64,000 nucleotides of DNA from a virus (taxonomy: Duplodnaviria > Caudoviricetes). This document shows, piece by piece, positions 1-64,000 of the stretch. The position numbers and the translations under genes were made by a program. The stretch lies in the IMG/VR virus record IMGVR_UViG_3300036984_000039, positions 43,547-107,546 of that record; one strand, written 5' to 3'. The notes beneath the pieces are model-generated. The model saw only the letters and a list, made by a program, of their open reading frames with translations. It searched no databases and was not told where the DNA came from. The stretch's first letter is position 1; each line of letters opens with the position of its first letter.

Positions 1-78
1 GGACGTGCGCCTGTGCCACATGGTAGCGGGTTCTCAGGCCCGCCATAGCGCCAGAAAGCAAAACGCCCGACCGTTAGG

Positions 79-312
79 TCAGGCGTTGGGTACAACAGTA
101 AATTCAATGCCAATGGCGTCAGCCGAAAGCGCCGCAAAGGCAGCGCGGGCCACGACCGATGCCGCAGCCAGCCGTTCGTATTCGGCTGGCTCAAGCGCGT
201 CGACAGCTTCGTGCAACAACAGGCCGAAGTTGTCTACGACGACGCGCAGGCTCTCCATATCAACAGCATGGCTGTCAGACAGCGTGACCCGTTTGGCGTA
301 GAGTGGTGGCAT
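79..312 (-). CDS. Small hypothetical protein downstream of structured leader RNA A
   Basis: ATG at 312 preceded by AGGAG; ends in hairpin aacgcccgacc/ggtcaggcgtt (about 62-87). Confidence 0.6.
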   Translation of the reverse strand: MPPLYAKRVTLSDSHAVDMESLRVVVDNFGLLLHEAVDALEPAEYERLAAASVVARAAFAALSADAIGIEFTVVPNA

Positions 313-490
313 AAGAAAAGCTCCTGTGCATTCGTCCGGGAGACGACCTAGCCGACAGACAGACTCGCGCCGGGTAGCGCTTGGCAATCGGTCGGCTCCC
401 GACGAACGAACAGGAGCCTTATCTGTCTGTCTACTGCGTACTGTCCCTCGTCCTCTGCCAGTTCCCAGGCTGGCGTCGTCAGTTCAGCAC
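313..490 (-). ncRNA. Structured leader/antisense RNA, copy A (c4/CI-like architecture)
   Basis: Homologous to 29468-29640 with compensatory changes in several stems; follows sigma70 promoter at 497-526. Confidence 0.7.
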
Positions 491-496
491 GTTTCT

Positions 497-526
497 ATCT
501 TATCACAACTCGCTTGGAAATGTCAA
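497..526 (-). promoter_or_regulatory. sigma70-like promoter (TTGACA-N18-TAAGAT)
   Basis: Near-consensus hexamers upstream of RNA element A. Confidence 0.6.
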
Positions 527-563
527 GTACCTGCGAGGGCAAATTTTCAAACTCGTTGCCGAA

Positions 564-579
564 TGTTTCACGTGAAACA
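564..579. promoter_or_regulatory. parS site
   Basis: Perfect palindrome TGTTTCACGTGAAACA, the canonical chromosomal parS consensus. Confidence 0.85.
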
Positions 580-591
580 TTCCAGGCGAAT

Positions 592-620
592 TTGACACCC
601 GCCGCGACCTCTGCTATACT
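592..620 (+). promoter_or_regulatory. sigma70-like promoter (TTGACA-N17-TATACT, extended -10)
   Basis: Consensus hexamers with no convincing plus-strand ORF downstream. Confidence 0.7.
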
Positions 621-625
621 CCCGT

Positions 626-862
626 CTGGTTAGGTAAGCTAGTACTGGAGCAGTCGGGTCACGTTGCGATAACGTGTGAGGAGCACGGCGGCGGCGGAGT
701 AACGGAAAGGTTACACGGCGCACCGGAAACCGAAGACCGGCAAGTCGGGAAGCACGATCTGAGCGTGCCAGCGATATCAGACAGGCGTAAATGACGCCCT
801 CCATCTCGCCCAACTAACACGACAACGCCGCCCAGGTTCGTCCTGGCGGCGTTGCTGTTTCT
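626..862 (+). ncRNA. Candidate structured non-coding RNA of about 230 nt
   Basis: Own promoter, several short hairpins, ends in strong hairpin caacgccgcccagg/cctggcggcgttg followed by T-rich tail. Confidence 0.45.
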
Positions 863-867
863 GGCGC

Positions 868-1065
868 TCACGGCTTCCACACGCGGATTTTCAATTCCTC
901 TCGCGGTTCCTCCGCCTCGGCCTCCGGTGCATCCGGTCCGATCAGCGGCGCATCGTTCGGCTTCCGCAGCGACGACTCAAGGCCGTGCTCGTTGTCGATC
1001 AGCACGGCGATGATGGCCGCCACGCACAGGGCCACCGCCAGGAATTGCGCCAGCAGATTCGTCAC
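868..1065 (-). CDS. Small membrane protein
   Basis: N-terminal hydrophobic helix; overlaps stop of upstream gene. Confidence 0.55.
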   Translation of the reverse strand: MTNLLAQFLAVALCVAAIIAVLIDNEHGLESSLRKPNDAPLIGPDAPEAEAEEPREELKIRVWKP

Positions 1066-1331
1066 TTTTTACCGGTCATCGCCACGCCGCACACGCTCGG
1101 CGGCGATGACGGGATGTTTTCCGTCAAACGAGCATATATCTCTGGCGATAGCAGGAGGTCGGCAAGCTCCCGATGCATTTCCAGCAGCTTCCCAAGATTG
1201 GCGAGCGCCGTTTGCAGATCATCGGCGGGCCGCCCTATGATGTCGTCGCCAAATACGGCCAGCCATCGGCCCTGCTCATTGCGCGTCAGTGTGATTAAGT
1301 AGCTCAGCGGTAGCATAGTGTCTCCGGTCAA
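1062..1331 (-). CDS. Hypothetical protein (weakly HicB-like beta-beta-alpha pattern)
   Basis: ITLTRNEQGRWLAVF...ADDLQTALANL; coupled to neighbours. Confidence 0.45.
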   Translation of the reverse strand: MTGDTMLPLSYLITLTRNEQGRWLAVFGDDIIGRPADDLQTALANLGKLLEMHRELADLLLSPEIYARLTENIPSSPPSVCGVAMTGKK

Positions 1332-1831
1332 GAGAAGAACTCCTTGAGCGCCTTGCCGATGCCGGACTTGCGCGTCGGCTCAGGCGCGGACTTGCGCCGC
1401 TTGCTGCGGCCCGGTTGCCGCGGCTGATCCTTCCAGGGTGTCGGCATGGGATTGAGATCGATATGTCCGATGACGCCCCCGGATGGTAACTTTTCCCCAA
1501 CGTGATTACTGTCATACCAACCGTTTTGGCGCGCCGTCCCGGTCTGCCAACGCTCGGCATATTCCAGGTTCTTTGGATTGACCGGCGTGGATTCTAAACC
1601 GAACCCGGCTCGACATAATAGATACTCAGCCCATTCTGCGGCTTGATCATGCACGGCAATGTGAATCTTATTGTATACTCCGCGCTCATCATTCTTGACC
1701 GTTCCGCCATCCCACACAATCGGATGCTTGAAGTCATAGGGCGCAAGCAGCTTATTGTTGATGCCGCTAACGTAACTGCGCGCGGGCGCGCACAGCGGCG
1801 CGGCTATCGTGATTGTCCTGTAGCCAAACAT
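1328..1831 (-). CDS. Hypothetical protein
   Basis: ORF with likely start MFGYR just outside the IS right end. Confidence 0.55.
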   Translation of the reverse strand: MFGYRTITIAAPLCAPARSYVSGINNKLLAPYDFKHPIVWDGGTVKNDERGVYNKIHIAVHDQAAEWAEYLLCRAGFGLESTPVNPKNLEYAERWQTGTARQNGWYDSNHVGEKLPSGGVIGHIDLNPMPTPWKDQPRQPGRSKRRKSAPEPTRKSGIGKALKEFFS

Positions 1832-1877
1832 CTCAGCCGACCCCAAGCAGCGCGAATGCCGTGACACTCCGCACGGA

Positions 1878-2075
1878 CTAAAGTCCGGCGGCTTCTTGGC
1901 GCACGCCCGCCCCAACTTCAGGCCACGTTATGCGCCAGGCGCGCTGTCCGCGCGCCAGCAGATTCAATGCGGCGTTCTCGTCCCGATCCATACTCAGGCC
2001 GCATTCACAACGCACCCAACGCTCTGCCAACGTTAGATGCGCAAAGATGGCCCCACACTGCGAGGCGTAACTCAT
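1878..2075 (-). pseudogene. tnpB: tnpB 3' remnant (Zn ribbon + DRDENAALN), coinciding with the omegaRNA region
   Basis: CG...RCECGLSMDRDENAALNLL...EAAGL. Confidence 0.85.
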
Positions 2076-2593
2076 GTTCTTCTGCTTACCAATTGGCACA
2101 TCTTGATGAATTCTATTTCAGACAGGTTGCCCTTCATATTGTTTATTCGCCAAGAAACTAAAACAACATTTCCTTTTACGTATCCACACCCGGAATCTTT
2201 CCTGTCCAGGCTAACACCAGAATCTCCAGTTTCAAAAGTTAGAGGTTCCCCGGTGTAATAGCACAAGTAACTCTGCAAATCTAGTTGCGTGAGGAGATAA
2301 TCTATATCAATGTCAAATATCCATCCTTCTGACTTAGAACGAGTTTTTGCAGAATTGAGTAGGCGTAATAGGCGACCACGAAATCCACTACGGTACGCGG
2401 CATTTGATGCAGCAACGTCACAAGTTTTGCACCGACTAGACGGATTGGTAACAAGACTGCCTGGTTGCTTATGAACCTGATAGAACTGGTCAATGGGAAG
2501 GTTTTTCCCGCAACTAATACAGACCTTGTTTGTTCTATGGCGGGTTGCTTTGTGTCCTAGTTCTTGGCAAACTGAACAACGTTGCATTGACAT
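2072..2593 (-). CDS. HNH-type endonuclease with Zn-finger N-terminus
   Basis: CYYTG...SLDRKDSGCGYVKGNVVLVSWRINNMKG; AT-rich. Confidence 0.75.
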   Translation of the reverse strand: MSMQRCSVCQELGHKATRHRTNKVCISCGKNLPIDQFYQVHKQPGSLVTNPSSRCKTCDVAASNAAYRSGFRGRLLRLLNSAKTRSKSEGWIFDIDIDYLLTQLDLQSYLCYYTGEPLTFETGDSGVSLDRKDSGCGYVKGNVVLVSWRINNMKGNLSEIEFIKMCQLVSRRT

Positions 2594-2594
2594 G

Positions 2595-2732
2595 CTATTG
2601 CTCCGTCTCCCACGCATCCTTGCGCTCAGCCAGGCAGACGTTGTACCAGCGCCGGCACGTCTCCAGCGTCTGGTTCAACAACCGTTCCTGACTCTTGCTC
2701 GGATAGAGACGGTAGCGAAAAGTGGCAAGCAT
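2595..2732 (-). pseudogene. tnpB: tnpB 5' remnant (HTH_OrfB-like)
   Basis: MLATFRYRLYPSKSQERLLNQTLETCRRWYN, stop after 45 aa. Confidence 0.85.
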
Positions 2733-3106
2733 TACAGGCCCTTCTGCGCGTCGATGTACTTCTGGTCGGGTTGCATCGTGAGCCACCACCGAGGATTTGG
2801 CTTGTCTCGATTGCCTTTCGAGCCATTGCACGCAGCGCACAATGGTTGCAGGTTGCCATCTGTGTTCGTACCACCAACAGTCAACGGGGCGATGTGATCT
2901 ATGCAGATGTACTCGCATGATCCACAATGGGCACATTTACCATCATGGGCCGCCAAAACGTCCAACCATCCCTGCAAGGTGATAACCTCATTGGGGCGTC
3001 CCATGTTACGAGCCCGCGCGTTTTGACTTCCGACGCGCATCGACCACATACGACGCACTTCCCAATCTGACATACCGTCAGTCGTTCTGATGAGAAAGCT
3101 GCGCAT
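2732..3106 (-). CDS. HNH endonuclease ending in a TnpA-like C-terminus
   Basis: CAHCG...IDHIAPLTVGGTNTDGNLQPLCAACNGSKG; tail KYIDAQKGL overlaps tnpB ATG (TAATG). Confidence 0.8.
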   Translation of the reverse strand: MRSFLIRTTDGMSDWEVRRMWSMRVGSQNARARNMGRPNEVITLQGWLDVLAAHDGKCAHCGSCEYICIDHIAPLTVGGTNTDGNLQPLCAACNGSKGNRDKPNPRWWLTMQPDQKYIDAQKGL

Positions 3107-3254
3107 TCTCCGTCTCCGTTTCCAGCCTTTCCCATTCATCTCGCGCCAGTCGTTCGATGACTGCCACCATCGACGTGTCGGTGGCGGCAGCAATGCGGCG
3201 CAGCAAACGTCTTGTCTTGAGCCAAACCTTGATTGTCGTAAATTCTTCGCTCAT
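3078..3254 (-). CDS. Ribbon-helix-helix-like DNA-binding protein (leaderless)
   Basis: TTIKVWLKTRRLLRRIAA...SMVAVIERL; TTGACA-N17-TAGAAT 7 nt before ATG. Confidence 0.65.
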   Translation of the reverse strand: MSEEFTTIKVWLKTRRLLRRIAAATDTSMVAVIERLARDEWERLETETENAQLSHQND

Positions 3255-3338
3255 GGTTGTAATTCTACAACGATAACAACAGGTTGTCAAGTTACGAGCG
3301 AGGCTGCAAGCACCGAGAAACCCGCCTATCCGCTCGGC

Positions 3339-3986
3339 CTAAAGGCCGGTGGCTTGCGGCGGGTTACGTCCCGTCAGTTTGATTTCCGGTTCTTTGCGCC
3401 CACAGGATAGACAAGTGTAATCGTATTCGGCCTTCAATGACTCCCATTGCGCAATCGAGTAGTGCTCTCCTGCCTGTTCAATGCGAAGTCTGCGCTTATG
3501 CGTTTCGCGATTTCGTATCATTTTGCCGCGTTCTGGATTTTTCTTGTACCAGTTACGGACGCTGGTGAGATTGCGTTCTGGATGGGCTGCCCTCCAACGT
3601 CTATTGCGCTCATTTGCCTCATCGCGGTGAGCACGCGCATATTCTTTCTTGTAAGCCCGAATATCATCTCGGTGAGCAGAATGCCACGCCTTAATCTTCT
3701 CGTCTTGTTCTGCCCGGTGAGCCAAGCGCCATACCTTGCGAGCCGCGACGCTTCTTTCCGTATTGGCTTGATGCCAAGCCTTGCTCTGAGCACAAATCTG
3801 TTCGCTATGCTTGGCATAGTAGGCTTTCCTTCTGGCCTTGATTTTATCAGGATGTGCTTTTCTGTAGGCTGCATCCGCAATGGCGACACACGCCTTACAA
3901 CGATATTCAAGTCCATCCTTGCTACGTGACCGTTTTCTGAATTCAGATTCTAGTTTTTCGGAATGGCAAACGGAGCAGGTTTTCAT
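3339..3986 (-). pseudogene. HNH endonuclease truncated by the IS left end
   Basis: Zn finger, helical repeats and CLSCG...KLT, then IS-end sequence instead of the DH catalytic motif. Confidence 0.7.
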
Positions 3987-4132
3987 ACGACTTCCTCCCG
4001 TTTGGCCTTCTCTCGGATAGCGATCTCAATAATGGCCGCCATCGATACACCGGTCTTTTGCGCCAGCAATTTGAGCAGCCGCTTGGCCTCTGGCGTGAGG
4101 CGCAAGCTTGTGGACTTGGCTTCTTTTACCAT
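3983..4132 (-). CDS. RHH-like regulator (49 aa, not in ORF track)
   Basis: MVKEAKSTSLRLTPEAKRLLKLLAQKTGVSMAAIIEIAIREKAKREEVV; TTGACG-N17-TACAAT 6 nt before ATG; paralogue of 28159-28338. Confidence 0.7.
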   Translation of the reverse strand: MVKEAKSTSLRLTPEAKRLLKLLAQKTGVSMAAIIEIAIREKAKREEVV

Positions 4133-4171
4133 AACGCTATTGTAACGCATATTGCGCTATGCGTCAATTCC

Positions 4172-6028
4172 CTATTCTTGCAGTTTGCGCCCACGACGCG
4201 CTTCCATCTCCGCGACCGCAGAGCGAACCCAGTAGAATTTGATGCCGCCTTTTTGACCCGTTACCCCATCCTCGCGCTTGTAGAGTTCCGCTTCGGTGGC
4301 GCTGAGCGAACCGCGGTTTTTCTTCCATGTGCGCCAGATCGTGAGTTTATCGACTTCGGCACTGGGCGGTACGTCCTGCGGTACGGAGGGCGGTATACCG
4401 GCGCGGGGGGTGCCATTTCCGGGTAAAACCGGGGTCTCGGAGCGGTATACCGCCTCTTGTACCGCCTCCTGTACCGCCTCGCGCACCGGTTGCACGGTGT
4501 AGGGCGTACCTGCGAACGAGGCAATGGCAAGCCGTAGCCGATCTTCGATGTCGGGCACATCGTCAGGAAGGTACTGCACGGCGCGCTTGGCTTCGGTCGC
4601 GCTGTAGCCAAGCGAGGTCAGGCCGTCGATTACCACGGCGTCGGCCTCGATCAGCGCAGCGGGTTTCTCGTGGCCATTGCCAGAAGCCATACTCAGGCCC
4701 AGGCGTTGTTCGGCGGCGAGCAGCCCCGCGGGTGTGCGTCGCGGCAACGAGAACATGAATTTGTCGAAGCGACCATCACTCAGGCCGGAGTAATACGCCT
4801 GCGCCGGATACAGCGCATCGCGCCGAATCAGGCAGCGCCCGCGGATGTCCGGCAGGGACGCCGCGCCGCCATCGTCCAGAATCAGGCGGGATTCGATGGG
4901 CGTGGCCGTCTTGAACGCGATGCGCGTATCCGCAATGCCGGTGATCTGCTTCGGCAACACGTCCGCGGACGGGCGCTGCGTTGCCAGAATCTCAATGATG
5001 CCCGCCGCGCCGCCGAGCGATCCGAGGCGTTGTATCAATTTGATGAATTGCTCGCGCTTGGCGGTATCGCGGTGCGTCGTCAGTTCGGCCACCTCGTCTA
5101 CAATGATAATCAGGTACGGACAATGCGCGCCGCGGCCTCGATTCCACTGATTCAGGTTCTTGACGCCCGCACCGCTGAAAGCCGTCATGCGCGCATCCAT
5201 CTCGGTTTCTGCATCAGTCAACATTTGCATGGTCTCGTCCGGGCTGTAGGCGACCGGGCCGCGCAGCAGCGCCAGGTCGGGCGGCAGCAGCGCGAAGTCC
5301 ATCCGTTTCAGGTCACTCAGCGCCACCTGCGCAATGCGCCCGGTCGGGTCTTGTTGCGCCAGGGCCGCGATGATGGAGGCGATCAAGGTCGTCTTGCCGC
5401 GCCGCGGCGAGCCACCGATCAGCACGTGCCCGGCATCGCCAAGCTCCAGTGTGATCGGCCCGTTTTCACCCATGCCCAGGAGCAGGGACGGCGTAGCCAG
5501 CCGCGGCGCGTTGAACACGTCGATACGTTCCGGGAGCGATGCGCCCGGCTCAATCATCAGCGGCGCGTCGTATTCCGGCAATGCGGGCGGTTTGACGGCG
5601 GCGGCTGGGAGACGTGTTACGACGCCATGCACCAGGGCGTGATTGCGCATGGCCTGGGCGTCCAGGTGTGAGGCGTCCAGCACATGTCCTCCAGCGACGG
5701 CGGGCAGGGAACCATCTTTCGGGTAGACGTTCCAGATGCCCACCAGAAGCCAGTGTAGGCCCCAGGCGACGAATTTGAGCGCCACGCCGATGCAGAAGCC
5801 AAGGCCCGCCACGCCGAGGCCCACGGCGACCGCGCCGGCTGCGACCAGGGCGACCTGCTTGACGGTGAGCCAGAACGGGGCAAGCTCGCGTTGCTGCGCC
5901 ATGCCGAGCGCGGCCGCTTGCTGGCGTGCGATGACGGCGCTCGGATCGGACCAGGCGAGGCCGAGCGTGGCGAGTAGGAATAGCAAAACCGCGCCCGTTA
6001 GGAGCACGGCAAAAGCACGTCCAGACAT
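4172..6028 (-). CDS. Membrane-anchored FtsK/SpoIIIE-like ATPase with RuvA C-terminal-like domain
   Basis: Two TM segments, GGSPRRGKTT, DLK, IIVDEVA, ILATQRP; C-terminal LTSLGYSATEAKRAV...IEDRLRLAI. Confidence 0.85.
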   Translation of the reverse strand: MSGRAFAVLLTGAVLLFLLATLGLAWSDPSAVIARQQAAALGMAQQRELAPFWLTVKQVALVAAGAVAVGLGVAGLGFCIGVALKFVAWGLHWLLVGIWNVYPKDGSLPAVAGGHVLDASHLDAQAMRNHALVHGVVTRLPAAAVKPPALPEYDAPLMIEPGASLPERIDVFNAPRLATPSLLLGMGENGPITLELGDAGHVLIGGSPRRGKTTLIASIIAALAQQDPTGRIAQVALSDLKRMDFALLPPDLALLRGPVAYSPDETMQMLTDAETEMDARMTAFSGAGVKNLNQWNRGRGAHCPYLIIIVDEVAELTTHRDTAKREQFIKLIQRLGSLGGAAGIIEILATQRPSADVLPKQITGIADTRIAFKTATPIESRLILDDGGAASLPDIRGRCLIRRDALYPAQAYYSGLSDGRFDKFMFSLPRRTPAGLLAAEQRLGLSMASGNGHEKPAALIEADAVVIDGLTSLGYSATEAKRAVQYLPDDVPDIEDRLRLAIASFAGTPYTVQPVREAVQEAVQEAVYRSETPVLPGNGTPRAGIPPSVPQDVPPSAEVDKLTIWRTWKKNRGSLSATEAELYKREDGVTGQKGGIKFYWVRSAVAEMEARRGRKLQE

Positions 6029-6069
6029 CAGTTTCCTGCGCCGTCAGGCGGCGTCATGGCTGACCTCAG

Positions 6070-6414
6070 CTATGGGGCATCGTTGAATAGTGCTTCCAAA
6101 TCGAGCAGGCGGTTGACTACCTCGTCAAATGACAAGTCGTGGGCAAGCGCCTTGCTCGCGGCCAGTCGTGCATGGGTCGCCGGTTGCAAATGTACGGATA
6201 CGCGTGCATCCCGCTCGGTCGGCAGGGCCAGGGCCTCGCGCAAGCGTGCCTCCGCTTTTACGGATACGTGATCGGCTTTGTTGCGCATCACGTCTGACAG
6301 TAGTCCCGCGGCGGACGGCTTGAGCTTCAGCCGCTCGGCCATCTGTACCAGCGTCAGGTGCGGCGTCTCGGAGCACTGCAAGGCCATGACCGCGGCCCGC
6401 GTCGAGCGTTTCAT
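6070..6414 (-). CDS. HTH DNA-binding protein
   Basis: TLVQMAERLKL...LLSDVM HTH-like plus RHH-like C-terminus. Confidence 0.5.
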   Translation of the reverse strand: MKRSTRAAVMALQCSETPHLTLVQMAERLKLKPSAAGLLSDVMRNKADHVSVKAEARLREALALPTERDARVSVHLQPATHARLAASKALAHDLSFDEVVNRLLDLEALFNDAP

Positions 6415-6415
6415 G

Positions 6416-6997
6416 TTACGCGTTCATCCGCACGAAAAAGGCTGGTGCAAGGTGCTGGTGCTCAAACTTGTCGGCGCGCCTCTTGCCGTGCGCCCAGGAG
6501 TTCGACGGAACGTCCTCGGCTTTGACATAACACACGCGCGGATCCGCGCGGGACACGAAGTCCGGGCCGCAGTATGGGCCGCCGTGCTCCTGCATCCAGG
6601 GGCAATCCAGATTACAGCAGCACATATCACCTTCATGCCCGACGACAGTCGGCAGACCACCACGAATCACCCACGGCGCACCACAGCGCGGACAGACCGC
6701 GCCGACTACGCCATCGGCGGAGGGCACGTCGATCTGGCCGAGCGCCTTGAGCGCGATGCCGATGCCACGGGCCAGGTTCTCGCGCCGGGCGTAGCGCCCC
6801 GACTTCGGCAGCCGAAACAGCGGGATCGCCTTGCGCGGCACGAACAGCACGCGCCCGCCGCTCATCTTGATGCCGGGAAGAAAGCCGTTGGTGATCCACG
6901 CGCCCAACGTCGGGCGCTTGACTTGCTTGCCAAGATGCGCCGACAGCAGGGTGATTGCCGTCTCCGTATCCACAAAATCTACTGGATTGATTTGCAT
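6416..6997 (-). CDS. Excisionase/HTH_17-like protein with Cys-rich C-terminus
   Basis: VKRPTLGAWITNGFLPGIKMSGGRVLFVP; upstream promoter about 7045-7073. Confidence 0.55.
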   Translation of the reverse strand: MQINPVDFVDTETAITLLSAHLGKQVKRPTLGAWITNGFLPGIKMSGGRVLFVPRKAIPLFRLPKSGRYARRENLARGIGIALKALGQIDVPSADGVVGAVCPRCGAPWVIRGGLPTVVGHEGDMCCCNLDCPWMQEHGGPYCGPDFVSRADPRVCYVKAEDVPSNSWAHGKRRADKFEHQHLAPAFFVRMNA

Positions 6998-7285
6998 TTA
7001 CCCTCCTAAAAATATATCGCAAAGTGAACGATCCACTTTGCGATATAGTATCACGTTATCACAGGCGTGTCAATAGCGAGTTTGCAACATTATTTTTCTT
7101 TCGTCAGCACCCCACCACGCGCGGCCTCGTTGCGCGACCACCATTCATAGTGGCAAAATTTGCAGCGCACCAGGACGGCTTTTTCTGTGCGACGCACCTC
7201 GCGCAGATCAAAGCCGAGGCGGTATTTGCGATTGCACCTACAACGCGGGCAGCGGGGTACGGGATACTGCGTGTACAGGCTCATG

Positions 7286-7615
7286 TCATTCTCCCGCCGA
7301 GTGCCGCGGGTCATCAGACCAATGGCGGTCGGGTTGCGAAGGTTCCTGCAATTTCCATAGCCGCGCGACTTCCGCCAACAGCGCGGGTACGTCCTCGCGG
7401 GCACGGGCCATGAATTCGCCATCATTGACTGCCTGTGCGAAATCTGCCAGATCAGTGCCGTAAACCTGCTTGCCCCAATCCGGCCCGTTGATCCATGCAA
7501 AACGTGGTTGATGAGCGCCGTTATTCCCTTCCTTCCACGGTGCAGGCGTGGCAGCCGCAGCGCGGGCGGCGATATCGTCAAATTCCTGTTGCGTCATTGG
7601 TTTGTTCATTATCAT
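7286..7615 (-). CDS. Ead/Ea22-like phage protein
   Basis: IAARAAAATPAPW...DGEFMARAREDVPALLAEVARL. Confidence 0.6.
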   Translation of the reverse strand: MIMNKPMTQQEFDDIAARAAAATPAPWKEGNNGAHQPRFAWINGPDWGKQVYGTDLADFAQAVNDGEFMARAREDVPALLAEVARLWKLQEPSQPDRHWSDDPRHSAGE

Positions 7616-7622
7616 TCCTCTC

Positions 7623-7961
7623 TTAGTCTACCGGCTGCCCGCTCAGGACGCAGCAGTCGCCTTCCGCCTTCTCAATAGCGTCCTCAACCACTGAGCGCCA
7701 GTCGCCCGATCCAGGATCAAGCGCGAATTTCAGCGCCGCCAGCATATCCGGCACGGCCTCCGGGTTGATGCCCTCGCAGGCATTCGCCACAGCCACGATG
7801 CGCGCCGCCGTGGCCCGTTGGCGGCCTTTGGCATCGCCACGCTGAGAAGTCGCTTGAATGATAATCTCATGCGGCCCGTTCGGGTTGCCACGGGCGATGG
7901 TCGATGTTCCTGGAATGAGGAACCACGGCGTAGGCCAGGGTTCATGCGATGCGTTGCTCAC
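7623..7961 (-). CDS. Phage hypothetical protein
   Basis: ARIVAVANACEGI...PDMLAALK, a motif common in phage early genes. Confidence 0.6.
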   Translation of the reverse strand: MSNASHEPWPTPWFLIPGTSTIARGNPNGPHEIIIQATSQRGDAKGRQRATAARIVAVANACEGINPEAVPDMLAALKFALDPGSGDWRSVVEDAIEKAEGDCCVLSGQPVD

Positions 7962-8443
7962 GGTATGTCTCCTAGCGGAAAATTCAGTCTAGCATACTCA
8001 CCGAATCGTTCCTTTGCGGCTGCGTCATAGACTCTCGCGGCTTGTACTTCGTCGTCGAATACACCTAAGTATTTATGCTCTATCCATGCCGTCCATTTGC
8101 GTCTTTGACGGTGCCGCGTGACGCCCTTGAAGCGCGACGATCTGTTGTTGCTCTGACGCCCCTTGTTGCGTAGATTCTGCTGGCGCGTACAGACGCGCAA
8201 GTTACCACGTTGGTTATTTAATCCGTCACGGTCAACGTGATCCACCTCCGGGTAATTGCCATTCTCCCCGCGCGGATTGCGAACTTCTGGTAACCCCATA
8301 ATCTGGCGATGCATGTAGATACCATTCCCACGCGCTGCATATCTATCGCCTGCAGCGCAATGCCATCTCCATTGGCACAGCCAGTCATAATCTGCGTCAT
8401 CTACCAAGGCAGTTTTGCCTTTTGTCAGCGGGATTTCCTTCAT
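7958..8443 (-). CDS. HNH-AP2 homing endonuclease
   Basis: IPLTKGKTALVDD, VDHVDRDGLNNQRGNLR, SRFKGV...YLGVF...AARVYD. Confidence 0.9.
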   Translation of the reverse strand: MKEIPLTKGKTALVDDADYDWLCQWRWHCAAGDRYAARGNGIYMHRQIMGLPEVRNPRGENGNYPEVDHVDRDGLNNQRGNLRVCTRQQNLRNKGRQSNNRSSRFKGVTRHRQRRKWTAWIEHKYLGVFDDEVQAARVYDAAAKERFGEYARLNFPLGDIP

Positions 8444-8446
8444 GGT

Positions 8447-9994
8447 TTACTCCACGATCCCGCGAAAGCGCGGATGCCACAACTTGTTGAATTCCGTTAT
8501 GCCTTGACTACAAACTTCAATCAAGTACGGTTTACCTTCGGCGTTGGCTTTTGCAAGCCCATCCAAGAGGTCTCGCTGTTCTGATTGAGTAAACCCGGTT
8601 CCTACACTGCCGAGACCCGCACCAGTGACAGGATCAGCAATCTGGATTGCCGCGAATAAACGCACAAGTTTGGTTGCTCCGGTATCTGAAAACCCCGTTA
8701 CGCGTACCGTAACAACTAAGAGATGTTTCGTGCGGACGATAGGTTCCATGTGACCGGCTCGCCCATTGGCGAGCTTGCCGCCTGTGTACGGAGCGTCCAG
8801 AAGCCGCCAAACTTCGCCTTCGCGACCCTCGGTGTGCTGCGCCTCAGCCAAGGTGTATTTCTCAGGCGCGCTATAGGCCGGCTCCAAGAACTCGAAGTAT
8901 GCCGCGCCACCGTAATCGGCCAGCTTGAGCACGACCATGCGCCCATACTCAAAACGCTTTGCCATGCGGCCTTCGGTCAAATCGCGACCGCCGTAGTACA
9001 ACGCCTCGAAGATCGCGATCTTGGGCGGTGTCAGCGCGGTGGGTTGACCGAGCGTCGCGTTGGCCTGCGCGGCCTGGGCACCGGTGCGATGTTCGCCACC
9101 CGCCACGTCCGGCCACCATAACTCAGCGTCCAGGATGAACGGGCCACAGCTTACGGCCGTAGCGGTCAGCAGCCGCGTAACGGCGGGCGACGGTTCGGCC
9201 CATAGCGCCAGAGAGCGGCTTTGATAGGCTACGGCTCGCGACGTAGCGAAGATCACCATTCTCTTGCCGTCCCGCTTAGGCTGCCCACAGTAGGCCGGAT
9301 TGCCTATGTACCACGCCCGGTTATGGGCGGCGTCCACCGGCTGCATGGTCACCAACGTGCCCGGCCGCAGGTGCGCCGGGAAGTCCGTCCAGTCCTGGGT
9401 GCTCGCCACTTGGCCCGGCAGATCACGCACGGTCAGTTTCGGCGCGGTGACCGTAGCGGGCACTACGGGCGCGCCCTCAGCTTTTGGGTAGCACGCCTCA
9501 TGTGCATAAGTGAACTTGCCGTCGACCTTACCGTAGACGATTACGGTATCGGTATCGAAGTCTTCTGGTCTAAATTCACCCTGGCACACCTGACATACTT
9601 GACCACTCAGCATCATTGTTCCGACAAGCGCCGTGTACGGGGATTCATCCGTCTGTGGGCCAGGCGTCTCAGCCGCCGCGCGGTCGGCGTTTGGAATCAC
9701 GTTCTCGCCAGTCTGCATGATATAGGCCGTCTCCCAAAAGTAGTCGGCCATCTCTGCCGCACCTTGCCCGGTGTCGAAAACGTGAAACTCGCACGTGCGC
9801 GCCAGGGCGATCAACTTGGCAACGCCGATGCCCTTGCCGTAGCGACTCAGGTAGGCTGCGCCACCGCAGCGTCCCTGCCGCACAAGACCCTGGGCCACGA
9901 TGCGCGATTGCCAGCGTTCGGCAATGTCGCTCGGCACCTTGAACGGTTGGCCGCTACCCTGCGCGGCCTTGAATTCCGAGAATGTTTGAGACAT
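8447..9994 (-). CDS. ATP-dependent DNA ligase with N-terminal extension
   Basis: QPKRDGKR (motif I), ILDAEL, EGEVWR, OB fold SVGTGFT...HPRF. Confidence 0.8.
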   Translation of the reverse strand: MSQTFSEFKAAQGSGQPFKVPSDIAERWQSRIVAQGLVRQGRCGGAAYLSRYGKGIGVAKLIALARTCEFHVFDTGQGAAEMADYFWETAYIMQTGENVIPNADRAAAETPGPQTDESPYTALVGTMMLSGQVCQVCQGEFRPEDFDTDTVIVYGKVDGKFTYAHEACYPKAEGAPVVPATVTAPKLTVRDLPGQVASTQDWTDFPAHLRPGTLVTMQPVDAAHNRAWYIGNPAYCGQPKRDGKRMVIFATSRAVAYQSRSLALWAEPSPAVTRLLTATAVSCGPFILDAELWWPDVAGGEHRTGAQAAQANATLGQPTALTPPKIAIFEALYYGGRDLTEGRMAKRFEYGRMVVLKLADYGGAAYFEFLEPAYSAPEKYTLAEAQHTEGREGEVWRLLDAPYTGGKLANGRAGHMEPIVRTKHLLVVTVRVTGFSDTGATKLVRLFAAIQIADPVTGAGLGSVGTGFTQSEQRDLLDGLAKANAEGKPYLIEVCSQGITEFNKLWHPRFRGIVE

Positions 9995-10008
9995 GGAATT
10001 GTCCTCCC

Positions 10009-10536
10009 TTAGCGGTAGATCACCGCCGATGGCGCGGTGTACTGCGGCGTGCCGACCAGTCCGTAGACTTGCGCCCAACGGGTAACACCGTGCCAGTCCG
10101 ACATCTTGACGGTATCGACCACGGCATCGGCCAGGGCGTCCAGCCGTTTTTCGAGCAGCCGACGCTCGTCACTATAGCGTCCCGGCAAGTCACAGAAGGC
10201 CATGACCGGCATACACTGGTGTTGCGCGATGGGCGAGATCATGAAGGCCACGAATCGCCAAACGTAAGCCGTCATACCCGCCTGTCGCCCGGCGTCATCG
10301 GCATAGTCGTAGTCGCCGTCACCGGGGAAGCGCGCCACGGCGGGATCAGCCTTGTAGAACTTCTTGCGCGACAGCGTCGGCTTGGATGCGCGCAAGCAGC
10401 CGGTACGGGTGTTGACAATCCCGGCGACCAGGACGTAGTCTTCGGCGCTCAGATGAGCCTGCAACTTCTCCAGATCGATCTTCGGCATGTCAGGCATTAG
10501 ATGTCTCCTTTTTAACGTCTGCGCTTTTGGTAACAT
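10009..10536 (-). CDS. Hypothetical protein
   Basis: ORF in early operon. Confidence 0.55.
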   Translation of the reverse strand: MLPKAQTLKRRHLMPDMPKIDLEKLQAHLSAEDYVLVAGIVNTRTGCLRASKPTLSRKKFYKADPAVARFPGDGDYDYADDAGRQAGMTAYVWRFVAFMISPIAQHQCMPVMAFCDLPGRYSDERRLLEKRLDALADAVVDTVKMSDWHGVTRWAQVYGLVGTPQYTAPSAVIYR

Positions 10537-10674
10537 CTTCGCTCAAAGCAGCGAGACGTTTCGCCTCAGCGGCACGCATCGCACGGGCGACGTGCGCTTT
10601 GCGTAATCGTTTTGACATCGGAACTAATTTCTTGGACATCGGGAACCTCCTGGGTGATCTCTACCTACACGCCA

Positions 10675-10716
10675 ATCATAGCACAAGTCCGCCTGTTTGT
10701 CAAGTGGGCAATATGA
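10675..10716 (-). promoter_or_regulatory. sigma70 promoter with upstream GGGCAATAT box
   Basis: TTGACAAACAGGCGGACTTGTGCTATGAT; same family as 12839, 27141 and 55838. Confidence 0.7.
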
Positions 10717-10718
10717 TA

Positions 10719-11303
10719 TTACTTCATCGGCACTTGCACCATGCCGACGAAAAGCGCGCCGCGATATAGCAGGAGTGGATGTCGCCTATTGCCGCGCTTC
10801 AGGGTGTCGGCTTTGGTCAGATGCACCGCATAGGCCAGCTTCGCCGCGGGCACGGTGAATTCCTTCTCAAGAAAGTAATCGGGCACCGCGTAACGCAGGA
10901 ATGCTAACTCACTGGCGCAGCCCAAGAATTCGACTTCCGTCAAACCTTTCGGGTCAGCCAATTCTCCGGCGACGAGCTTGTCCAGACGTTCGGCCTCTGG
11001 ATCATTCATTGCCATTTTGGGCTTGGGCCACTTGGCGTGATTTTCCAGATAGACCCGGTCACGCTTCGTAATGCGGTCGGCCAGTACCAGCACCGCGCCG
11101 TCACAGGCCCACTTGTCGCCAAGATGCACGGTGCGCCCCCAGCCGTCCTTGACGGACGGCATTGGCAACGGGGTGAGATGTTCGAGATTCGTGGCGATTA
11201 TCATTGTAGCACCTCCGCGGCTTCCGGGAAGACCATGCCCACATACCAGGGCGTGCGCCCGCGCAGGATCGGTTCTTCCGTCTCCCAAACACGCGAGCGC
11301 CAT
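10719..11303 (-). CDS. Hypothetical protein (start probably MIIATN)
   Basis: ORF in tightly packed operon. Confidence 0.5.
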   Translation of the reverse strand: MALACLGDGRTDPARAHALVCGHGLPGSRGGATMIIATNLEHLTPLPMPSVKDGWGRTVHLGDKWACDGAVLVLADRITKRDRVYLENHAKWPKPKMAMNDPEAERLDKLVAGELADPKGLTEVEFLGCASELAFLRYAVPDYFLEKEFTVPAAKLAYAVHLTKADTLKRGNRRHPLLLYRGALFVGMVQVPMK

Positions 11304-11926
11304 TCGTAGACTTGTTCGTGCAGATCATCCAGCGAGGCCGCCGCGAAGCGCATGGTCGCGCTGGTCGGGTGGTCACTGGTGTCGCGATAGCGGTGCAGAT
11401 TGATCGGGACGCTGTAGCGGATCATGACTCCTGCTCCAGAATGGCGTAACCACTCACGATCTGTTTCAACGTGAACCCTTCAGCGATAGCCTCGCGAACT
11501 TTGATAACTGCGGCCTTCTCTGCGTCATCTGGTTCGGACAGTCCTGTGGGCATTCCCGATGTTGCCCGATAAAATACCACGGCAGTAAACGTCAGATACA
11601 CGTATTTTCGCGGGCGCAACTGCTCAGACAGCCACGATGAAAATAGCCGGTCGGTTTTGTCATACATCTCTCATTCCTCGATTTGAAACACGGTGCACGC
11701 CTGGCCGAACCCTTGCCAGTTGCCCAGGCCGCGCGTATTGCCGTAGCCGTACTGCCCGATGCACTCGGCCTTCGCCGGTGCGATCTTGCGCCACAACTTC
11801 CAAGACTTGACGCCCGCCTGCGCGCCGCTGCCCGTGAAGACGCCATCGCAGAAGACGGCCTCGACGGGCACATCGCGGAACAACTTCGCCGTCCCTACGG
11901 GCGGGGTCTTACTGTTGCTTGCCATC

Positions 11927-12397
11927 TCACGCCTCTTTCTTTGGCTCGACATAGCGTCGTGCGGCGACCAGGGCCGCGCGCAACTCGTCACCGCCGACTC
12001 CGGCCTCGACAAGCAATTCAGCCACGGCCTGCACCAGCGGCGCGGGAAGCAAGGCCCAGTCTATGTGACTGACGCGGGAGGCTAGGCCGCGCTTTACGGC
12101 GCGCTGCTGCGCCTCAGCGAACACGACCTGCGCCTCAGCGTCAAAGACGTAGGCATACTGACCATCATAGGTGTCAGAGCCAACCTTGCGCCCGTTCTTT
12201 TTCCAGTAGCGCACCTCAAACTTGTCGTATTGCACAACGATCTGCGTTGGCGTGACGCGCGCAACTTCTTTCACTCTCCAACCGGGACTCAGGTCAAGTA
12301 GTATTTTGTCGCCCGCCTGGACTTGCCACAGTTCACTATTCAGAGCCATCGTGTTTCTCCTGGGCCTGGGCCAGCGCCTTGCACGTCTTGCACTCAA
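11927..12397 (-). CDS. Phage beta-barrel hypothetical protein (start probably MALNSE)
   Basis: VQAGDKI...EVARVTPTQIVV; part of small-gene operon 11201-12802. Confidence 0.5.
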   Translation of the reverse strand: MSARRARRWPRPRRNTMALNSELWQVQAGDKILLDLSPGWRVKEVARVTPTQIVVQYDKFEVRYWKKNGRKVGSDTYDGQYAYVFDAEAQVVFAEAQQRAVKRGLASRVSHIDWALLPAPLVQAVAELLVEAGVGGDELRAALVAARRYVEPKKEA

Positions 12398-12838
12398 TCA
12401 TCGTCATGATCCACCAATTTGCACACCAGTTGAAGGTGCCTACGCCGACCCGTGCGCCGCAGATCGGCGCGCCGTCCACGGCGGCGTGCACTTTCGTGCG
12501 TAGGCCGCGCTTGGTCACATAATATCCAGTCTGTTTCATGCGATCCTTCCTTCGTCATGGTTTATCCAGCGCCAGAAACTCGCGATGCGCTTGGAGCGCA
12601 TGGCCGAAGCGGCCTGTCTGATAACGCGCCGGGCATTCCCGCGATGTGCTTGACAGTGCCAAACTGTGCGCGAGAGCGGAGGCGCATCGGGATCGAGCGG
12701 CTCATTTTGTGACCAGTAAGCCGCGGGTTGTTTGCAAAATTCACAGGTATGATCTTCCCAATCTGCCCATCGGTTGCGATTCATACGGTGCGTGCGTATC
12801 ACTGCAAGCCTCCTGCGCTAGTTTCTACCTACATTTTC

Positions 12839-12901
12839 ATTATAAGCGAAGTCGGCTTATTTGTCAAGTGGCAATGTGGGCAATATCAGGGCAATATCAC
12901 G
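12839..12901 (-). promoter_or_regulatory. sigma70 promoter with tandem GGCAAT boxes
   Basis: TTGACA-N17-TATAAT; plus strand gtggcaatgtgggcaatatcagggcaatatc. Confidence 0.75.
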
Positions 12902-13120
12902 AGGATTGAGGGGAAGTTTCGGGGTTGCCAGGAGAAGACGACGCGGGCGGAGACTCCGCGCGCAGAATGGTATCTAGGTCTGCGGCACTGAGACGCACTT
13001 CCTGATGCTCGGCTTTGTCCCACAGCGCCAGGCCGCCCGGCACAACCCGCGCCAAGCGCGTGCGGGTCGGCAGGGCGACCAGCCAGTCGCCGTCGAGCAC
13101 CCAACGATTGTGCGGCACGG

Positions 13121-13318
13121 TCAGGCGGCCTTGCTCTTTGGCGCGGCTTCGTCGGCCCAAAACGCCTGCCACTCGGATTTCCATTCGGCCTCGGTCGCAT
13201 CGTCCTTGAAGCCGTCACCGGCGAGCGCCTTGCCGAAATTGCGCACCCATGCCTTGTAAGCGGCCAGGCTCTTGTCCTTGGGCCGACCGAGCACCAGTTG
13301 CGGTTTGCTGTCAGGCAT
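13121..13318 (-). CDS. Small protein directly after the MuF C-terminal domain (possible immunity/partner)
   Basis: Overlaps MuF stop; 65 aa. Confidence 0.45.
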   Translation of the reverse strand: MPDSKPQLVLGRPKDKSLAAYKAWVRNFGKALAGDGFKDDATEAEWKSEWQAFWADEAAPKSKAA

Positions 13319-14540
13319 ACACAGTCTCCATTGCTTTCAAGTCAAAAATGGCAAGCTGACTGTGCTTCTTTGCCAGGGTCAGCGCCTCGGCCTTGCTGCC
13401 ACGCCGCACCGAGATGTCGATGTAGGCTTTGCCGTCATCCACCCAACCACCCATGTAGTGATCCTTCTGCGTCAATAACTTGCGGTGGCCGCGCATATAC
13501 TTCATCAGTTTCAGGCCCGAAACCTCAGCGACGGGTAACACGAATTCACAGTCTTTGTAGGGGCTGACCATGAAGCCATCGGACGGCGACTCGTTGAGTA
13601 GCGGCTGATAGGTGAAACCGCCGTTGTCCTTGAGCAGTTGGCGCAACATGCCCGTTTCGCCCTTGTCTACGATGTCCGGCACATCAGTCGTGCCCGCCGT
13701 GCCCTTCTTCGCGAACTGGCCGCCTTTGCGCGATCCGGCAGGCTGGTGCGCGGCGTTATACAGGTCGGTCGTCCAGTCCGCGCCGAGCACGCGGTCAAGC
13801 AGGGTGTCAGTCATGGTTGCCTCCATAGGCATTTCGCTCGCGTTCCAGTCCGGCAGCGGGCCACTTCCGACCAGCGCGGCGGCCTCCGCTATCGGCACTT
13901 CTTTGATCTCCAGATGGCAACGGCAATGGCCGTCGCATTCAGATGTATTTGGCTCTCCCGGCATCGGGACTTGAGCGATGGGCCGGAAGCCCGCACGACT
14001 ATACATAACGCAAGAATTGCAATGTTCTGCGATGCCGAGCCGCCTGGCAGCAAGCACGACGAAACCGGGCTTACTCGTCAAGGAGCGTCGCTCTTTGACG
14101 GCATCATAGTATTGCCAACGCGCCTGGCCCAAATAGCCAGTCAAGCGCGCGAGCGCCTGAGCCTCGGATATTGAGCCGTCTGCAAGGCCATTCGCGAAAC
14201 CAATCAGGCGGCGATAGCTTTCCTTGATGTTCGCGCCGATAACCCCGTAATCGTGGAAACCAAGTTTATCAAGGCCGCCTGCTCCAAGTGCCCTGTTTTC
14301 GATTGCCGCGCGTCTTAGCTCGTCGCGCATGGTCGCGAGCCACGTCGAGGCGTCGAGCACGCCGGCCTTGTAGTCCAGCGTCAGCCGCGCCAGCCGGTCG
14401 CCGCGCGCCTGCACCTGCGCGTCGAGCAATTCCACGATCTTCGCGCGCGCCACGGTACGCCCGGTCGTTAGGTTGCGATAGGCGTGCAACCTGGGATCGA
14501 ACGTGTATCCCGTAAGCAGGGACGTGCGGCTAGACGGCAT
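13311..14540 (-). CDS. MuF-like head morphogenesis protein with C-terminal cargo domain
   Basis: AEHCNSC...PMPG...CDGHCRC MuF signature, then HQPAGSRKGGQF linker and extra domain. Confidence 0.7.
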   Translation of the reverse strand: MPSSRTSLLTGYTFDPRLHAYRNLTTGRTVARAKIVELLDAQVQARGDRLARLTLDYKAGVLDASTWLATMRDELRRAAIENRALGAGGLDKLGFHDYGVIGANIKESYRRLIGFANGLADGSISEAQALARLTGYLGQARWQYYDAVKERRSLTSKPGFVVLAARRLGIAEHCNSCVMYSRAGFRPIAQVPMPGEPNTSECDGHCRCHLEIKEVPIAEAAALVGSGPLPDWNASEMPMEATMTDTLLDRVLGADWTTDLYNAAHQPAGSRKGGQFAKKGTAGTTDVPDIVDKGETGMLRQLLKDNGGFTYQPLLNESPSDGFMVSPYKDCEFVLPVAEVSGLKLMKYMRGHRKLLTQKDHYMGGWVDDGKAYIDISVRRGSKAEALTLAKKHSQLAIFDLKAMETVYA

Positions 14541-15309
14541 TGACAACCTTCGGTTCACCCAAGGATGGATTATAAACCCAACGATTCCCGGCATTCCAAG
14601 CATCTGCATACATCTGCGCCGTCACTCGCCAGGGGCGACCTTCGTACGTGCCTTTTTCATCATCGGTTTGTCGCAACACGCCAGGGGGATCATGCTTACC
14701 GTCGCCCCATTCAGCCAACACCATTCGCTTCTGTTTATACTCGCCTTCGTATGTGGTAAAAATTCCCGGCTTTGCAAAGCGCGTGAGCGGAACGACATCA
14801 GGATGCGGCGGAGTTGCCCATTCGTAAGGCCCAACCTCCTGTTTTCTAGCCATGTATGCGCGCATCCGTTGCGCTTCTACCTTGGACGCCTGTTCTATGC
14901 GCTGCTCAGTGGTGGATGGCAAGAATTGTCCACCACGATAGATACGCTCATTGATACCAAGAGTTCCAGCACCGCCACGTGCACGGCCTTCCTCGCCCTG
15001 AGGATACATCTTTTCGCCGCCGACGTTTACCCATTCTCCCCCATCCGGCGATCCGGCAGGTATACGCGGTTGATTCACTGCCATCAACTTTGCTTCTTCG
15101 CTGCCCTTGCCACCCATCTGCGCCTCCGCTTGACCAGGATTATCATTCTCTAGTATAGCGGAAGTCGTGGTATTTGGCAAGTCGGAACCACGCGGCGCGC
15201 CCGGCCCGTACTTGGCGACGTGCGCGCGCCAGCGGCGCAGGAAGATCGCCTCCTGCCGGTCAAGATCGGCGGTGAGAGCCGCTACTGCCTTGTCAAGCGC
15301 CTCACTCAT
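14530..15309 (-). CDS. Putative head-associated cargo protein
   Basis: NQPRIPAGSPDGGEW and GGQF motifs. Confidence 0.5.
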   Translation of the reverse strand: MSEALDKAVAALTADLDRQEAIFLRRWRAHVAKYGPGAPRGSDLPNTTTSAILENDNPGQAEAQMGGKGSEEAKLMAVNQPRIPAGSPDGGEWVNVGGEKMYPQGEEGRARGGAGTLGINERIYRGGQFLPSTTEQRIEQASKVEAQRMRAYMARKQEVGPYEWATPPHPDVVPLTRFAKPGIFTTYEGEYKQKRMVLAEWGDGKHDPPGVLRQTDDEKGTYEGRPWRVTAQMYADAWNAGNRWVYNPSLGEPKVVNAV

Positions 15310-17606
15310 GGTTGCGCCTCCCGGTCAATCTCCCACGTGCCCACGTAGGCATCCTGATACGTGCGCGCCAACTGATTCCACCCGATGCGCGCATGGAAGC
15401 CGGGAATCAGCCAGGCGTCACCGCGCCGACCGTCCGGCGCTAGGATCACGCCGAGCGTGTAACCCTGCATGTCACCGCCGATGATGGTGCTCATCTCGCG
15501 CAGCATATCGGCCTTGCGCTCCATGACGAGTTCTTGCTTGATCTGATTGTACTCGGCTTTCTCCGCCGCGGTCAGGCCGCGCATGGCCGCCTTTTCTTCG
15601 CGACCCGGCTCGCCTATCGTCGCCCGCCAGTGCTGTGCACTCGCGCCATTGGACGCCAGGCCGGTCTTGACCTCGACGGCTACATGATCGCCCGCCACGT
15701 CGAGCGGCGCGTTATTGAGGCCCTGATTCAGCGTCTCAAAGCGCGCGCCGAAGCGTTGACTCAGCACGTGCGCGGCCAGCGCCTCGCCCAGTGCGCCCGT
15801 GGTCTCTTTGCTCAGGTCGCCGGCGGCGGGTTGGCTCTTGCCCGTCCAGACGCGCTCGGCGGTCGGCGCGAATGATAATCCGGGGCCGGAACCGCCGATC
15901 TCGCCAGGTCTGCCCTTATGCCCATAGTTACCAGAACCGGGGCCACCGAATGCGGCTTCGGACAAGCCGATCTCGTCGGAGATGGTGCCAAGCGTCGCAT
16001 CAATGAAGCGGCCAGAATATAGCGACCAACGAAATGGTGTAGTCGGCGGAAATCCCGCACGGATAAGGCGGCGCGCGGCTTCGGCCACAGCAGGCCGTGC
16101 GGTAGTATCCCAGGCGGCTGCTGTCCGAGTACGCTCCATTCCCTCGGAATCTATCTTGCGCTGAAGTTTGCGCGCCGCTGCTACGGGAATTGCCCACGGC
16201 GTAGAAATCTGTATCGGTGAAAGTGGGCCATTTTCCACGGAGCGCCATACGTGTATGCCCTCATCCTCCATTGTCTGGCGCAACGCGGCTTGTTCCGGCG
16301 TCGAAATAGATGCCAGAAGATTGTCGTGACTCTTACCCTTGAAGCTCCTACCAGAAATCACGGTGGCGTCACGCGTAATGGTTGCCACGAAATCATAGGA
16401 CTTTTCCGTGACTTGAACGGGAAGCGTTTGCCCTATCTTGGCGATATAAACAGGCCCAAGCGACGTACTCAACTTTACGGCTTTGCCAGAAACGGTACGT
16501 TGCGAGTCAATGGCTGAGGGGGTGCTATCCGATGCACTACCGCCGACTCCGACACCCGGTCTGCCTGCATGGCCGTAGTTGCCGCTGCCAGGGCCACCAA
16601 GCTCGGCAAACAGCGCCTCCCAGTCCATGTCGAGCCATTTGCGGAGAGCCGCCTGCTGTGACGGACTACCGCGCAGCGCCACGACGAACGCATCGGCGTA
16701 TAATTCGCGAGCATTGCTGATCGAGTAATTGCGCAAGCCGCCACTTTCCAATGGCCGCGGGATATCCATGCTTCGGTAGTCAAACTTGTCGTTCAACAAG
16801 CTGCGCATCTCTCGTGCGTCGTGTTGGCGATACATGACGTGATGACCGACTTCGTGGATAACCGTATCGGATGCGTTTACAGACGCGGGTGCAATGTGAA
16901 TGGTATCCGTGCTCGGCACGTATAGGCCGTTGATGTTTGGAAGGGGATCGACTGGATCAAGAAAACTGCCATTGCCAGCTAGGCGGTAACCGTATGGCGG
17001 ATCGGTTGAAAACTGAACGCCCTCAAGATAGCGTCGCGGGATGCCGCTGTGTCCAATCGTCCAGGCCAGCGTATCGGCATCGCCCAGGTGCGTCATACCA
17101 GAGCCGGATATTTTGATATTATCATTGACCCAGGCATAATCGGCTACCGGCCCGACTAGTTGCGGTGATTCTTCGCCGTCAGCGACAATTTGATGCTCTG
17201 GCCCGATGGTCGCATAGCGGCTCGGCGCGGAGCCGCCCACCCCTACGCCCGGCCTGCCTGCGTGTCCGTAATTGCCCGAACCAGGGCCACCCAATTCGAC
17301 ATCCTGCGCCGGATCATAAAACACCGCCTCGCCCAGGCCGACCGCCTCTTGCGGCGGGCCGAGGTCATCCAGCAGCAGCTTGTATTCCAGCGGCGCGACC
17401 ACGTACCAGTCGGCGCGGGCGTCCTGCACCGCGGCCTCGTCAATCACGGCGCTCAGGGCGAACGCGCCGGGATCGGGCAGCCACGTGCGCGGGTCAGCAC
17501 CTTCCGGCACGGCGGCTGCTGCTTCGCGCACCCAACGCGCGGCATCGCCCGGCGTGAAGCCCGCGGCGATGATGGCGGCGACTTGCGCCGTGGCGCGGTC
17601 AGGCAT
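15306..17606 (-). CDS. Multidomain effector polyprotein (zincin peptidase + unknown + PD-(D/E)XK nuclease)
   Basis: Three GGPGSGNYGHxGRPG linkers; HEVGH...ELYADAF; GALGE...PLDV...VEVKTG. Confidence 0.7.
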   Translation of the reverse strand: MPDRATAQVAAIIAAGFTPGDAARWVREAAAAVPEGADPRTWLPDPGAFALSAVIDEAAVQDARADWYVVAPLEYKLLLDDLGPPQEAVGLGEAVFYDPAQDVELGGPGSGNYGHAGRPGVGVGGSAPSRYATIGPEHQIVADGEESPQLVGPVADYAWVNDNIKISGSGMTHLGDADTLAWTIGHSGIPRRYLEGVQFSTDPPYGYRLAGNGSFLDPVDPLPNINGLYVPSTDTIHIAPASVNASDTVIHEVGHHVMYRQHDAREMRSLLNDKFDYRSMDIPRPLESGGLRNYSISNARELYADAFVVALRGSPSQQAALRKWLDMDWEALFAELGGPGSGNYGHAGRPGVGVGGSASDSTPSAIDSQRTVSGKAVKLSTSLGPVYIAKIGQTLPVQVTEKSYDFVATITRDATVISGRSFKGKSHDNLLASISTPEQAALRQTMEDEGIHVWRSVENGPLSPIQISTPWAIPVAAARKLQRKIDSEGMERTRTAAAWDTTARPAVAEAARRLIRAGFPPTTPFRWSLYSGRFIDATLGTISDEIGLSEAAFGGPGSGNYGHKGRPGEIGGSGPGLSFAPTAERVWTGKSQPAAGDLSKETTGALGEALAAHVLSQRFGARFETLNQGLNNAPLDVAGDHVAVEVKTGLASNGASAQHWRATIGEPGREEKAAMRGLTAAEKAEYNQIKQELVMERKADMLREMSTIIGGDMQGYTLGVILAPDGRRGDAWLIPGFHARIGWNQLARTYQDAYVGTWEIDREAQP

Positions 17607-17946
17607 GGCTAGGCTGGCTCCGGCTGGTCTTCGATCTGCACGACATAAAAATACGGTACGCTCTTGGCCGTCTCAAGCTCGCCGGGATCAGTAACCTTGC
17701 GCAAGATCATCGGGATCGCGCCATTCGCATCTGGCGGGCCATCCTTGATCTCAAACAGCGGCAGGTTCCGGTGTAGCGTCGGGTTGTAGTCCTCGTAATG
17801 AGTCATTGGATATTTCCTTAGCAGGCGGTGCGCAAAACGTGCAGCGCCAGACGATGGGCTTGCCGCTCGGCTCATAGCCGACCACCTGGCCGGCGACCAG
17901 GCCACAGTTGCGCGGCGCATGGTCGGCGTACTGGCAATAGGCCAAC

Positions 17947-18339
17947 TCAGCCATCGGCCACGTCATTCGGCCACAGGTCGGCGGGTAAGTCCAGGTACGC
18001 GCAGATCAGCCGCGCGGCGGTCAGCCAGTCGTAACATACCGCCGTGTGCCAGCCTTGCCGGGCGAGATAGGCCAGATACAGCTTTTGCTCCGGCGTCGGC
18101 TTGTTGCGACCGCTCTTAAGTTCAATCACCATGCCATTGCAGCCGTGCGCCCGTTCGCAAATCCAGACGTCCGGTACGCCTCTCCGCGTCCCAAGCCGCT
18201 GCATGTTGGCCGCGGTCGCCTTGCTGCGCATCCCGCCATTGGGTGGGTGAAAGGCAAAACGCAGCGCCTCTACCTCACCTTCGCGGGCGCGAATCCAGGC
18301 AAACAGCGCGGCTTGCTGCTCATCTTCGTCGTGTCTCAC
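17947..18339 (-). CDS. VRR-NUC nuclease
   Basis: FHPPNGG...GVPDVWI...IELKSGRNKPTPEQ. Confidence 0.9.
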   Translation of the reverse strand: MRHDEDEQQAALFAWIRAREGEVEALRFAFHPPNGGMRSKATAANMQRLGTRRGVPDVWICERAHGCNGMVIELKSGRNKPTPEQKLYLAYLARQGWHTAVCYDWLTAARLICAYLDLPADLWPNDVADG

Positions 18340-18695
18340 GGCTGCACGTCCACGCGCGCCAGACTATCACCTACCGAGAAGCCGTTCGGGTAACGCACCC
18401 TCAGCTTGGCGATGTTGGCGGCCATGATCTCGGATAGGTCAAGGCCGGTCAGCGTGCAGATGGCGGCCAAATACCACAGACAATCGCCGGTTTCGTCCGC
18501 CAGTTTCGCCATATCCAGGCCATGTCGATGCCAAACTTGCTTCTTAATCGCATTACACATTTCGCCCGCTTCACCTGCAAGGCCCAGGGCGTGAAACAGC
18601 AGCGCAATTTCCTCCGGCGTGAAGGCTTGCGGCTCATGGTGCAGCGTGCGCGCGGCGGCGATCTGATAGGCGCGGGCGTCCAGCGGCTCAGGCAT
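18336..18695 (-). CDS. MazG-like NTP pyrophosphohydrolase
   Basis: GLAGEAGE...DETGDCLWY...NIAKLRVRYPNGF. Confidence 0.9.
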   Translation of the reverse strand: MPEPLDARAYQIAAARTLHHEPQAFTPEEIALLFHALGLAGEAGEMCNAIKKQVWHRHGLDMAKLADETGDCLWYLAAICTLTGLDLSEIMAANIAKLRVRYPNGFSVGDSLARVDVQP

Positions 18696-20349
18696 GGGCG
18701 AATAACTCCACGTCGGCGTCCGCGCCCTGCCCACCCACAATCCTCTCAGCGGCCATTAGCAGGGCGCTACGCACGACTTCCGGGTAAATGCCGGTCTCAG
18801 GCGCGGGTGGCTCAGATAGGCTCGCTACGGCGTCCTGCGCCTCACTCGCCTTGACCTCTGCCTCCGGCTGTTCCGTGCCCGCCTGCGCCTTCTGGCCCGG
18901 CGCGGTCGCGGGTGGCTCTTTGGTTGGCTTACCGTTACCCGCAGCGGCATTGGCGGCAGCCGCGGCGCTCTTGGCAAGCTGTGGCGGTACGACGCCCGGC
19001 GTATTGGGCGGCAACTCGCCGGCAGCAGCCTGCGCCGCCAACTGCTTCGCCGCTTCCGCCGCCGCTTTCTCGGCATCCGCTTTCGCCAGCTTTTGCGCTT
19101 CCTCGATATCCTTCGCGCTCTTGTACGGCATATTGAAAATCGCGCGCAACCACTCGGCATCTTCCGGCGCGGCGACGTTCAGGAATTCCGTGATATTGGC
19201 GAGCCATTGCGCGGTCGCGGGCGGCAGGACGGTGACGCGGGAATGGCTGATACGGGGATGATCGGAGATGCTGCCAAACTTACCGGGGTTGTTCGCCAAC
19301 ATACGCGGTACAAGATGCCGATTCCACACGTCCTGGATGCGATCCAGTGCGCCGTCCACGCCCATCGTAAACGCATCGTACATCGTGCCGCCGAGCGACT
19401 GCGTACCGCGCTCGGTGCTGCCCAAGCGCACGAACGTCGCAGCTTGCAGCGCGGCGATCTCCCAACGCAACTGGTCGATCCAGCCGCGAATGTCGCCCAG
19501 GTTGGAGAGTGAGACGGTCTTGAGGTCGCCGTCAACCATCGGGCCGGGCAACTTGACGTACTGCAACTCGCCCGCGGCCAGGCCCTCGCCGATCTCATCG
19601 ACGGCGTTCAGGATCTTGTCATCGGGCGGTGAGAGGAATTTGAACCACGGCAGGCCGGTGCCGCCGCGCTGCGCGGTCGCGCCGCCGATCTGTTCAAGCT
19701 GCTCAATCAGGTACGCAATCCAGTACGCGGGTTCGAGCCAACCCAGGCCCTCAATGCTGCCGCGCTCGTCGCCACCCACGTAATGCAGGAGCTTTTCAAT
19801 GGGGATCGGCTCGGTCTGTTTGCCGGTGTTCGGGTCGGTTTGAATCATGGCTTGCAGGCCACCCGTTTCGTCAAGCTCCCATTTGTAGAGCGTTTCCTGG
19901 CGGCGCGTGGCGAGCTTCTTGAGGCCGATCAGCCCATCATCCCATTTGCTCGGCGCGGCGTCCTTGCCGGTGGGATTCTGACCGTTGCGCTTCTTCCAGA
20001 CGATTTCGTGGTCGGCCCACCCGAAGGCCCAGGAGGACAGTGCAAATTGCACTGCGGACGCCAGGCTGGTACTAGTATCCTGTAAGCATTGATCCACGAA
20101 CTCCGCGGCGTCCTGGTCAGCTTTGCTTTCGGCGGCGGGCGTCACCGTCCAACGCACTGACGAAGCGGCCAGGGTAACCATATTCCATGAGGTGTAGGCA
20201 GAAGGTTCACGACGCAAAACGCGGGCCATCTTGGCAATTCCCGATGGCCCGCGAAGAATTTCTGCATAGCGGTCACTGAGCAGACCGGCATACTCTTGCA
20301 CACCGGTAACGCCCATAGACGCATAGAGGTTGAATTTCTTAGTCGGCAT
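18688..20349 (-). CDS. Portal protein (DUF935/Mu gp29-like)
   Basis: 553 aa after terminase; FGWADHEIVWK, IPIEKLLHY, RHLVPRM. Confidence 0.8.
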   Translation of the reverse strand: MPTKKFNLYASMGVTGVQEYAGLLSDRYAEILRGPSGIAKMARVLRREPSAYTSWNMVTLAASSVRWTVTPAAESKADQDAAEFVDQCLQDTSTSLASAVQFALSSWAFGWADHEIVWKKRNGQNPTGKDAAPSKWDDGLIGLKKLATRRQETLYKWELDETGGLQAMIQTDPNTGKQTEPIPIEKLLHYVGGDERGSIEGLGWLEPAYWIAYLIEQLEQIGGATAQRGGTGLPWFKFLSPPDDKILNAVDEIGEGLAAGELQYVKLPGPMVDGDLKTVSLSNLGDIRGWIDQLRWEIAALQAATFVRLGSTERGTQSLGGTMYDAFTMGVDGALDRIQDVWNRHLVPRMLANNPGKFGSISDHPRISHSRVTVLPPATAQWLANITEFLNVAAPEDAEWLRAIFNMPYKSAKDIEEAQKLAKADAEKAAAEAAKQLAAQAAAGELPPNTPGVVPPQLAKSAAAAANAAAGNGKPTKEPPATAPGQKAQAGTEQPEAEVKASEAQDAVASLSEPPAPETGIYPEVVRSALLMAAERIVGGQGADADVELFAHA

Positions 20350-20462
20350 GACGCCTCCAATCAGGCGGACGAGGCGTCAACGCGCCTTTGGCGGGTGGAT
20401 ATTTGCATAAGTGTTAGTATAGCACTTCCGTTGCATTTTCGCAATAGGCAAAATATCACGCA

Positions 20463-21932
20463 TTACGCGGGCATGGCCCAGCGGTTCGGCGTCCTCTTTC
20501 CCGTCCCACCGATGGCATCGAATGACCATCCGGTTTGCCCGCGGCCCGCGCAGGCCAGGGCAAAGGACATAGCAAGGTCATCATGTTCTCCAGTCGGCGC
20601 GCTCAGCGTCGCGCCCTCTATCAATGCCAATTCTGTGAGGGACTCGAAGTCGTGCAGCTTGACCTCGCCGTTGCGCAGTTGGTCGGCCAGCGTGTTGTAC
20701 ATCAGCGTCTTGGAGAGCGTGGTCGTGCGCCAACCGGTCTTACCGTCATGGCCGGGCAGCAGGTAGAGTTTGGAGTGCTCGCGCAACCATAGGAGCACGG
20801 CGGTGCCTATGGAATTTGTCTCCAACATCACGGCCGCACGCATGTAAAACGTTCCGGTCATATCGACATACGAAGCCAAGACGGACGGTTCCACGCGTTC
20901 CCCGAACACCGCGGCCTGCTCGCCGGTCGTGCAATCGAGCACCTGAAAGGCCGAGGCGTCCGAGCCGGGATTGCCTTCGGCGGGATCGACGCCAATTACG
21001 TAGCGACCATCGGGTTTGGGCGGCGCGAAGATGCGCAGGCCGGGCACGGCGGGCGCACCGGGTACGTTACGCAGTGGCGGCATCTCGGCGGCGCAGAGCG
21101 TGAACCAGTCGGCGGCCAGGCGCTTGTCGAGTTGCGCGGGCCGTAACGCTTCTTCGTCGGTCAGCGGGTATTGCTCAAGCACATCGTCCAGCGCACCGGT
21201 GCGCGCCAGCACGTCGCGTTTTTGGGCCTCATACCATGCCTGCGTCCGTGAGGGCCGCGCTGTCCAGGGCAGGAACACCGGCGTCCATTCGCTGCTTTCC
21301 GGGTCACGCACCGCGCCGCGGTAGATAGCCTTGAAGATGGATTGCGGTTGGGTTTTGTCGCTTCGACTCAGAAGCGTCATGCGGCCGCCCGCGTCGATGG
21401 TCGGCTTGGCGCGGCGCAACAGGTCGTTCAGGTCGGGACAGATGTCGGCTTCGTCCACAAGCGCGTAGGTGACCGTGAATGCGTCACCGGCTCCGGCTGG
21501 CAAGGCGCGGGCGATGGAGCCATTGGACAGGCCCCAGGTATGATCGGAATCATTCGTAATGGTGATGCCCGCCTTGAGCCAGGCCGGCAGCCGCTCCCAC
21601 ATGCCGCGCAAGCGTTCCGGGCCGAGCAGGTAGACCGCTTCGCGATCCGTGCGACAGAAGATCAGGATGGTTGCCGCGGGTCGGAAGATCATCAGCCACA
21701 GCGCATAGGCCAGGCACAGCCACGTCATACCCAGTTGCCGCGCCTTGAGGATCACGACAAGCCGGTCGGCCTCCAACGTCTGCGCGACCTCGATCTGGCG
21801 CGGCCACAGGTGAAACGACAGCCAGTCGCCGGACACCGCGTCGTAAATCTCGCAGTAGGTATGCACGAAGTAAGCCAGCGCCTTGCGGCATAACGCAGCT
21901 TGGAGGATAGTTTCTTGCGCGCCTATTGACAT
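20463..21932 (-). CDS. terL: Terminase large subunit
   Basis: ILKARQLGMT, LVDE, IGVDPAEG, HDDLAMS. Confidence 0.92.
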   Translation of the reverse strand: MSIGAQETILQAALCRKALAYFVHTYCEIYDAVSGDWLSFHLWPRQIEVAQTLEADRLVVILKARQLGMTWLCLAYALWLMIFRPAATILIFCRTDREAVYLLGPERLRGMWERLPAWLKAGITITNDSDHTWGLSNGSIARALPAGAGDAFTVTYALVDEADICPDLNDLLRRAKPTIDAGGRMTLLSRSDKTQPQSIFKAIYRGAVRDPESSEWTPVFLPWTARPSRTQAWYEAQKRDVLARTGALDDVLEQYPLTDEEALRPAQLDKRLAADWFTLCAAEMPPLRNVPGAPAVPGLRIFAPPKPDGRYVIGVDPAEGNPGSDASAFQVLDCTTGEQAAVFGERVEPSVLASYVDMTGTFYMRAAVMLETNSIGTAVLLWLREHSKLYLLPGHDGKTGWRTTTLSKTLMYNTLADQLRNGEVKLHDFESLTELALIEGATLSAPTGEHDDLAMSFALACAGRGQTGWSFDAIGGTGKRTPNRWAMPA

Positions 21933-21954
21933 TGTATAGATTCCGCGATACAAT
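21926..21954 (+). promoter_or_regulatory. Promoter of leaderless tnpB
   Basis: TTGACA-N17-TACAAT, 6 nt before ATG; -35 overlaps the terL start on the opposite strand. Confidence 0.7.
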
Positions 21955-21960
21955 ATCGCC

Positions 21961-23163
21961 ATGAGATTAACGTACAAGTATCGAATCTTTCCGAGTAAAT
22001 CACAGCGAACTTCCCTTAAGAAGGTACTTGGTGCATGTCGCTTCGTGTACAACAAGGCATTGGAAACTAGAAAAAATGCATGGGAAGAACGCCAAGAAGC
22101 TGTCAGTAAATACGATACGATTAATCTCATCCCTCAGTGGAAAGCTGAAAATGAATGGCTTAAAGACGGTCACGCACAGGCTATGCAAGAAGCCTTGACG
22201 CGTCTTGATTTGGCTTTCCGCTCGTTCTTTCGCCGCGTGAAAGCTGGAGAAAAACCAGGATATCCACGATTCAGATCGGCTGATCGTTACGATTCGTTTA
22301 CGTATCCTCAAGAAAGGGGCAACTGGCGATTTCTCGATAATGGCCGCGTACGTCTGTCTAAGATTGGTGATGTCAAAATCAAGTTGCACCGCCCTCTTAG
22401 CGGGGAGTGCAAGACCCTGACCATTCAACGCGATGCTATTGGCAACTGGTACGCTTGCTTCTCTTGCATCGTTGAAGCCAATCCACTGATACCTACGGAT
22501 AAGATAGTTGGAATCGACGTTGGTTTGACTCACTTTGCAACCCTGAGCGATGGAAGCCAAATTGATAATCCCCGCTTCTTTCGCAAGAGTGAAGATGCAC
22601 TTGTAGCCGTACAGCGCCACTTGTCGAAAGAGACAAAGGGCACACCGGGATTTCATCATTACAAGCGTGTGCTCAATCATATTCATCAGCGAATTGCCAA
22701 TCGGCGCAAGAACTTTGCACACCAAGAATCGCGTAAGCTGATCGACAAGTATCAACTAATCGCCTTTGAGGATTTGGACATCAACGGTATGATGGACGGC
22801 AACCACCGCGGTATGAACAAGAGTATTTGTGACGTTGCGTGGAATCAATTTGTGCAATTCACGACGAGCAAGGCGGAAGGTGCTGGCCGTCGCGTGGTAC
22901 TTGTTGATCCGCGTAACACAACAAAACTCTGTTCCCGTTGCGGTGAAATTGTCCCCAAGAAAATGTCCGTTCGTGTTCATGTCTGCCCTAAGTGCGATAT
23001 CGTGCTTGATCGGGATCATAATGCTGCTTTGAACATTCTTGCCCGCGGATTAGCTGGCATCAGCACCGGTTCGCCGGTTGTAGCTGTAGAAGCCCCGGCT
23101 TTAGCCGTGGGAGTAATCACTGACACGGCCATGTTTTCAGTATATGCTAAGGCAACACGTTAG
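21961..23163 (+). CDS. tnpB: IS200/IS605 TnpB RNA-guided nuclease (no tnpA)
   Basis: YKYRIFP, GIDVGL, IAFEDL, CSRCG...CPKC, DRDHNAALN; right end GAAGCCCCGGCTTTAGCCGTGGGAGTAATCAC ends at 23120. Confidence 0.95.
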   Translation: MRLTYKYRIFPSKSQRTSLKKVLGACRFVYNKALETRKNAWEERQEAVSKYDTINLIPQWKAENEWLKDGHAQAMQEALTRLDLAFRSFFRRVKAGEKPGYPRFRSADRYDSFTYPQERGNWRFLDNGRVRLSKIGDVKIKLHRPLSGECKTLTIQRDAIGNWYACFSCIVEANPLIPTDKIVGIDVGLTHFATLSDGSQIDNPRFFRKSEDALVAVQRHLSKETKGTPGFHHYKRVLNHIHQRIANRRKNFAHQESRKLIDKYQLIAFEDLDINGMMDGNHRGMNKSICDVAWNQFVQFTTSKAEGAGRRVVLVDPRNTTKLCSRCGEIVPKKMSVRVHVCPKCDIVLDRDHNAALNILARGLAGISTGSPVVAVEAPALAVGVITDTAMFSVYAKATR

Positions 23164-23178
23164 TCAACAGGATGGCAC

Positions 23179-23694
23179 ATGGCAAAGATCAAAGACTTCA
23201 AGACTGCTTCGGTGAATAGCAACCGACATACACAAAGAGGCTTAAGCGCACTAGACAAGTCCATCCGCACCGATGGCTGGATCGGCGCGATGACGACCGC
23301 TGCCGATGGCGAGATGATCGCTGGTAGTGCGCGCCTGGAGCGCATAGCCGATGTGTTCGGCGTCGAGATTGAACCACTGGTTATCGAAACTACCGGACAA
23401 CAGCCGATAGTCATTGTTCGCAAAGACATTCCCAATGCTGCCGATCCACGCGCGCAGCGCCTAGCCGTGGCCGACAATCGCATCGCACAACTCGATCTCA
23501 GTTATGATGTTGAAGTGCTCGCTGGTCTGAGCGCCGAAATTCTGGAAGGCTTGTTTGAACCGCAAGAGTTATCCGACCTGGGCCAGCAGTGGGCGGAGCA
23601 GCAGCCGCCTGACTTCAAGGAGTATGACGAGTCCGCCGCCGATGACGTGGAGATGTGCACGTGCCCGAAGTGCGGTCACAGCTTTCCAAAATGA
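23179..23694 (+). CDS. ParB-like N-terminal domain protein
   Basis: NSNRH...LDKSIRTDGW...IAGSARL...LAVADNRI; C-terminal CPKCG. Confidence 0.75.
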   Translation: MAKIKDFKTASVNSNRHTQRGLSALDKSIRTDGWIGAMTTAADGEMIAGSARLERIADVFGVEIEPLVIETTGQQPIVIVRKDIPNAADPRAQRLAVADNRIAQLDLSYDVEVLAGLSAEILEGLFEPQELSDLGQQWAEQQPPDFKEYDESAADDVEMCTCPKCGHSFPK

Positions 23695-24779
23695 TGGATG
23701 ATTGGTTTCCGAAGGCGGAGAGTAGGCCGATTTCCCTTGAAGTAGCTTGGCGAGAAGTTGGAGAACCCGAACAGGAGTGCGATATATCGAGATTCGCAAT
23801 CGGAGATGAGTGGCACAAACTTCGACAGGGGCAAAAAAGTACAAGATTTCTTAGTCTAGTAAAACCGCTACTATCTATGCCGAGTCCCACCATTACAAAG
23901 GGTACAGGCATGACACTATCTCTCGCTTCCGTTGTCCATCCTACAGAGTGCCGAAAATACTCAAGGCAGGAAGCGAAAAGAGCGACATCAATTCCGGATA
24001 CATTTATCTTTACAGGATCATGGGGCGAGTGCTTAGAGCGTATCGGTAACAGTGTCCCGCCCTTGTTTATGCGCAGTATCGCGAGAAACATAAAGAGCAT
24101 GATGGAAACCGGCCAACCGCTTCGCCAAGCAGGAGGATTGCAGAGGATAGCCGATTATCCGGCATACCTGGCAGCGGCCTGGGCCGAGCACCTTGCGCCA
24201 CGGCAAGCGGATGCGCCAACCGTCATCAGCACATTTGCCGGTGGAGGTGGAAGCAGCTTGGGCTACTCGATGGCTGGCTTCCGGGAACTACTGGCCGTCG
24301 AATGGGACGACAACGCAGTAGCGACGTTCAAACTCAACTTTCCAGATGTACCAGTCTATCACGGCGACATCTGCAAGTTGACGGTTGACGAGTGCCTGAA
24401 GCTGGCAGGCTTGACCGGGCCACGCCAGCTTGACGTACTAGATTCGTCGCCGCCGTGCCAGGGCTTCAGCACGGCAGGCAAGCGGGATTTTGGCGATGAC
24501 CGCAATCAACTCTTTCGCGAGTTCGTGCGCCTGCTGCGAGGACTACAACCGAAGGTCTTCGTCATGGAGAACGTGTCCGGTATGGTCAAGGGCAAGATGA
24601 AGCTGATCTTTGCCGACATCCTGCGGGAACTGAAAGCGAGCGGCTATGTCGTCTCTGCTCGCTTGCTAAATGCGATGTGGTTCGGCGTGCCGCAGAGTCG
24701 GGAGCGCATGATCTTCATTGGCGTGCGAGAAGACTTGGGATCGCGCCGAGTCACCCGAAGGCAGAGAGTAGACTGGTAA
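23691..24779 (+). CDS. Circularly permuted C5-cytosine methyltransferase (TRD-IX-X then I-VIII)
   Basis: RIGNSVPP precedes FAGGGG, SPPCQGFS, ENV and QSRER. Confidence 0.85.
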   Translation: MMDDWFPKAESRPISLEVAWREVGEPEQECDISRFAIGDEWHKLRQGQKSTRFLSLVKPLLSMPSPTITKGTGMTLSLASVVHPTECRKYSRQEAKRATSIPDTFIFTGSWGECLERIGNSVPPLFMRSIARNIKSMMETGQPLRQAGGLQRIADYPAYLAAAWAEHLAPRQADAPTVISTFAGGGGSSLGYSMAGFRELLAVEWDDNAVATFKLNFPDVPVYHGDICKLTVDECLKLAGLTGPRQLDVLDSSPPCQGFSTAGKRDFGDDRNQLFREFVRLLRGLQPKVFVMENVSGMVKGKMKLIFADILRELKASGYVVSARLLNAMWFGVPQSRERMIFIGVREDLGSRRVTRRQRVDW

Positions 24780-25192
24780 AATTACGCGATGCCTTACCTA
24801 GTGCGGATGTGTCCGGTTTGCCAAAGTTTGACGATGTATATGCTCGATTGTGGCCGCGAGTGCCGGTGCCAACCGGTGCGCGGCTGACTTCAGCCGCGCA
24901 CCGCGTCATCGGGAAAGGATTCAATAGTTGCGTGAAACCCAATCCGAATATGCCATGCTGTACTTTGCCGAAAACGCAAACTGGCAGAGGATTTGCGACC
25001 ATTGCGCATTTTTCAGAACAACGCGCCTTGTCAATCGGTGAAGCAAAACGGATAGGATCATTTCCAGATGTGTTCCAAACCGTAGGGGATTATTCAACGC
25101 AATGGATGCGCATCGGCAACAGCGTGCCGCCGCTTCTCATGCGAAGTATCGCGCGGCACATTCGCGCAGAAATCCTAAGTAAAGCGCCATAA
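24730..25192 (+). CDS. Second TRD-IX-X module of C5 MTase (-1 frame relative to catalytic part)
   Basis: PSHPKAESR...EAKRIGSFPD...RIGNSVPPLLMRSIA; frame break at GACTTGGGATC. Confidence 0.75.
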
Positions 25193-25232
25193 TTTGTGCG
25201 TAACGGGGCTTGCATACGCAAGTTGAAACAAG

Positions 25233-25655
25233 ATGAGTAACCCAACGGGCAAAGGCGGCTTTGCCGAACGCAAGCACCAGATAAACAAGAAGGGGCGGCC
25301 AGCCTCCTTCGACGCTTTGCGCGCGCTTTCGCAGGAGATCGCGCACGAAGTTGCCAAGACGAAGGACGGTCAGCAGGTCGAGATTGAAGGGCACAGGGTC
25401 ACGAATGCCGAACTGATCCTGCGGCTCTGGGCATCCTCGCAGGACTTCCGCAAGCAGCAGGGCTTCATGGAGATCGCTTACGGCAAGGTGCCGCAGGAGA
25501 CGCGCATCACCGGCGCGGAGGGCAAGCCGTTGCTGAACATGCAGGAAGTCATCGCGCTGATGGCCCAGGCGGACAAGCTGCTGGCCGAGGGGATGGTAAC
25601 GTTGACGCCTGCTGAAACCGTCCTACCCGAACCGCCCGCGGAAGTTCACGAGTAG
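25233..25655 (+). CDS. Terminase small subunit (DUF5681-like)
   Basis: NPTGKGGF...INKKGRP; AYGKVPQETRITGAEGKPL. Confidence 0.7.
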   Translation: MSNPTGKGGFAERKHQINKKGRPASFDALRALSQEIAHEVAKTKDGQQVEIEGHRVTNAELILRLWASSQDFRKQQGFMEIAYGKVPQETRITGAEGKPLLNMQEVIALMAQADKLLAEGMVTLTPAETVLPEPPAEVHE

Positions 25656-25710
25656 CCGTTTGCCGCCTCATGGCGACATACTCGACTTGCGCGTGATCCG
25701 CATGTCCACC

Positions 25711-26046
25711 TCATAACCCAAGCGTGACCTGGCGCGCACAGTCGGCGTGATGTCCCACTCTGTCAAGGGCAGAACACCACGGGCAAATCCATTTATCATC
25801 CGAGAAGCATATCCACTCGATGGCTTCCAGCGCAGCGCGCAGCTTTGCTGCTTTCGCTTGCAGGTCGACAACCTCGGCGTGATATACTGCATTGACCTGC
25901 CTGAGCGCGGTTTCGGTATCGCGTAGGCGGGCGACCTCCGCCTGGAACTCGCCGCGCTGCACAAGCGCCAGACTCAGCGCCTCGGTCAGTTCTGCCACGT
26001 TGTCATCACTCACGTTGCAACCTCCGTCGTGTAAACCAACCACCAT
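25711..26046 (-). CDS. Coiled-coil hypothetical protein with CPWC...H..DC
   Basis: End of minus-strand small-gene operon 25711-27114. Confidence 0.5.
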   Translation of the reverse strand: MVVGLHDGGCNVSDDNVAELTEALSLALVQRGEFQAEVARLRDTETALRQVNAVYHAEVVDLQAKAAKLRAALEAIEWICFSDDKWICPWCSALDRVGHHADCARQVTLGL

Positions 26047-26541
26047 TCCTGGTAACGATAAATCTTGCGGCCTTGCGCATCATATTTGCCGGTATACTCG
26101 AAACCGGACAGCATTTGGCCGTCTGCGCCGACGAAATCCAACTTAGCGCGTTCCATATCCGCGACAATCCGCGCATCAGCGTCCGGGCCGGTGAAGGCCA
26201 GCGCCTCGCCCTTCTGGTCTACGGAGAGCAGGACGCGTCCGAGTCGCTTCGGTTTGGGCTGCTGCGTGATAAGCTCGTAGTAACGATTCATGGTCAACTT
26301 CCTTCCTGCGCTGTCCAGTGGATCAGCTTCAAAACCGCCGCCGCTCCGTAGGTCTGCCGCGCTCGACGCAAACCCACCTCGGCCTCCGCCTGGTCATAGA
26401 TGCGCGTCTTGCCCGCGCCGTCCTCAAGCTTAATCCAGCCGCCGAACAGCACCGCCGAAGCGTCCCATAGCCAAATTCCCCAATACTCGCGCATGTGGCG
26501 CACCAGCAACTTGTTACGCACTTCCTCGGTGTCCTGGTACA

Positions 26542-27114
26542 TCATGCACCTTCCTGTGTTACGCTCAGGGTACTTGCGACCCCCCACACCTTGACGCGCG
26601 TCTTGTGGTCGGGACGGATCAATTTACCCACCGCGAAGATGCGCGGTGGCTTGTCGTGCAGCAGATGATGCCACGCGCCGCGATAGGCGTTATACACCTC
26701 TCGGTCGTCACGCGGCACGGCGAGCGCCTCAAGGATTTCCGCGAACGTCAGCGGGCGCGCCTGCGCGATCATGCAAGCGAGCAGCCGCTCGGCCATGTCA
26801 TTCATGGCGACTTGCTGGTCTTGGCGCACGACCTGCCGTTCGACCTCCGCAACGCGGACCCGGCACGGCATAGGCTCCAAGCGGATCGCGGCGCGCATAC
26901 ATACGACGCGAAACTCACAAGGCTGATTGGTTGTCACGTCGAGGCACTTGCCCATGCCGTCCACGTCCTGCGCATCTCGCACGGCCACCAGCGGCGACAT
27001 GGCCGTTACGCGCACCTGATCCGCCTCAGCCTGCGTCATGCGCCAGGCGTTCGCTTCGCCCGGATCGCCACCGGCGAAATTGCGGGATGCGCGCCAGACG
27101 TGGCTACCGATCAT
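26542..27114 (-). CDS. Hypothetical protein with winged-helix-like C-terminus
   Basis: RBS and promoter at 27141-27169 upstream. Confidence 0.55.
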   Translation of the reverse strand: MIGSHVWRASRNFAGGDPGEANAWRMTQAEADQVRVTAMSPLVAVRDAQDVDGMGKCLDVTTNQPCEFRVVCMRAAIRLEPMPCRVRVAEVERQVVRQDQQVAMNDMAERLLACMIAQARPLTFAEILEALAVPRDDREVYNAYRGAWHHLLHDKPPRIFAVGKLIRPDHKTRVKVWGVASTLSVTQEGA

Positions 27115-27165
27115 GGTTCATTTCCCTCTTTCGTACGTATACTATAGCACAAGTCTTGCCATTTG

Positions 27166-27372
27166 TCAATCGGCAGTTTCGAGGTATTCCAGCAGCGCCA
27201 GCGCGCACAGATCATCGGCGCGCGCGTTGTGCTCGCGCGGCACCCACTTGATCCAGGCCCGTGCCTCGTCTAGCCGATCTTGAATTTCAAAGCACAAGGG
27301 CCGCAGGTGCGCCGCGTGAATCTGCCAGCGCCCATTGACCGTCAAGACCAACAGCCGCGAATCACTCAGCAG
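27166..27372 (-). pseudogene. RNase HI-like C-terminal fragment
   Basis: SDSRLLV..VNGRW...WVPREHNARADDL; N-terminal DG motif missing. Confidence 0.75.
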
Positions 27373-27374
27373 CC

Positions 27375-27422
27375 CTCATCCCACACGCCCGTGGGGTGAA
27401 CCCTAACGAGCGTTACCCCACG
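27375..27422 (+). repeat. Solitary type I-E-like CRISPR repeat plus partial inverted copy
   Basis: CTCATCCCACACGCCCGTGGGGTGAACC followed by GTTACCCCACG; no array. Confidence 0.4.
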
Positions 27423-27454
27423 TATGCGATTGTCAAAGCGTGTGAGTTCCTGGT

Positions 27455-28099
27455 TCATCTGGCGGCCTTACTGCTCCTACCATCCCCAGGCCGATAATCA
27501 ACAATCTTATCGTGCTTGCTGCAATTGCAGGACTTGCAAAGCGGCTGAAGGTTATCGATGGTATGCGATCCGCCTTTTGACAAGGGTACAATATGATCTT
27601 GCGTGATATTCTCTGACGAACCACATCGAAGACAGACGTTCCCGTAATGGTTACATAACTGCATCCATGCAGACTCGGAAACGACTCCACCAGCCCCCTT
27701 CTTTCTAGCTCTCCGCCGTCTGTGTGCCTCTCTTAGCTTATCGACGTTAGTCTTCTGCCATTTCCTTACCGCCTCCAAACATCGTCCCGGATGCCGCAAG
27801 TAGTATCGTCCCGGATGCCGCAAGTGGTACAGGCGATCATTTGCTTGCTTTTTGTCGGGGTTGTTTTTCGCCCACTGTCGAGACCTTTCTCTATCCCTAA
27901 CGGCTATTCCAGGATACCGTTCGCGTTGCTTCTCGTTGATCTCGTCCTTGTTTTTTGCGCGCCATTCGCGTTGATAAGCGGCATGTTCAGCCCTATTTTC
28001 CTGTCGCCAAATCCTTGAACGTTCTCTCCCGCATGGCGCGCATTTCCCGTTTTTCAACCATTCAGACGAACCACATCTAGGACATATCTTAGTAGCCAT
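27455..28099 (-). CDS. HNH endonuclease
   Basis: CLRCG...TQDHIVPLSKGGSHTIDNLQPLCKSCN; internal 24-nt tandem duplication. Confidence 0.9.
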   Translation of the reverse strand: MATKICPRCGSSEWLKNGKCAPCGRERSRIWRQENRAEHAAYQREWRAKNKDEINEKQRERYPGIAVRDRERSRQWAKNNPDKKQANDRLYHLRHPGRYYLRHPGRCLEAVRKWQKTNVDKLREAHRRRRARKKGAGGVVSESAWMQLCNHYGNVCLRCGSSENITQDHIVPLSKGGSHTIDNLQPLCKSCNCSKHDKIVDYRPGDGRSSKAAR

Positions 28100-28158
28100 T
28101 TGTCCAATTCCAAGTAAAGCGCGCAATACCGGCACAGCGCCAAAAATACTGTTCCTGC

Positions 28159-28338
28159 TCAGGCGTCGGGTTTAGTCGTATACGATGCGCTCTGTGCATC
28201 GACACCCTCCTTCTGTGCCTTCTCGCGAACGGCTATCTCGATGACTGCGGTACGCGTTACGCCCAACTTGTGCGCCAGCAACACGAGTAACTCGCGACAC
28301 TCATCTGTGAACCCGTAGGTGGATTTCGTCTTTGGCAT
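28159..28338 (-). CDS. RHH-like regulator (leaderless)
   Basis: LAHKLGVTRTAVIEIAVREKA; TTGACA-N16-TATAAT 6 nt before ATG. Confidence 0.7.
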   Translation of the reverse strand: MPKTKSTYGFTDECRELLVLLAHKLGVTRTAVIEIAVREKAQKEGVDAQSASYTTKPDA

Positions 28339-28465
28339 ATTTACATTATACATACTTTTCGCGTCTTGTCAAGCAACTGCAAACGGGGTTCTCAACTGAT
28401 TGCCTTGACTGTGTAACGGCTAAAAGCCTGTCCAGCGGGCCTATAGGGTGAAGTTAAATGCACGG

Positions 28466-29467
28466 TCATCGCGCGTACCATAGGCGGCTCAACGGCACGC
28501 CGCAAGACACCAAGACGGGCGGTAGATGGTCGCTCAACTTGGCGGGTATGAAGGGGCGCGTGTACCAGCGATACGACATGGACAGATGAGAAAGATCGGA
28601 TGTCGGAAGGGCCGTCGAGTTCTGCGAGCAGCGGTGCGCCGGCAAGGGCTTTTTTTCTGCGTGCATGTGGGTCGCCAAACGGCGACGGCGGGTCTGTGTG
28701 CGTGGGCGGGAAAGTTGATTGATAATCTGTCCAGGGCGTAGGTCGCGGGTTGGGAAGTAACTATTGGCAAGCTGCCAAACGATAAGGTAGACCTCCTGAC
28801 AAGTGCGACGATGTTCGATGAATTCAGCCAAGCGCGTAGACGAGAATAGTCGGCCACATTCGCAGTGCATCTCGTGCGGACGTTCCGGCATATCGTGCAG
28901 CGTCTCCGGCAAGGTGAAAGCCCAGTTCGACAGGTGTTTGACGCCGGCGCGGCGTTCCCAATTGCGCAGGGTAGTGGCGGTGACGCCGAACGCCGCGATG
29001 AGCCGACTGCGCGGGATGGGCGCAGCGCGCACTTCGCGATAACCGGCATGTGTGACGACTTCGGGCATGGGCAGCCAGCCGGCAAAGCACAAGGCGTTGA
29101 AATGGTGTAGGCTGGCGAGTTCGGGCAGCGGGATTAGGATGGGCGATACTTCGGCCTGGGCGTCGGTGGCGATCTGCGCCAGCACGTAATTGGGGTTACG
29201 CACATAGAGGCGGGCGTGCTTGGCGTCCACGTCCCACCAGATACCGTCGCCGCGCTGTAGCAGGTGTTTCGTCCAGCGCCGTGAGACACCGAATGCTTCA
29301 TGGGCGGCGTACAGCGCCTCTACCTGGGTCAACCAGCGGCGCGCGCCTTGCCGGTCGTGCAACAGGGCATACAGGCGATGCTCGGCGGCTTGCCCGGCGC
29401 GCACGGCATGGCGAAAGAGTTCTGGCTGTACGCGGATGGCGGGCGGGTTGGCGGGATCGTCGGGCAA
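28466..29467 (-). CDS. HTH/Zn-containing protein, possibly replication initiator
   Basis: FGVSRR and FGVTATTLRNWE HTH-like segments; TTG start after AGGAG. Confidence 0.45.
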   Translation of the reverse strand: MPDDPANPPAIRVQPELFRHAVRAGQAAEHRLYALLHDRQGARRWLTQVEALYAAHEAFGVSRRWTKHLLQRGDGIWWDVDAKHARLYVRNPNYVLAQIATDAQAEVSPILIPLPELASLHHFNALCFAGWLPMPEVVTHAGYREVRAAPIPRSRLIAAFGVTATTLRNWERRAGVKHLSNWAFTLPETLHDMPERPHEMHCECGRLFSSTRLAEFIEHRRTCQEVYLIVWQLANSYFPTRDLRPGQIINQLSRPRTQTRRRRLATHMHAEKKPLPAHRCSQNSTALPTSDLSHLSMSYRWYTRPFIPAKLSDHLPPVLVSCGVPLSRLWYAR

Positions 29468-29640
29468 AAGAAAAGCTCCTGCGCGCTGCGGTGGTGCCGA
29501 CTAGCCGACAGGAAGCTTTCGCACTTGCTGAGGGTGCTAGGCATTATCGGCCTCACCGCAACGGGTAGGAGCCTCGCTTCCTGTCTACTGCACTTGTGGC
29601 ATTCACCAGTTCAGCGGACTGGCAACCTTCACCTCAAGCG
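29468..29640 (-). ncRNA. Structured leader/antisense RNA, copy B
   Basis: Paralogue of 313-490 with covariation; promoter TTGACA-N16-TATAAT at 29647-29674. Confidence 0.7.
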
Positions 29641-30293
29641 TCTTTGATTATATCACAACCTGCCCGTTTGTCAAGAGGCAGTTTTGCGCATCACGCGGCG
29701 CGTTCCTGCTAGGCGTCGCGCAGCGCCTCGTTGAGCGTGAGATTTTGCATCACGCGTTCTCATCTCCATCGGCCCGGCTTGCCACGCACAGCGCGGCCAT
29801 GATAAGCGTACCGCCGATAGCGCCGATAACTGCTGCGGCCAGGACGGTCAACCACGTAGGATCAGGCATTCTCGTCTCCATCGGGGTCTTCGTCCAGGCG
29901 CACCGGCTCGCGCAGGATGGCGTAAGACGGAGAGATCATGTAAGCATTATCCGAGAAACGCTTGATTATCATTTGAGGCGTCCAATCGACAAAGCCGCGC
30001 GCGACGAGCAGGTTTTGCAGGGTGAACCACTGCTCGGCAGCCGCGCAGACGATCTCGACTTCCGGGCGGCAGCCATATGATACGCGGGTGCGGGAAAGGG
30101 CCAGCGATTGTTGTGCGTTCATTCTACACCATTCTGTCTGAGCAGCCAGGTCAAGCGCGCCACTTCGTCGGCCAGGGCGTCGCGCTCGGCAATCAAGCCC
30201 TCACGTTGCAGCCGCAGCGCCTCGAACATGCGTTGCGCATGTAGGGTTGCCGCGTGCGCGCTGACATCCGGCGCGGGTTGGGGTTCGGTGGGC

Positions 30294-30659
30294 TCATTCA
30301 TGGCCTTGCACCTTCCATGCGTTTCGTATCGCCTCAGCCACCCACAGCGGCACGTAGGCGGGGGCTTTGTCCGCGTCGGCAGATACGGCCAGGATCAGGC
30401 CGCGGTCGGCGGCAATTTGCAGGGCGTACTTGGTCACGCTATAGGCCGGTTTGCCCATCGCGGTGCTCAAGGCGCGCAGCGTCGGCGGGCGACAGTGTTC
30501 GGCCCAATATGCGTCGAGCGCCTCAAGCGTCTCTTGAAGGCGCACCTCGGAGACGACGTGCCCGGTCATGGCGTGACTCGCACCACAAGGGGCAGCCACC
30601 AGCCGCCCAAGCGCACGCGCCGCCAGGCAATACCGTTGACGCGCTCCTGGAACCACCAA
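30294..30659 (-). CDS. LexA-N-like winged-helix protein (start uncertain)
   Basis: YWAEHCRPPTLRALSTAMG...LADRGLI. Confidence 0.5.
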   Translation of the reverse strand: MVVPGARQRYCLAARALGRLVAAPCGASHAMTGHVVSEVRLQETLEALDAYWAEHCRPPTLRALSTAMGKPAYSVTKYALQIAADRGLILAVSADADKAPAYVPLWVAEAIRNAWKVQGHE

Positions 30660-30775
30660 CCAAAGCTAAGTCGCATATGATCCTCCCGGCTAGACTGTGG
30701 CGGGCCAGCACTGCAACTAAGCATTCAGCCGACCCGCCATGCCGATCTACCGTAGGCTACGAACCTACTGCGCTT

Positions 30776-30926
30776 AGTATATCAGAACTCCTGTACTTTT
30801 GTCAAGTATCTGGCGGACGAGTTTTGGCAACTGCTTGACATCTGGTGAAATACGTGCTATTGTTGACGTAATCCTAGCAGCCAGAGCCGAGTCAGAGCCA
30901 GAGCTTCATTAGCCCTGGCTTTTTTC
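30776..30926. promoter_or_regulatory. Divergent promoter centre; rightward promoter followed by CAGAGC repeats and an attenuator-like hairpin
   Basis: Minus TTGACA-N18-TATACT; plus TTGACA-N17-TATTGT; agccag...ctggct followed by T-tract. Confidence 0.6.
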
Positions 30927-30944
30927 GTTTTGCGAGGATTTGCA

Positions 30945-32375
30945 ATGCCATACTCGAAGGAATCCAAGAATTTACCCAAGGCTGTCAAGGCGCTCTCTGA
31001 AGCCGAACAGGGCGTGTGGATCGCGGCTTTCAACGCGTGTTGGGAACGCTACAAAGACCTCCCCGACGCGGAGCGTGAGCAGAAGTGCTTTTCCATTGCT
31101 TTCGCCGCCGTGAAGAAAGCTGGGGACGGGGCCAAGTTGGCCGAAGAATTGATGCGGGAGGATGAAGACGATGGCGTGCAAGACCAAGAAGGGGAAGGCG
31201 GGGAAGAAGACCCGCTGATTCTGGACTTTGCCGCGCAAGACGCCGGGCACGTGGTCACGCTCGCGGCTCTGAGCGAGGACGTGGTAAGCGCCACCGAAGT
31301 CGAGCGCGTCTCCAACGTCGAGGTTGCCCGCGTCGGCGAGTACGTCGATGCTAATGGCAAAAATATCAGCATCACCGTGGAACGCCTTGACGACATGGTG
31401 CGTAACTTCGAGGCCCAGGCCGCGGGACAGGATGTCCCCATTGATGTACAACACGAAAAGCGCGAGGCGGGTGGCTGGCTGAAACGTCTCTGGCGTGATG
31501 GTAAACTACTTATGGCGGAGGTCTCCTGGAACCGCCTCGGCTCGCAACTGGTGGGGGATCGGGTCTACCGTTACCTCTCCGCCAGCATCGCGATGCCCGA
31601 TTGGGTGCTCAGGAGTATCAGCCTGGTCAACTTCCCGGCCATCAAGGGACTGGCTCCTGTCCAGCTTTCCGAGTGGTTGCTATCGCAACCTTATCCCACA
31701 TTATCCCAAGTTATCCCACAAAATGTGTCCAAGCGCGCTGGCCCGCGCGTTTCACAGCACGTCGCGCCGATAGGCAGCGCCCGGCAGCGCCCGCCCTCAG
31801 CCCGCACGTCGCAACATACCGGAGGTAAGAACATGCCAAACGATACCGTGTTGCAAGAGGAAATCGTGCAGCCGGAAGTGCCCGTCGCGGTCGAGGCCGA
31901 GCTTGCTGAATTCAAGCTGGCGCTGGCGAAGGCCAAGACGGATGCTGTCACCCAACTTTCCGAGCAGATCGTCGCGGAGTTGGCGGCCAAGCGCACGGAG
32001 ATGCTGACCGAGTTGCGGCAGGAAATGGAGGACGAGCGCCAGTTGTCCGAGTTCGTCGCCAGCACCAGCCGCGGGGCGCACGCCCTGCCCATCCGCGAGG
32101 ATGATCTGCGCGCCGTGCTGAGCGAGTTGCCGCGCACGCAGCGCGTCAAGGTGATCGACCTGTTCGCCAAGATCACGCAGGCGGGCACCGTCGATATGCG
32201 CGAACTGGGCACTAGCGCCGCGAAAACGGACAAGCGCCTGCTCGACCCCGCAGTCGGGGCGATCCTCAAGGCGCACCTACAGCACGGCGACCTGCAAACC
32301 TTCTTCGCCGCGAATGAGGAACTTGGTAAGCCGGAAGACTACGACTTGACCGAGTACGGAGGCAAGCATGGCTGA
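30945..32375 (+). CDS. ChaB-domain / Mu gpI-like prohead protease / scaffold
   Basis: MPY...LP..V...WIAAFN (ChaB); VPIDVQHE, AGGW, YRYLSA, SLVNFPAIKGL; internal GGAGG-ATG at 31833 for scaffold. Confidence 0.88.
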   Translation: MPYSKESKNLPKAVKALSEAEQGVWIAAFNACWERYKDLPDAEREQKCFSIAFAAVKKAGDGAKLAEELMREDEDDGVQDQEGEGGEEDPLILDFAAQDAGHVVTLAALSEDVVSATEVERVSNVEVARVGEYVDANGKNISITVERLDDMVRNFEAQAAGQDVPIDVQHEKREAGGWLKRLWRDGKLLMAEVSWNRLGSQLVGDRVYRYLSASIAMPDWVLRSISLVNFPAIKGLAPVQLSEWLLSQPYPTLSQVIPQNVSKRAGPRVSQHVAPIGSARQRPPSARTSQHTGGKNMPNDTVLQEEIVQPEVPVAVEAELAEFKLALAKAKTDAVTQLSEQIVAELAAKRTEMLTELRQEMEDERQLSEFVASTSRGAHALPIREDDLRAVLSELPRTQRVKVIDLFAKITQAGTVDMRELGTSAAKTDKRLLDPAVGAILKAHLQHGDLQTFFAANEELGKPEDYDLTEYGGKHG

Positions 32376-32823
32376 TCTCTCAGCAGATGGCACCATCCGC
32401 TTTGGCGGAGAATACTTCACCCGGAAGTGGTATCTGGACACCTCGGCAGCGCAGACGGTCTACAAGCGCCAGCCGATGATCCTGGACAACAACGTAGACT
32501 CGCTGAATCCGGTGGGCTACAAAGACGCGGTTGTGCTCACCACGAGCGACCACTTCCTCGGCATCCTGCTCAGTGCGCAGACTTCGGTGGTTCTCGCCGC
32601 CGCCGAAACGACCGAGATCGAAGTGCTTTGGAAGGGCATTGTCGGTTTTCCGACGACGACCCTCACGAACGCCAGTGTGGGCGCACCAATCAGTATGGCC
32701 GACTCTGGCGTGGTCGGTCTCGATGCGGAGGCCGCGGGCTTCCTGCTGATCGGCAAATTGCAGTACGTCGAAAACGGCTACGCGTTTGTGGACATCGACG
32801 CGCCGCACGTTTGCGTAGCATAA
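32368..32823 (+). CDS. Head decoration/cement protein
   Basis: Position between protease and capsid; beta-rich, 151 aa. Confidence 0.65.
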   Translation: MADLSADGTIRFGGEYFTRKWYLDTSAAQTVYKRQPMILDNNVDSLNPVGYKDAVVLTTSDHFLGILLSAQTSVVLAAAETTEIEVLWKGIVGFPTTTLTNASVGAPISMADSGVVGLDAEAAGFLLIGKLQYVENGYAFVDIDAPHVCVA

Positions 32824-32835
32824 GCGAGGTGTGAC

Positions 32836-33747
32836 ATGCCAGTTTCTACCGCTGTACCGTATCATCTTGTCGTGGGGGCCAGGGCGGGCTTCATGCAAGC
32901 CTATAACGAGGCTGCCCCACGCGCGGCATGGGCACGCATCGCGCAGCAGATCAATCTGACCGCCAAGAGCGTTGATTTTGTCAATCTCGGCGCGGCTCCC
33001 ATGCCTACCGAATCCCTGGGCGGCCAAACCGTCCAGACCTTCATCGAGAAGCACATTCAGGTCAGTCCCAAGAACTGGGACATCACGGTCGGCGTCAGCC
33101 GTAACGCTATCGCTGATGACCAAACCGCGGCCCTGGATCAGACCGTGCGTTCCGCGGGCGACCGCTTCAACGAACACTTCGACAAGCTCTGCTACTCGGC
33201 TCTCAACGCCGGTGATGCTGCGACCTACGGGTTGTGCTATGATGGGCTGAACTACTTCAGCAATAGCCACCTCGACAAAGGCGCGGACTACACCAGCGTG
33301 CAGGATAACCTGAACGCCTTGAGCCTGACACTGACCAACTTCAACACGGTTTGGACCGCGGCGATGAACTACAAGGACGACCGGGGCGAGGTGGCACGCT
33401 TCAACTACGATCTGCTGATTGTCCCTCCCGCGCTGGTTCTGAACGCGGCGCAGATCACCGACAACGCCGAAGACGCCACGACTGGTAACCGGGCCATGAA
33501 TCCGTTCAACGGCAAGGTGTCCTATCTGGTCTCTCAGGATTTCGATGCAACGGCCTGGGCGTTGGTCGCTTCAAGCCAACGCATCAAGCCGATCCAACTC
33601 ATCATGCGCGAAGCGCCACACCTTCCTGAAGGGAATGCCTGGTACGACCCGCAAGGGCCGGACGGCGGTATGTTCTACTTCAAATTTGTCGCGCGGTATA
33701 ACATCGCGTACGGCGAATGGCGATTGAGCGCCCTTGGGAATACATAG
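32836..33747 (+). CDS. Major capsid protein (Mu gpT-like)
   Basis: LGAAPMP.E, TVGVSRNAIADD, CYDGLNYFSNSH, LLIVPPAL. Confidence 0.9.
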   Translation: MPVSTAVPYHLVVGARAGFMQAYNEAAPRAAWARIAQQINLTAKSVDFVNLGAAPMPTESLGGQTVQTFIEKHIQVSPKNWDITVGVSRNAIADDQTAALDQTVRSAGDRFNEHFDKLCYSALNAGDAATYGLCYDGLNYFSNSHLDKGADYTSVQDNLNALSLTLTNFNTVWTAAMNYKDDRGEVARFNYDLLIVPPALVLNAAQITDNAEDATTGNRAMNPFNGKVSYLVSQDFDATAWALVASSQRIKPIQLIMREAPHLPEGNAWYDPQGPDGGMFYFKFVARYNIAYGEWRLSALGNT

Positions 33748-33936
33748 AATTATGCAATTTCGCCATAAGACTGCACGAGATAATTCTCCTCGGTTTTGTG
33801 GCAGGAATTGCATGACAACCTGCTTACGCCTGCGGGCGCATCATGCCGGTGGCGTTTCCTCCCAACGTACCGGCTCTCCTTCTTCAAGCCGACCTGTCGT
33901 TTGGCTAACGCGGCGGGTCGGCCAGGAGCTTGATCT

Positions 33937-35226
33937 ATGACCACATTTTCGGACTTGAAAGACGATACGATTGACGTACTCACGGTCGATCCAGCCGTGG
34001 GCAATAAATGGTACGTCGATTCTGGTAGTGGCACGGGTGGCGACGGCGGTGGCTACGGCACGACGCCCGCGACGCCCTTCGTGACGCTGGACTACGCGGT
34101 CGGCGCGGCCACGGCGAGCAACGGCGATATCATCTATCTGATGCCGGGTCACGCCGAAACCAAAGCTGCCGCGAGCAACCTGTGGGCGATTGACAAAGCG
34201 GGTCTGACCATCGTCGGCCTGGGTAGAGGTGCGGAACGACCGACCTTTACCATGTCCGATGTTGGCGCGGTTTGCACGATCACGGCGGCCAGCACGTGGC
34301 TCGAAAACGTGCTGTTCGTCTCAGCCATCGACAGCGTGGTCGCGCCGTTGACGGTCAGCGCGGCGGACTGCACGATCAAAGACGTGGAGTTTCGCGACAC
34401 GACCGATGTTGAATTCGTGCGCGGCCTGATCACCACGGCTACGGCGGATCGCATCACCATCGACGGCCTGTACTACAACGGCTATACGGGCGGCAACGCC
34501 TGCACGACTGGCCTAGCCCTGGTGGGCGTCAATGGCGGCGTCGTCAAGAATTGCCGTTTCTCCGGCCTGTTCTCGACGGCTTGCATCGACATGCTGACCA
34601 CGCTCTCGAACAACATCGTCATCGAGAACTGCTACTTCTACAACGCCACGGCAGCGGTGACGCAGGACGTGGCGATGAACATCGCGGCCTGTGTGTATCA
34701 GGTCAAGAACTGCTATGACGGCGTAGCAGGCTACGAAATCGCCGGCTCGCAGACGAACGGCGTGCAGTGGGCGGGCAACAAGCCGCTCATGTCCAGCAAG
34801 CTGAGTGGCACAATCACCGTCGCTTCGCAGGCCATGTTCAACTACATCGGCATGATCCGCGTGCACGGTCTGTACGGCTATGTCGCAACGGCAATGCAGA
34901 ACGCGACCGTCAACATCTCATTCGCCGCTCAAGGCAGCGCGGATGCGGCGGCTCTGGCCGTCAGCGCCGCGACTGACTTCGACAACGATGTGGTCAACAC
35001 GGCCTGGGCCTGCACGGGCGACTTCAATCAGGTGCTACTCGAAACGGCTGACGTGAGCACCATCGAACTGGCGCAGACTGCCGTTTCCGTCGCACCCTGG
35101 CTGATGTACTCACCGGCTATCACCGGCGTCGTCAACCTGGTCGGCGGACACGTCAACAGCGGCAAGCTGCAAGCCTATCTGCTGTGGGAACCCGCTTCGC
35201 CGGGGGCCTACGTCAAGGCCGCGTAG
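33937..35226 (+). CDS. Parallel beta-helix virion fibre/spike
   Basis: PFVTLDYA...GDIIYLMPGH, repeated IENC.F. Confidence 0.7.
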   Translation: MTTFSDLKDDTIDVLTVDPAVGNKWYVDSGSGTGGDGGGYGTTPATPFVTLDYAVGAATASNGDIIYLMPGHAETKAAASNLWAIDKAGLTIVGLGRGAERPTFTMSDVGAVCTITAASTWLENVLFVSAIDSVVAPLTVSAADCTIKDVEFRDTTDVEFVRGLITTATADRITIDGLYYNGYTGGNACTTGLALVGVNGGVVKNCRFSGLFSTACIDMLTTLSNNIVIENCYFYNATAAVTQDVAMNIAACVYQVKNCYDGVAGYEIAGSQTNGVQWAGNKPLMSSKLSGTITVASQAMFNYIGMIRVHGLYGYVATAMQNATVNISFAAQGSADAAALAVSAATDFDNDVVNTAWACTGDFNQVLLETADVSTIELAQTAVSVAPWLMYSPAITGVVNLVGGHVNSGKLQAYLLWEPASPGAYVKAA

Positions 35227-35285
35227 TTGGTGCGGGAGCCGGGTTAGTGTCCTCTCCACTGGCCCGGCTCGCGAGGAGCAAACAC

Positions 35286-35534
35286 ATGAGACAAGTCTTC
35301 TCTGTAGCGCCGGGCGTCATCTGGATTTGCGTCATTCTCGCGCTTACACTTGGCGCGGAATGGCTCGCGACATACTTCGGTGGCGTGGCCTGGGTGGCGC
35401 CGCTTGTGGGACTCTTGACAGCGGTCATCGTGCCAATCCTCAAGGTCTTGGCACAGGGCGACATGACGCCAACCGCGCGGGCGCTGGACGAAGCGAAAGC
35501 GCCGCCGAGCAAGTTCAAGCGATGGCTGCTGTAA
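35286..35534 (+). CDS. Small 2-TM protein (holin-like)
   Basis: Two hydrophobic helices, basic C-terminus. Confidence 0.55.
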   Translation: MRQVFSVAPGVIWICVILALTLGAEWLATYFGGVAWVAPLVGLLTAVIVPILKVLAQGDMTPTARALDEAKAPPSKFKRWLL

Positions 35535-35557
35535 TATCATATTGACCGGAGGCACGT

Positions 35558-35848
35558 ATGCCACGACCGCGTAAGGCGCAGCCTGAGACAGCCGAGACCG
35601 GCGCTCAGGCTGTTGTTTTTCAAGAGGACATTCCCGCAGATACCCTGGTCGCGCCGTTAGCGCCAACCGAAGCACCCGAACCAGTCGCCGCCTTCTACAG
35701 CGTCGGCGTGCGCAACCGCTGCCCGTGGGCCACCGTGCGCAGCGCCAGCACAGATTGGGGGCGCACACCGACCATCATCCGGGCCGACGATGCGCGCCTG
35801 AACGAACTGCAACGCTGCGAATGGCTGCTGGTCGCGCCTGTACCGTGA
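35558..35848 (+). CDS. Small Mu-type head-region protein
   Basis: RBS GGAGG; position in late operon. Confidence 0.5.
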   Translation: MPRPRKAQPETAETGAQAVVFQEDIPADTLVAPLAPTEAPEPVAAFYSVGVRNRCPWATVRSASTDWGRTPTIIRADDARLNELQRCEWLLVAPVP

Positions 35849-35856
35849 GGTTTGAT

Positions 35857-36309
35857 ATGGGACTACTCGACACAATCCTGGGCAAGTCCTGGGTGGCGCA
35901 CTTCTTCAATCCCAACCACGTGCGTGCGGGAAGTCCGACAGGTGGACAGTTTACGTCAGGTAAGGGCGGGGCGTCCGAAGTAGGTAAGCAGACGGGGCGC
36001 AATAAAACTGGCCGAGAGCAAGACCCACAAAAAACCGCTAATATGTTGCGCAAGGCCGGTTGGCGCGTAGAGCACTATCAGGACAAATGGACGGCGGAGG
36101 CAGGTGTACAAATGGGCCGTCCCGGCAAGCGCGCGACGCTTACCTATGATCGCACGAAGGACGAGTATGTCGGCAATGCCATTCATCGCGCCGACAATCA
36201 GGATAAGGGCGTGTGGCATAATCGCGGCAGCGATGGTGACGCGATGGCGCGCAAGCTGCACAAGTGGCTAACCGACAAGACGGCCACTGACACACTCGCG
36301 GAGGATTGA
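35857..36309 (+). CDS. Motif-tagged putative head cargo protein
   Basis: LLDTILGKSW...FNPNHVRAGSPTGGQF. Confidence 0.6.
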   Translation: MGLLDTILGKSWVAHFFNPNHVRAGSPTGGQFTSGKGGASEVGKQTGRNKTGREQDPQKTANMLRKAGWRVEHYQDKWTAEAGVQMGRPGKRATLTYDRTKDEYVGNAIHRADNQDKGVWHNRGSDGDAMARKLHKWLTDKTATDTLAED

Positions 36310-36332
36310 CTTATGGCAACAGGGTCTGGGTC

Positions 36333-36445
36333 AAAAGCAACGAGACGGGATTGCTCCCGCCTCGTTATCCGTACCTGGCCGTGCCGGGCCGTGCCAACGC
36401 CTAACCGCGCCTTGCCCAACCCTGTCCCGCCGTGCCGCGCCATGT
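36333..36445 (-). ncRNA. GGY-NN pentamer small RNA (putative gapped-code guide RNA)
   Basis: 14 units at 36371-36441; promoter TTCACG-N17-TATACT (36452-36480); terminator AACGAGGCGGGA-GCAA-TCCCGTCTCGTT-GCTTTT. Confidence 0.8.
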
Positions 36446-36493
36446 AAGGCAAGTATAACACAAAAGATGCAATTCGTGAAACGGAGGTAGTCC

Positions 36494-36796
36494 GTGGCAA
36501 CAGGTTCTTGGAACGCTTATAGTTCAGCAGTTCACACCGCGCCGACCGTCGCGGTTGGCACGACCGCGGCGCTCGCGGCCAACGCCAGCCGCACCTATGC
36601 GCTGTTCATCAACGACGCGGATGAAGTGATCTATCTCGGCCTGGGCGTGGCCGCGGTCGCGAACAAGGGCGTCCGGCTGAACGCCAACGGCGGATCATAC
36701 GAAATGTCGGCGGCGCTCGGCAATCTGTACGCCGGCGCGGTCAACGCCATCTGCGCGAGCGGAGGCAAGCTCTTACTCGTCACCGAGGCGACGTAG
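36494..36796 (+). CDS. Small virion structural protein (homologue targeted by the adjacent RNA)
   Basis: GGAGG RBS; ALAANASRTYALFIND...IYLGLG...GVRLNANGG. Confidence 0.75.
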   Translation: MATGSWNAYSSAVHTAPTVAVGTTAALAANASRTYALFINDADEVIYLGLGVAAVANKGVRLNANGGSYEMSAALGNLYAGAVNAICASGGKLLLVTEAT

Positions 36797-36872
36797 CAGG
36801 GCGCTACAGGCCCGCCACGCCGCGCTACGGGCTAACGGGTAGCTTTACTCAAGGGAGATCGGAGGTCGGCCT

Positions 36873-37409
36873 ATGCCACTTCATAACCCGCTTGCCTCAA
36901 CCGTCGCAGGCACGAAGAATGACTTTGTAGACGCACCGAACGCGACCGCGGTCACGGCGATCAATCTGGCTGTGGCGCGCCAGGTCGCACGCTGCACCGC
37001 GGCCAAGACGCAGGCCGCAGTCGCCTCGGCCAACCTGTTCACTATCGCGGGCGGCCCGGTGCGGCTCCTGGCACTGATCGGGCAGATCACCAGCGGTATC
37101 GAAAACACACCCAACGCCTGCAAGATCACGCACACACCCACGGGCGGCGCGGCGGTCGATCTCTGCGGCACGTTTGACGTGGACACGGCGGCAGAACGCA
37201 AGGTGCTGGCACTTGACGGCGTGAAGGTGACGGCCCTGGTACTCAGCGCGGATACCGGCGTGGTCATCGCATCGGCGCTGCACATGCCCATCATCCTGAC
37301 GGCTGGCACATTGGCGCTCGCGGCTGTGGCATCGTCTACGGGCGCAATTTCCTGGTACGTGGAATACGAACCACTTGCACCGGGGGCCACAATCACGGCG
37401 GCTCCTTAA
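36873..37409 (+). CDS. Virion protein similar to the C-terminus of 33937-35226
   Basis: LFTIAGGPVRLLALIG...YEPLAPGATITAA vs MFNYIGMIRVHGLYG...WEPASPGAYVKAA. Confidence 0.6.
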   Translation: MPLHNPLASTVAGTKNDFVDAPNATAVTAINLAVARQVARCTAAKTQAAVASANLFTIAGGPVRLLALIGQITSGIENTPNACKITHTPTGGAAVDLCGTFDVDTAAERKVLALDGVKVTALVLSADTGVVIASALHMPIILTAGTLALAAVASSTGAISWYVEYEPLAPGATITAAP

Positions 37410-37618
37410 ACACAAAGGCACCAGCGCCGCGATTACGCTGATGCCTCGACCGGATGACAGCAGTCAACCAGCGGTGAGCACGCCGATTGGCTCGTCATAA
37501 ATACAAACGCAGCAGATGGCGTAATGATACGCGCAATACTTGCCGACTGCGTAGGAGGTTCCCGGTCACGCTCACGCTCATGGTATAATGTCGCATCGCA
37601 GCTAACGAGGTGAGCACT

Positions 37619-37978
37619 ATGGAACAACCACACCGCCCTAAACGGGCGGCGCGTATCTGGCATACTTGGCAATCGCTCGGCATCCGGCGCGACGTTGGCG
37701 TCATTATGCTGATTATGGGCTTGGGACGTTTGGGCCTATATCGCACGACATCTTCGGCTAACTTCTTGTCATTGGAGGTGTACGGCATCCTGCTGGTCGG
37801 CATGGGCCTGCTGGTCATCATTTCAAAGCCCTGGCGCACAAAGCTATGGGCACGCATCATTGCCATTTTGGGCGCGGCGTTACTGTTCGGCATGGCCGCG
37901 GACGTGGGTGTCATAAGCGTTACGATGCTACTGGAAGCCTGGCTAGGCTACCTGTTGGCGGAGGAAGGTTTGCTATGA
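37619..37978 (+). CDS. Multi-TM membrane protein
   Basis: About 4 hydrophobic segments; TGGTATAAT upstream. Confidence 0.6.
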   Translation: MEQPHRPKRAARIWHTWQSLGIRRDVGVIMLIMGLGRLGLYRTTSSANFLSLEVYGILLVGMGLLVIISKPWRTKLWARIIAILGAALLFGMAADVGVISVTMLLEAWLGYLLAEEGLL

Positions 37979-38784
37979 CTTCCGAGTTCGTCAACGTCGC
38001 AACGCTGGTTGGCCTGGGCCTGATTGTCATTCTGCTGTTCCTGTTCACGACGGGGCGCATCGGCAGCCGGGATCGGCTATCGAATGGCCTGAGTCACGAA
38101 ATACAGCGTTTGAATCTAACAATCGATACGCTGTTGAAACGCAATGAGGAATTACTTGCGGAGATTGGCAGGCTGCGCATCGAGTTAGAGCGCACGCAAA
38201 CTGACTTGCGGGGCGCATTGGAACGCAATAACGTACTGGTGGGCAAGGTGCAATCGTTGCCATCGCTCGTCACCGAGGCGGCCTATCTCGGCCCGAAGTT
38301 ACTGGTGGGCGTAGGCGACGATCCGGCGTTGCTGCTTGACGTGACGATCCTGCGAACGGTCAAGTCCAAGACCGGCTTGGATTACAACCGCATCCAGCCG
38401 GTGACAAAAGATGGCCTGGAACGCATGTTGGCACGGCGGCGCTTGGCGGGCGATCCAGTGAGGTATGTCCACCTGGGCGTCCATGCTGGGCCACAAGGGT
38501 TGCAATTTGCCGATGGTTTGGCGACGGGCGCATGGCTCTCCGAGCATTTCGCGGGAGTTTTGGTACTGCTGATTGCCGGATGTCAGGCGGACGGTGTAGG
38601 CGATCTGCTCGGCGTCGTACCTGCGGTTATTACATTGCGCGAGGACTTGCGTCATGAGGACGCAGCCGATCTAACACTAGCCTTTTGGACGGCCATTGGC
38701 GAGGGCTTGACAGCAACGGCGGCCTTTCTGCGAATGCGCGAACGTTGTCCCGCGGTTGCCGATTTCGCGGAGTTGCACAGATGA
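37975..38784 (+). CDS. TM + coiled coil + CHAT/caspase-like domain
   Basis: YVHLGVHAG and LLIAGCQ resemble the CHAT His/Cys dyad motifs. Confidence 0.6.
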   Translation: MTSEFVNVATLVGLGLIVILLFLFTTGRIGSRDRLSNGLSHEIQRLNLTIDTLLKRNEELLAEIGRLRIELERTQTDLRGALERNNVLVGKVQSLPSLVTEAAYLGPKLLVGVGDDPALLLDVTILRTVKSKTGLDYNRIQPVTKDGLERMLARRRLAGDPVRYVHLGVHAGPQGLQFADGLATGAWLSEHFAGVLVLLIAGCQADGVGDLLGVVPAVITLREDLRHEDAADLTLAFWTAIGEGLTATAAFLRMRERCPAVADFAELHR

Positions 38785-38866
38785 CGGTCAGCGTGTGCGG
38801 CCACTCATTGACACGGCTCGCATATAGCCGAAAGTACCTGCGCAGTAGCCGATTGGGGTAATTGCT

Positions 38867-40294
38867 GTGGCAAATTGGTCTGCTGACTTTCTCGAACGCA
38901 ATCCCGACCTCGCCGGGAAGACTTTGACGCGGCATCGTCACGGCATCACCGCGGCGCTGAATGCAAGTGAAAGTGTTACCCACTTCGTCGGCTGTCCAGC
39001 GCATTATCAGGATGGCAATGGCGCCTGGCAGCCGCTCGATACCGCGCTCCAGTTGATCGGCACCGAGTATGGTGCGCCGGGCCTAGCGACGCGCATCGGC
39101 CTCGATGGGGCGGTGCGCATCGCCGGCCAGAGCCACAGCCACCGCTCCACGCGCGTCGGCATCCTCACGCCGGCGACCATGAGTTTTGTCGGCTATCGCA
39201 CGATTCCGCTCGGCCATGTTTCCGGCAACCAGATCATTGCCGAGAACGGCATCTGGCAGCGCGTGTTGACGCTGACTGAGCGCGGCTTGCGTGAAGAGAT
39301 CGTCATCGCCGAGAAGCCGGCGATCCCCGGCGTGAAGCTCGGCGACTGGCTGGTGCTGGAAACGGCGATCACCGGCAGCAGTTTCCCGGACGGTTGGCTA
39401 GACGCGTTCGAGGCGAGCGAGATGCGCTTCCCGCCGCCGCGTGCTCACGACAGCCGCGTGGGGCCGGGCAGCCGCGCCGAGTGCAAACGCTATGCGCGCA
39501 CGGTCGGCAACATCCAGTATCTCTACACCGGCGTACCGGTGAGTTGGCTGGCCGATGCTGTCTATCCCGTGACGATTGATCCCGACTACGCCGCGGGCAG
39601 CGCTGATGTCGTCATATATGGCGCCGACCCCACCTACGCGACCGCGCGTAGCACCTCCTACGGCTACAACGATACCCTCGAATACGGCCTCGTCGGCCAG
39701 ATTACGAGCATTCAGGTGTACCGCGTGCTGCTCGTCTTCAGCACCAGCGCCATCCCTGACACTGACGTCATCTCGCAAGTCAATCTCAAGGCGACCTGCA
39801 TCACGAACGTGTCAGACACGGATTTTGATGTCCAGATCGTCAAACAGGATTGGAGCGCGCAAAACCCAGTCGGCGCGGCCAACCAGGAAGCGGCTTACGA
39901 TAACTGCCTATCCGCCACCGCCGACGCTAATATTTGGCGCGGCACGAGCGGCATCAGCGAGAATACGCAGTACACCTCCGGCAATCTCGCCACCGACTGG
40001 CCGAGCAAAACCGGCAACACCTATTATTCGTTGCGCTCGTCCCGTGACAAAGCCGGCACAGAACCGAGTGGTAACGAATATATCTCAATCGGCACGCAAG
40101 ACAATGCCACGTCGGGCTATCGGCCGCTGCTGGCGATCACGCACGCGGCCGGCGGGCATCCCGCCATGCTGCGCGGCACGTCCGTGCCCGGCTTGCGCCA
40201 GTGGCAGCCGAGCGGGCCGGGACGCTGGTTCCGGCGCTTGGGCGCGGATTGGACACAACGCCGCGGCGGGCTGCTCGCGCCGACAGGAGTTTGA
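38867..40294 (+). CDS. Virion/tail-associated protein with carbohydrate-binding-like C-terminal domain
   Basis: YQDGNGAWQPLDTAL, YPVTIDP, YRVLLVFSTSAIP, RPLLAITH. Confidence 0.6.
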   Translation: MANWSADFLERNPDLAGKTLTRHRHGITAALNASESVTHFVGCPAHYQDGNGAWQPLDTALQLIGTEYGAPGLATRIGLDGAVRIAGQSHSHRSTRVGILTPATMSFVGYRTIPLGHVSGNQIIAENGIWQRVLTLTERGLREEIVIAEKPAIPGVKLGDWLVLETAITGSSFPDGWLDAFEASEMRFPPPRAHDSRVGPGSRAECKRYARTVGNIQYLYTGVPVSWLADAVYPVTIDPDYAAGSADVVIYGADPTYATARSTSYGYNDTLEYGLVGQITSIQVYRVLLVFSTSAIPDTDVISQVNLKATCITNVSDTDFDVQIVKQDWSAQNPVGAANQEAAYDNCLSATADANIWRGTSGISENTQYTSGNLATDWPSKTGNTYYSLRSSRDKAGTEPSGNEYISIGTQDNATSGYRPLLAITHAAGGHPAMLRGTSVPGLRQWQPSGPGRWFRRLGADWTQRRGGLLAPTGV

Positions 40295-40309
40295 CACATG
40301 GCCGAAGGG

Positions 40310-41047
40310 CTACAATGCGTCACCATCCAGCGAATAGGACAATCTTTTCAGGGTACCTACGCGTTCACGCATAGCTTCGCGTTCCTCTGCTATGGCTGGC
40401 GTAATAATGTGATTAGTAGTCATCGTGGCCGCGAATCTAATGGCGCATTCTGCTTGTTCACGTTTCACGACGAGATATGGCTGCATCTCACTAACAGCCT
40501 TCGCTGCCTGCGCGCTCGATGCCTTCCAGTAAAAAACTGGACGTTTCGTTTGTTGTCCATGCGTAGTCAATCTTCCGCCGAAAAGAGCTTGCATGATATA
40601 GAGTGGCCGCGTATCGACTTGGGCTGTTGCGATTTCAAGAGTATGTCTATCATGGCTACTGCTATTCTTGTAGATGCCGATACATCCTTCACCGTCAAAG
40701 AAACCAGCAGCCCATATCAGCCATTGCTCTCTGGTATGCTCAGGAGGCAAATCCGTCAGCGGCGGCGTACCTCGCATGGGCGTAATTGGTGTCTCTCTGA
40801 GATCATGGGCACGTTGGCGAGCGTAGTGCGCTCCGCACAAGTCCTTACATTTGATAGGCTTATTACAACCATCGACGGAGCACGTGCTACCGGGTGGATA
40901 TCTCCCAACATGCCGAACGATAAGATCACCGTTTCGCCAAAGGCGATCATAGTGAGTTTTGCACATCGCGTGCACATAACCTGGATTAGTGCAACCATCG
41001 ACGCTACAAGGGAATATATGCTTTGCGCTTCTCATTGGATTCTCCTT
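40310..41047 (-). CDS. LAGLIDADG homing endonuclease with Cys-rich N-terminus
   Basis: WAAGFFDGEGCI...PYLVVKREQAE; CSVDGC repeats. Confidence 0.85.
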   Translation of the reverse strand, partial: KENPMRSAKHIFPCSVDGCTNPGYVHAMCKTHYDRLWRNGDLIVRHVGRYPPGSTCSVDGCNKPIKCKDLCGAHYARQRAHDLRETPITPMRGTPPLTDLPPEHTREQWLIWAAGFFDGEGCIGIYKNSSSHDRHTLEIATAQVDTRPLYIMQALFGGRLTTHGQQTKRPVFYWKASSAQAAKAVSEMQPYLVVKREQAECAIRFAATMTTNHIITPAIAEEREAMRERVGTLKRLSYSLDGDAL

Positions 41048-41085
41048 GCGGGGCATTATAACATAACTAACAGAGAGATGCAACT

Positions 41086-43932
41086 ATGGCCGAAGTAACT
41101 GCGCTACGTTCCAACGCCCTTCCGTATGCGGTATACGGTGTGCCATTTGGAATTGTTTTCCCATACTACGATGCGGATGGCGACTTGGTCAGTGCCGCGA
41201 CTACGCCGGATTCGGAGATCAGCAAAAATGGCGATACTTTCGCGGACTGTACCAATGAGGCGACGGAGATAGCAACCACTTCAGGCATGTGGTATTTGCT
41301 ATTGACTGGCACGGAGTTGACCTGCGACGTCGCAGCCATTATCTCAAAAAGCGCCACAGCGGGCATGAAGACCACACCGATTGTGCTATATCCCCGCAAA
41401 CTGGTGACGCTCGCCTCCGGCACGGCGGCGGGCGGCGACACCGGCTATATCACGCTGGCGAATGGCACCGTCACATATGACGACCAATTCAACGGCTGTT
41501 TGTGCGTGGCGGTCATTGATTCCGTGACCGAGGCGCGTATCTTGCAGGACTGCACCGCCTCGAATCAGCAATGCACCGTGACGCCAGCCTGGAATACTGC
41601 ACCGGATAACAATGATACCTATATCATCTACCTGCCAGAAGGCAGGCAAGTGCCCACGAGCAACGTCATTCGCGTGACTGGCACGGCGCAGACGGCGCGC
41701 GACATTGGCGCATCTGTGCTACTCAGCACTGGCACGGGCACGGGGCAACTGGACTTCACGAGCGGCGTCGTCAAGGCCAATCTCGCACAGATTCTCGGCA
41801 CGGCGCTGACCGAAACTAGTGGCTTGATTGCGGCCGCCTTCAAGAAATTCTTCAACGTGGCGACCCCGACCGGCACGGTCAACAGTCTGGCGGATGCTGT
41901 GCCCGGCGCGGCGGGCGGCGGATTCATCGCGGGTACCAATGCGGCGACCACCGTGACCACAGCGCTAACGACCACCTTCACCGGCAATCTGACCGGCTCG
42001 GTGGCGAGTGTGGCGACCAACGGCATCACGGCGACCTCCCTCGCCGCCGATGCCATCAATGCTGCGTCAATCAAAGCGGCTGCGATCACCAACGCTAAAT
42101 TTGCGGCGGGCGCTATCGACGCGGCGGCGATTGCGGACGCGGCGATTGACAATGCGACATTTGCAGCCGATGTAGGTTCGACGGCGCTGGCAACCAACGT
42201 GATCGCAAAGGCCGCAGAGAAGGCAGTAGGGGTAGGCGGCTTGAGTCTAACGGCCATCCCTTGGAATGCTAACTGGGATGCTGAGGTGGAAAGCGAAGCC
42301 AATGACGCCCTGGTCGTCAATAACCTGGATCATCTCATCAAGGTCGCCAAAGATACCGACTGGGCGACCACCGTCACGAAAGAGAGCGTCATCGACCTGA
42401 TGACCTCAAAGAGCAGCGCGCAGACCTTTGACCGGGCTACCGACACCCTAGAAGCCATACGCGACGCGGTAACGGTCGTCAGCGCGGGCGTGGCGGCTAC
42501 CATCCAGGCGACGGCCAACACCGAGACCACCGGCACACTGGTAGGCGGCACGTATGCGGTGACATATCTCTCCAACGCCACTTACTACATTCTCGCGCCA
42601 GTCACGCCCGCCGTGGGCGGCTATGGCCTGAATGCTTTCCTGACCTTCGGCGCAGCCAGCGGGCAGTATATCAACTCGGTCACGATCCGCGGCTACTTTG
42701 CAGCCGGGCCGGGGCGCTTCTGTCATATTGGTGCCTACAACTATCTCACGTCCAGCATTGACATCCTGAGTGATACGACCAGCCGCATGAACAACGCCTC
42801 GGCCAACGCGACCTACGCCTACTCGCTGCTGAGCGCGCATCAGAAATCGGACGGCGAAGTCAAGATTTACTTCCTCTCGCCGTCCGTGACGACCGGCGAC
42901 CGCCTCAACATCGATCAATGTCTGGTCAACGTCAACACCGCTGGCGCATCGGCCTCCGACATCGCCGCAGCCGTCAAGCAGACCATGATCACGCTGTACT
43001 ACCCGGAAGGCGTCTGGATCGACACCACGGTCGGCGGCGGGGTGGCTGGCACAACGCTGGGCGTCAACGGCCTGCGCACGAATCCATGCAGCACCTATGC
43101 CGACGCCATCATAATTGCCGCCGCGCTGAACCTGCGGCAGTTGCGCCTCAAGACCGGCTCGTCAATCGAGCTAACGCAGAGCCACGCGCAATGGCAAATC
43201 TACGGCGGCACGGTGGCGCTCGCCGGGCAAGTCATCACCAGCGCGCACTTCGACAACTGCGTGCTCTCTGGCACTTCCTCCGGAACGGGCATGGACTTCT
43301 TTGACTGCCACTTCACCGGCACGGCGACGGTCGGCGGCGGCGATTACTACCGCTGCGGCTTCGGCGTCGTGACGTTCACCATGATCGCGAGCAGTCTCTA
43401 CAACTTCGTCAATTGCTTTGATGACGACCCGGACACGGCGACGAGTCCGATCTTCGTCTTTGCCGCCAATGCCGTCGTGGGTGCGCGCAACTGGCGCGGC
43501 GCATTCCAGGTTAACGGCATGGCGAGCACCAACAAGCTAACCATCGACGGCGCGGGGCGGCTGGTCATCGGCAGCACCTCCGAACACGGCGCGATCACCA
43601 TCCGGGGCTTCTTCTCGCCTGTCACGGGCGGCGATGGCCTGCACTCGGAGGCCGAGTTCGTGGCGCACGGCGGCAGCATCACGCAGACCTCGCGCTTCGA
43701 TACCACCAACGTTTCCGACGCCGCGTTGATGCGCGATTGGACAGCCGTCACCGGCACCGTGCCGGATCGCTCAACGCTGAACGCCCTGCGTTTCTTACGC
43801 AACAAGCGCAGTATCGCAGCAGGCACGCTCACCGTCACCAAAGAAGACGACACGACCGCAGCTTGGACAGCCGCGGTCACCACCAGCGCCGCGGCGGAAC
43901 CCGTCACGGCTATCGATCCAGCCGGGCCTTGA
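41086..43932 (+). CDS. Large virion fibre protein
   Basis: 948 aa, Ala/Thr-rich; ISKNG, ITxAKxA repeats, beta-helix C-terminal part. Confidence 0.65.
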   Translation: MAEVTALRSNALPYAVYGVPFGIVFPYYDADGDLVSAATTPDSEISKNGDTFADCTNEATEIATTSGMWYLLLTGTELTCDVAAIISKSATAGMKTTPIVLYPRKLVTLASGTAAGGDTGYITLANGTVTYDDQFNGCLCVAVIDSVTEARILQDCTASNQQCTVTPAWNTAPDNNDTYIIYLPEGRQVPTSNVIRVTGTAQTARDIGASVLLSTGTGTGQLDFTSGVVKANLAQILGTALTETSGLIAAAFKKFFNVATPTGTVNSLADAVPGAAGGGFIAGTNAATTVTTALTTTFTGNLTGSVASVATNGITATSLAADAINAASIKAAAITNAKFAAGAIDAAAIADAAIDNATFAADVGSTALATNVIAKAAEKAVGVGGLSLTAIPWNANWDAEVESEANDALVVNNLDHLIKVAKDTDWATTVTKESVIDLMTSKSSAQTFDRATDTLEAIRDAVTVVSAGVAATIQATANTETTGTLVGGTYAVTYLSNATYYILAPVTPAVGGYGLNAFLTFGAASGQYINSVTIRGYFAAGPGRFCHIGAYNYLTSSIDILSDTTSRMNNASANATYAYSLLSAHQKSDGEVKIYFLSPSVTTGDRLNIDQCLVNVNTAGASASDIAAAVKQTMITLYYPEGVWIDTTVGGGVAGTTLGVNGLRTNPCSTYADAIIIAAALNLRQLRLKTGSSIELTQSHAQWQIYGGTVALAGQVITSAHFDNCVLSGTSSGTGMDFFDCHFTGTATVGGGDYYRCGFGVVTFTMIASSLYNFVNCFDDDPDTATSPIFVFAANAVVGARNWRGAFQVNGMASTNKLTIDGAGRLVIGSTSEHGAITIRGFFSPVTGGDGLHSEAEFVAHGGSITQTSRFDTTNVSDAALMRDWTAVTGTVPDRSTLNALRFLRNKRSIAAGTLTVTKEDDTTAAWTAAVTTSAAAEPVTAIDPAGP

Positions 43933-43953
43933 CCCGCTTAGGAGAAGAAGATC

Positions 43954-44439
43954 ATGGCAGCAGCAGTCTCTATCCGAGTGTACACCGGTGCAGATGCAGG
44001 CACCGAAAGCTCCGCCGTTACCGGTATTGACTTGATCAGCGCCGATAACGCCACCAACAGCACGGCCAACCGTGCAGCTTACCCGATCACCGCGGGCACG
44101 CGCTCCTACGAGAAGTGGATCAGGGCCTACGTGGACGCAGCCGCGGACAACTACGTGAGCACCTTCCAGTTGTGGGGCGACGGCGTAGTGCAATCCTCGA
44201 CTGTGCTCTACGTGGGCAAGACCGCCACCGGCGTCACGCCGACGACCACGACCAGCACCGTCGCGACCAACGATTGGGTGACGTACACCAGCACGTCCAA
44301 GTTTGCCTGGCACGCCACGAACATGACCGGCGTGGGCAGCAAGTCTGATGCGGCTGTGTACCAAATTTCTGTTTCTGGGGACGCCGCGGCGGGCAACTGG
44401 ACTCAAGAAACGCTGAATTATTCCTTCAACGAGGCATAA
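43954..44439 (+). CDS. Virion structural protein
   Basis: SYEKW...YSFNEA; Thr-rich. Confidence 0.55.
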   Translation: MAAAVSIRVYTGADAGTESSAVTGIDLISADNATNSTANRAAYPITAGTRSYEKWIRAYVDAAADNYVSTFQLWGDGVVQSSTVLYVGKTATGVTPTTTTSTVATNDWVTYTSTSKFAWHATNMTGVGSKSDAAVYQISVSGDAAAGNWTQETLNYSFNEA

Positions 44440-44484
44440 TTCATTGCGTCATGATGCAACCTGATTGCACAGGGAGGCAATCCA

Positions 44485-45813
44485 ATGCACCTACCACAAA
44501 CCACCGTCTTCGGCGTTGCCACGCTCCAGAATTGGAGCGACTTGGCGTTATGGGAACTATTCCTGAACGACCACCCCGACCTCAAGTGCATCATCGAGAT
44601 CGGGACGTATGCGGGCGGCCTGTCGTTGTACTTGCAGCAGCAGGCCGCAGCGCGCGGGTTGCGCTTTGCGACCTGTGACAACGAGCGTTATCCGAGCGCG
44701 GCCATCGAGAAACTGGGTAGCAACTTCATCCAGGCCGACGCCCTGACCGATGCCACGATCCACGCGGTAGTGGCCGATCCCGGCAACCATCCCCTGCTGA
44801 TTTACTGCGACGGCGGCGACAAGCCCGCCGAATTCGCGCACTTCGTGCCGCTTCTACAACCCGGCGACTTCATCGGCGTTCACGACTATGGCAGCGAATT
44901 CACGGACGCCGACGCGGAACCGTTCTCCGCCCTGCTCAGACCCGCCGCCGTCGAGCGCCACCGCCAAGCCAATAGCTTGACGCGTTTCTACCGGCGCATC
45001 GCCCAAGACGGCTGGGGCAGCATTGGCGTGGGCGTGCGTATCTCCAAATATCCTGAACCGGCCTTTTTCTGCGCGTGGACGGCCATGCTTACGGGCGGCC
45101 TGCGCAGCGAGGACATGGTGCTTTTGCCTGCTACGCACATGCCCGCGCATTGGGCCGCCGATGCCCTGGTGCGCGAGTTCATCAAGTCCGGGCGCGACAC
45201 GCTACTCCTGGTAGATGACGACATGACCTTCGCACCGGACACGCTCAAGACGCTGCGCGAGCACGCGACCAACTGGCAATATGATATTATCACCGCCGTT
45301 GCCACGCATCGCTCCTGGCCGCCGACGCCGGTCATCATGCAATTGCAGGAGCAACCCAGCGGCCCGGAGGCACGCAAAGGCGAGTTCTTCAAGACGGTCA
45401 CCGATTGGACGCCTGGCGAGGTTGTACCCGTGGACGCTTGCGGACTGGCCTTTACGCTGATTCGTCGCAACGTGCTGACCGAGATGGCTGATAAAGCCTA
45501 TAATCTCGATCTAAATTACTGGTTCCACTACGGCCCTGGCAACGAATCCGACGACATCCCGTTTTGTCGCCGGGCACGCAACATGGGCTTCCGGCTTGGC
45601 GTCGATACGTCTATCGAGCTTGGACATATCGCCGCCGTGCCCCTGACCGCCGAAAACTGGCGCGGCTTTCAGGCACAACGCGCCCTGGTGCAAGAGGGCT
45701 ACCGGGCCGATGTAGACGGCGACCGTCTGGCCGCGGTCTTGCGCGAGGCGCTGCCCAACCTGACCGAGCATAAGGCCGACGCCGAAAAGCTCTTGGAGGT
45801 GATTCGTGCTTGA
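44485..45813 (+). CDS. SAM methyltransferase - GT-A glycosyltransferase fusion
   Basis: IEIGTYAGG...VHDY, then LLVDDD...DACGLAFTLIRR...SDDIPFC. Confidence 0.8.
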   Translation: MHLPQTTVFGVATLQNWSDLALWELFLNDHPDLKCIIEIGTYAGGLSLYLQQQAAARGLRFATCDNERYPSAAIEKLGSNFIQADALTDATIHAVVADPGNHPLLIYCDGGDKPAEFAHFVPLLQPGDFIGVHDYGSEFTDADAEPFSALLRPAAVERHRQANSLTRFYRRIAQDGWGSIGVGVRISKYPEPAFFCAWTAMLTGGLRSEDMVLLPATHMPAHWAADALVREFIKSGRDTLLLVDDDMTFAPDTLKTLREHATNWQYDIITAVATHRSWPPTPVIMQLQEQPSGPEARKGEFFKTVTDWTPGEVVPVDACGLAFTLIRRNVLTEMADKAYNLDLNYWFHYGPGNESDDIPFCRRARNMGFRLGVDTSIELGHIAAVPLTAENWRGFQAQRALVQEGYRADVDGDRLAAVLREALPNLTEHKADAEKLLEVIRA

Positions 45814-46174
45814 GTACCTGTACGATATCGCCATCGAAGCGCCAGGCGGCCAGGTCAAGATCGACTGGGGCAATGCGCCCGGTTGGATGGAGACGCAGCG
45901 CGTCTTACTCGACACGGCGGAGCGCGTCAGCCTATTGCCCAAAGACCCGGCTGTAGGACTGCCCTTGATCTCGACGCAACTGCAACCCGGCCAGCGGTGG
46001 GTGCTGTTCAGTCGCGTGTACGGCCAGGTGACGGGTGGCAAACAGGTGCGCTTGTACTGCATCGGTTGGCAGCAGACCGTGGGCGGTAAGAGCATCAAGG
46101 CGCTAACCTGGGTGTACCCAAACGGCGTCATCGAGAACGGCAACGAGCCGACTTACTGGCTCAACTTTCTCTAG
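45806..46174 (+). CDS. Phage hypothetical protein
   Basis: LYCIGWQ.TV.G motif; coupled to upstream gene. Confidence 0.55.
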   Translation: MLEYLYDIAIEAPGGQVKIDWGNAPGWMETQRVLLDTAERVSLLPKDPAVGLPLISTQLQPGQRWVLFSRVYGQVTGGKQVRLYCIGWQQTVGGKSIKALTWVYPNGVIENGNEPTYWLNFL

Positions 46175-46281
46175 CCAAAGGCGCGGCAATCCCATGCCGC
46201 GCTGAGGTGCGCTATGGCAACGAATCCAATCGCAGAGCAATTTAACAACCGAATAGTCGCGGCTGTTCTGGACGGGCAGCC

Positions 46282-49200
46282 ATGAGCGCGGGCTTATTCG
46301 ATCTGCTTGGCCTTGGCCTGGGTCTGGGCGTACCACAGGTAGTCGGCTCATTCACCGCCGATGCGATCCTGCAACGGGCGCGTAGTGGCTCGGTGATCGC
46401 CAATGCAATCATTGCATCGACACAGACTGGAAGCATCGCAGGTTCGGCGGTCGTACTCGGTACTGTCTCAAGCAGCATCACCACTAATGCTGTCCTGGCA
46501 AAGAGTCAAGCGGACAGCATCATGGCCTCCGCGGTTATTGTCAAGGCGGGCAGCGGCTCGGTAAGCGCCGCCGCCGTTGTCGGCAAGGCGCAGGCGGGTA
46601 GTCTCACAAGTGCGGCCATTATCCAAAGCGCTATCTCAAGCAGCATTAGCGCCAATGCCGTACTGGTAAAGAGTCAAGCCGATAGCTTTACAGCCGACGC
46701 GATTATCATTAAGGCGGGCAGCGGATCGGTCACCACCGACGCGATTATCGTCAAGGGTCAATCATCCAGCGTAACCGCAAGCGCCACGATACTCGCGAGC
46801 AAAACTTCCAGTGTCACGGCTGATGCCGTACTCCAAACGAGCAGGGCCGCGAGTATCACGGCTGACGCCATTCTCCTGCACGGTCAAACAGATAGCGTAA
46901 CCGCCGAAGCGGTCATCAGCAAGACCAATTCCGCCAGCTTTACAGGCGCTGCGATCCTGTTGCGGGAGCGCAGCGATTCAATCACTGCCGACGCGGTTTT
47001 GGTCAAGGCGCAAGCCGCCAGTATAGTCGCAAGCGCCACGATACTCGCGGGCAAAGCCGCCAGCATCACGGCTGATGCCGTACTTCTCCGAGAACGGACA
47101 GGTAGCGTCACAGCAGATGCGGTTATCAGCAAGGCCCAGTCATCCAGTGTCACCGGCGACGCGATTCTACTTCGGGAGCGCAGCGGCTCGGTAACCACCA
47201 ATGCCGTTTTGGTCAAGGCACAAGCGGCGAACTTTACCGCTTCTGCAATCATCCAACAATCTGGCAGCGCCCAAACCGCAGCGGATGCCGTAATCATCAA
47301 GGCGCAAGCCACCGGCATCGCAGCTAACGCGATCATCCTGCGGGCGGCAACAACTAGCATCGCGGCAGATGCGGTACTGAGCAAAGCACAAGCCGCCAGC
47401 ATCACAGCGGATGCGATTATCATTCTCGGTCGGACTGGTTTGCTGACTGGCGCAGCCGTAATCGTGCGGGCGCAGGCAGCGGCCCTTACCGCCGACGCGA
47501 CAATTCAGAACGCTCTCGCAAGCAGCATCACGGCCAACGCGGTTATCCAGCGCGCTCGTGCAGGCACCTTTACAACCGATGCCATTCTCCAGGCATTACG
47601 CACCGGCAGCGTCTCCGCCAACGCGACGATTTTCAAGGCGCAGGTTCAAAGCGTTACAGCGGATGCCTACATCGTCACTATAGGCGCACAGGCTATCTCT
47701 GCTGACGCAGTAATCCAGCAGGCGCGTGCTTCCAGCGTTACCGTCGATGCCTACCTCGTTTGGACGCGGGCGGCCAGTCTGACCACTGACGCAATTTTGC
47801 TCAAGGCGTCAGCCGGAAGCATCACCGGCGCGGCGATCATCCAACAGGGTAGGGCGTCAAGCATCACGGCGAATGCCACGCTAAAATCCGTAAGCGCAAA
47901 CAGCATCACGGCGGATGCGATTATCATTGGCGCTCAGGCAGCCGCGTTTAGCGCCGACGCCATAATCCTGCTACTCCGGTCGAGTAGCCTTACCGCCAAT
48001 GCTATTGTTCAGAGTCGCGCAGACCGTGCCATAAGCGCGGACGGCATCATTCAACAGGCGCGTTCGACCAGCATCACGGCGTCCGCCGTTATTGACAAGG
48101 CTGGTTCCGGGTCGCTGATCGCCGATGCCGTGATACAAGGCGCACAAACTGGCGCTGTAACCGCGGATGCCGTACTTCGCAGGGAACAGACAGGCAGCAT
48201 CACCGCCGATGCCGTAATCGGACAATCTCGCTCAGGCACCTTTACAACCGACGCCATTCTCCAGGCATTGCGCAGCGGCAGCACCACCGCCGACGCGACA
48301 ATCGTCAAGGCGCAGGCCCAAAGCCTTACGGCGGACGCCTATATAGTCACCATAGGCGCACAGGCCATCTCCGCCGATGCCGTAATCCAACAGGCGCGGA
48401 CTTCCAGCGTCACCGCTGACGCCTATATCATTTGGACAAGCGCGGCCAGTCTAACCGCGGATGCAGTCTTGCTCAAGGCGCATGTCGGGGCCATTACCGG
48501 CGCGGCGGTCATTCAACGGAGTCGGGCGTCCAGCATCACGGCTGACGCCACACTAAAGTCTGTAAGCGCAAGTAGTGTCACGGCGAACGCCGTTATCAGC
48601 GAAGGTCAGGCAACGGCGCTAACCGCCGATGCCATAATCCTGCTACTCCGTTCGGGTGGCGTCACTACCGATGCCGTTGTTCAGGGCCGCGTAGACCGCG
48701 CCATAAGCGCGGATAGTATCATTCAGCGGACGGTATCACTCAGTGTCACGGCGAACGCCGTTATCAGCAAGGCGGGTTCCGGGGCGCTGACTACCGACGC
48801 CGTAATCGGTCAATCACGGGCCAGTTCCTTTACAACCGACGCAATCCTGCTCAGGCAGCGTAGCGGTCAAGCCAGCATTGACGCCACGATCTTCCGCGCA
48901 CAGAGCGGCAGCGTCACCGCCGATGCGTATATCAGCACGGCGGGCTGGCAAACAATCACCGCCAACGCGACGATTCAGCGCGAGCGCACAGGCACAGTCA
49001 CCGCGGACGCGTTTATCATTACGGCGCAAGCGGGGAGCCTGACAGCCGATGCCGTGGTGCAGGTCGGGCGTACTGCCTCGGTCAGCGCGAACGCTGTTAT
49101 CCAGAATTCACGTACCGGACAGATCACGGCGCAAGCGATAATCCAGGCGGCGCGCAGTTCCAGCGTCGGCATGGATGCCGTCATTCGCCAGGCGCAGAGC

Positions 49201-50070
49201 GGCTCCTTCACAAGCGACGCGGTTCTAACGGCAACACGCACCGGGCAAGTCACGGCGCAAGCAATCATCGTCCAAGCGCGCGCCGATAGTATCACGGCGA
49301 ACGCCATTCTCAGCAGGACGCGCACCGGCAGCGTCACAACCGACGCCGTCCTGCTACGGACGCAGGCCAGCACCTTTACAGCCGACGCCTATATCATCAC
49401 GACTGGCGGGCAGGCTATCACCGCCGCCGCCGTCATCTTACGCACACAAACGGGCAGCGTCACGGCGGGCGCGTTCATCGTTACGCCACGCACGGGCAGC
49501 GTCACCGCCGACGCCCTGGTGTTGGTCGGGCGTACGGGTAGCGTTACCGCTCAGGCAGCCGTACAACAAGCCAATACCCGAAGCATCGTGGCACAGGCGG
49601 CAATCCAGGCGGTGCGCGCCAGTAGCGTCACGGCGAACGCCCTGCTGCAACAAACACGGGCCGGGAGCGTCACCGCCGCCGCCTTCCTACAAACGCCGCG
49701 TAGCGCCAGCATCACGGCACAGGCCGTGGTCAAGACGACTCAGGCGGGAACAATCAGCGCCGCGGCCTGCATCGCACAGCCGCGGGCGAGCACTCTTAGC
49801 GCAAACGCCTACATCGTCTACTCCGGCGAGCGCGTGTTGCTGGCTGATGCGACGATCTTGCGGGAACAAACCGCAAGTCTGACGGCTCAAGCGGTCATCA
49901 AGGCGGCACGCAGCGGCAGCATCACGGCGGGTGCCTACATTCTGAGCGGCATCATACCGGAATGTCGCCTGTTCGACATCGAAGCGGAAGAACGCTTCTT
50001 TGACATAACTGAAGAACGCTTCTTTGACGTTGAGGCGGAAGACCGCTTCTTCGACATAGACTGCGGCTAG
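46282..50070 (+). CDS. Long repetitive fibre protein (about 15-aa S[IVF]TADA[IV][IL] repeats)
   Basis: 1262 aa; 672-nt higher-order duplication (47561 vs 48233); C-terminal R(L/F)FD(I/V) x4. Confidence 0.75.
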   Translation: MSAGLFDLLGLGLGLGVPQVVGSFTADAILQRARSGSVIANAIIASTQTGSIAGSAVVLGTVSSSITTNAVLAKSQADSIMASAVIVKAGSGSVSAAAVVGKAQAGSLTSAAIIQSAISSSISANAVLVKSQADSFTADAIIIKAGSGSVTTDAIIVKGQSSSVTASATILASKTSSVTADAVLQTSRAASITADAILLHGQTDSVTAEAVISKTNSASFTGAAILLRERSDSITADAVLVKAQAASIVASATILAGKAASITADAVLLRERTGSVTADAVISKAQSSSVTGDAILLRERSGSVTTNAVLVKAQAANFTASAIIQQSGSAQTAADAVIIKAQATGIAANAIILRAATTSIAADAVLSKAQAASITADAIIILGRTGLLTGAAVIVRAQAAALTADATIQNALASSITANAVIQRARAGTFTTDAILQALRTGSVSANATIFKAQVQSVTADAYIVTIGAQAISADAVIQQARASSVTVDAYLVWTRAASLTTDAILLKASAGSITGAAIIQQGRASSITANATLKSVSANSITADAIIIGAQAAAFSADAIILLLRSSSLTANAIVQSRADRAISADGIIQQARSTSITASAVIDKAGSGSLIADAVIQGAQTGAVTADAVLRREQTGSITADAVIGQSRSGTFTTDAILQALRSGSTTADATIVKAQAQSLTADAYIVTIGAQAISADAVIQQARTSSVTADAYIIWTSAASLTADAVLLKAHVGAITGAAVIQRSRASSITADATLKSVSASSVTANAVISEGQATALTADAIILLLRSGGVTTDAVVQGRVDRAISADSIIQRTVSLSVTANAVISKAGSGALTTDAVIGQSRASSFTTDAILLRQRSGQASIDATIFRAQSGSVTADAYISTAGWQTITANATIQRERTGTVTADAFIITAQAGSLTADAVVQVGRTASVSANAVIQNSRTGQITAQAIIQAARSSSVGMDAVIRQAQSGSFTSDAVLTATRTGQVTAQAIIVQARADSITANAILSRTRTGSVTTDAVLLRTQASTFTADAYIITTGGQAITAAAVILRTQTGSVTAGAFIVTPRTGSVTADALVLVGRTGSVTAQAAVQQANTRSIVAQAAIQAVRASSVTANALLQQTRAGSVTAAAFLQTPRSASITAQAVVKTTQAGTISAAACIAQPRASTLSANAYIVYSGERVLLADATILREQTASLTAQAVIKAARSGSITAGAYILSGIIPECRLFDIEAEERFFDITEERFFDVEAEDRFFDIDCG

Positions 50071-50083
50071 ACTAAGGTGTATC

Positions 50084-50359
50084 ATGGCAAGCAAACGAAC
50101 CGTCACCAAAGACCCACAAGCCATCCTGGACTACGGCTTCCGCTACTCCGGGTGGCTCGGCATCGACACGATCACGGCATCGACGTGGACGGTGCCAACC
50201 GGCTTGACGAAAGTCTCGGACTCTTTCACCGCGACCACGACAACTATCTGGCTCAGTGGCGGCGCGGTCGGTGAGCAATATCAGGTTGTCAATAAAATCG
50301 TCACGGTCGGCCAGCGCACCGATGAGCGAACGCTCGTCGTCAACATCGAGCAAAAGTAG
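50084..50359 (+). CDS. Fibre-tail adaptor-like protein
   Basis: KDPQAILDYGF..W...TIWLSGG..G..Y...T...RTDERT. Confidence 0.7.
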   Translation: MASKRTVTKDPQAILDYGFRYSGWLGIDTITASTWTVPTGLTKVSDSFTATTTTIWLSGGAVGEQYQVVNKIVTVGQRTDERTLVVNIEQK

Positions 50360-50366
50360 GTGGCCT

Positions 50367-50729
50367 ATGTCCTTTACCTATCTACCCGGTCTAAGCAATG
50401 ACACGTCACGTATCCGCGTGACAATTGGCGACACCACGGAGGGCGCGGGCATCCGGCCCGGCCAGGCCAACTTCAGCGACGAAGAACTGGCGGGCCTCGT
50501 CACCCTGCACGGCAACTGGCAGGCCGCGGCGATTGCGGCGGTCAACGCGGCGCGCGCCCAGTGGGCGAGCAAGGCGAGTTCGATAAATCTTGGTGATTAT
50601 GGCGAAACGCGGAGACAAGTAGAAAACTTGACGCAGTTGGCGCGGGAACTCACTACATCCCTTCCTGGGCAGTGGCTTGGGATGGGACTTGGATCATCTA
50701 GTGCTGGAAATCCAGCGGTGGTTAAGTGA
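50367..50729 (+). CDS. Head-tail adaptor
   Basis: FTY...RIRVTIGDT...FSDEEL. Confidence 0.75.
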   Translation: MSFTYLPGLSNDTSRIRVTIGDTTEGAGIRPGQANFSDEELAGLVTLHGNWQAAAIAAVNAARAQWASKASSINLGDYGETRRQVENLTQLARELTTSLPGQWLGMGLGSSSAGNPAVVK

Positions 50730-50797
50730 CGCCATGAAAGCGCGAACGGCACTAGGGCAAAGCAAAGGGCAGAGCAATCTCTTGCCCCGCCCTTGCA

Positions 50798-51343
50798 TCA
50801 GTCCTGCGGCAACAATGCGAAGAAGGCATTCGCGCGTTCTTGTAGGGCGGCAACGTCAGCGCACAGAAATAACTCGACACCTATGCGCTGACAACCAATA
50901 CGTGTCACACTCGCGATGGCGGCTCTTTCCCACGTTTCACGGCAAGGCCACGTTTGAAGGAGTTCGGCATCTGGCGTGATCGTCTTATAGGCAGAGAGGC
51001 GAGATTGCGGATTGTTCGTCCAGCCAACCTTGATTCTTGCGGGCGCAATGTCGGGAAGCGGTCGCACGATGTAGAAGAAACCACAGCCGTTTTCGACCGG
51101 TGAACTAGATTGACCGAATCCTTGATTACGGCGCAACTCATAAAGCGTCTCAGCATCCTCCTGGGTTAGTGCGAGCGTCAATTGATTTCTGGAGTCTAAG
51201 GTGCGAATTTTGATGAAAGAAAATCCCTGCTTGATGATGTACTTGCGAGCATTCGACACATCAAGTTTGAGTTCTTTTGCGAGTTGCGACATTGAAACGT
51301 AATTCATATAGCCCTCCGTGGGTGGATTGGCATGGTAACTCAC
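50798..51343 (-). CDS. GIY-YIG/T5orf172-like protein
   Basis: GFFYIV...IKVGWTNNPQSRL; own promoter 51357-51385. Confidence 0.75.
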   Translation of the reverse strand: MSYHANPPTEGYMNYVSMSQLAKELKLDVSNARKYIIKQGFSFIKIRTLDSRNQLTLALTQEDAETLYELRRNQGFGQSSSPVENGCGFFYIVRPLPDIAPARIKVGWTNNPQSRLSAYKTITPDAELLQTWPCRETWERAAIASVTRIGCQRIGVELFLCADVAALQERANAFFALLPQD

Positions 51344-51503
51344 TTATGCTAACCGTAGCATACCATGCATTACGGGTGTTGTCAAATAACCGTCATCGAA
51401 TAACGCTTGCGTATGTGTGGTACAATGGTTACAGCAAATCAGACCGATCAGTGCGGGGAATCGGCGCTACCGAGCATCTAAGTTCTAACGTCATTGGAGC
51501 AGC

Positions 51504-52214
51504 ATGAGTAAGCCAACCAATGCCAAAGCGAAAGCATCGCGCGGAGGCACCATGCCGCCGCCCGATGAGCCAACCGGCCCGACACCAGAACCGGGCGGGC
51601 CTATTGCGCCGGTTGAGCCGGACGCACCACAGGAGTTACCAGACATGCCAGAAGATTCCACTTGGGCGGAAACCGTAGAGCAGGCGAACTCGCAGAATCT
51701 CAAGCGGTTTGTCGATGAATGGGCGGAGGTCTCGCACAACAAGGCGAGCCAGCAGGCGGGGCTTCAGGATCAGGTCAACAGCCTTTTCCTGAAATGGGCG
51801 ATGGACGCGCAGGGTATCACCAACCGTGCGGCCAATGACGGCGCGAGTGTCAGCACGGCGATCAACAGCGCAATGGCGCTGGCGTCGGCGCGCGGCAGCG
51901 ATCAGGCTGCGGCGATGCAGGGCTTGGTTTTGGCCGCAGCCCTCGGTCAGCAAATTTCCGCCAACAAGATGTCGGCGGAAGTGGCGAGCGCGGATGTCAT
52001 CGCGAAGAAGGCCATCGACGCGGCTATCGCAGCCGTGCCAGGCACAGGGGCACCGGCACAGGGCACGTCCGGCGCAGCGCAGGGTGGCATCCAGACGGTC
52101 GGCGCGGTCGCCAGCGAAGCGATCATGGCGCAGATCACGAAGTTGGCCGAGGTCGTCAACGTCCTGACCTTGAAAGTCGCGGCTCTGGAAGTCAATCCGA
52201 CTCCCGCAGGGTAA
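51504..52214 (+). CDS. Ala/Gln-rich helical protein of unknown function
   Basis: GGAG RBS, upstream TACAAT; Pro-rich N-terminus. Confidence 0.6.
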   Translation: MSKPTNAKAKASRGGTMPPPDEPTGPTPEPGGPIAPVEPDAPQELPDMPEDSTWAETVEQANSQNLKRFVDEWAEVSHNKASQQAGLQDQVNSLFLKWAMDAQGITNRAANDGASVSTAINSAMALASARGSDQAAAMQGLVLAAALGQQISANKMSAEVASADVIAKKAIDAAIAAVPGTGAPAQGTSGAAQGGIQTVGAVASEAIMAQITKLAEVVNVLTLKVAALEVNPTPAG

Positions 52215-52259
52215 GCAGTAACGCGCCGGGTGGCCCGCACCACCCGGCGAGGACAGCAC

Positions 52260-52661
52260 ATGGAAACCGTAGAACACGTCGGGGAAATGTGGGATCATAG
52301 TTGCAGCGTCGTGCAGGCCAGCACGTCCGCGGGTGGCTACGGTCACAGTGCTTTCGATTACACAAGCCCAACCGCGACGACGCTGCTGGTGGATTGTCAT
52401 TACTCGCCAGGTGGCGTGCGCGAGATCATCTCTGCACGCACGGCAGGCGTGGACATTCAAACGCATTCGCTGTGGATGAAGTACGCCGACGCACCGACGA
52501 CGCTGACCGTGCCCGGCGCAACGCTCAATCACCGCATCACAACCATCGTGCGGCTCGATACCGGCGCGAGCGTGGACGCCGGGCCTTTCGACATCACGGA
52601 CATCGTGGACATGGCGGGCAAGCACCAGTTGCTCAGGCTGATGCTCAAGAGGATCGCGTAA
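52260..52661 (+). CDS. Head closure/stopper protein
   Basis: Position; FDITDIVDMAGKHQLLRLML. Confidence 0.65.
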   Translation: METVEHVGEMWDHSCSVVQASTSAGGYGHSAFDYTSPTATTLLVDCHYSPGGVREIISARTAGVDIQTHSLWMKYADAPTTLTVPGATLNHRITTIVRLDTGASVDAGPFDITDIVDMAGKHQLLRLMLKRIA

Positions 52662-53143
52662 TGAAAACCACGGCGACGATCCGGGTATCCTTCAACACGC
52701 CGCTGGCGAAGGCGATGGGCGAGAGCTTCACGACCGAGGTCGCCGCGGAGTTTGGCGATCAGGTCTTAGCGCGGGCGAAGGAGAATACGGCACCTGGAAA
52801 AGGTCCCGGCCCTCATCCGCACGTCAGTGAACATTTCGACACAGGCACGCTGATGGAAAACATATTTGCAGACATCGCAAAGACTGCGAATGGCGTGACG
52901 ATGCACGTCTGGACACCTATCGAGTACGGACTCTGGAATGAGGCTGGCTGGACTACGACAACCGGACGCTTCATTCGCTATCCCTGGCTCAGCGTCGCGG
53001 TTTCTGAAGTGCAGAAGGAACTTTCTTCGATTATCCGAGCAAAGGCAGACGTGGCTTTTGCGGGTGGCGCGCGTGGCGGTGCGATAGCGATTCGTAAGGG
53101 TTCTAATACATGGGACTATCTCCGAGGGTCAAGTCGGAAGTAG
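52661..53143 (+). CDS. HK97 gp10-like tail completion protein
   Basis: AKENTAP...DTGTLMENI...EYG..NEAG...YPWL. Confidence 0.7.
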   Translation: MKTTATIRVSFNTPLAKAMGESFTTEVAAEFGDQVLARAKENTAPGKGPGPHPHVSEHFDTGTLMENIFADIAKTANGVTMHVWTPIEYGLWNEAGWTTTTGRFIRYPWLSVAVSEVQKELSSIIRAKADVAFAGGARGGAIAIRKGSNTWDYLRGSSRK

Positions 53144-54004
53144 TTCCTTCCAGACTTTACCGTTTTTGATGGCACAGATATGACGACACGAAACACCGTA
53201 CTGCTTTGCGATACTTTTCCCGGTTTGGCCCTCGGCCAACAACCGGCGAATCTCGATTACGTCAACCGCTTTCAATTTGGCAAAGTGGCATCCTTCACCG
53301 GCGTGACGCTGATTTGTCAACTGATTCAGACGTTCTGGTATAAGTTCTGGACAAAGCACGTGTTTCCAAATATTGCCATTGCGGATTTTACCGATAGTGG
53401 TTGGGTACACATTGAAATCGCGGGCAAGGTCATAAATCGTATCGCCGCGCACCAACCGGCGCTTGATTTCAGCGACCTTATCTTCATCGAGCTTTGCTAC
53501 GGGAGATTTAGAACCGGTATGCGCGGCGATTTGTTGGGAAGTACGTTTCGTTCCAGCAGAAGTTCCGGCCCGTGGCGCAATATTGTAACCATATTCCGGT
53601 TCCGCGCTTCGCAGTTTGTCTATCCAGTATTGCTCGCGTTCGGTAAGACGTTCCTGGTCGGATTCCTCAAGAATGATAAACTTGAAGGCGTCTCGGCCAT
53701 ACCTGTTCCAGTCGCCTTGCAATCGCGTACAAGGATTTCTGCCGTGCCACAGATCGCTGCGATGATTGCGCCAACGTTTTATAATGTCGGTGGAACCTCC
53801 GACATAACGCATATCTGTGATAAGATTGCGAATCATGTAGACACCACAAACAGGCTTGCGGGCAAGATCGGCAGCTTTGAGATTGATACCAGTTTGCTTG
53901 TTGGCGCAGGACACGTTGCAAAAGCGCCGTCTTTTGAAATTGAAGGAATCTTCACTAGCACGTTGCGACAATTCGGCATGACAGTATTCGCAAACTTTAG
54001 GCAT
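53129..54004 (-). CDS. GIY-YIG homing endonuclease with NUMOD-like repeats
   Basis: GVYMIRN...YVGGS..I.KRW..H; two AKL...V.EI...WK repeats. Confidence 0.9.
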   Translation of the reverse strand: MPKVCEYCHAELSQRASEDSFNFKRRRFCNVSCANKQTGINLKAADLARKPVCGVYMIRNLITDMRYVGGSTDIIKRWRNHRSDLWHGRNPCTRLQGDWNRYGRDAFKFIILEESDQERLTEREQYWIDKLRSAEPEYGYNIAPRAGTSAGTKRTSQQIAAHTGSKSPVAKLDEDKVAEIKRRLVRGDTIYDLARDFNVYPTTIGKIRNGNIWKHVLCPELIPERLNQLTNQRHAGEGCHFAKLKAVDVIEIRRLLAEGQTGKSIAKQYGVSCRHICAIKNGKVWKELLPT

Positions 54005-54075
54005 AACGTAAACTCCTTACATGCGGTATTTTATACGAATCTGGTTCATTTGTCAATTGCGGGACATCCATTTCC

Positions 54076-54495
54076 ATGATAGACGAAACGGCTACTTTGA
54101 TTGCCTATCTGCTGACGGTTAATGGCGTGACGACGCAAGTTTCCACCCGCGTGTTTGGGCCACCCGGCCTACCGATTGGATACGCTGGCGCGACTAAGGC
54201 TCTGGTAATTATGCCTGATGGCGGAAGTCAGCCAACCGATATGCCAATTATGACAATGCCTTTTCAGGTGCGCTGCTATGGGCCAACACCTACCGCGGCA
54301 CATGAGGTATACGCGGCAGTGCATGATGCTTTGCACAACTGCGGGCCGATACAGGTAACGGTTGGCGCAACGAAGGTGGTATTGGCTCGCAGTCAACGCC
54401 TATCTGGCCCGGTTTACCTCCCGGAATTGGAAACCCAGTGGTGTATGTGGCTGGCGCGCTACGGCGCGATCCTCAGCGACAGGGCGGTGACGTGA
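54076..54495 (+). CDS. Tail terminator-like protein
   Basis: VSTRVF...FQVRCYG...VHDAL. Confidence 0.7.
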   Translation: MIDETATLIAYLLTVNGVTTQVSTRVFGPPGLPIGYAGATKALVIMPDGGSQPTDMPIMTMPFQVRCYGPTPTAAHEVYAAVHDALHNCGPIQVTVGATKVVLARSQRLSGPVYLPELETQWCMWLARYGAILSDRAVT

Positions 54496-54962
54496 CCTGG
54501 CTATCCTTTGGCGAGCGCACCGATCATCCCGGCAGCCTGCGGCTTGACATTCGGCCCGTGGCGGACGTGCAGGGCGATGGGTTGCGATTGCCATTCGCGG
54601 CGGCCTCCTTCGAGGGCGTGGAGTGCTACCACGTCCTTGAGCACCTTTTGCCGCGTGATGGGTCGCGGCTGCTTGCGGAAATGGCCCGCGTCACGCAGCC
54701 GGGTGGCCCGGTCGAGGTCGCCGTGCCGGATATGCAAAAATGCGCCAACGCCCTGGTACACGGACACACGAGCGTGCTTGATATCATTTTTAGCCCGCGG
54801 GCGGAACTGGCGCTGTGTCATCGGATGGGTTACACGCCGACCCTGCTGGCGCAGGCCATGCTGAAGCACCTGCGCGGCGTGGACTTCTTGCCGCAGCGGG
54901 CGGAAGACGTTTTGGAGATTCGCTTGGTGGGCTATGCACCCGAAATGGAGATGCGGCAATGA
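54492..54962 (+). CDS. Class I SAM methyltransferase
   Basis: LDI...DVQGD..LPF...HVLEHL...RVTQPGG...VPD. Confidence 0.8.
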   Translation: MTWLSFGERTDHPGSLRLDIRPVADVQGDGLRLPFAAASFEGVECYHVLEHLLPRDGSRLLAEMARVTQPGGPVEVAVPDMQKCANALVHGHTSVLDIIFSPRAELALCHRMGYTPTLLAQAMLKHLRGVDFLPQRAEDVLEIRLVGYAPEMEMRQ

Positions 54963-55555
54963 TCGAGCGTATTTTCGGTAAGCGATGGTTGCATGATCTG
55001 TTCAACTCACGCCACGAACCAGGCGGCTCGTCTATCGGCGGGCAGTTCGCGCGGGCAGCAGACAACGGCGCGGGCATGGGCGGGGGAAATGGGGGATTAT
55101 CGGAAGACCAAAAACTCACCGCCAGTATGACGGATTCTTATGAAAAGATAGCTAAACCGACCATCCTTGCTAAACAACTTGCCGATGAGACTGTCCTTAA
55201 GGATATAACTATAGGAACAGAAAGACAAATAAAATACGCCAAAGACTTACGCGATGGTTTCGTAAAAACCATTAAATCAAGAGAGAACAATTTGCCCGTG
55301 CAATCTGCATTACGCAAAAGCGAGCGGGGAGATAGGCTTAATGATTTAGAAGTCTCGGCTATCGCCAATGATGCTTGGGATCGACGCACGATTTGGTTTG
55401 TCAATACAAGTGATGCCAAGAAGGTTATTGATTGGTTTGCTGGTACGGAGGGACAGATAAGGAAAAGCGACTCCATTGGACGATATAAGGATATTATTCG
55501 TCGTCCAGAAAGGTGGAAGTACGAAAATGGTGGATGGAAGCAGATTTTCAAGTGA
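54959..55555 (+). CDS. Motif-tagged putative cargo protein with AT-rich C-terminal domain
   Basis: IFGKRWLHDLFNSRHEPGGSSIGGQF; GTERQIKYAKDLR. Confidence 0.6.
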   Translation: MIERIFGKRWLHDLFNSRHEPGGSSIGGQFARAADNGAGMGGGNGGLSEDQKLTASMTDSYEKIAKPTILAKQLADETVLKDITIGTERQIKYAKDLRDGFVKTIKSRENNLPVQSALRKSERGDRLNDLEVSAIANDAWDRRTIWFVNTSDAKKVIDWFAGTEGQIRKSDSIGRYKDIIRRPERWKYENGGWKQIFK

Positions 55556-55610
55556 TCCCAGTCATCACCTCACAGCTTGTTCGATAAGCGCGAGGATGAT
55601 GACTGAGAGG

Positions 55611-55811
55611 TTACTTGCGGATTTCGATGATTTTGGCGCTGCGGTTTTCGCTGCCCTTCGGAAAGTCCGCGCCGATGGTGTAGCCGTGGTCATTGGTGCT
55701 ATACCCTGCGGCCTCGCCTGCCTCGACGGCTTGCTGATCCTTGTCCCAGGTTCCGGTGACGGTTGCGACGTGCTTTCCAGTTTCGAGTGAGTAAATGTAC
55801 ATTTTTGACAT
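55611..55811 (-). CDS. Moron-like small gene with early-type promoter
   Basis: AAGGAGG RBS; promoter 55838-55866 with GGGCAATT boxes. Confidence 0.65.
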   Translation of the reverse strand: MSKMYIYSLETGKHVATVTGTWDKDQQAVEAGEAAGYSTNDHGYTIGADFPKGSENRSAKIIEIRK

Positions 55812-55913
55812 GATGATCCTCCTTAGTGATCATGATCAGTGTAGCACAAGTCATTCCGTTTGTCAAGTGGGCAGGCGGGCAATTTTAGGGCAATTTCGAC
55901 AGGAGATCACCTG

Positions 55914-56996
55914 ATGATCCCTCTCTCTAAGCCGCACTTCTTCGGTCGCGAAGTCGAATACGTCACGACCGCATTGGCCCAGCGCCAGCTTTCGGGCGGC
56001 GCGTATGTCGGGGCACTCGAAGACGCCTTTGCGCACTTCGTCAACGCCAAGCACGCCATCGCCTGTTCGACAGGCACGGCGGCGCTGCATCTGCTGCTAC
56101 GGGCGCTCTGCATCGGGCCGGGAGATGAGGTCATTGTCCCAAGTCTTACCTACATTGCCACGGCCAACGCCGTGACCTACTGCGGCGCGACGCCGGTCTT
56201 TGCGGACGTTGACCCGCTGACCTGGACACTCGACCCGGACGCCGCGGCGGCGGTCATCACGCCGCGCACGGTCGGCATCCTGGCGGTGCATCTCTACGGC
56301 GTACCTGCGCCGCTCGACAAACTGACGTGGCTGGCCCACCAGCATAGCCTGTGGCTGGCCGAGGACGCCGCGGAAGCACACGGCTCGGTGTATCAGGACA
56401 AGCCCATCGGCAGCACGGCATTGGGCGCGGCGGCATTTTCATTCTTCGGCAGCAAAACTTTAGCGTGTGGCGAAGGCGGCATAGTCACGACGAACAACGC
56501 ACGCCTGGCCGATGCCATGCGGCGCTTACGCGGGCAAGGCGTCGATCCGACGCGCAAATACTGGCATACCGAGCTAGGCTACAACTACCGCTTGCCAGAA
56601 CTCAGCGCGGCGGTCGCGCTCGGTCAGGTCGAAACGGCGGCGCAGCACGTCACGGCGCGGGCGCGGCTCTGGCAGGAGTATCAGGGACGCTTGCCGCAAG
56701 CCGACTGGCAGCGCGCACCGGCCAATACGCAGGAATGTCGCTGGCTGGCTGCCTTGCGCGTGCCCAAACGTGACAAGGCCATGCGCGCTCTGGCGCAAGC
56801 GGGCATCGAAACCCGCCCGGCCTTTCCGCCTTTGCATACGCAGCCGGTCTACGCCATACCGGGAAGTCAGGTCTACGCGGCGCAGCCGGTGGCCGAGGAC
56901 ATCGCGGCGCATGGCCTGTGCCTGCCGATGCACGTTGGCCTGAGCGTGCAGGATATGGCGACGATCTGCCGGGAGGTGACGCCGTGGCTCGCATAA
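55914..56996 (+). CDS. DegT/DnrJ (perosamine synthetase-like) aminotransferase
   Basis: GTAALHL, GDEVIVP, EDAAEAHG, FSFFGSKTLACGEGG, GYNYR. Confidence 0.92.
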   Translation: MIPLSKPHFFGREVEYVTTALAQRQLSGGAYVGALEDAFAHFVNAKHAIACSTGTAALHLLLRALCIGPGDEVIVPSLTYIATANAVTYCGATPVFADVDPLTWTLDPDAAAAVITPRTVGILAVHLYGVPAPLDKLTWLAHQHSLWLAEDAAEAHGSVYQDKPIGSTALGAAAFSFFGSKTLACGEGGIVTTNNARLADAMRRLRGQGVDPTRKYWHTELGYNYRLPELSAAVALGQVETAAQHVTARARLWQEYQGRLPQADWQRAPANTQECRWLAALRVPKRDKAMRALAQAGIETRPAFPPLHTQPVYAIPGSQVYAAQPVAEDIAAHGLCLPMHVGLSVQDMATICREVTPWLA

Positions 56997-57694
56997 CCCT
57001 GACGTCGGCCTTCCGCAACAGCAGCAACTACTTGCCGCGTTACTTCGCACAGATCGAGGAACTACGGGCGGGCTTGGCAGCGCGCGGCGCTACGCTTGAC
57101 CTGGCGCTGATTTACGGCGATTGCGTGGATCATACCGCCGAGGCGCTGTACTATATGGCCGCGGCCAGCGGTTGCACGGCGGCTATCGCGGAGCACTCGC
57201 ACGGCGGCAGGCACTTGGGTAGCATCATCACGCCGATGCGCTTGCGCGCCTTGGCGGGTGTGGGAAACGCCATGCTGGAATTGGTGCCGGACGAGGCCGA
57301 CGCGCTGCTTTATGTCGAGAGTGACCTGATCTGGCAGGCCACCGACCTGCTGGCGCTGCTGGATGATCTGCAAATACCGCAGGTCAGCCTGGCCTTCCCG
57401 ATGGTCATGGCGAGCGGCGAACACCGTTTCTATGATACCTGGGCCTATCGCATCGGTACGGCATCCTTCCAGCGGTATTGGCCGTATCACAAGGCATTAG
57501 CGGACGGTGTGCCGGGCGACCTGGTTGAACTCAGCGGCGGCGGCTCATGCGCGGCGGTGCGTGGCGATACCGTACCAACCATGAAGCAGATCGGCTTCCA
57601 AGCCTGGGGGGTATGGCCGGAGCTTGTCAAAACCCTGGGGCAGGTTGGGTACCGAGCGTGGCTAGACCCGCGGGTAACAATATGGCACCCATAG
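56984..57694 (+). CDS. GT-A fold glycosyltransferase
   Basis: FRNS..YL.RY, YVESDL, FYDTWAYR. Confidence 0.7.
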   Translation: MARITLTSAFRNSSNYLPRYFAQIEELRAGLAARGATLDLALIYGDCVDHTAEALYYMAAASGCTAAIAEHSHGGRHLGSIITPMRLRALAGVGNAMLELVPDEADALLYVESDLIWQATDLLALLDDLQIPQVSLAFPMVMASGEHRFYDTWAYRIGTASFQRYWPYHKALADGVPGDLVELSGGGSCAAVRGDTVPTMKQIGFQAWGVWPELVKTLGQVGYRAWLDPRVTIWHP

Positions 57695-57705
57695 GAGAGA
57701 ATCTC

Positions 57706-58272
57706 GTGCAAGATTCCACTACCACAACCGGCAACGTGCCGGTGACCATTGGCGGCAACGGCAGCATCCGCTACACCTTCGCGGAGTTTGGCGAGGGCGC
57801 GGAGATCTTCGACTGGTGCGTGGTGCTCAATCCCGAACTGATTCACATCGGGCCGCACACCAGGGTGGACAGCATGGTGAAATTGGAAGGCGGGCACGGC
57901 GCGGGCCTGTTCATCGGCGCACACGTGCATATCTGCTCATTCTGCCATATCAATACGGGCGGCGGCACGGTCTACATCGGCAACTACGCGGGCATCGCGT
58001 CCGGCGCGAAGATTCTCGGCGGCACGAATCTACCCGACGCGCCGAGTATGTCCGCGGCGGCTCCGCCTGAGATGCAGCACGTTGCGCGCATGGGCACGGG
58101 CATCGGCGCATACGCCTTCATCGGCGCGAACGCGATTGTCATGCCAGGCATCACCATCGGGGAGGGCGCGGTCGTCGGGGCCGGTTCGGTTGTGACCAAA
58201 AATATCGCACCGTGGACGATTGCGGCGGGCAATCCCGCCCGGCAAATCGGGGAGCGCAGCCATGACTTCTAA
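57706..58272 (+). CDS. Hexapeptide-repeat sugar acetyltransferase
   Basis: IGANAIVMPGITIGEGAVVGAGSVVTK...AGNPAR. Confidence 0.9.
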   Translation: MQDSTTTTGNVPVTIGGNGSIRYTFAEFGEGAEIFDWCVVLNPELIHIGPHTRVDSMVKLEGGHGAGLFIGAHVHICSFCHINTGGGTVYIGNYAGIASGAKILGGTNLPDAPSMSAAAPPEMQHVARMGTGIGAYAFIGANAIVMPGITIGEGAVVGAGSVVTKNIAPWTIAAGNPARQIGERSHDF

Positions 58273-59287
58273 GCCAAAGCGCACCCTCAAGCTGGCCTGG
58301 ATACCAGCCATTGCCGACGAAGCGGTCGGCTACGGCAAAATCTCCGCCTATCTGCCGCGCTACGTCAACGCCGCGGGCGCGGAGAGCGTCGGCTATCGGG
58401 CCTATGATTGGGACTGGCGCATCGCGGTCGGCGGGCCGCGGGCTTACCTCATGGGCCGCGGGACGCACATCATCGAGGATTTTATCTATCACACCATGTT
58501 CGAGGCGCGCCCGATCCCGCCTGACTATCTCGGCGTGCTCAATCGCAGCCGGGCGATCTGGGTGCCCTCAACCTGGGTGCGCGACCTGTTCATCGAGGGC
58601 GGCGTGACGCGACCGATCTTCGTATCGGGTTACGGTGTCAACAGGGACTACTTTCACGCCAAGTATGATATGCGTCGGGAAGACGAACCATACACCTTCC
58701 TGTGGTGTGGCACGGCGCTAGGCGACGGCGAAAACATCGGTGACCGCAAGGGGGGCGAACTGGTGTGGCAGGCGTTTCGCAAGCTCAACCTGCCGGACAG
58801 CCGCTTGATTCTCAAGGCCGGCGCTACCAGCGCGGTCAGGCGCATCGTGGGCGATGACCGCATCATGCTCTCGACGGGCAATTTACCGGAGGCGGATTAC
58901 GCCATGCTGTTAGCGTCCGCCGACTGTTTTGTGTACCCATCGCGCGGCGAGGGGTTTGGACTCCAACCGCTCGAAGCGCTGGCGATAGGGTTGCCGGTAA
59001 TCGCACCGGCATATTCTGGCATGGCCGACTTTATCAAGTCGGATACGGCAATCGTCCTGCCCGTGCGGGGCGAAGTACACGCGCATCTGTACAGCAACAT
59101 CTATAATCTGGAATGTGCTTGGGCCGAGCTAAGTCTGGATGATGTGTGCGACCGGATGCGTTGGGCTTACGACCATCGCGAGGAAGCCAAAGCTATCGGC
59201 TGCCGGGCCGCAGCTTGGGTCGCCAAACGTTGGACGTGGCAAGCGGCTGGCAAACGCGCCTACAAGGCGTTGCTGGCTATCAAGTAA
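58262..59287 (+). CDS. GT4 glycosyltransferase
   Basis: DRKG...ADCFVYPSRGEGFGLQPLEALAIGLPVI. Confidence 0.9.
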   Translation: MTSKPKRTLKLAWIPAIADEAVGYGKISAYLPRYVNAAGAESVGYRAYDWDWRIAVGGPRAYLMGRGTHIIEDFIYHTMFEARPIPPDYLGVLNRSRAIWVPSTWVRDLFIEGGVTRPIFVSGYGVNRDYFHAKYDMRREDEPYTFLWCGTALGDGENIGDRKGGELVWQAFRKLNLPDSRLILKAGATSAVRRIVGDDRIMLSTGNLPEADYAMLLASADCFVYPSRGEGFGLQPLEALAIGLPVIAPAYSGMADFIKSDTAIVLPVRGEVHAHLYSNIYNLECAWAELSLDDVCDRMRWAYDHREEAKAIGCRAAAWVAKRWTWQAAGKRAYKALLAIK

Positions 59288-59300
59288 CGGAGGTCCACTC

Positions 59301-59819
59301 ATGGCTATTAGCAGCAACACTCCAACCCGCCTGATGCTGGATGCGGGCGATCTGTTCGTCAACTCGACGGATGTCGGCGCAACCAAAAGCGGCGGCTCGT
59401 TCGTTGTCGAGCAGGACATCTACTTCCCGGAACTTGCGGGCGCGAAGGGCGCACTCGCGGGCACCGGCACGGTCGTCAAGGAATCGGCTACGCTGGCGAT
59501 CACCCTAGTCGAAATCACGATGGCGAACCTGATTATCGCCATCCCGACGCTGGCCTCGGCTTCGGACGCTACCAGCGAATACACGACCACGCCGGATGTC
59601 GGGCCTATCGGCTCGGCGTCACACGTGACCGTGATCTGGCAGGGCCACACCACCAACGTCAAGCACGTGCAGTTGATCCTGTACAACGCCCTGGCCGAAG
59701 GTGGCTTGACCCTGAACCTGGAAGACGGCGCTGAGACGGCATACGAGATCACCTTCCGCTCGTATACCGGCGTCGGCAATCCCAAAGGCCGCAACTGGAA
59801 GATGTCTTTGGAGCGCTAA
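59301..59819 (+). CDS. Major tail tube protein
   Basis: LMLDAGDL...GATKSGGSF; position before chaperones. Confidence 0.75.
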   Translation: MAISSNTPTRLMLDAGDLFVNSTDVGATKSGGSFVVEQDIYFPELAGAKGALAGTGTVVKESATLAITLVEITMANLIIAIPTLASASDATSEYTTTPDVGPIGSASHVTVIWQGHTTNVKHVQLILYNALAEGGLTLNLEDGAETAYEITFRSYTGVGNPKGRNWKMSLER

Positions 59820-59839
59820 CCCAGAAAGGATGTCATCCG

Positions 59840-60451
59840 ATGACACAGAAGACTCTCAATACGGACGCGTTGCTGCTCGAACCGCCGCGCATCGTCGCGC
59901 CGGACGGCAGCAACGCGATCCTGATCGACTACACTCAGGAAGACGTGGTGCGCCTGGTGCGCACCCTGCAGGAATTGCAGAGCGCACCGCAGAGCACCAT
60001 CCCGCTTAAGCTGGCCGACCTGCTGGTCGGCCTGTGCGTTGATCCCATCGTAGGCGCGCGCGTCATCGACCAGTTGCCGCTACCACGCCTGATGGATGTG
60101 ATCGGCTGGTTACAGACCGCCGAAACCAGCGCCTTCATCGCGCCGTCCGCACCGGACGGCGAGGTGACCATCCAAGGCCAAACCTACGCGATCCGTATTC
60201 TCAGCGTGGGCATGTTACGGCGCACGGCGGCCCTGGAAACGGCGGAACCAGGCGACTTGGCGGATATGGTCGGCCGCAATGCCGAGGTCATGGTGAGCAT
60301 GATCGACGGCCTGACCCTGGATGAGTGGCAGAAGCTTCCGCGGCGACAGACCGCCGCCGTGGAACGCTATTTTGCCGAACTCATGCAGGAGCAGGCCACG
60401 ACAGCCGCACCCGCCGCTGACCCAAAACCAAAGCGCGTCAATCGGCGTTGA
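59840..60451 (+). CDS. Tail assembly chaperone (G)
   Basis: Between tail tube and TMP; slippery C CCA AAA at 60421-60427. Confidence 0.75.
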   Translation: MTQKTLNTDALLLEPPRIVAPDGSNAILIDYTQEDVVRLVRTLQELQSAPQSTIPLKLADLLVGLCVDPIVGARVIDQLPLPRLMDVIGWLQTAETSAFIAPSAPDGEVTIQGQTYAIRILSVGMLRRTAALETAEPGDLADMVGRNAEVMVSMIDGLTLDEWQKLPRRQTAAVERYFAELMQEQATTAAPAADPKPKRVNRR

Positions 60452-60777
60452 CAGGACTCAACGCCCGTTTGGCGCGCTTTTATGGTTGGACAGACAGCAA
60501 TCTGATGCGGATGCCGTGGCGGCGCTTGCTGGCTTACTCAGCGCACATTCCGCTACTACAAACTGAGGAACAACTGGTATGGCTGATGCTCCAACATGGC
60601 GACCCGCAGAAGACGCAACGCCAACTCAGGAACCAACTGACCGCAAGCGCACCCAGTCAAGCGCCCAAGGCGACGGATGGGGCGTTAGCGGAATGGCTGA
60701 TAAATCCCTATCTGCGGCAGAGCATCGAGATCGTGGAGACGTTGCCGACACCGACGCCGACACCGCCAACGGCATGA
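60421..60777 (+). CDS. Tail chaperone -1 frameshift extension (GT)
   Basis: -1 frame reads PKTKARQSALTGLNARLARFYGW. Confidence 0.75.
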   Translation, partial: PKTKARQSALTGLNARLARFYGWTDSNLMRMPWRRLLAYSAHIPLLQTEEQLVWLMLQHGDPQKTQRQLRNQLTASAPSQAPKATDGALAEWLINPYLRQSIEIVETLPTPTPTPPTA

Positions 60778-61031
60778 CGCGGGTGCATTGTCCGTGGTGC
60801 GCCCGCACGCTGTTCTGGTCGCACTTGCCGTGGGTCGCCTGTACGTCAGACGATCCATTGGCGGTAATTTCCATTCGTTGCACGCGCAAATGGCGCTGTG
60901 GACGCATCGTGGCCCTACGCATCCTGGCCGTGCCGCACACGGTTTTTGAGAGCGAAGCCGCCCGCCTAGCCACTATCGACGCGCTGGAAACTGCCATCGC
61001 GTTGAAGGACGGCGAGCCATGTTCGAGGTAG
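60774..61031 (+). CDS. Com-like zinc-ribbon protein
   Basis: VHCPWCARTLF...ISIRC....CGR. Confidence 0.55.
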   Translation: MTRVHCPWCARTLFWSHLPWVACTSDDPLAVISIRCTRKWRCGRIVALRILAVPHTVFESEAARLATIDALETAIALKDGEPCSR

Positions 61032-64000
61032 CACAACTTAGCGCCAGTCTTGGACTGGATGCTTCGCAGTACAATCAAGGATTGGATGCCGCCGAAGGCA
61101 AGGCCAAGAGTTTCGGCGCATCATTTACTGCATCCTTACAACGCATCGGTGAGACGGCACTTGGCGTCTCGCTGGCGAGCATCCCGACATCGCTGATGCA
61201 GATGCCCAAGCAGATGGCGACCATGGCCTTCGAGGCCATCGCGTCCTACGAGAAACTCACCTTATCCCTAGAATCATTAGCCGCTAAAGAAATTCGCGCC
61301 GCCGACACGACCGTGAGCCTGGAACAGGCCATGACGCTCGCTAAGACGCAAGTCATCGATACCGTCAAATGGGTGGAAGCGCTCGCCGTCAAATCGCCTT
61401 TCACGGCTGAGGGCGTCGCGCAGGCATTTCGTATGGCGCAGGCGTATGGCTTTACCGCTACTGAGGCTAAGCGGCTGAATCAGGCGATGATCGACTTCGC
61501 ATCCGGCACGGGCGCGGGCGAATCCTCGATGCAGCGCATTGCGATGGTACTGGGCCAGATCAAGGCCGCGGGGCGACTACTCGGCCAGGACATGATGCAG
61601 TTGACGAGCGTGGGTTTGCCGTTAGTGCAAATTCTCGCGGATCACTTCAAGGTCACGACTGCCGAAATCGTCAAAATGCGCGAGCAAGGCCTGATTCCGG
61701 CCAAAGACGCCATCGAAGCCATTACGGTCTACATGGAGACCAACTTTGCAGGCGCGGCTGAACGCCAGGCGACTTCCTGGGCGGGCCTGGTGTCCACCAT
61801 TTCCGATCTCAAGGCCATCGGTCTGCGCGAGATTTTCACACCCGCTTTTCAGGAAGTGCAACCCTACGTCCAGAAGTTCGTGGACTTGCTTTCCTCAGAA
61901 GCCTTCCATAGCAAGCTGCGCGACATCGGCAAAGTCATCGGTCAGGATATTGCTGGCGCAATTGCTGGCGCACAAGCGGCATTCCAGGTGCTCGGCCAGA
62001 TTTGGACGAGCATCATGGCCGCCATGCAGGCTGCCATCGGGCCATTTATCAATACGGTTATCAGTGGTTTCCAAACATTACTGGCCAGCATCGGGCCAAT
62101 TATCAGCGGCATCGGTCAGGCCATCGGCCAGATTTTCGGCATCACACTCACACCAGCCGCACAGAAGCAGGCCGCAACCGCGCAGAAGCAGGCCACAACC
62201 GCGGCGGTCGCAGGTGCTAAGACCGTCGCTGCCGCACAAGTCGCGGGTGCCAAGACCGTTGCGGCTACACAAGTGGCGGGCGTCAAACAGGTAGGCGGCG
62301 CGTGGGATGCCGTCAACAAAGCCAATGAGGAAAGCGGCAAGAAGATTATCGACAACATTGCCAGTTTTGTCGATAAGGCGCAGGCGGCGGCTAAATCGTT
62401 GCTAAATATGGGCGGCGGCATCGAGGACATTACCAAACCGGGTGCAAACGGGCCATTTGAGAAACTCTATCAGGCACTCGATGTCGCCAAGCTGGGCGAT
62501 AAAAGTCCGTGGGCGAAGGTGCTTGGTCTGACGCAGGCCGACGCAATTCAAATTTCAAAGGACTTTCAAGCGGGCCTGTTTACCGATTCGGTCAAAAAAT
62601 TGATAGACACGTCAATGCTGGCCTCAGCGGTGCAGTTACAGGCAACCGCCGAGAAGTCCAAGCAACTCTTTATAGCAGAGGTCGCGAAGATTGCCGGTGT
62701 TGCACCAACGGTTGTGCAGGCATTCCTGAACGGTGGCACCACCAGCGGGGGCGGCTTAACTCCAGAAACTACAGCGGTCGTGACCAAGCAAGCCGCGGCT
62801 ATCGGCAAGGCACTGGTCGAAGATTCCCAGTGGCGCGATGTTGGCAAGGGCTTGATCGGTAAAGTTGCCGAGGGCGCAGGCAGTGACCCGACGCAGAATC
62901 CGCTTACACTAGCGGTAAAGGATGCCATTGTCGGCGCATTCAATACCGCCAAGCTAAGATTTGATGAACTTGTAACCGCTTTCAGCACAGGCGGATTGAC
63001 GGCAGTCGGCCAAAAACTAATCGACCAATACAGTCAGGCGTTTGCAGACTTGCTGGCCTACATTCAGACCAATGTGCCGATTTGGGCGGCGCAGGTCAAA
63101 GCCAAGTTGTTAGATGTGCTATTCGGGCCAGAGGTCTTCACCGTGGCTGACTCCGCTGAGGGCGGCGGGCCTAGCCGTAGTGGCGGCCTGGTTGCGGCGG
63201 TTAGCGCGCAGATCGCGGCACTACTGGAATACATCAAGGAAAACGCGCCGATTTGGGCGGCGCAGGTCGGGACGGAACTTACGAAGCTGTGGAATGGCCT
63301 CCCTGACAGTATACAACTCTTAGTCGGCGCGCTCGAAGGACTGATTGCGCTGGCTGGCCTGGCTGGCCTGGCATCCATCGTACAGGTAATCCTGAGCCTT
63401 GGCGGCGGATTAGTCACGCTGCTCGCAGCTATCAATCCCGTAACGTTGGCGATTGGTGCGCTGGTGCTGGCGTTCGCCGGGCTAGGCATGTTTTTTGGTG
63501 CGAATAAGGCGCTATTTGACGTTCTATTTGGGGAAGAATCTTACTCGGTGTCCGATTCAGCGGAGGGTACAGGGCCTAGCCGCAGCGGGGGCCTTATTGC
63601 GGCCCTTGAAAAACAGGTCGTGGCGCTAAAGGACTATATCAAGGAAAACGTGCCAATCTGGGCGGCGGAGATCGGCGCAGAATTTGGGAAACTATGGCAA
63701 GGCTTCGTGACTTGGTGGGACACGGGCGGCGAGCAATTGACCCTTGCTGTTGGGGCAAAGATCAGCGCGTGGCTCGGCAAGACGTTGACCAGCCTATTGA
63801 GTTCGCAGGTCACGACCGACGCCAAATTCAAAAGCCTGGGCGATAAGCTCTGGAACAACTTCGTAACCTGGTGGGACACGGGTGGCGACAAACTGACTGC
63901 CGATACGATGACGAAGATCGGTGAATGGCTGTTGGCCGTACTGACCGAGTTCGACAAAAAGAGCGTTGTGTGGGGCAAAGAGACGGCGGCCCGGCTGCAA
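61019..64000 (+). CDS. Tape measure protein (partial, runs off window)
   Basis: MFEVAQLSASLGLDAS; SPFT...LGQIKAAGRL.GQDMMQL; Trp-spaced repeats. Confidence 0.9.
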   Translation, partial: MFEVAQLSASLGLDASQYNQGLDAAEGKAKSFGASFTASLQRIGETALGVSLASIPTSLMQMPKQMATMAFEAIASYEKLTLSLESLAAKEIRAADTTVSLEQAMTLAKTQVIDTVKWVEALAVKSPFTAEGVAQAFRMAQAYGFTATEAKRLNQAMIDFASGTGAGESSMQRIAMVLGQIKAAGRLLGQDMMQLTSVGLPLVQILADHFKVTTAEIVKMREQGLIPAKDAIEAITVYMETNFAGAAERQATSWAGLVSTISDLKAIGLREIFTPAFQEVQPYVQKFVDLLSSEAFHSKLRDIGKVIGQDIAGAIAGAQAAFQVLGQIWTSIMAAMQAAIGPFINTVISGFQTLLASIGPIISGIGQAIGQIFGITLTPAAQKQAATAQKQATTAAVAGAKTVAAAQVAGAKTVAATQVAGVKQVGGAWDAVNKANEESGKKIIDNIASFVDKAQAAAKSLLNMGGGIEDITKPGANGPFEKLYQALDVAKLGDKSPWAKVLGLTQADAIQISKDFQAGLFTDSVKKLIDTSMLASAVQLQATAEKSKQLFIAEVAKIAGVAPTVVQAFLNGGTTSGGGLTPETTAVVTKQAAAIGKALVEDSQWRDVGKGLIGKVAEGAGSDPTQNPLTLAVKDAIVGAFNTAKLRFDELVTAFSTGGLTAVGQKLIDQYSQAFADLLAYIQTNVPIWAAQVKAKLLDVLFGPEVFTVADSAEGGGPSRSGGLVAAVSAQIAALLEYIKENAPIWAAQVGTELTKLWNGLPDSIQLLVGALEGLIALAGLAGLASIVQVILSLGGGLVTLLAAINPVTLAIGALVLAFAGLGMFFGANKALFDVLFGEESYSVSDSAEGTGPSRSGGLIAALEKQVVALKDYIKENVPIWAAEIGAEFGKLWQGFVTWWDTGGEQLTLAVGAKISAWLGKTLTSLLSSQVTTDAKFKSLGDKLWNNFVTWWDTGGDKLTADTMTKIGEWLLAVLTEFDKKSVVWGKETAARLQ

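Follow-up and report, generated by a model that had tools for sequence, protein, structure and literature searches.

We found that a phage genome from sediment carries two diverged copies, A and B, of a compact mRNA leader, and that this leader is a real, strand-specific and internally covarying structured RNA with two predicted folds that should exclude each other. One fold is a long hairpin that buries the Shine-Dalgarno (SD) sequence and ends in a U-tract; the other is a long-range clamp between two complementary segments, here called a and a', that lie far apart in the leader. With moderate confidence, we propose that both copies are probably co-transcriptionally decided, bistable cis-regulatory mRNA leaders, in which the clamp would be the ON state and the hairpin the OFF state. 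The window (the whole stretch of DNA that was analysed, 64 kb) is the final part of a virus record of 107,546 bp, listed in IMG/VR as complete, and the source phage is present in sediment metagenomes, with no RNA run among the sequencing runs listed for it. The genes sampled encode a terminase, a portal protein, a protease, a ligase, a DnaB-like helicase, a methyltransferase, SbcD, an FtsK-like protein and a TnpB-type transposase, and no lysogeny module, integrase or repressor was found among them. The transposase gene (381 aa, TnpB/IS605-type, phrog_506, E = 4e-94) lies at genome positions 35614-36756 on the minus strand, within a leftward gene array.

Copy A reads on the minus strand from a near-consensus promoter through a leader of ~180 nt to the ATG of a 77-aa open reading frame (ORF), and its transcription start is predicted at ~490 (Table 1). 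All motifs that an earlier note had read from this strand lie where it placed them. The 5' domain is closed by a predicted helix of 6-7 bp which is found in both copies with unlike sequences, at modest z-scores of -1.9 and -1.2. The 5' arm of the long hairpin opens with GGCTCCT at 418-412, and its inner pairs join CGACC (394-390) to GGTCG (348-344) and GCC (385-383) to GGC (353-351). With ~29 pairs between 420 and 317 and a folding energy of -59.2 kcal/mol, the stem is longer than first described, and it does bury AGGAG as the earlier note had said. The exact complementarity that the note had seen between a bulge of this stem and an upstream segment was confirmed over 10 nt (431-422 with 363-354), and the pairing continues through GGCU to the AGU of the upstream block. 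The whole leader A folds better than shuffled sequence (z = -3.1). Since the 3' end of ORF A overlaps a terminator hairpin, the copy A unit should be monocistronic; the product of ORF A has no family match in Pfam or PHROG.

Table 1. Positions in the window of the elements of both leader copies and of the genes that follow them
Feature	Position	Strand	Description
Promoter A	497..526	-	TTGACA, 18-nt spacer, TAAGAT, TG upstream of the -10; 10/12 consensus matches
5' domain A	437..491	-	predicted closing helix 491-485 with 443-437, capped by hairpin 1
Hairpin 1	474-457	-	GCCAG 474-470, loop CCTGGGAA 469-462 (CCUGGGAA in the RNA listing), CTGGC 461-457
Conserved block GCAGTA	437-432	-	directly before segment a
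Segment a, copy A	431-422	-	GACAGACAGA; 5' strand of the clamp
Long imperfect hairpin A (OFF, proposed)	317..420	-	5' arm 420-390, apical junction, 3' arm 348-317
Hairpin 2	380-367	-	GCGC-TACCCG-GCGC
Segment a', copy A	354..363	-	TCTGTCTGTC (UCUGUCUGUC in the RNA listing); 3' side of the apical internal loop; 3' strand of the clamp
Shine-Dalgarno AGGAG	325-321	-	in the 3' arm of the long hairpin
U-tract and start codon A	310..319	-	TTTTCTT 319-313 directly after the stem, then ATG 312-310
ORF A (77 aa)	79..312	-	acidic, helical; GC by codon position 0.73/0.42/0.62, coding-compatible
Intrinsic terminator after ORF A	87-62	-	strong; hairpin overlapped by the 3' end of ORF A
Promoter B	29647..29674	-	TTGACA, 16-nt spacer, TATAAT, TG extension; 12/12 consensus matches
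Leader B	29465..29640	-	5' domain 29640-29591; long hairpin 29575-29472, -55.1 kcal/mol
Segment a, copy B	29585-29576	-	GACAGGAAGC; after GCAGUA
Segment a', copy B	29516-29507	-	GCUUCCUGUC
SD block and start codon B	29481-29468; 29467-29465	-	start codon TTG
ORF B (333 aa)	28466..29467	-	downstream of copy B; weak MerR-type HTH at 158-173

The second copy was located independently at 29640-29468 (minus strand) through a weak blastn match to the SD block, and a covariance model built from copy A only retrieves it with 55.8 bits (E = 5e-13). Across the whole genome, a covariance model built from both copies matches only these two sites, and a descriptor scan of the genome and of the relatives' loci returned no further SD-burying long hairpin. 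Copy B lies directly downstream of a same-strand operon, and the whole leader B also folds better than shuffles (z = -3.4). The ORFs behind the two leaders show no similarity, and a paralogous relationship between them was rejected. The 333-aa protein of ORF B has no Pfam or PHROG family, finds only itself among 5.8 billion proteins and nothing in a PDB sequence search, and its AF2 single-sequence model is unusable (pLDDT 32). Its atlas neighbours, by embedding and structure, are winged-helix proteins of the replication-initiator type (HTH_36, DnaD_N, RepL-like). HNH genes are found near both leader copies, for example at window positions 27455-28135.

Comparison of the two copies shows which parts of the leader are held constant. 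Identical in both are the promoter spacer motif GTTGTGATA, which promoter A has in common only with promoter B, the blocks GCAGUAGACAG, AGGCUCCU and CUGUCGGCUAG, and CAGGAGCUUUUCUUwUGCC at the SD, while the linkers and the middle of the stem are unalignable. In a structure-guided alignment, which holds two paralogues of one genome only, so that shared ancestry inflates the apparent conservation, standard pairs occupy 97% of the pair cells, compared to 34-40% when the partners are slid by 1-3 columns. Nine pairs score as double changes, of which six belong to the long stem, two to a/a' and one to hairpin 2, and a tenth, a third a/a' pair that went from A-U to C-G, is masked by an alignment gap. 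The claim of the earlier note that the structure covaries across the two copies is thus borne out, by ten double changes of which three are in a/a'. When the sequences were shuffled, the 5' flank and the apical region shared a perfect 10-nt complementarity in ~0.3% of cases for each copy (P ~0.003). The sole perfect target of each a' in the 107.5-kb genome is its own upstream a, and no second target near ORFs was found with up to 1 mismatch. The transcribed strand folds better than its complement in both copies (-60.9 vs -52.9 and -56.7 vs -54.4). A contact between loop 1 and loop 2, which the note had also proposed, is statistically weak overall: it consists of 5 Watson-Crick bp in copy B (P = 0.014) but of 4 bp including a G-U in copy A (shuffle P ~0.1).

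According to nearest-neighbour predictions, on which all energetics given here are based, the two folds would be dominant at different times of transcription. When prefixes of the nascent leader were folded, the full a/a' helix was part of the minimum-energy fold from the synthesis of a' to nt 167 of ~180 in copy A and until nt 152 in copy B, and the long hairpin became the best fold only past these points. The clamp comprises 10 bp, and a conserved AGU/GCU extension on the far side of an A-G mismatch brings it to 13 bp. In the clamp state, a/a' closes a three-way junction, and the anti-SD strand sits in a local hairpin within the closed loop. A full-length leader with the clamp enforced lies above the ground state by 12.6 (A) and 12.9 (B) kcal/mol, and refolding of the early fold into the hairpin along a direct path would have to cross a barrier of 23.4 (A) and 30.2 (B) kcal/mol; the paths modelled are pseudoknot-free, so the true barrier may be lower. 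In the free ensemble, the unpaired probability of the SD is 0.000 (A) and 0.010 (B). With the clamp enforced it rises to 0.12-0.17, with the SD mostly in a small weak local hairpin formed with the U-tract and the start codon. In the ground state, the unpaired probabilities of a and a' are 0.29 and 0.80 in copy A and 0.25 and 0.33 in copy B. Segment a is separated from the base of the long stem by 2-3 nt, and a' sits at the top of the stem, ~29 bp off; from this geometry a and a' should be unable to pair while the stem stands. The exclusivity of clamp and hairpin would thus be geometric and topological, with no strand of the hairpin directly sequestered by the clamp.

The hairpin of the ground state looks like an intrinsic terminator. 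It has an 11-bp perfect basal stem within a structure of -59/-55 kcal/mol, followed by UUUUCUU(A/U)UG, and the U-tract matches or exceeds those of other terminators of the phage in U content. The 19-mer at its end (CAGGAGCTTTTCTTwTGCC in DNA) recurs in unrelated bacterial genomes (loci L020, L024, L029, L048 and L052), and in several of them, for example at L020, L048 and L052, it forms the descending arm and U-tract of plain hairpin terminators. Since the hairpin is terminator-like and also holds the SD in its arm, the OFF state would stop transcription before the ORF and would hide the SD on any transcript that reads through.

From the folds, their energies and the compensatory changes, we infer the following assignment of the two states, the termination and the trigger. 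Each copy would act as the 5' leader of an mRNA transcribed from its own strong sigma-70-type promoter. During transcription, a' would emerge ahead of the 3' arm and pair with a just 5' of the hairpin base. This ON clamp of 10 or 13 bp would enclose the entire 5' arm and leave the SD in a weak local hairpin only; with the 5' arm in a closed loop and the 3' end held by polymerase, the long hairpin should be unable to wind. A putative factor that masks a or a' may tip the RNA into the OFF state. In that state, which is the thermodynamic ground state, the ~30-bp hairpin with AGGAG in its 3' arm, followed by UUUUCUU and the start codon, would block ribosome binding. The conserved half of the clamp, GCAGUAGACAG / CUGUCGGCUAG, is the likely recognition site of such a factor: the invariant 11-nt blocks make up the outer half of the clamp and the inner half covaries, which suggests a common factor that reads the invariant sequence. 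The leader is a candidate for a new riboregulator family that would work like known attenuators and SD-sequestration switches.

Parts of this design are found in known systems. Like classical attenuators and riboswitch platforms, the leaders have a GC-rich stem and a U-tract just upstream of a gene, together with an alternative helix that is predicted to form earlier and to exclude the stem. Unlike in classical attenuators, the alternative helix shares no nucleotides with the terminator stem and instead encloses its 5' arm, and neither a leader peptide nor a T-box element nor a conserved aptamer core was found in the leaders. In the 5' UTR of the MS2 maturation gene, a transient structure delays the long-distance pairing that locks the SD (PMC4615214). 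The leaders are similar in that the SD is locked at equilibrium by an upstream complement and an earlier transient structure, here in silico, would keep the nascent SD open. In contrast to MS2, in which the trap is a small metastable hairpin that causes a brief delay, the leaders have a clamp of 10-13 bp and belong to a DNA phage, with a promoter and a terminator-like hairpin. As the predicted barrier for the clamp exceeds 20 kcal/mol, the leader RNA would be bistable rather than delayed.

The earlier note had read the leader as an RNA-based immunity or attenuation switch akin to the c4 and CI antisense RNAs of phages P1 and P4. An attenuation or translation switch is indeed the best reading in silico, with an RBS-burying leader and a covarying pairing that should exclude the hairpin, but kinship with c4 and CI is not supported, and the likeness to them is one of regulatory logic. 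Antisense RNAs of this family sit in immunity operons of temperate phages, before icd/ant-type or replication genes, and besides the upstream site they have a target that either overlaps the RBS of the next gene or lies further downstream (a2/b2 in P1, seqC in P4); RNase P processing yields a stable ~77-nt trans-acting RNA. P1 c4 blocks icd/ant expression (PMC8198154), and P4 CI RNA, by pairing with seqA and seqC, brings about the early termination of its own leader transcript before the replication genes (PMC4825925). As in P1/P7 c4 and P4 CI, our elements are sense-strand phage leaders with segments complementary to sites in their own leader; the specificity segments of those systems differ between heteroimmune relatives, and the a/a' sequences also differ between copies A and B. 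Unlike in c4 and CI, the single target lies upstream of the hairpin and not at the RBS, the downstream proteins are not Icd- or Ant-like, and the complementary pair competes with a giant SD/terminator hairpin of the same molecule. When the whole window was searched with cmscan, 0 Rfam matches were returned, and scans of 1-1500 and 29300-29800 with the cut-off relaxed to E = 10 gave no C4, isrK or SeqA-type family; miRNA-type matches were dismissed, as they reflect nothing more than a long hairpin. The C4 model RF01695, whose gathering threshold of 45 bits defines membership, has one match of 13.7 bits elsewhere in the whole 107.5-kb genome and none at the leaders. Membership of the leader in the C4 (RF01695) family is thus not supported.

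Gifsy-1 IsrK, a small RNA that acts on the longer, read-through form of its own transcript and has alternative structures named A and B (PMC4825925), is a further point of comparison. As with IsrK, one promoter is predicted to give either a short terminated RNA or a read-through mRNA, with two alternative structures, one of them translationally inactive, and a terminator between leader and ORF. The short IsrK RNA activates translation in trans and the two IsrK structures differ by local helix swaps, whereas in our leaders the SD lies in the terminator arm and the clamp is long-range; no similarity to IsrK, by sequence or covariance model, was found at the leaders.

These precedents, P1 c4 (PMC8198154) as well as P4 CI and IsrK (PMC4825925), support an alternative which we regard as unlikely, namely that the leader works in trans on its own transcript, as c4, CI and IsrK do. 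The a' segment and loop 2 of a terminated or processed leader in the hairpin state would then pair with a and loop 1 of a nascent transcript, and pairing before the nascent a' is made would force the terminator-like, SD-hidden state, resulting in dose-dependent self-repression; because a/a' and the loop sequences differ between the copies, there should be no cross-talk between A and B. Consistent with this, a and a' are largely unpaired in the ground state of copy A and less so in copy B, the hairpin and U-tract would release a stand-alone RNA of ~175 nt, and the two contact pairs have the same 5'-to-3' order on both partners, like two-site antisense systems. Each of the three positions at which a differs between the copies has a matching change in a'. 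However, the compensated a/a' changes are no commoner than those in the long stem, and drift under a purely cis constraint thus explains them. In addition, neither C4 nor related Rfam models match either copy, no second target was found at the RBS or downstream, the two loops of copy A are weakly complementary, and a target and an antisense segment on one molecule would titrate each other. The genes sampled also give no sign of a temperate lifestyle.

A bolder form of this idea, which we consider rather improbable, is a self-propagating switch. The a' and loop 2 of OFF molecules would bind a and loop 1 of transcripts still being made from the same copy and turn these OFF as well, so that they are terminated and untranslatable, and each copy would sense the dose of its own transcript. 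Copies A and B would then be two orthogonal channels, one of them gating a putative replication-initiator gene, in a lytic-looking phage. If true, the element would be a sense-strand analogue of plasmid copy-number antisense control, unrelated to c4/CI.

The leader may also be a static element, that is, an RNase III site, an mRNA-stabilising structure or a terminator for upstream read-through, with a/a' as a mere folding intermediate. Classical RNase III substrates are known from phage leaders (lambda N, the T7 early sites and lambda cIII), and ~29 nearly continuous bp is the size of such substrates. The position of copy B behind a same-strand operon would suit a terminator for read-through, but copy A has no upstream same-strand operon to terminate and faces a divergent promoter. 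Moreover, a static element leaves unaccounted for a hairpin-crossing 10-bp helix that is kept through three double changes and flanked by invariant 11-nt blocks beside unalignable linkers. The retention of this helix and of these blocks is hard to explain without selection on the alternative fold, and we consider a static element improbable.

A riboswitch is very improbable. The clamp would be its P1, and together with a local hairpin of the 5' arm and hairpin 2 it would form a three-way-junction aptamer, with the long hairpin as expression platform. The junction of the clamp-state fold would fit such an aptamer, and riboswitch expression platforms typically combine a terminator with SD sequestration, which counts in its favour. 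On the other side, the junction strands differ between the copies (region GACCGAUUGCCAA vs GAUAAUGCCUA, two sequences being compared), a P1 of 10-13 bp far exceeds the length in known riboswitches, no Rfam riboswitch scores above noise (Guanidine-III reaches 14.5 bits against a cut-off of 36 bits), and the regulated genes are non-metabolic. We give next to no weight to a DNA-level feature (a replication origin, a cruciform or protein-binding inverted repeats): copy B does precede a gene with winged-helix, replication-initiator-like structural neighbours, and every helix is also an inverted repeat in the DNA, but both copies begin at a promoter and stop exactly at an SD and start codon, G-U pairs let the transcribed strand fold better than its complement, and the repeats covary instead of conserving sequence, which favours base pairing over a protein-binding site.

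In the collections searched, the leader is known from one sediment-phage lineage, with no homologues beyond near-identical sediment strains. No homologue was found by blastn in GenBank phages or by DNA patterns in IMG/VR, and the IMG/VR protein loci retrieved for both ORFs and for a 65-aa neighbour were empty or chance. A pattern search of metagenomes gave 9 matches, all in unrelated coding DNA, and patterns run on genome contigs gave 0 and then 33 chance matches, none of which fits the covariance model R2. The same model found nothing in five records of TerL relatives at up to 51% identity, all of these records being fragments. One sediment run (X2) holds an identical strain. A 311-nt contig (X5) carries a ~92%-identical variant of promoter and leader A with 19 substitutions, in which loop 2 has gained 2 nt and hairpin 1 has lost 1 nt. 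Two further sediment relatives, X3 (a 5,669-nt contig) and X4, align over 528-1056 and are wholly different below the -35 of promoter A. This points to a moron-like swappable cassette (1-527) made up of the promoter, the leader, the 77-aa ORF and the terminator.

The surroundings of copy A hold several further elements. Divergent to promoter A, a promoter on the plus strand (592-620; TTGACA, 17 nt, TATACT) opens the stretch 592-862, in which ~230 nt contain no ORF of at least 30 aa and end in a terminator-like hairpin at ~823-853. On these grounds 592-862 is a candidate stand-alone non-coding RNA; it is ~94% conserved in X3 and X4, both of which are without the copy A cassette, and no Rfam family matches it. 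A role as trans partner of the leaders was rejected, with a complementarity no better than shuffles for copy B and marginal for copy A. Exactly between the divergent promoters lies a 22-bp perfect palindrome, GAATGTTTCACGTGAAACATTC (561-582), which occurs once in the genome, has a 1-nt deletion in the relatives and may be an operator. An operator common to both copies was rejected, as the palindrome is absent near copy B. A 65-aa protein encoded on the minus strand (868-1065) has a hydrophobic N-terminus and six homologues of 73-85% identity on other sediment-metagenome contigs and is thus a good marker for relatives of the phage. Left of the window start, ~480 nt (genome 43124-43599) between the ORF A terminator and the next minus-strand gene contain no convincing ORF and may be another untranslated or structured region.

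Our preferred reading of the leaders as bistable cis-acting switches, if confirmed, would establish a new family of phage riboregulators that unites a hairpin hiding the SD, an end resembling a terminator and a long-range clamp of very high stability, and in which the clamp excludes the hairpin by enclosing one arm and not by strand sharing. The two diverged copies in one genome are a natural compensatory-mutation experiment and allow a test of specificity between A and B. The element is compact (~180 nt), promoter-proximal and self-contained, and the two copies may also serve as an orthogonal pair of RNA switches.
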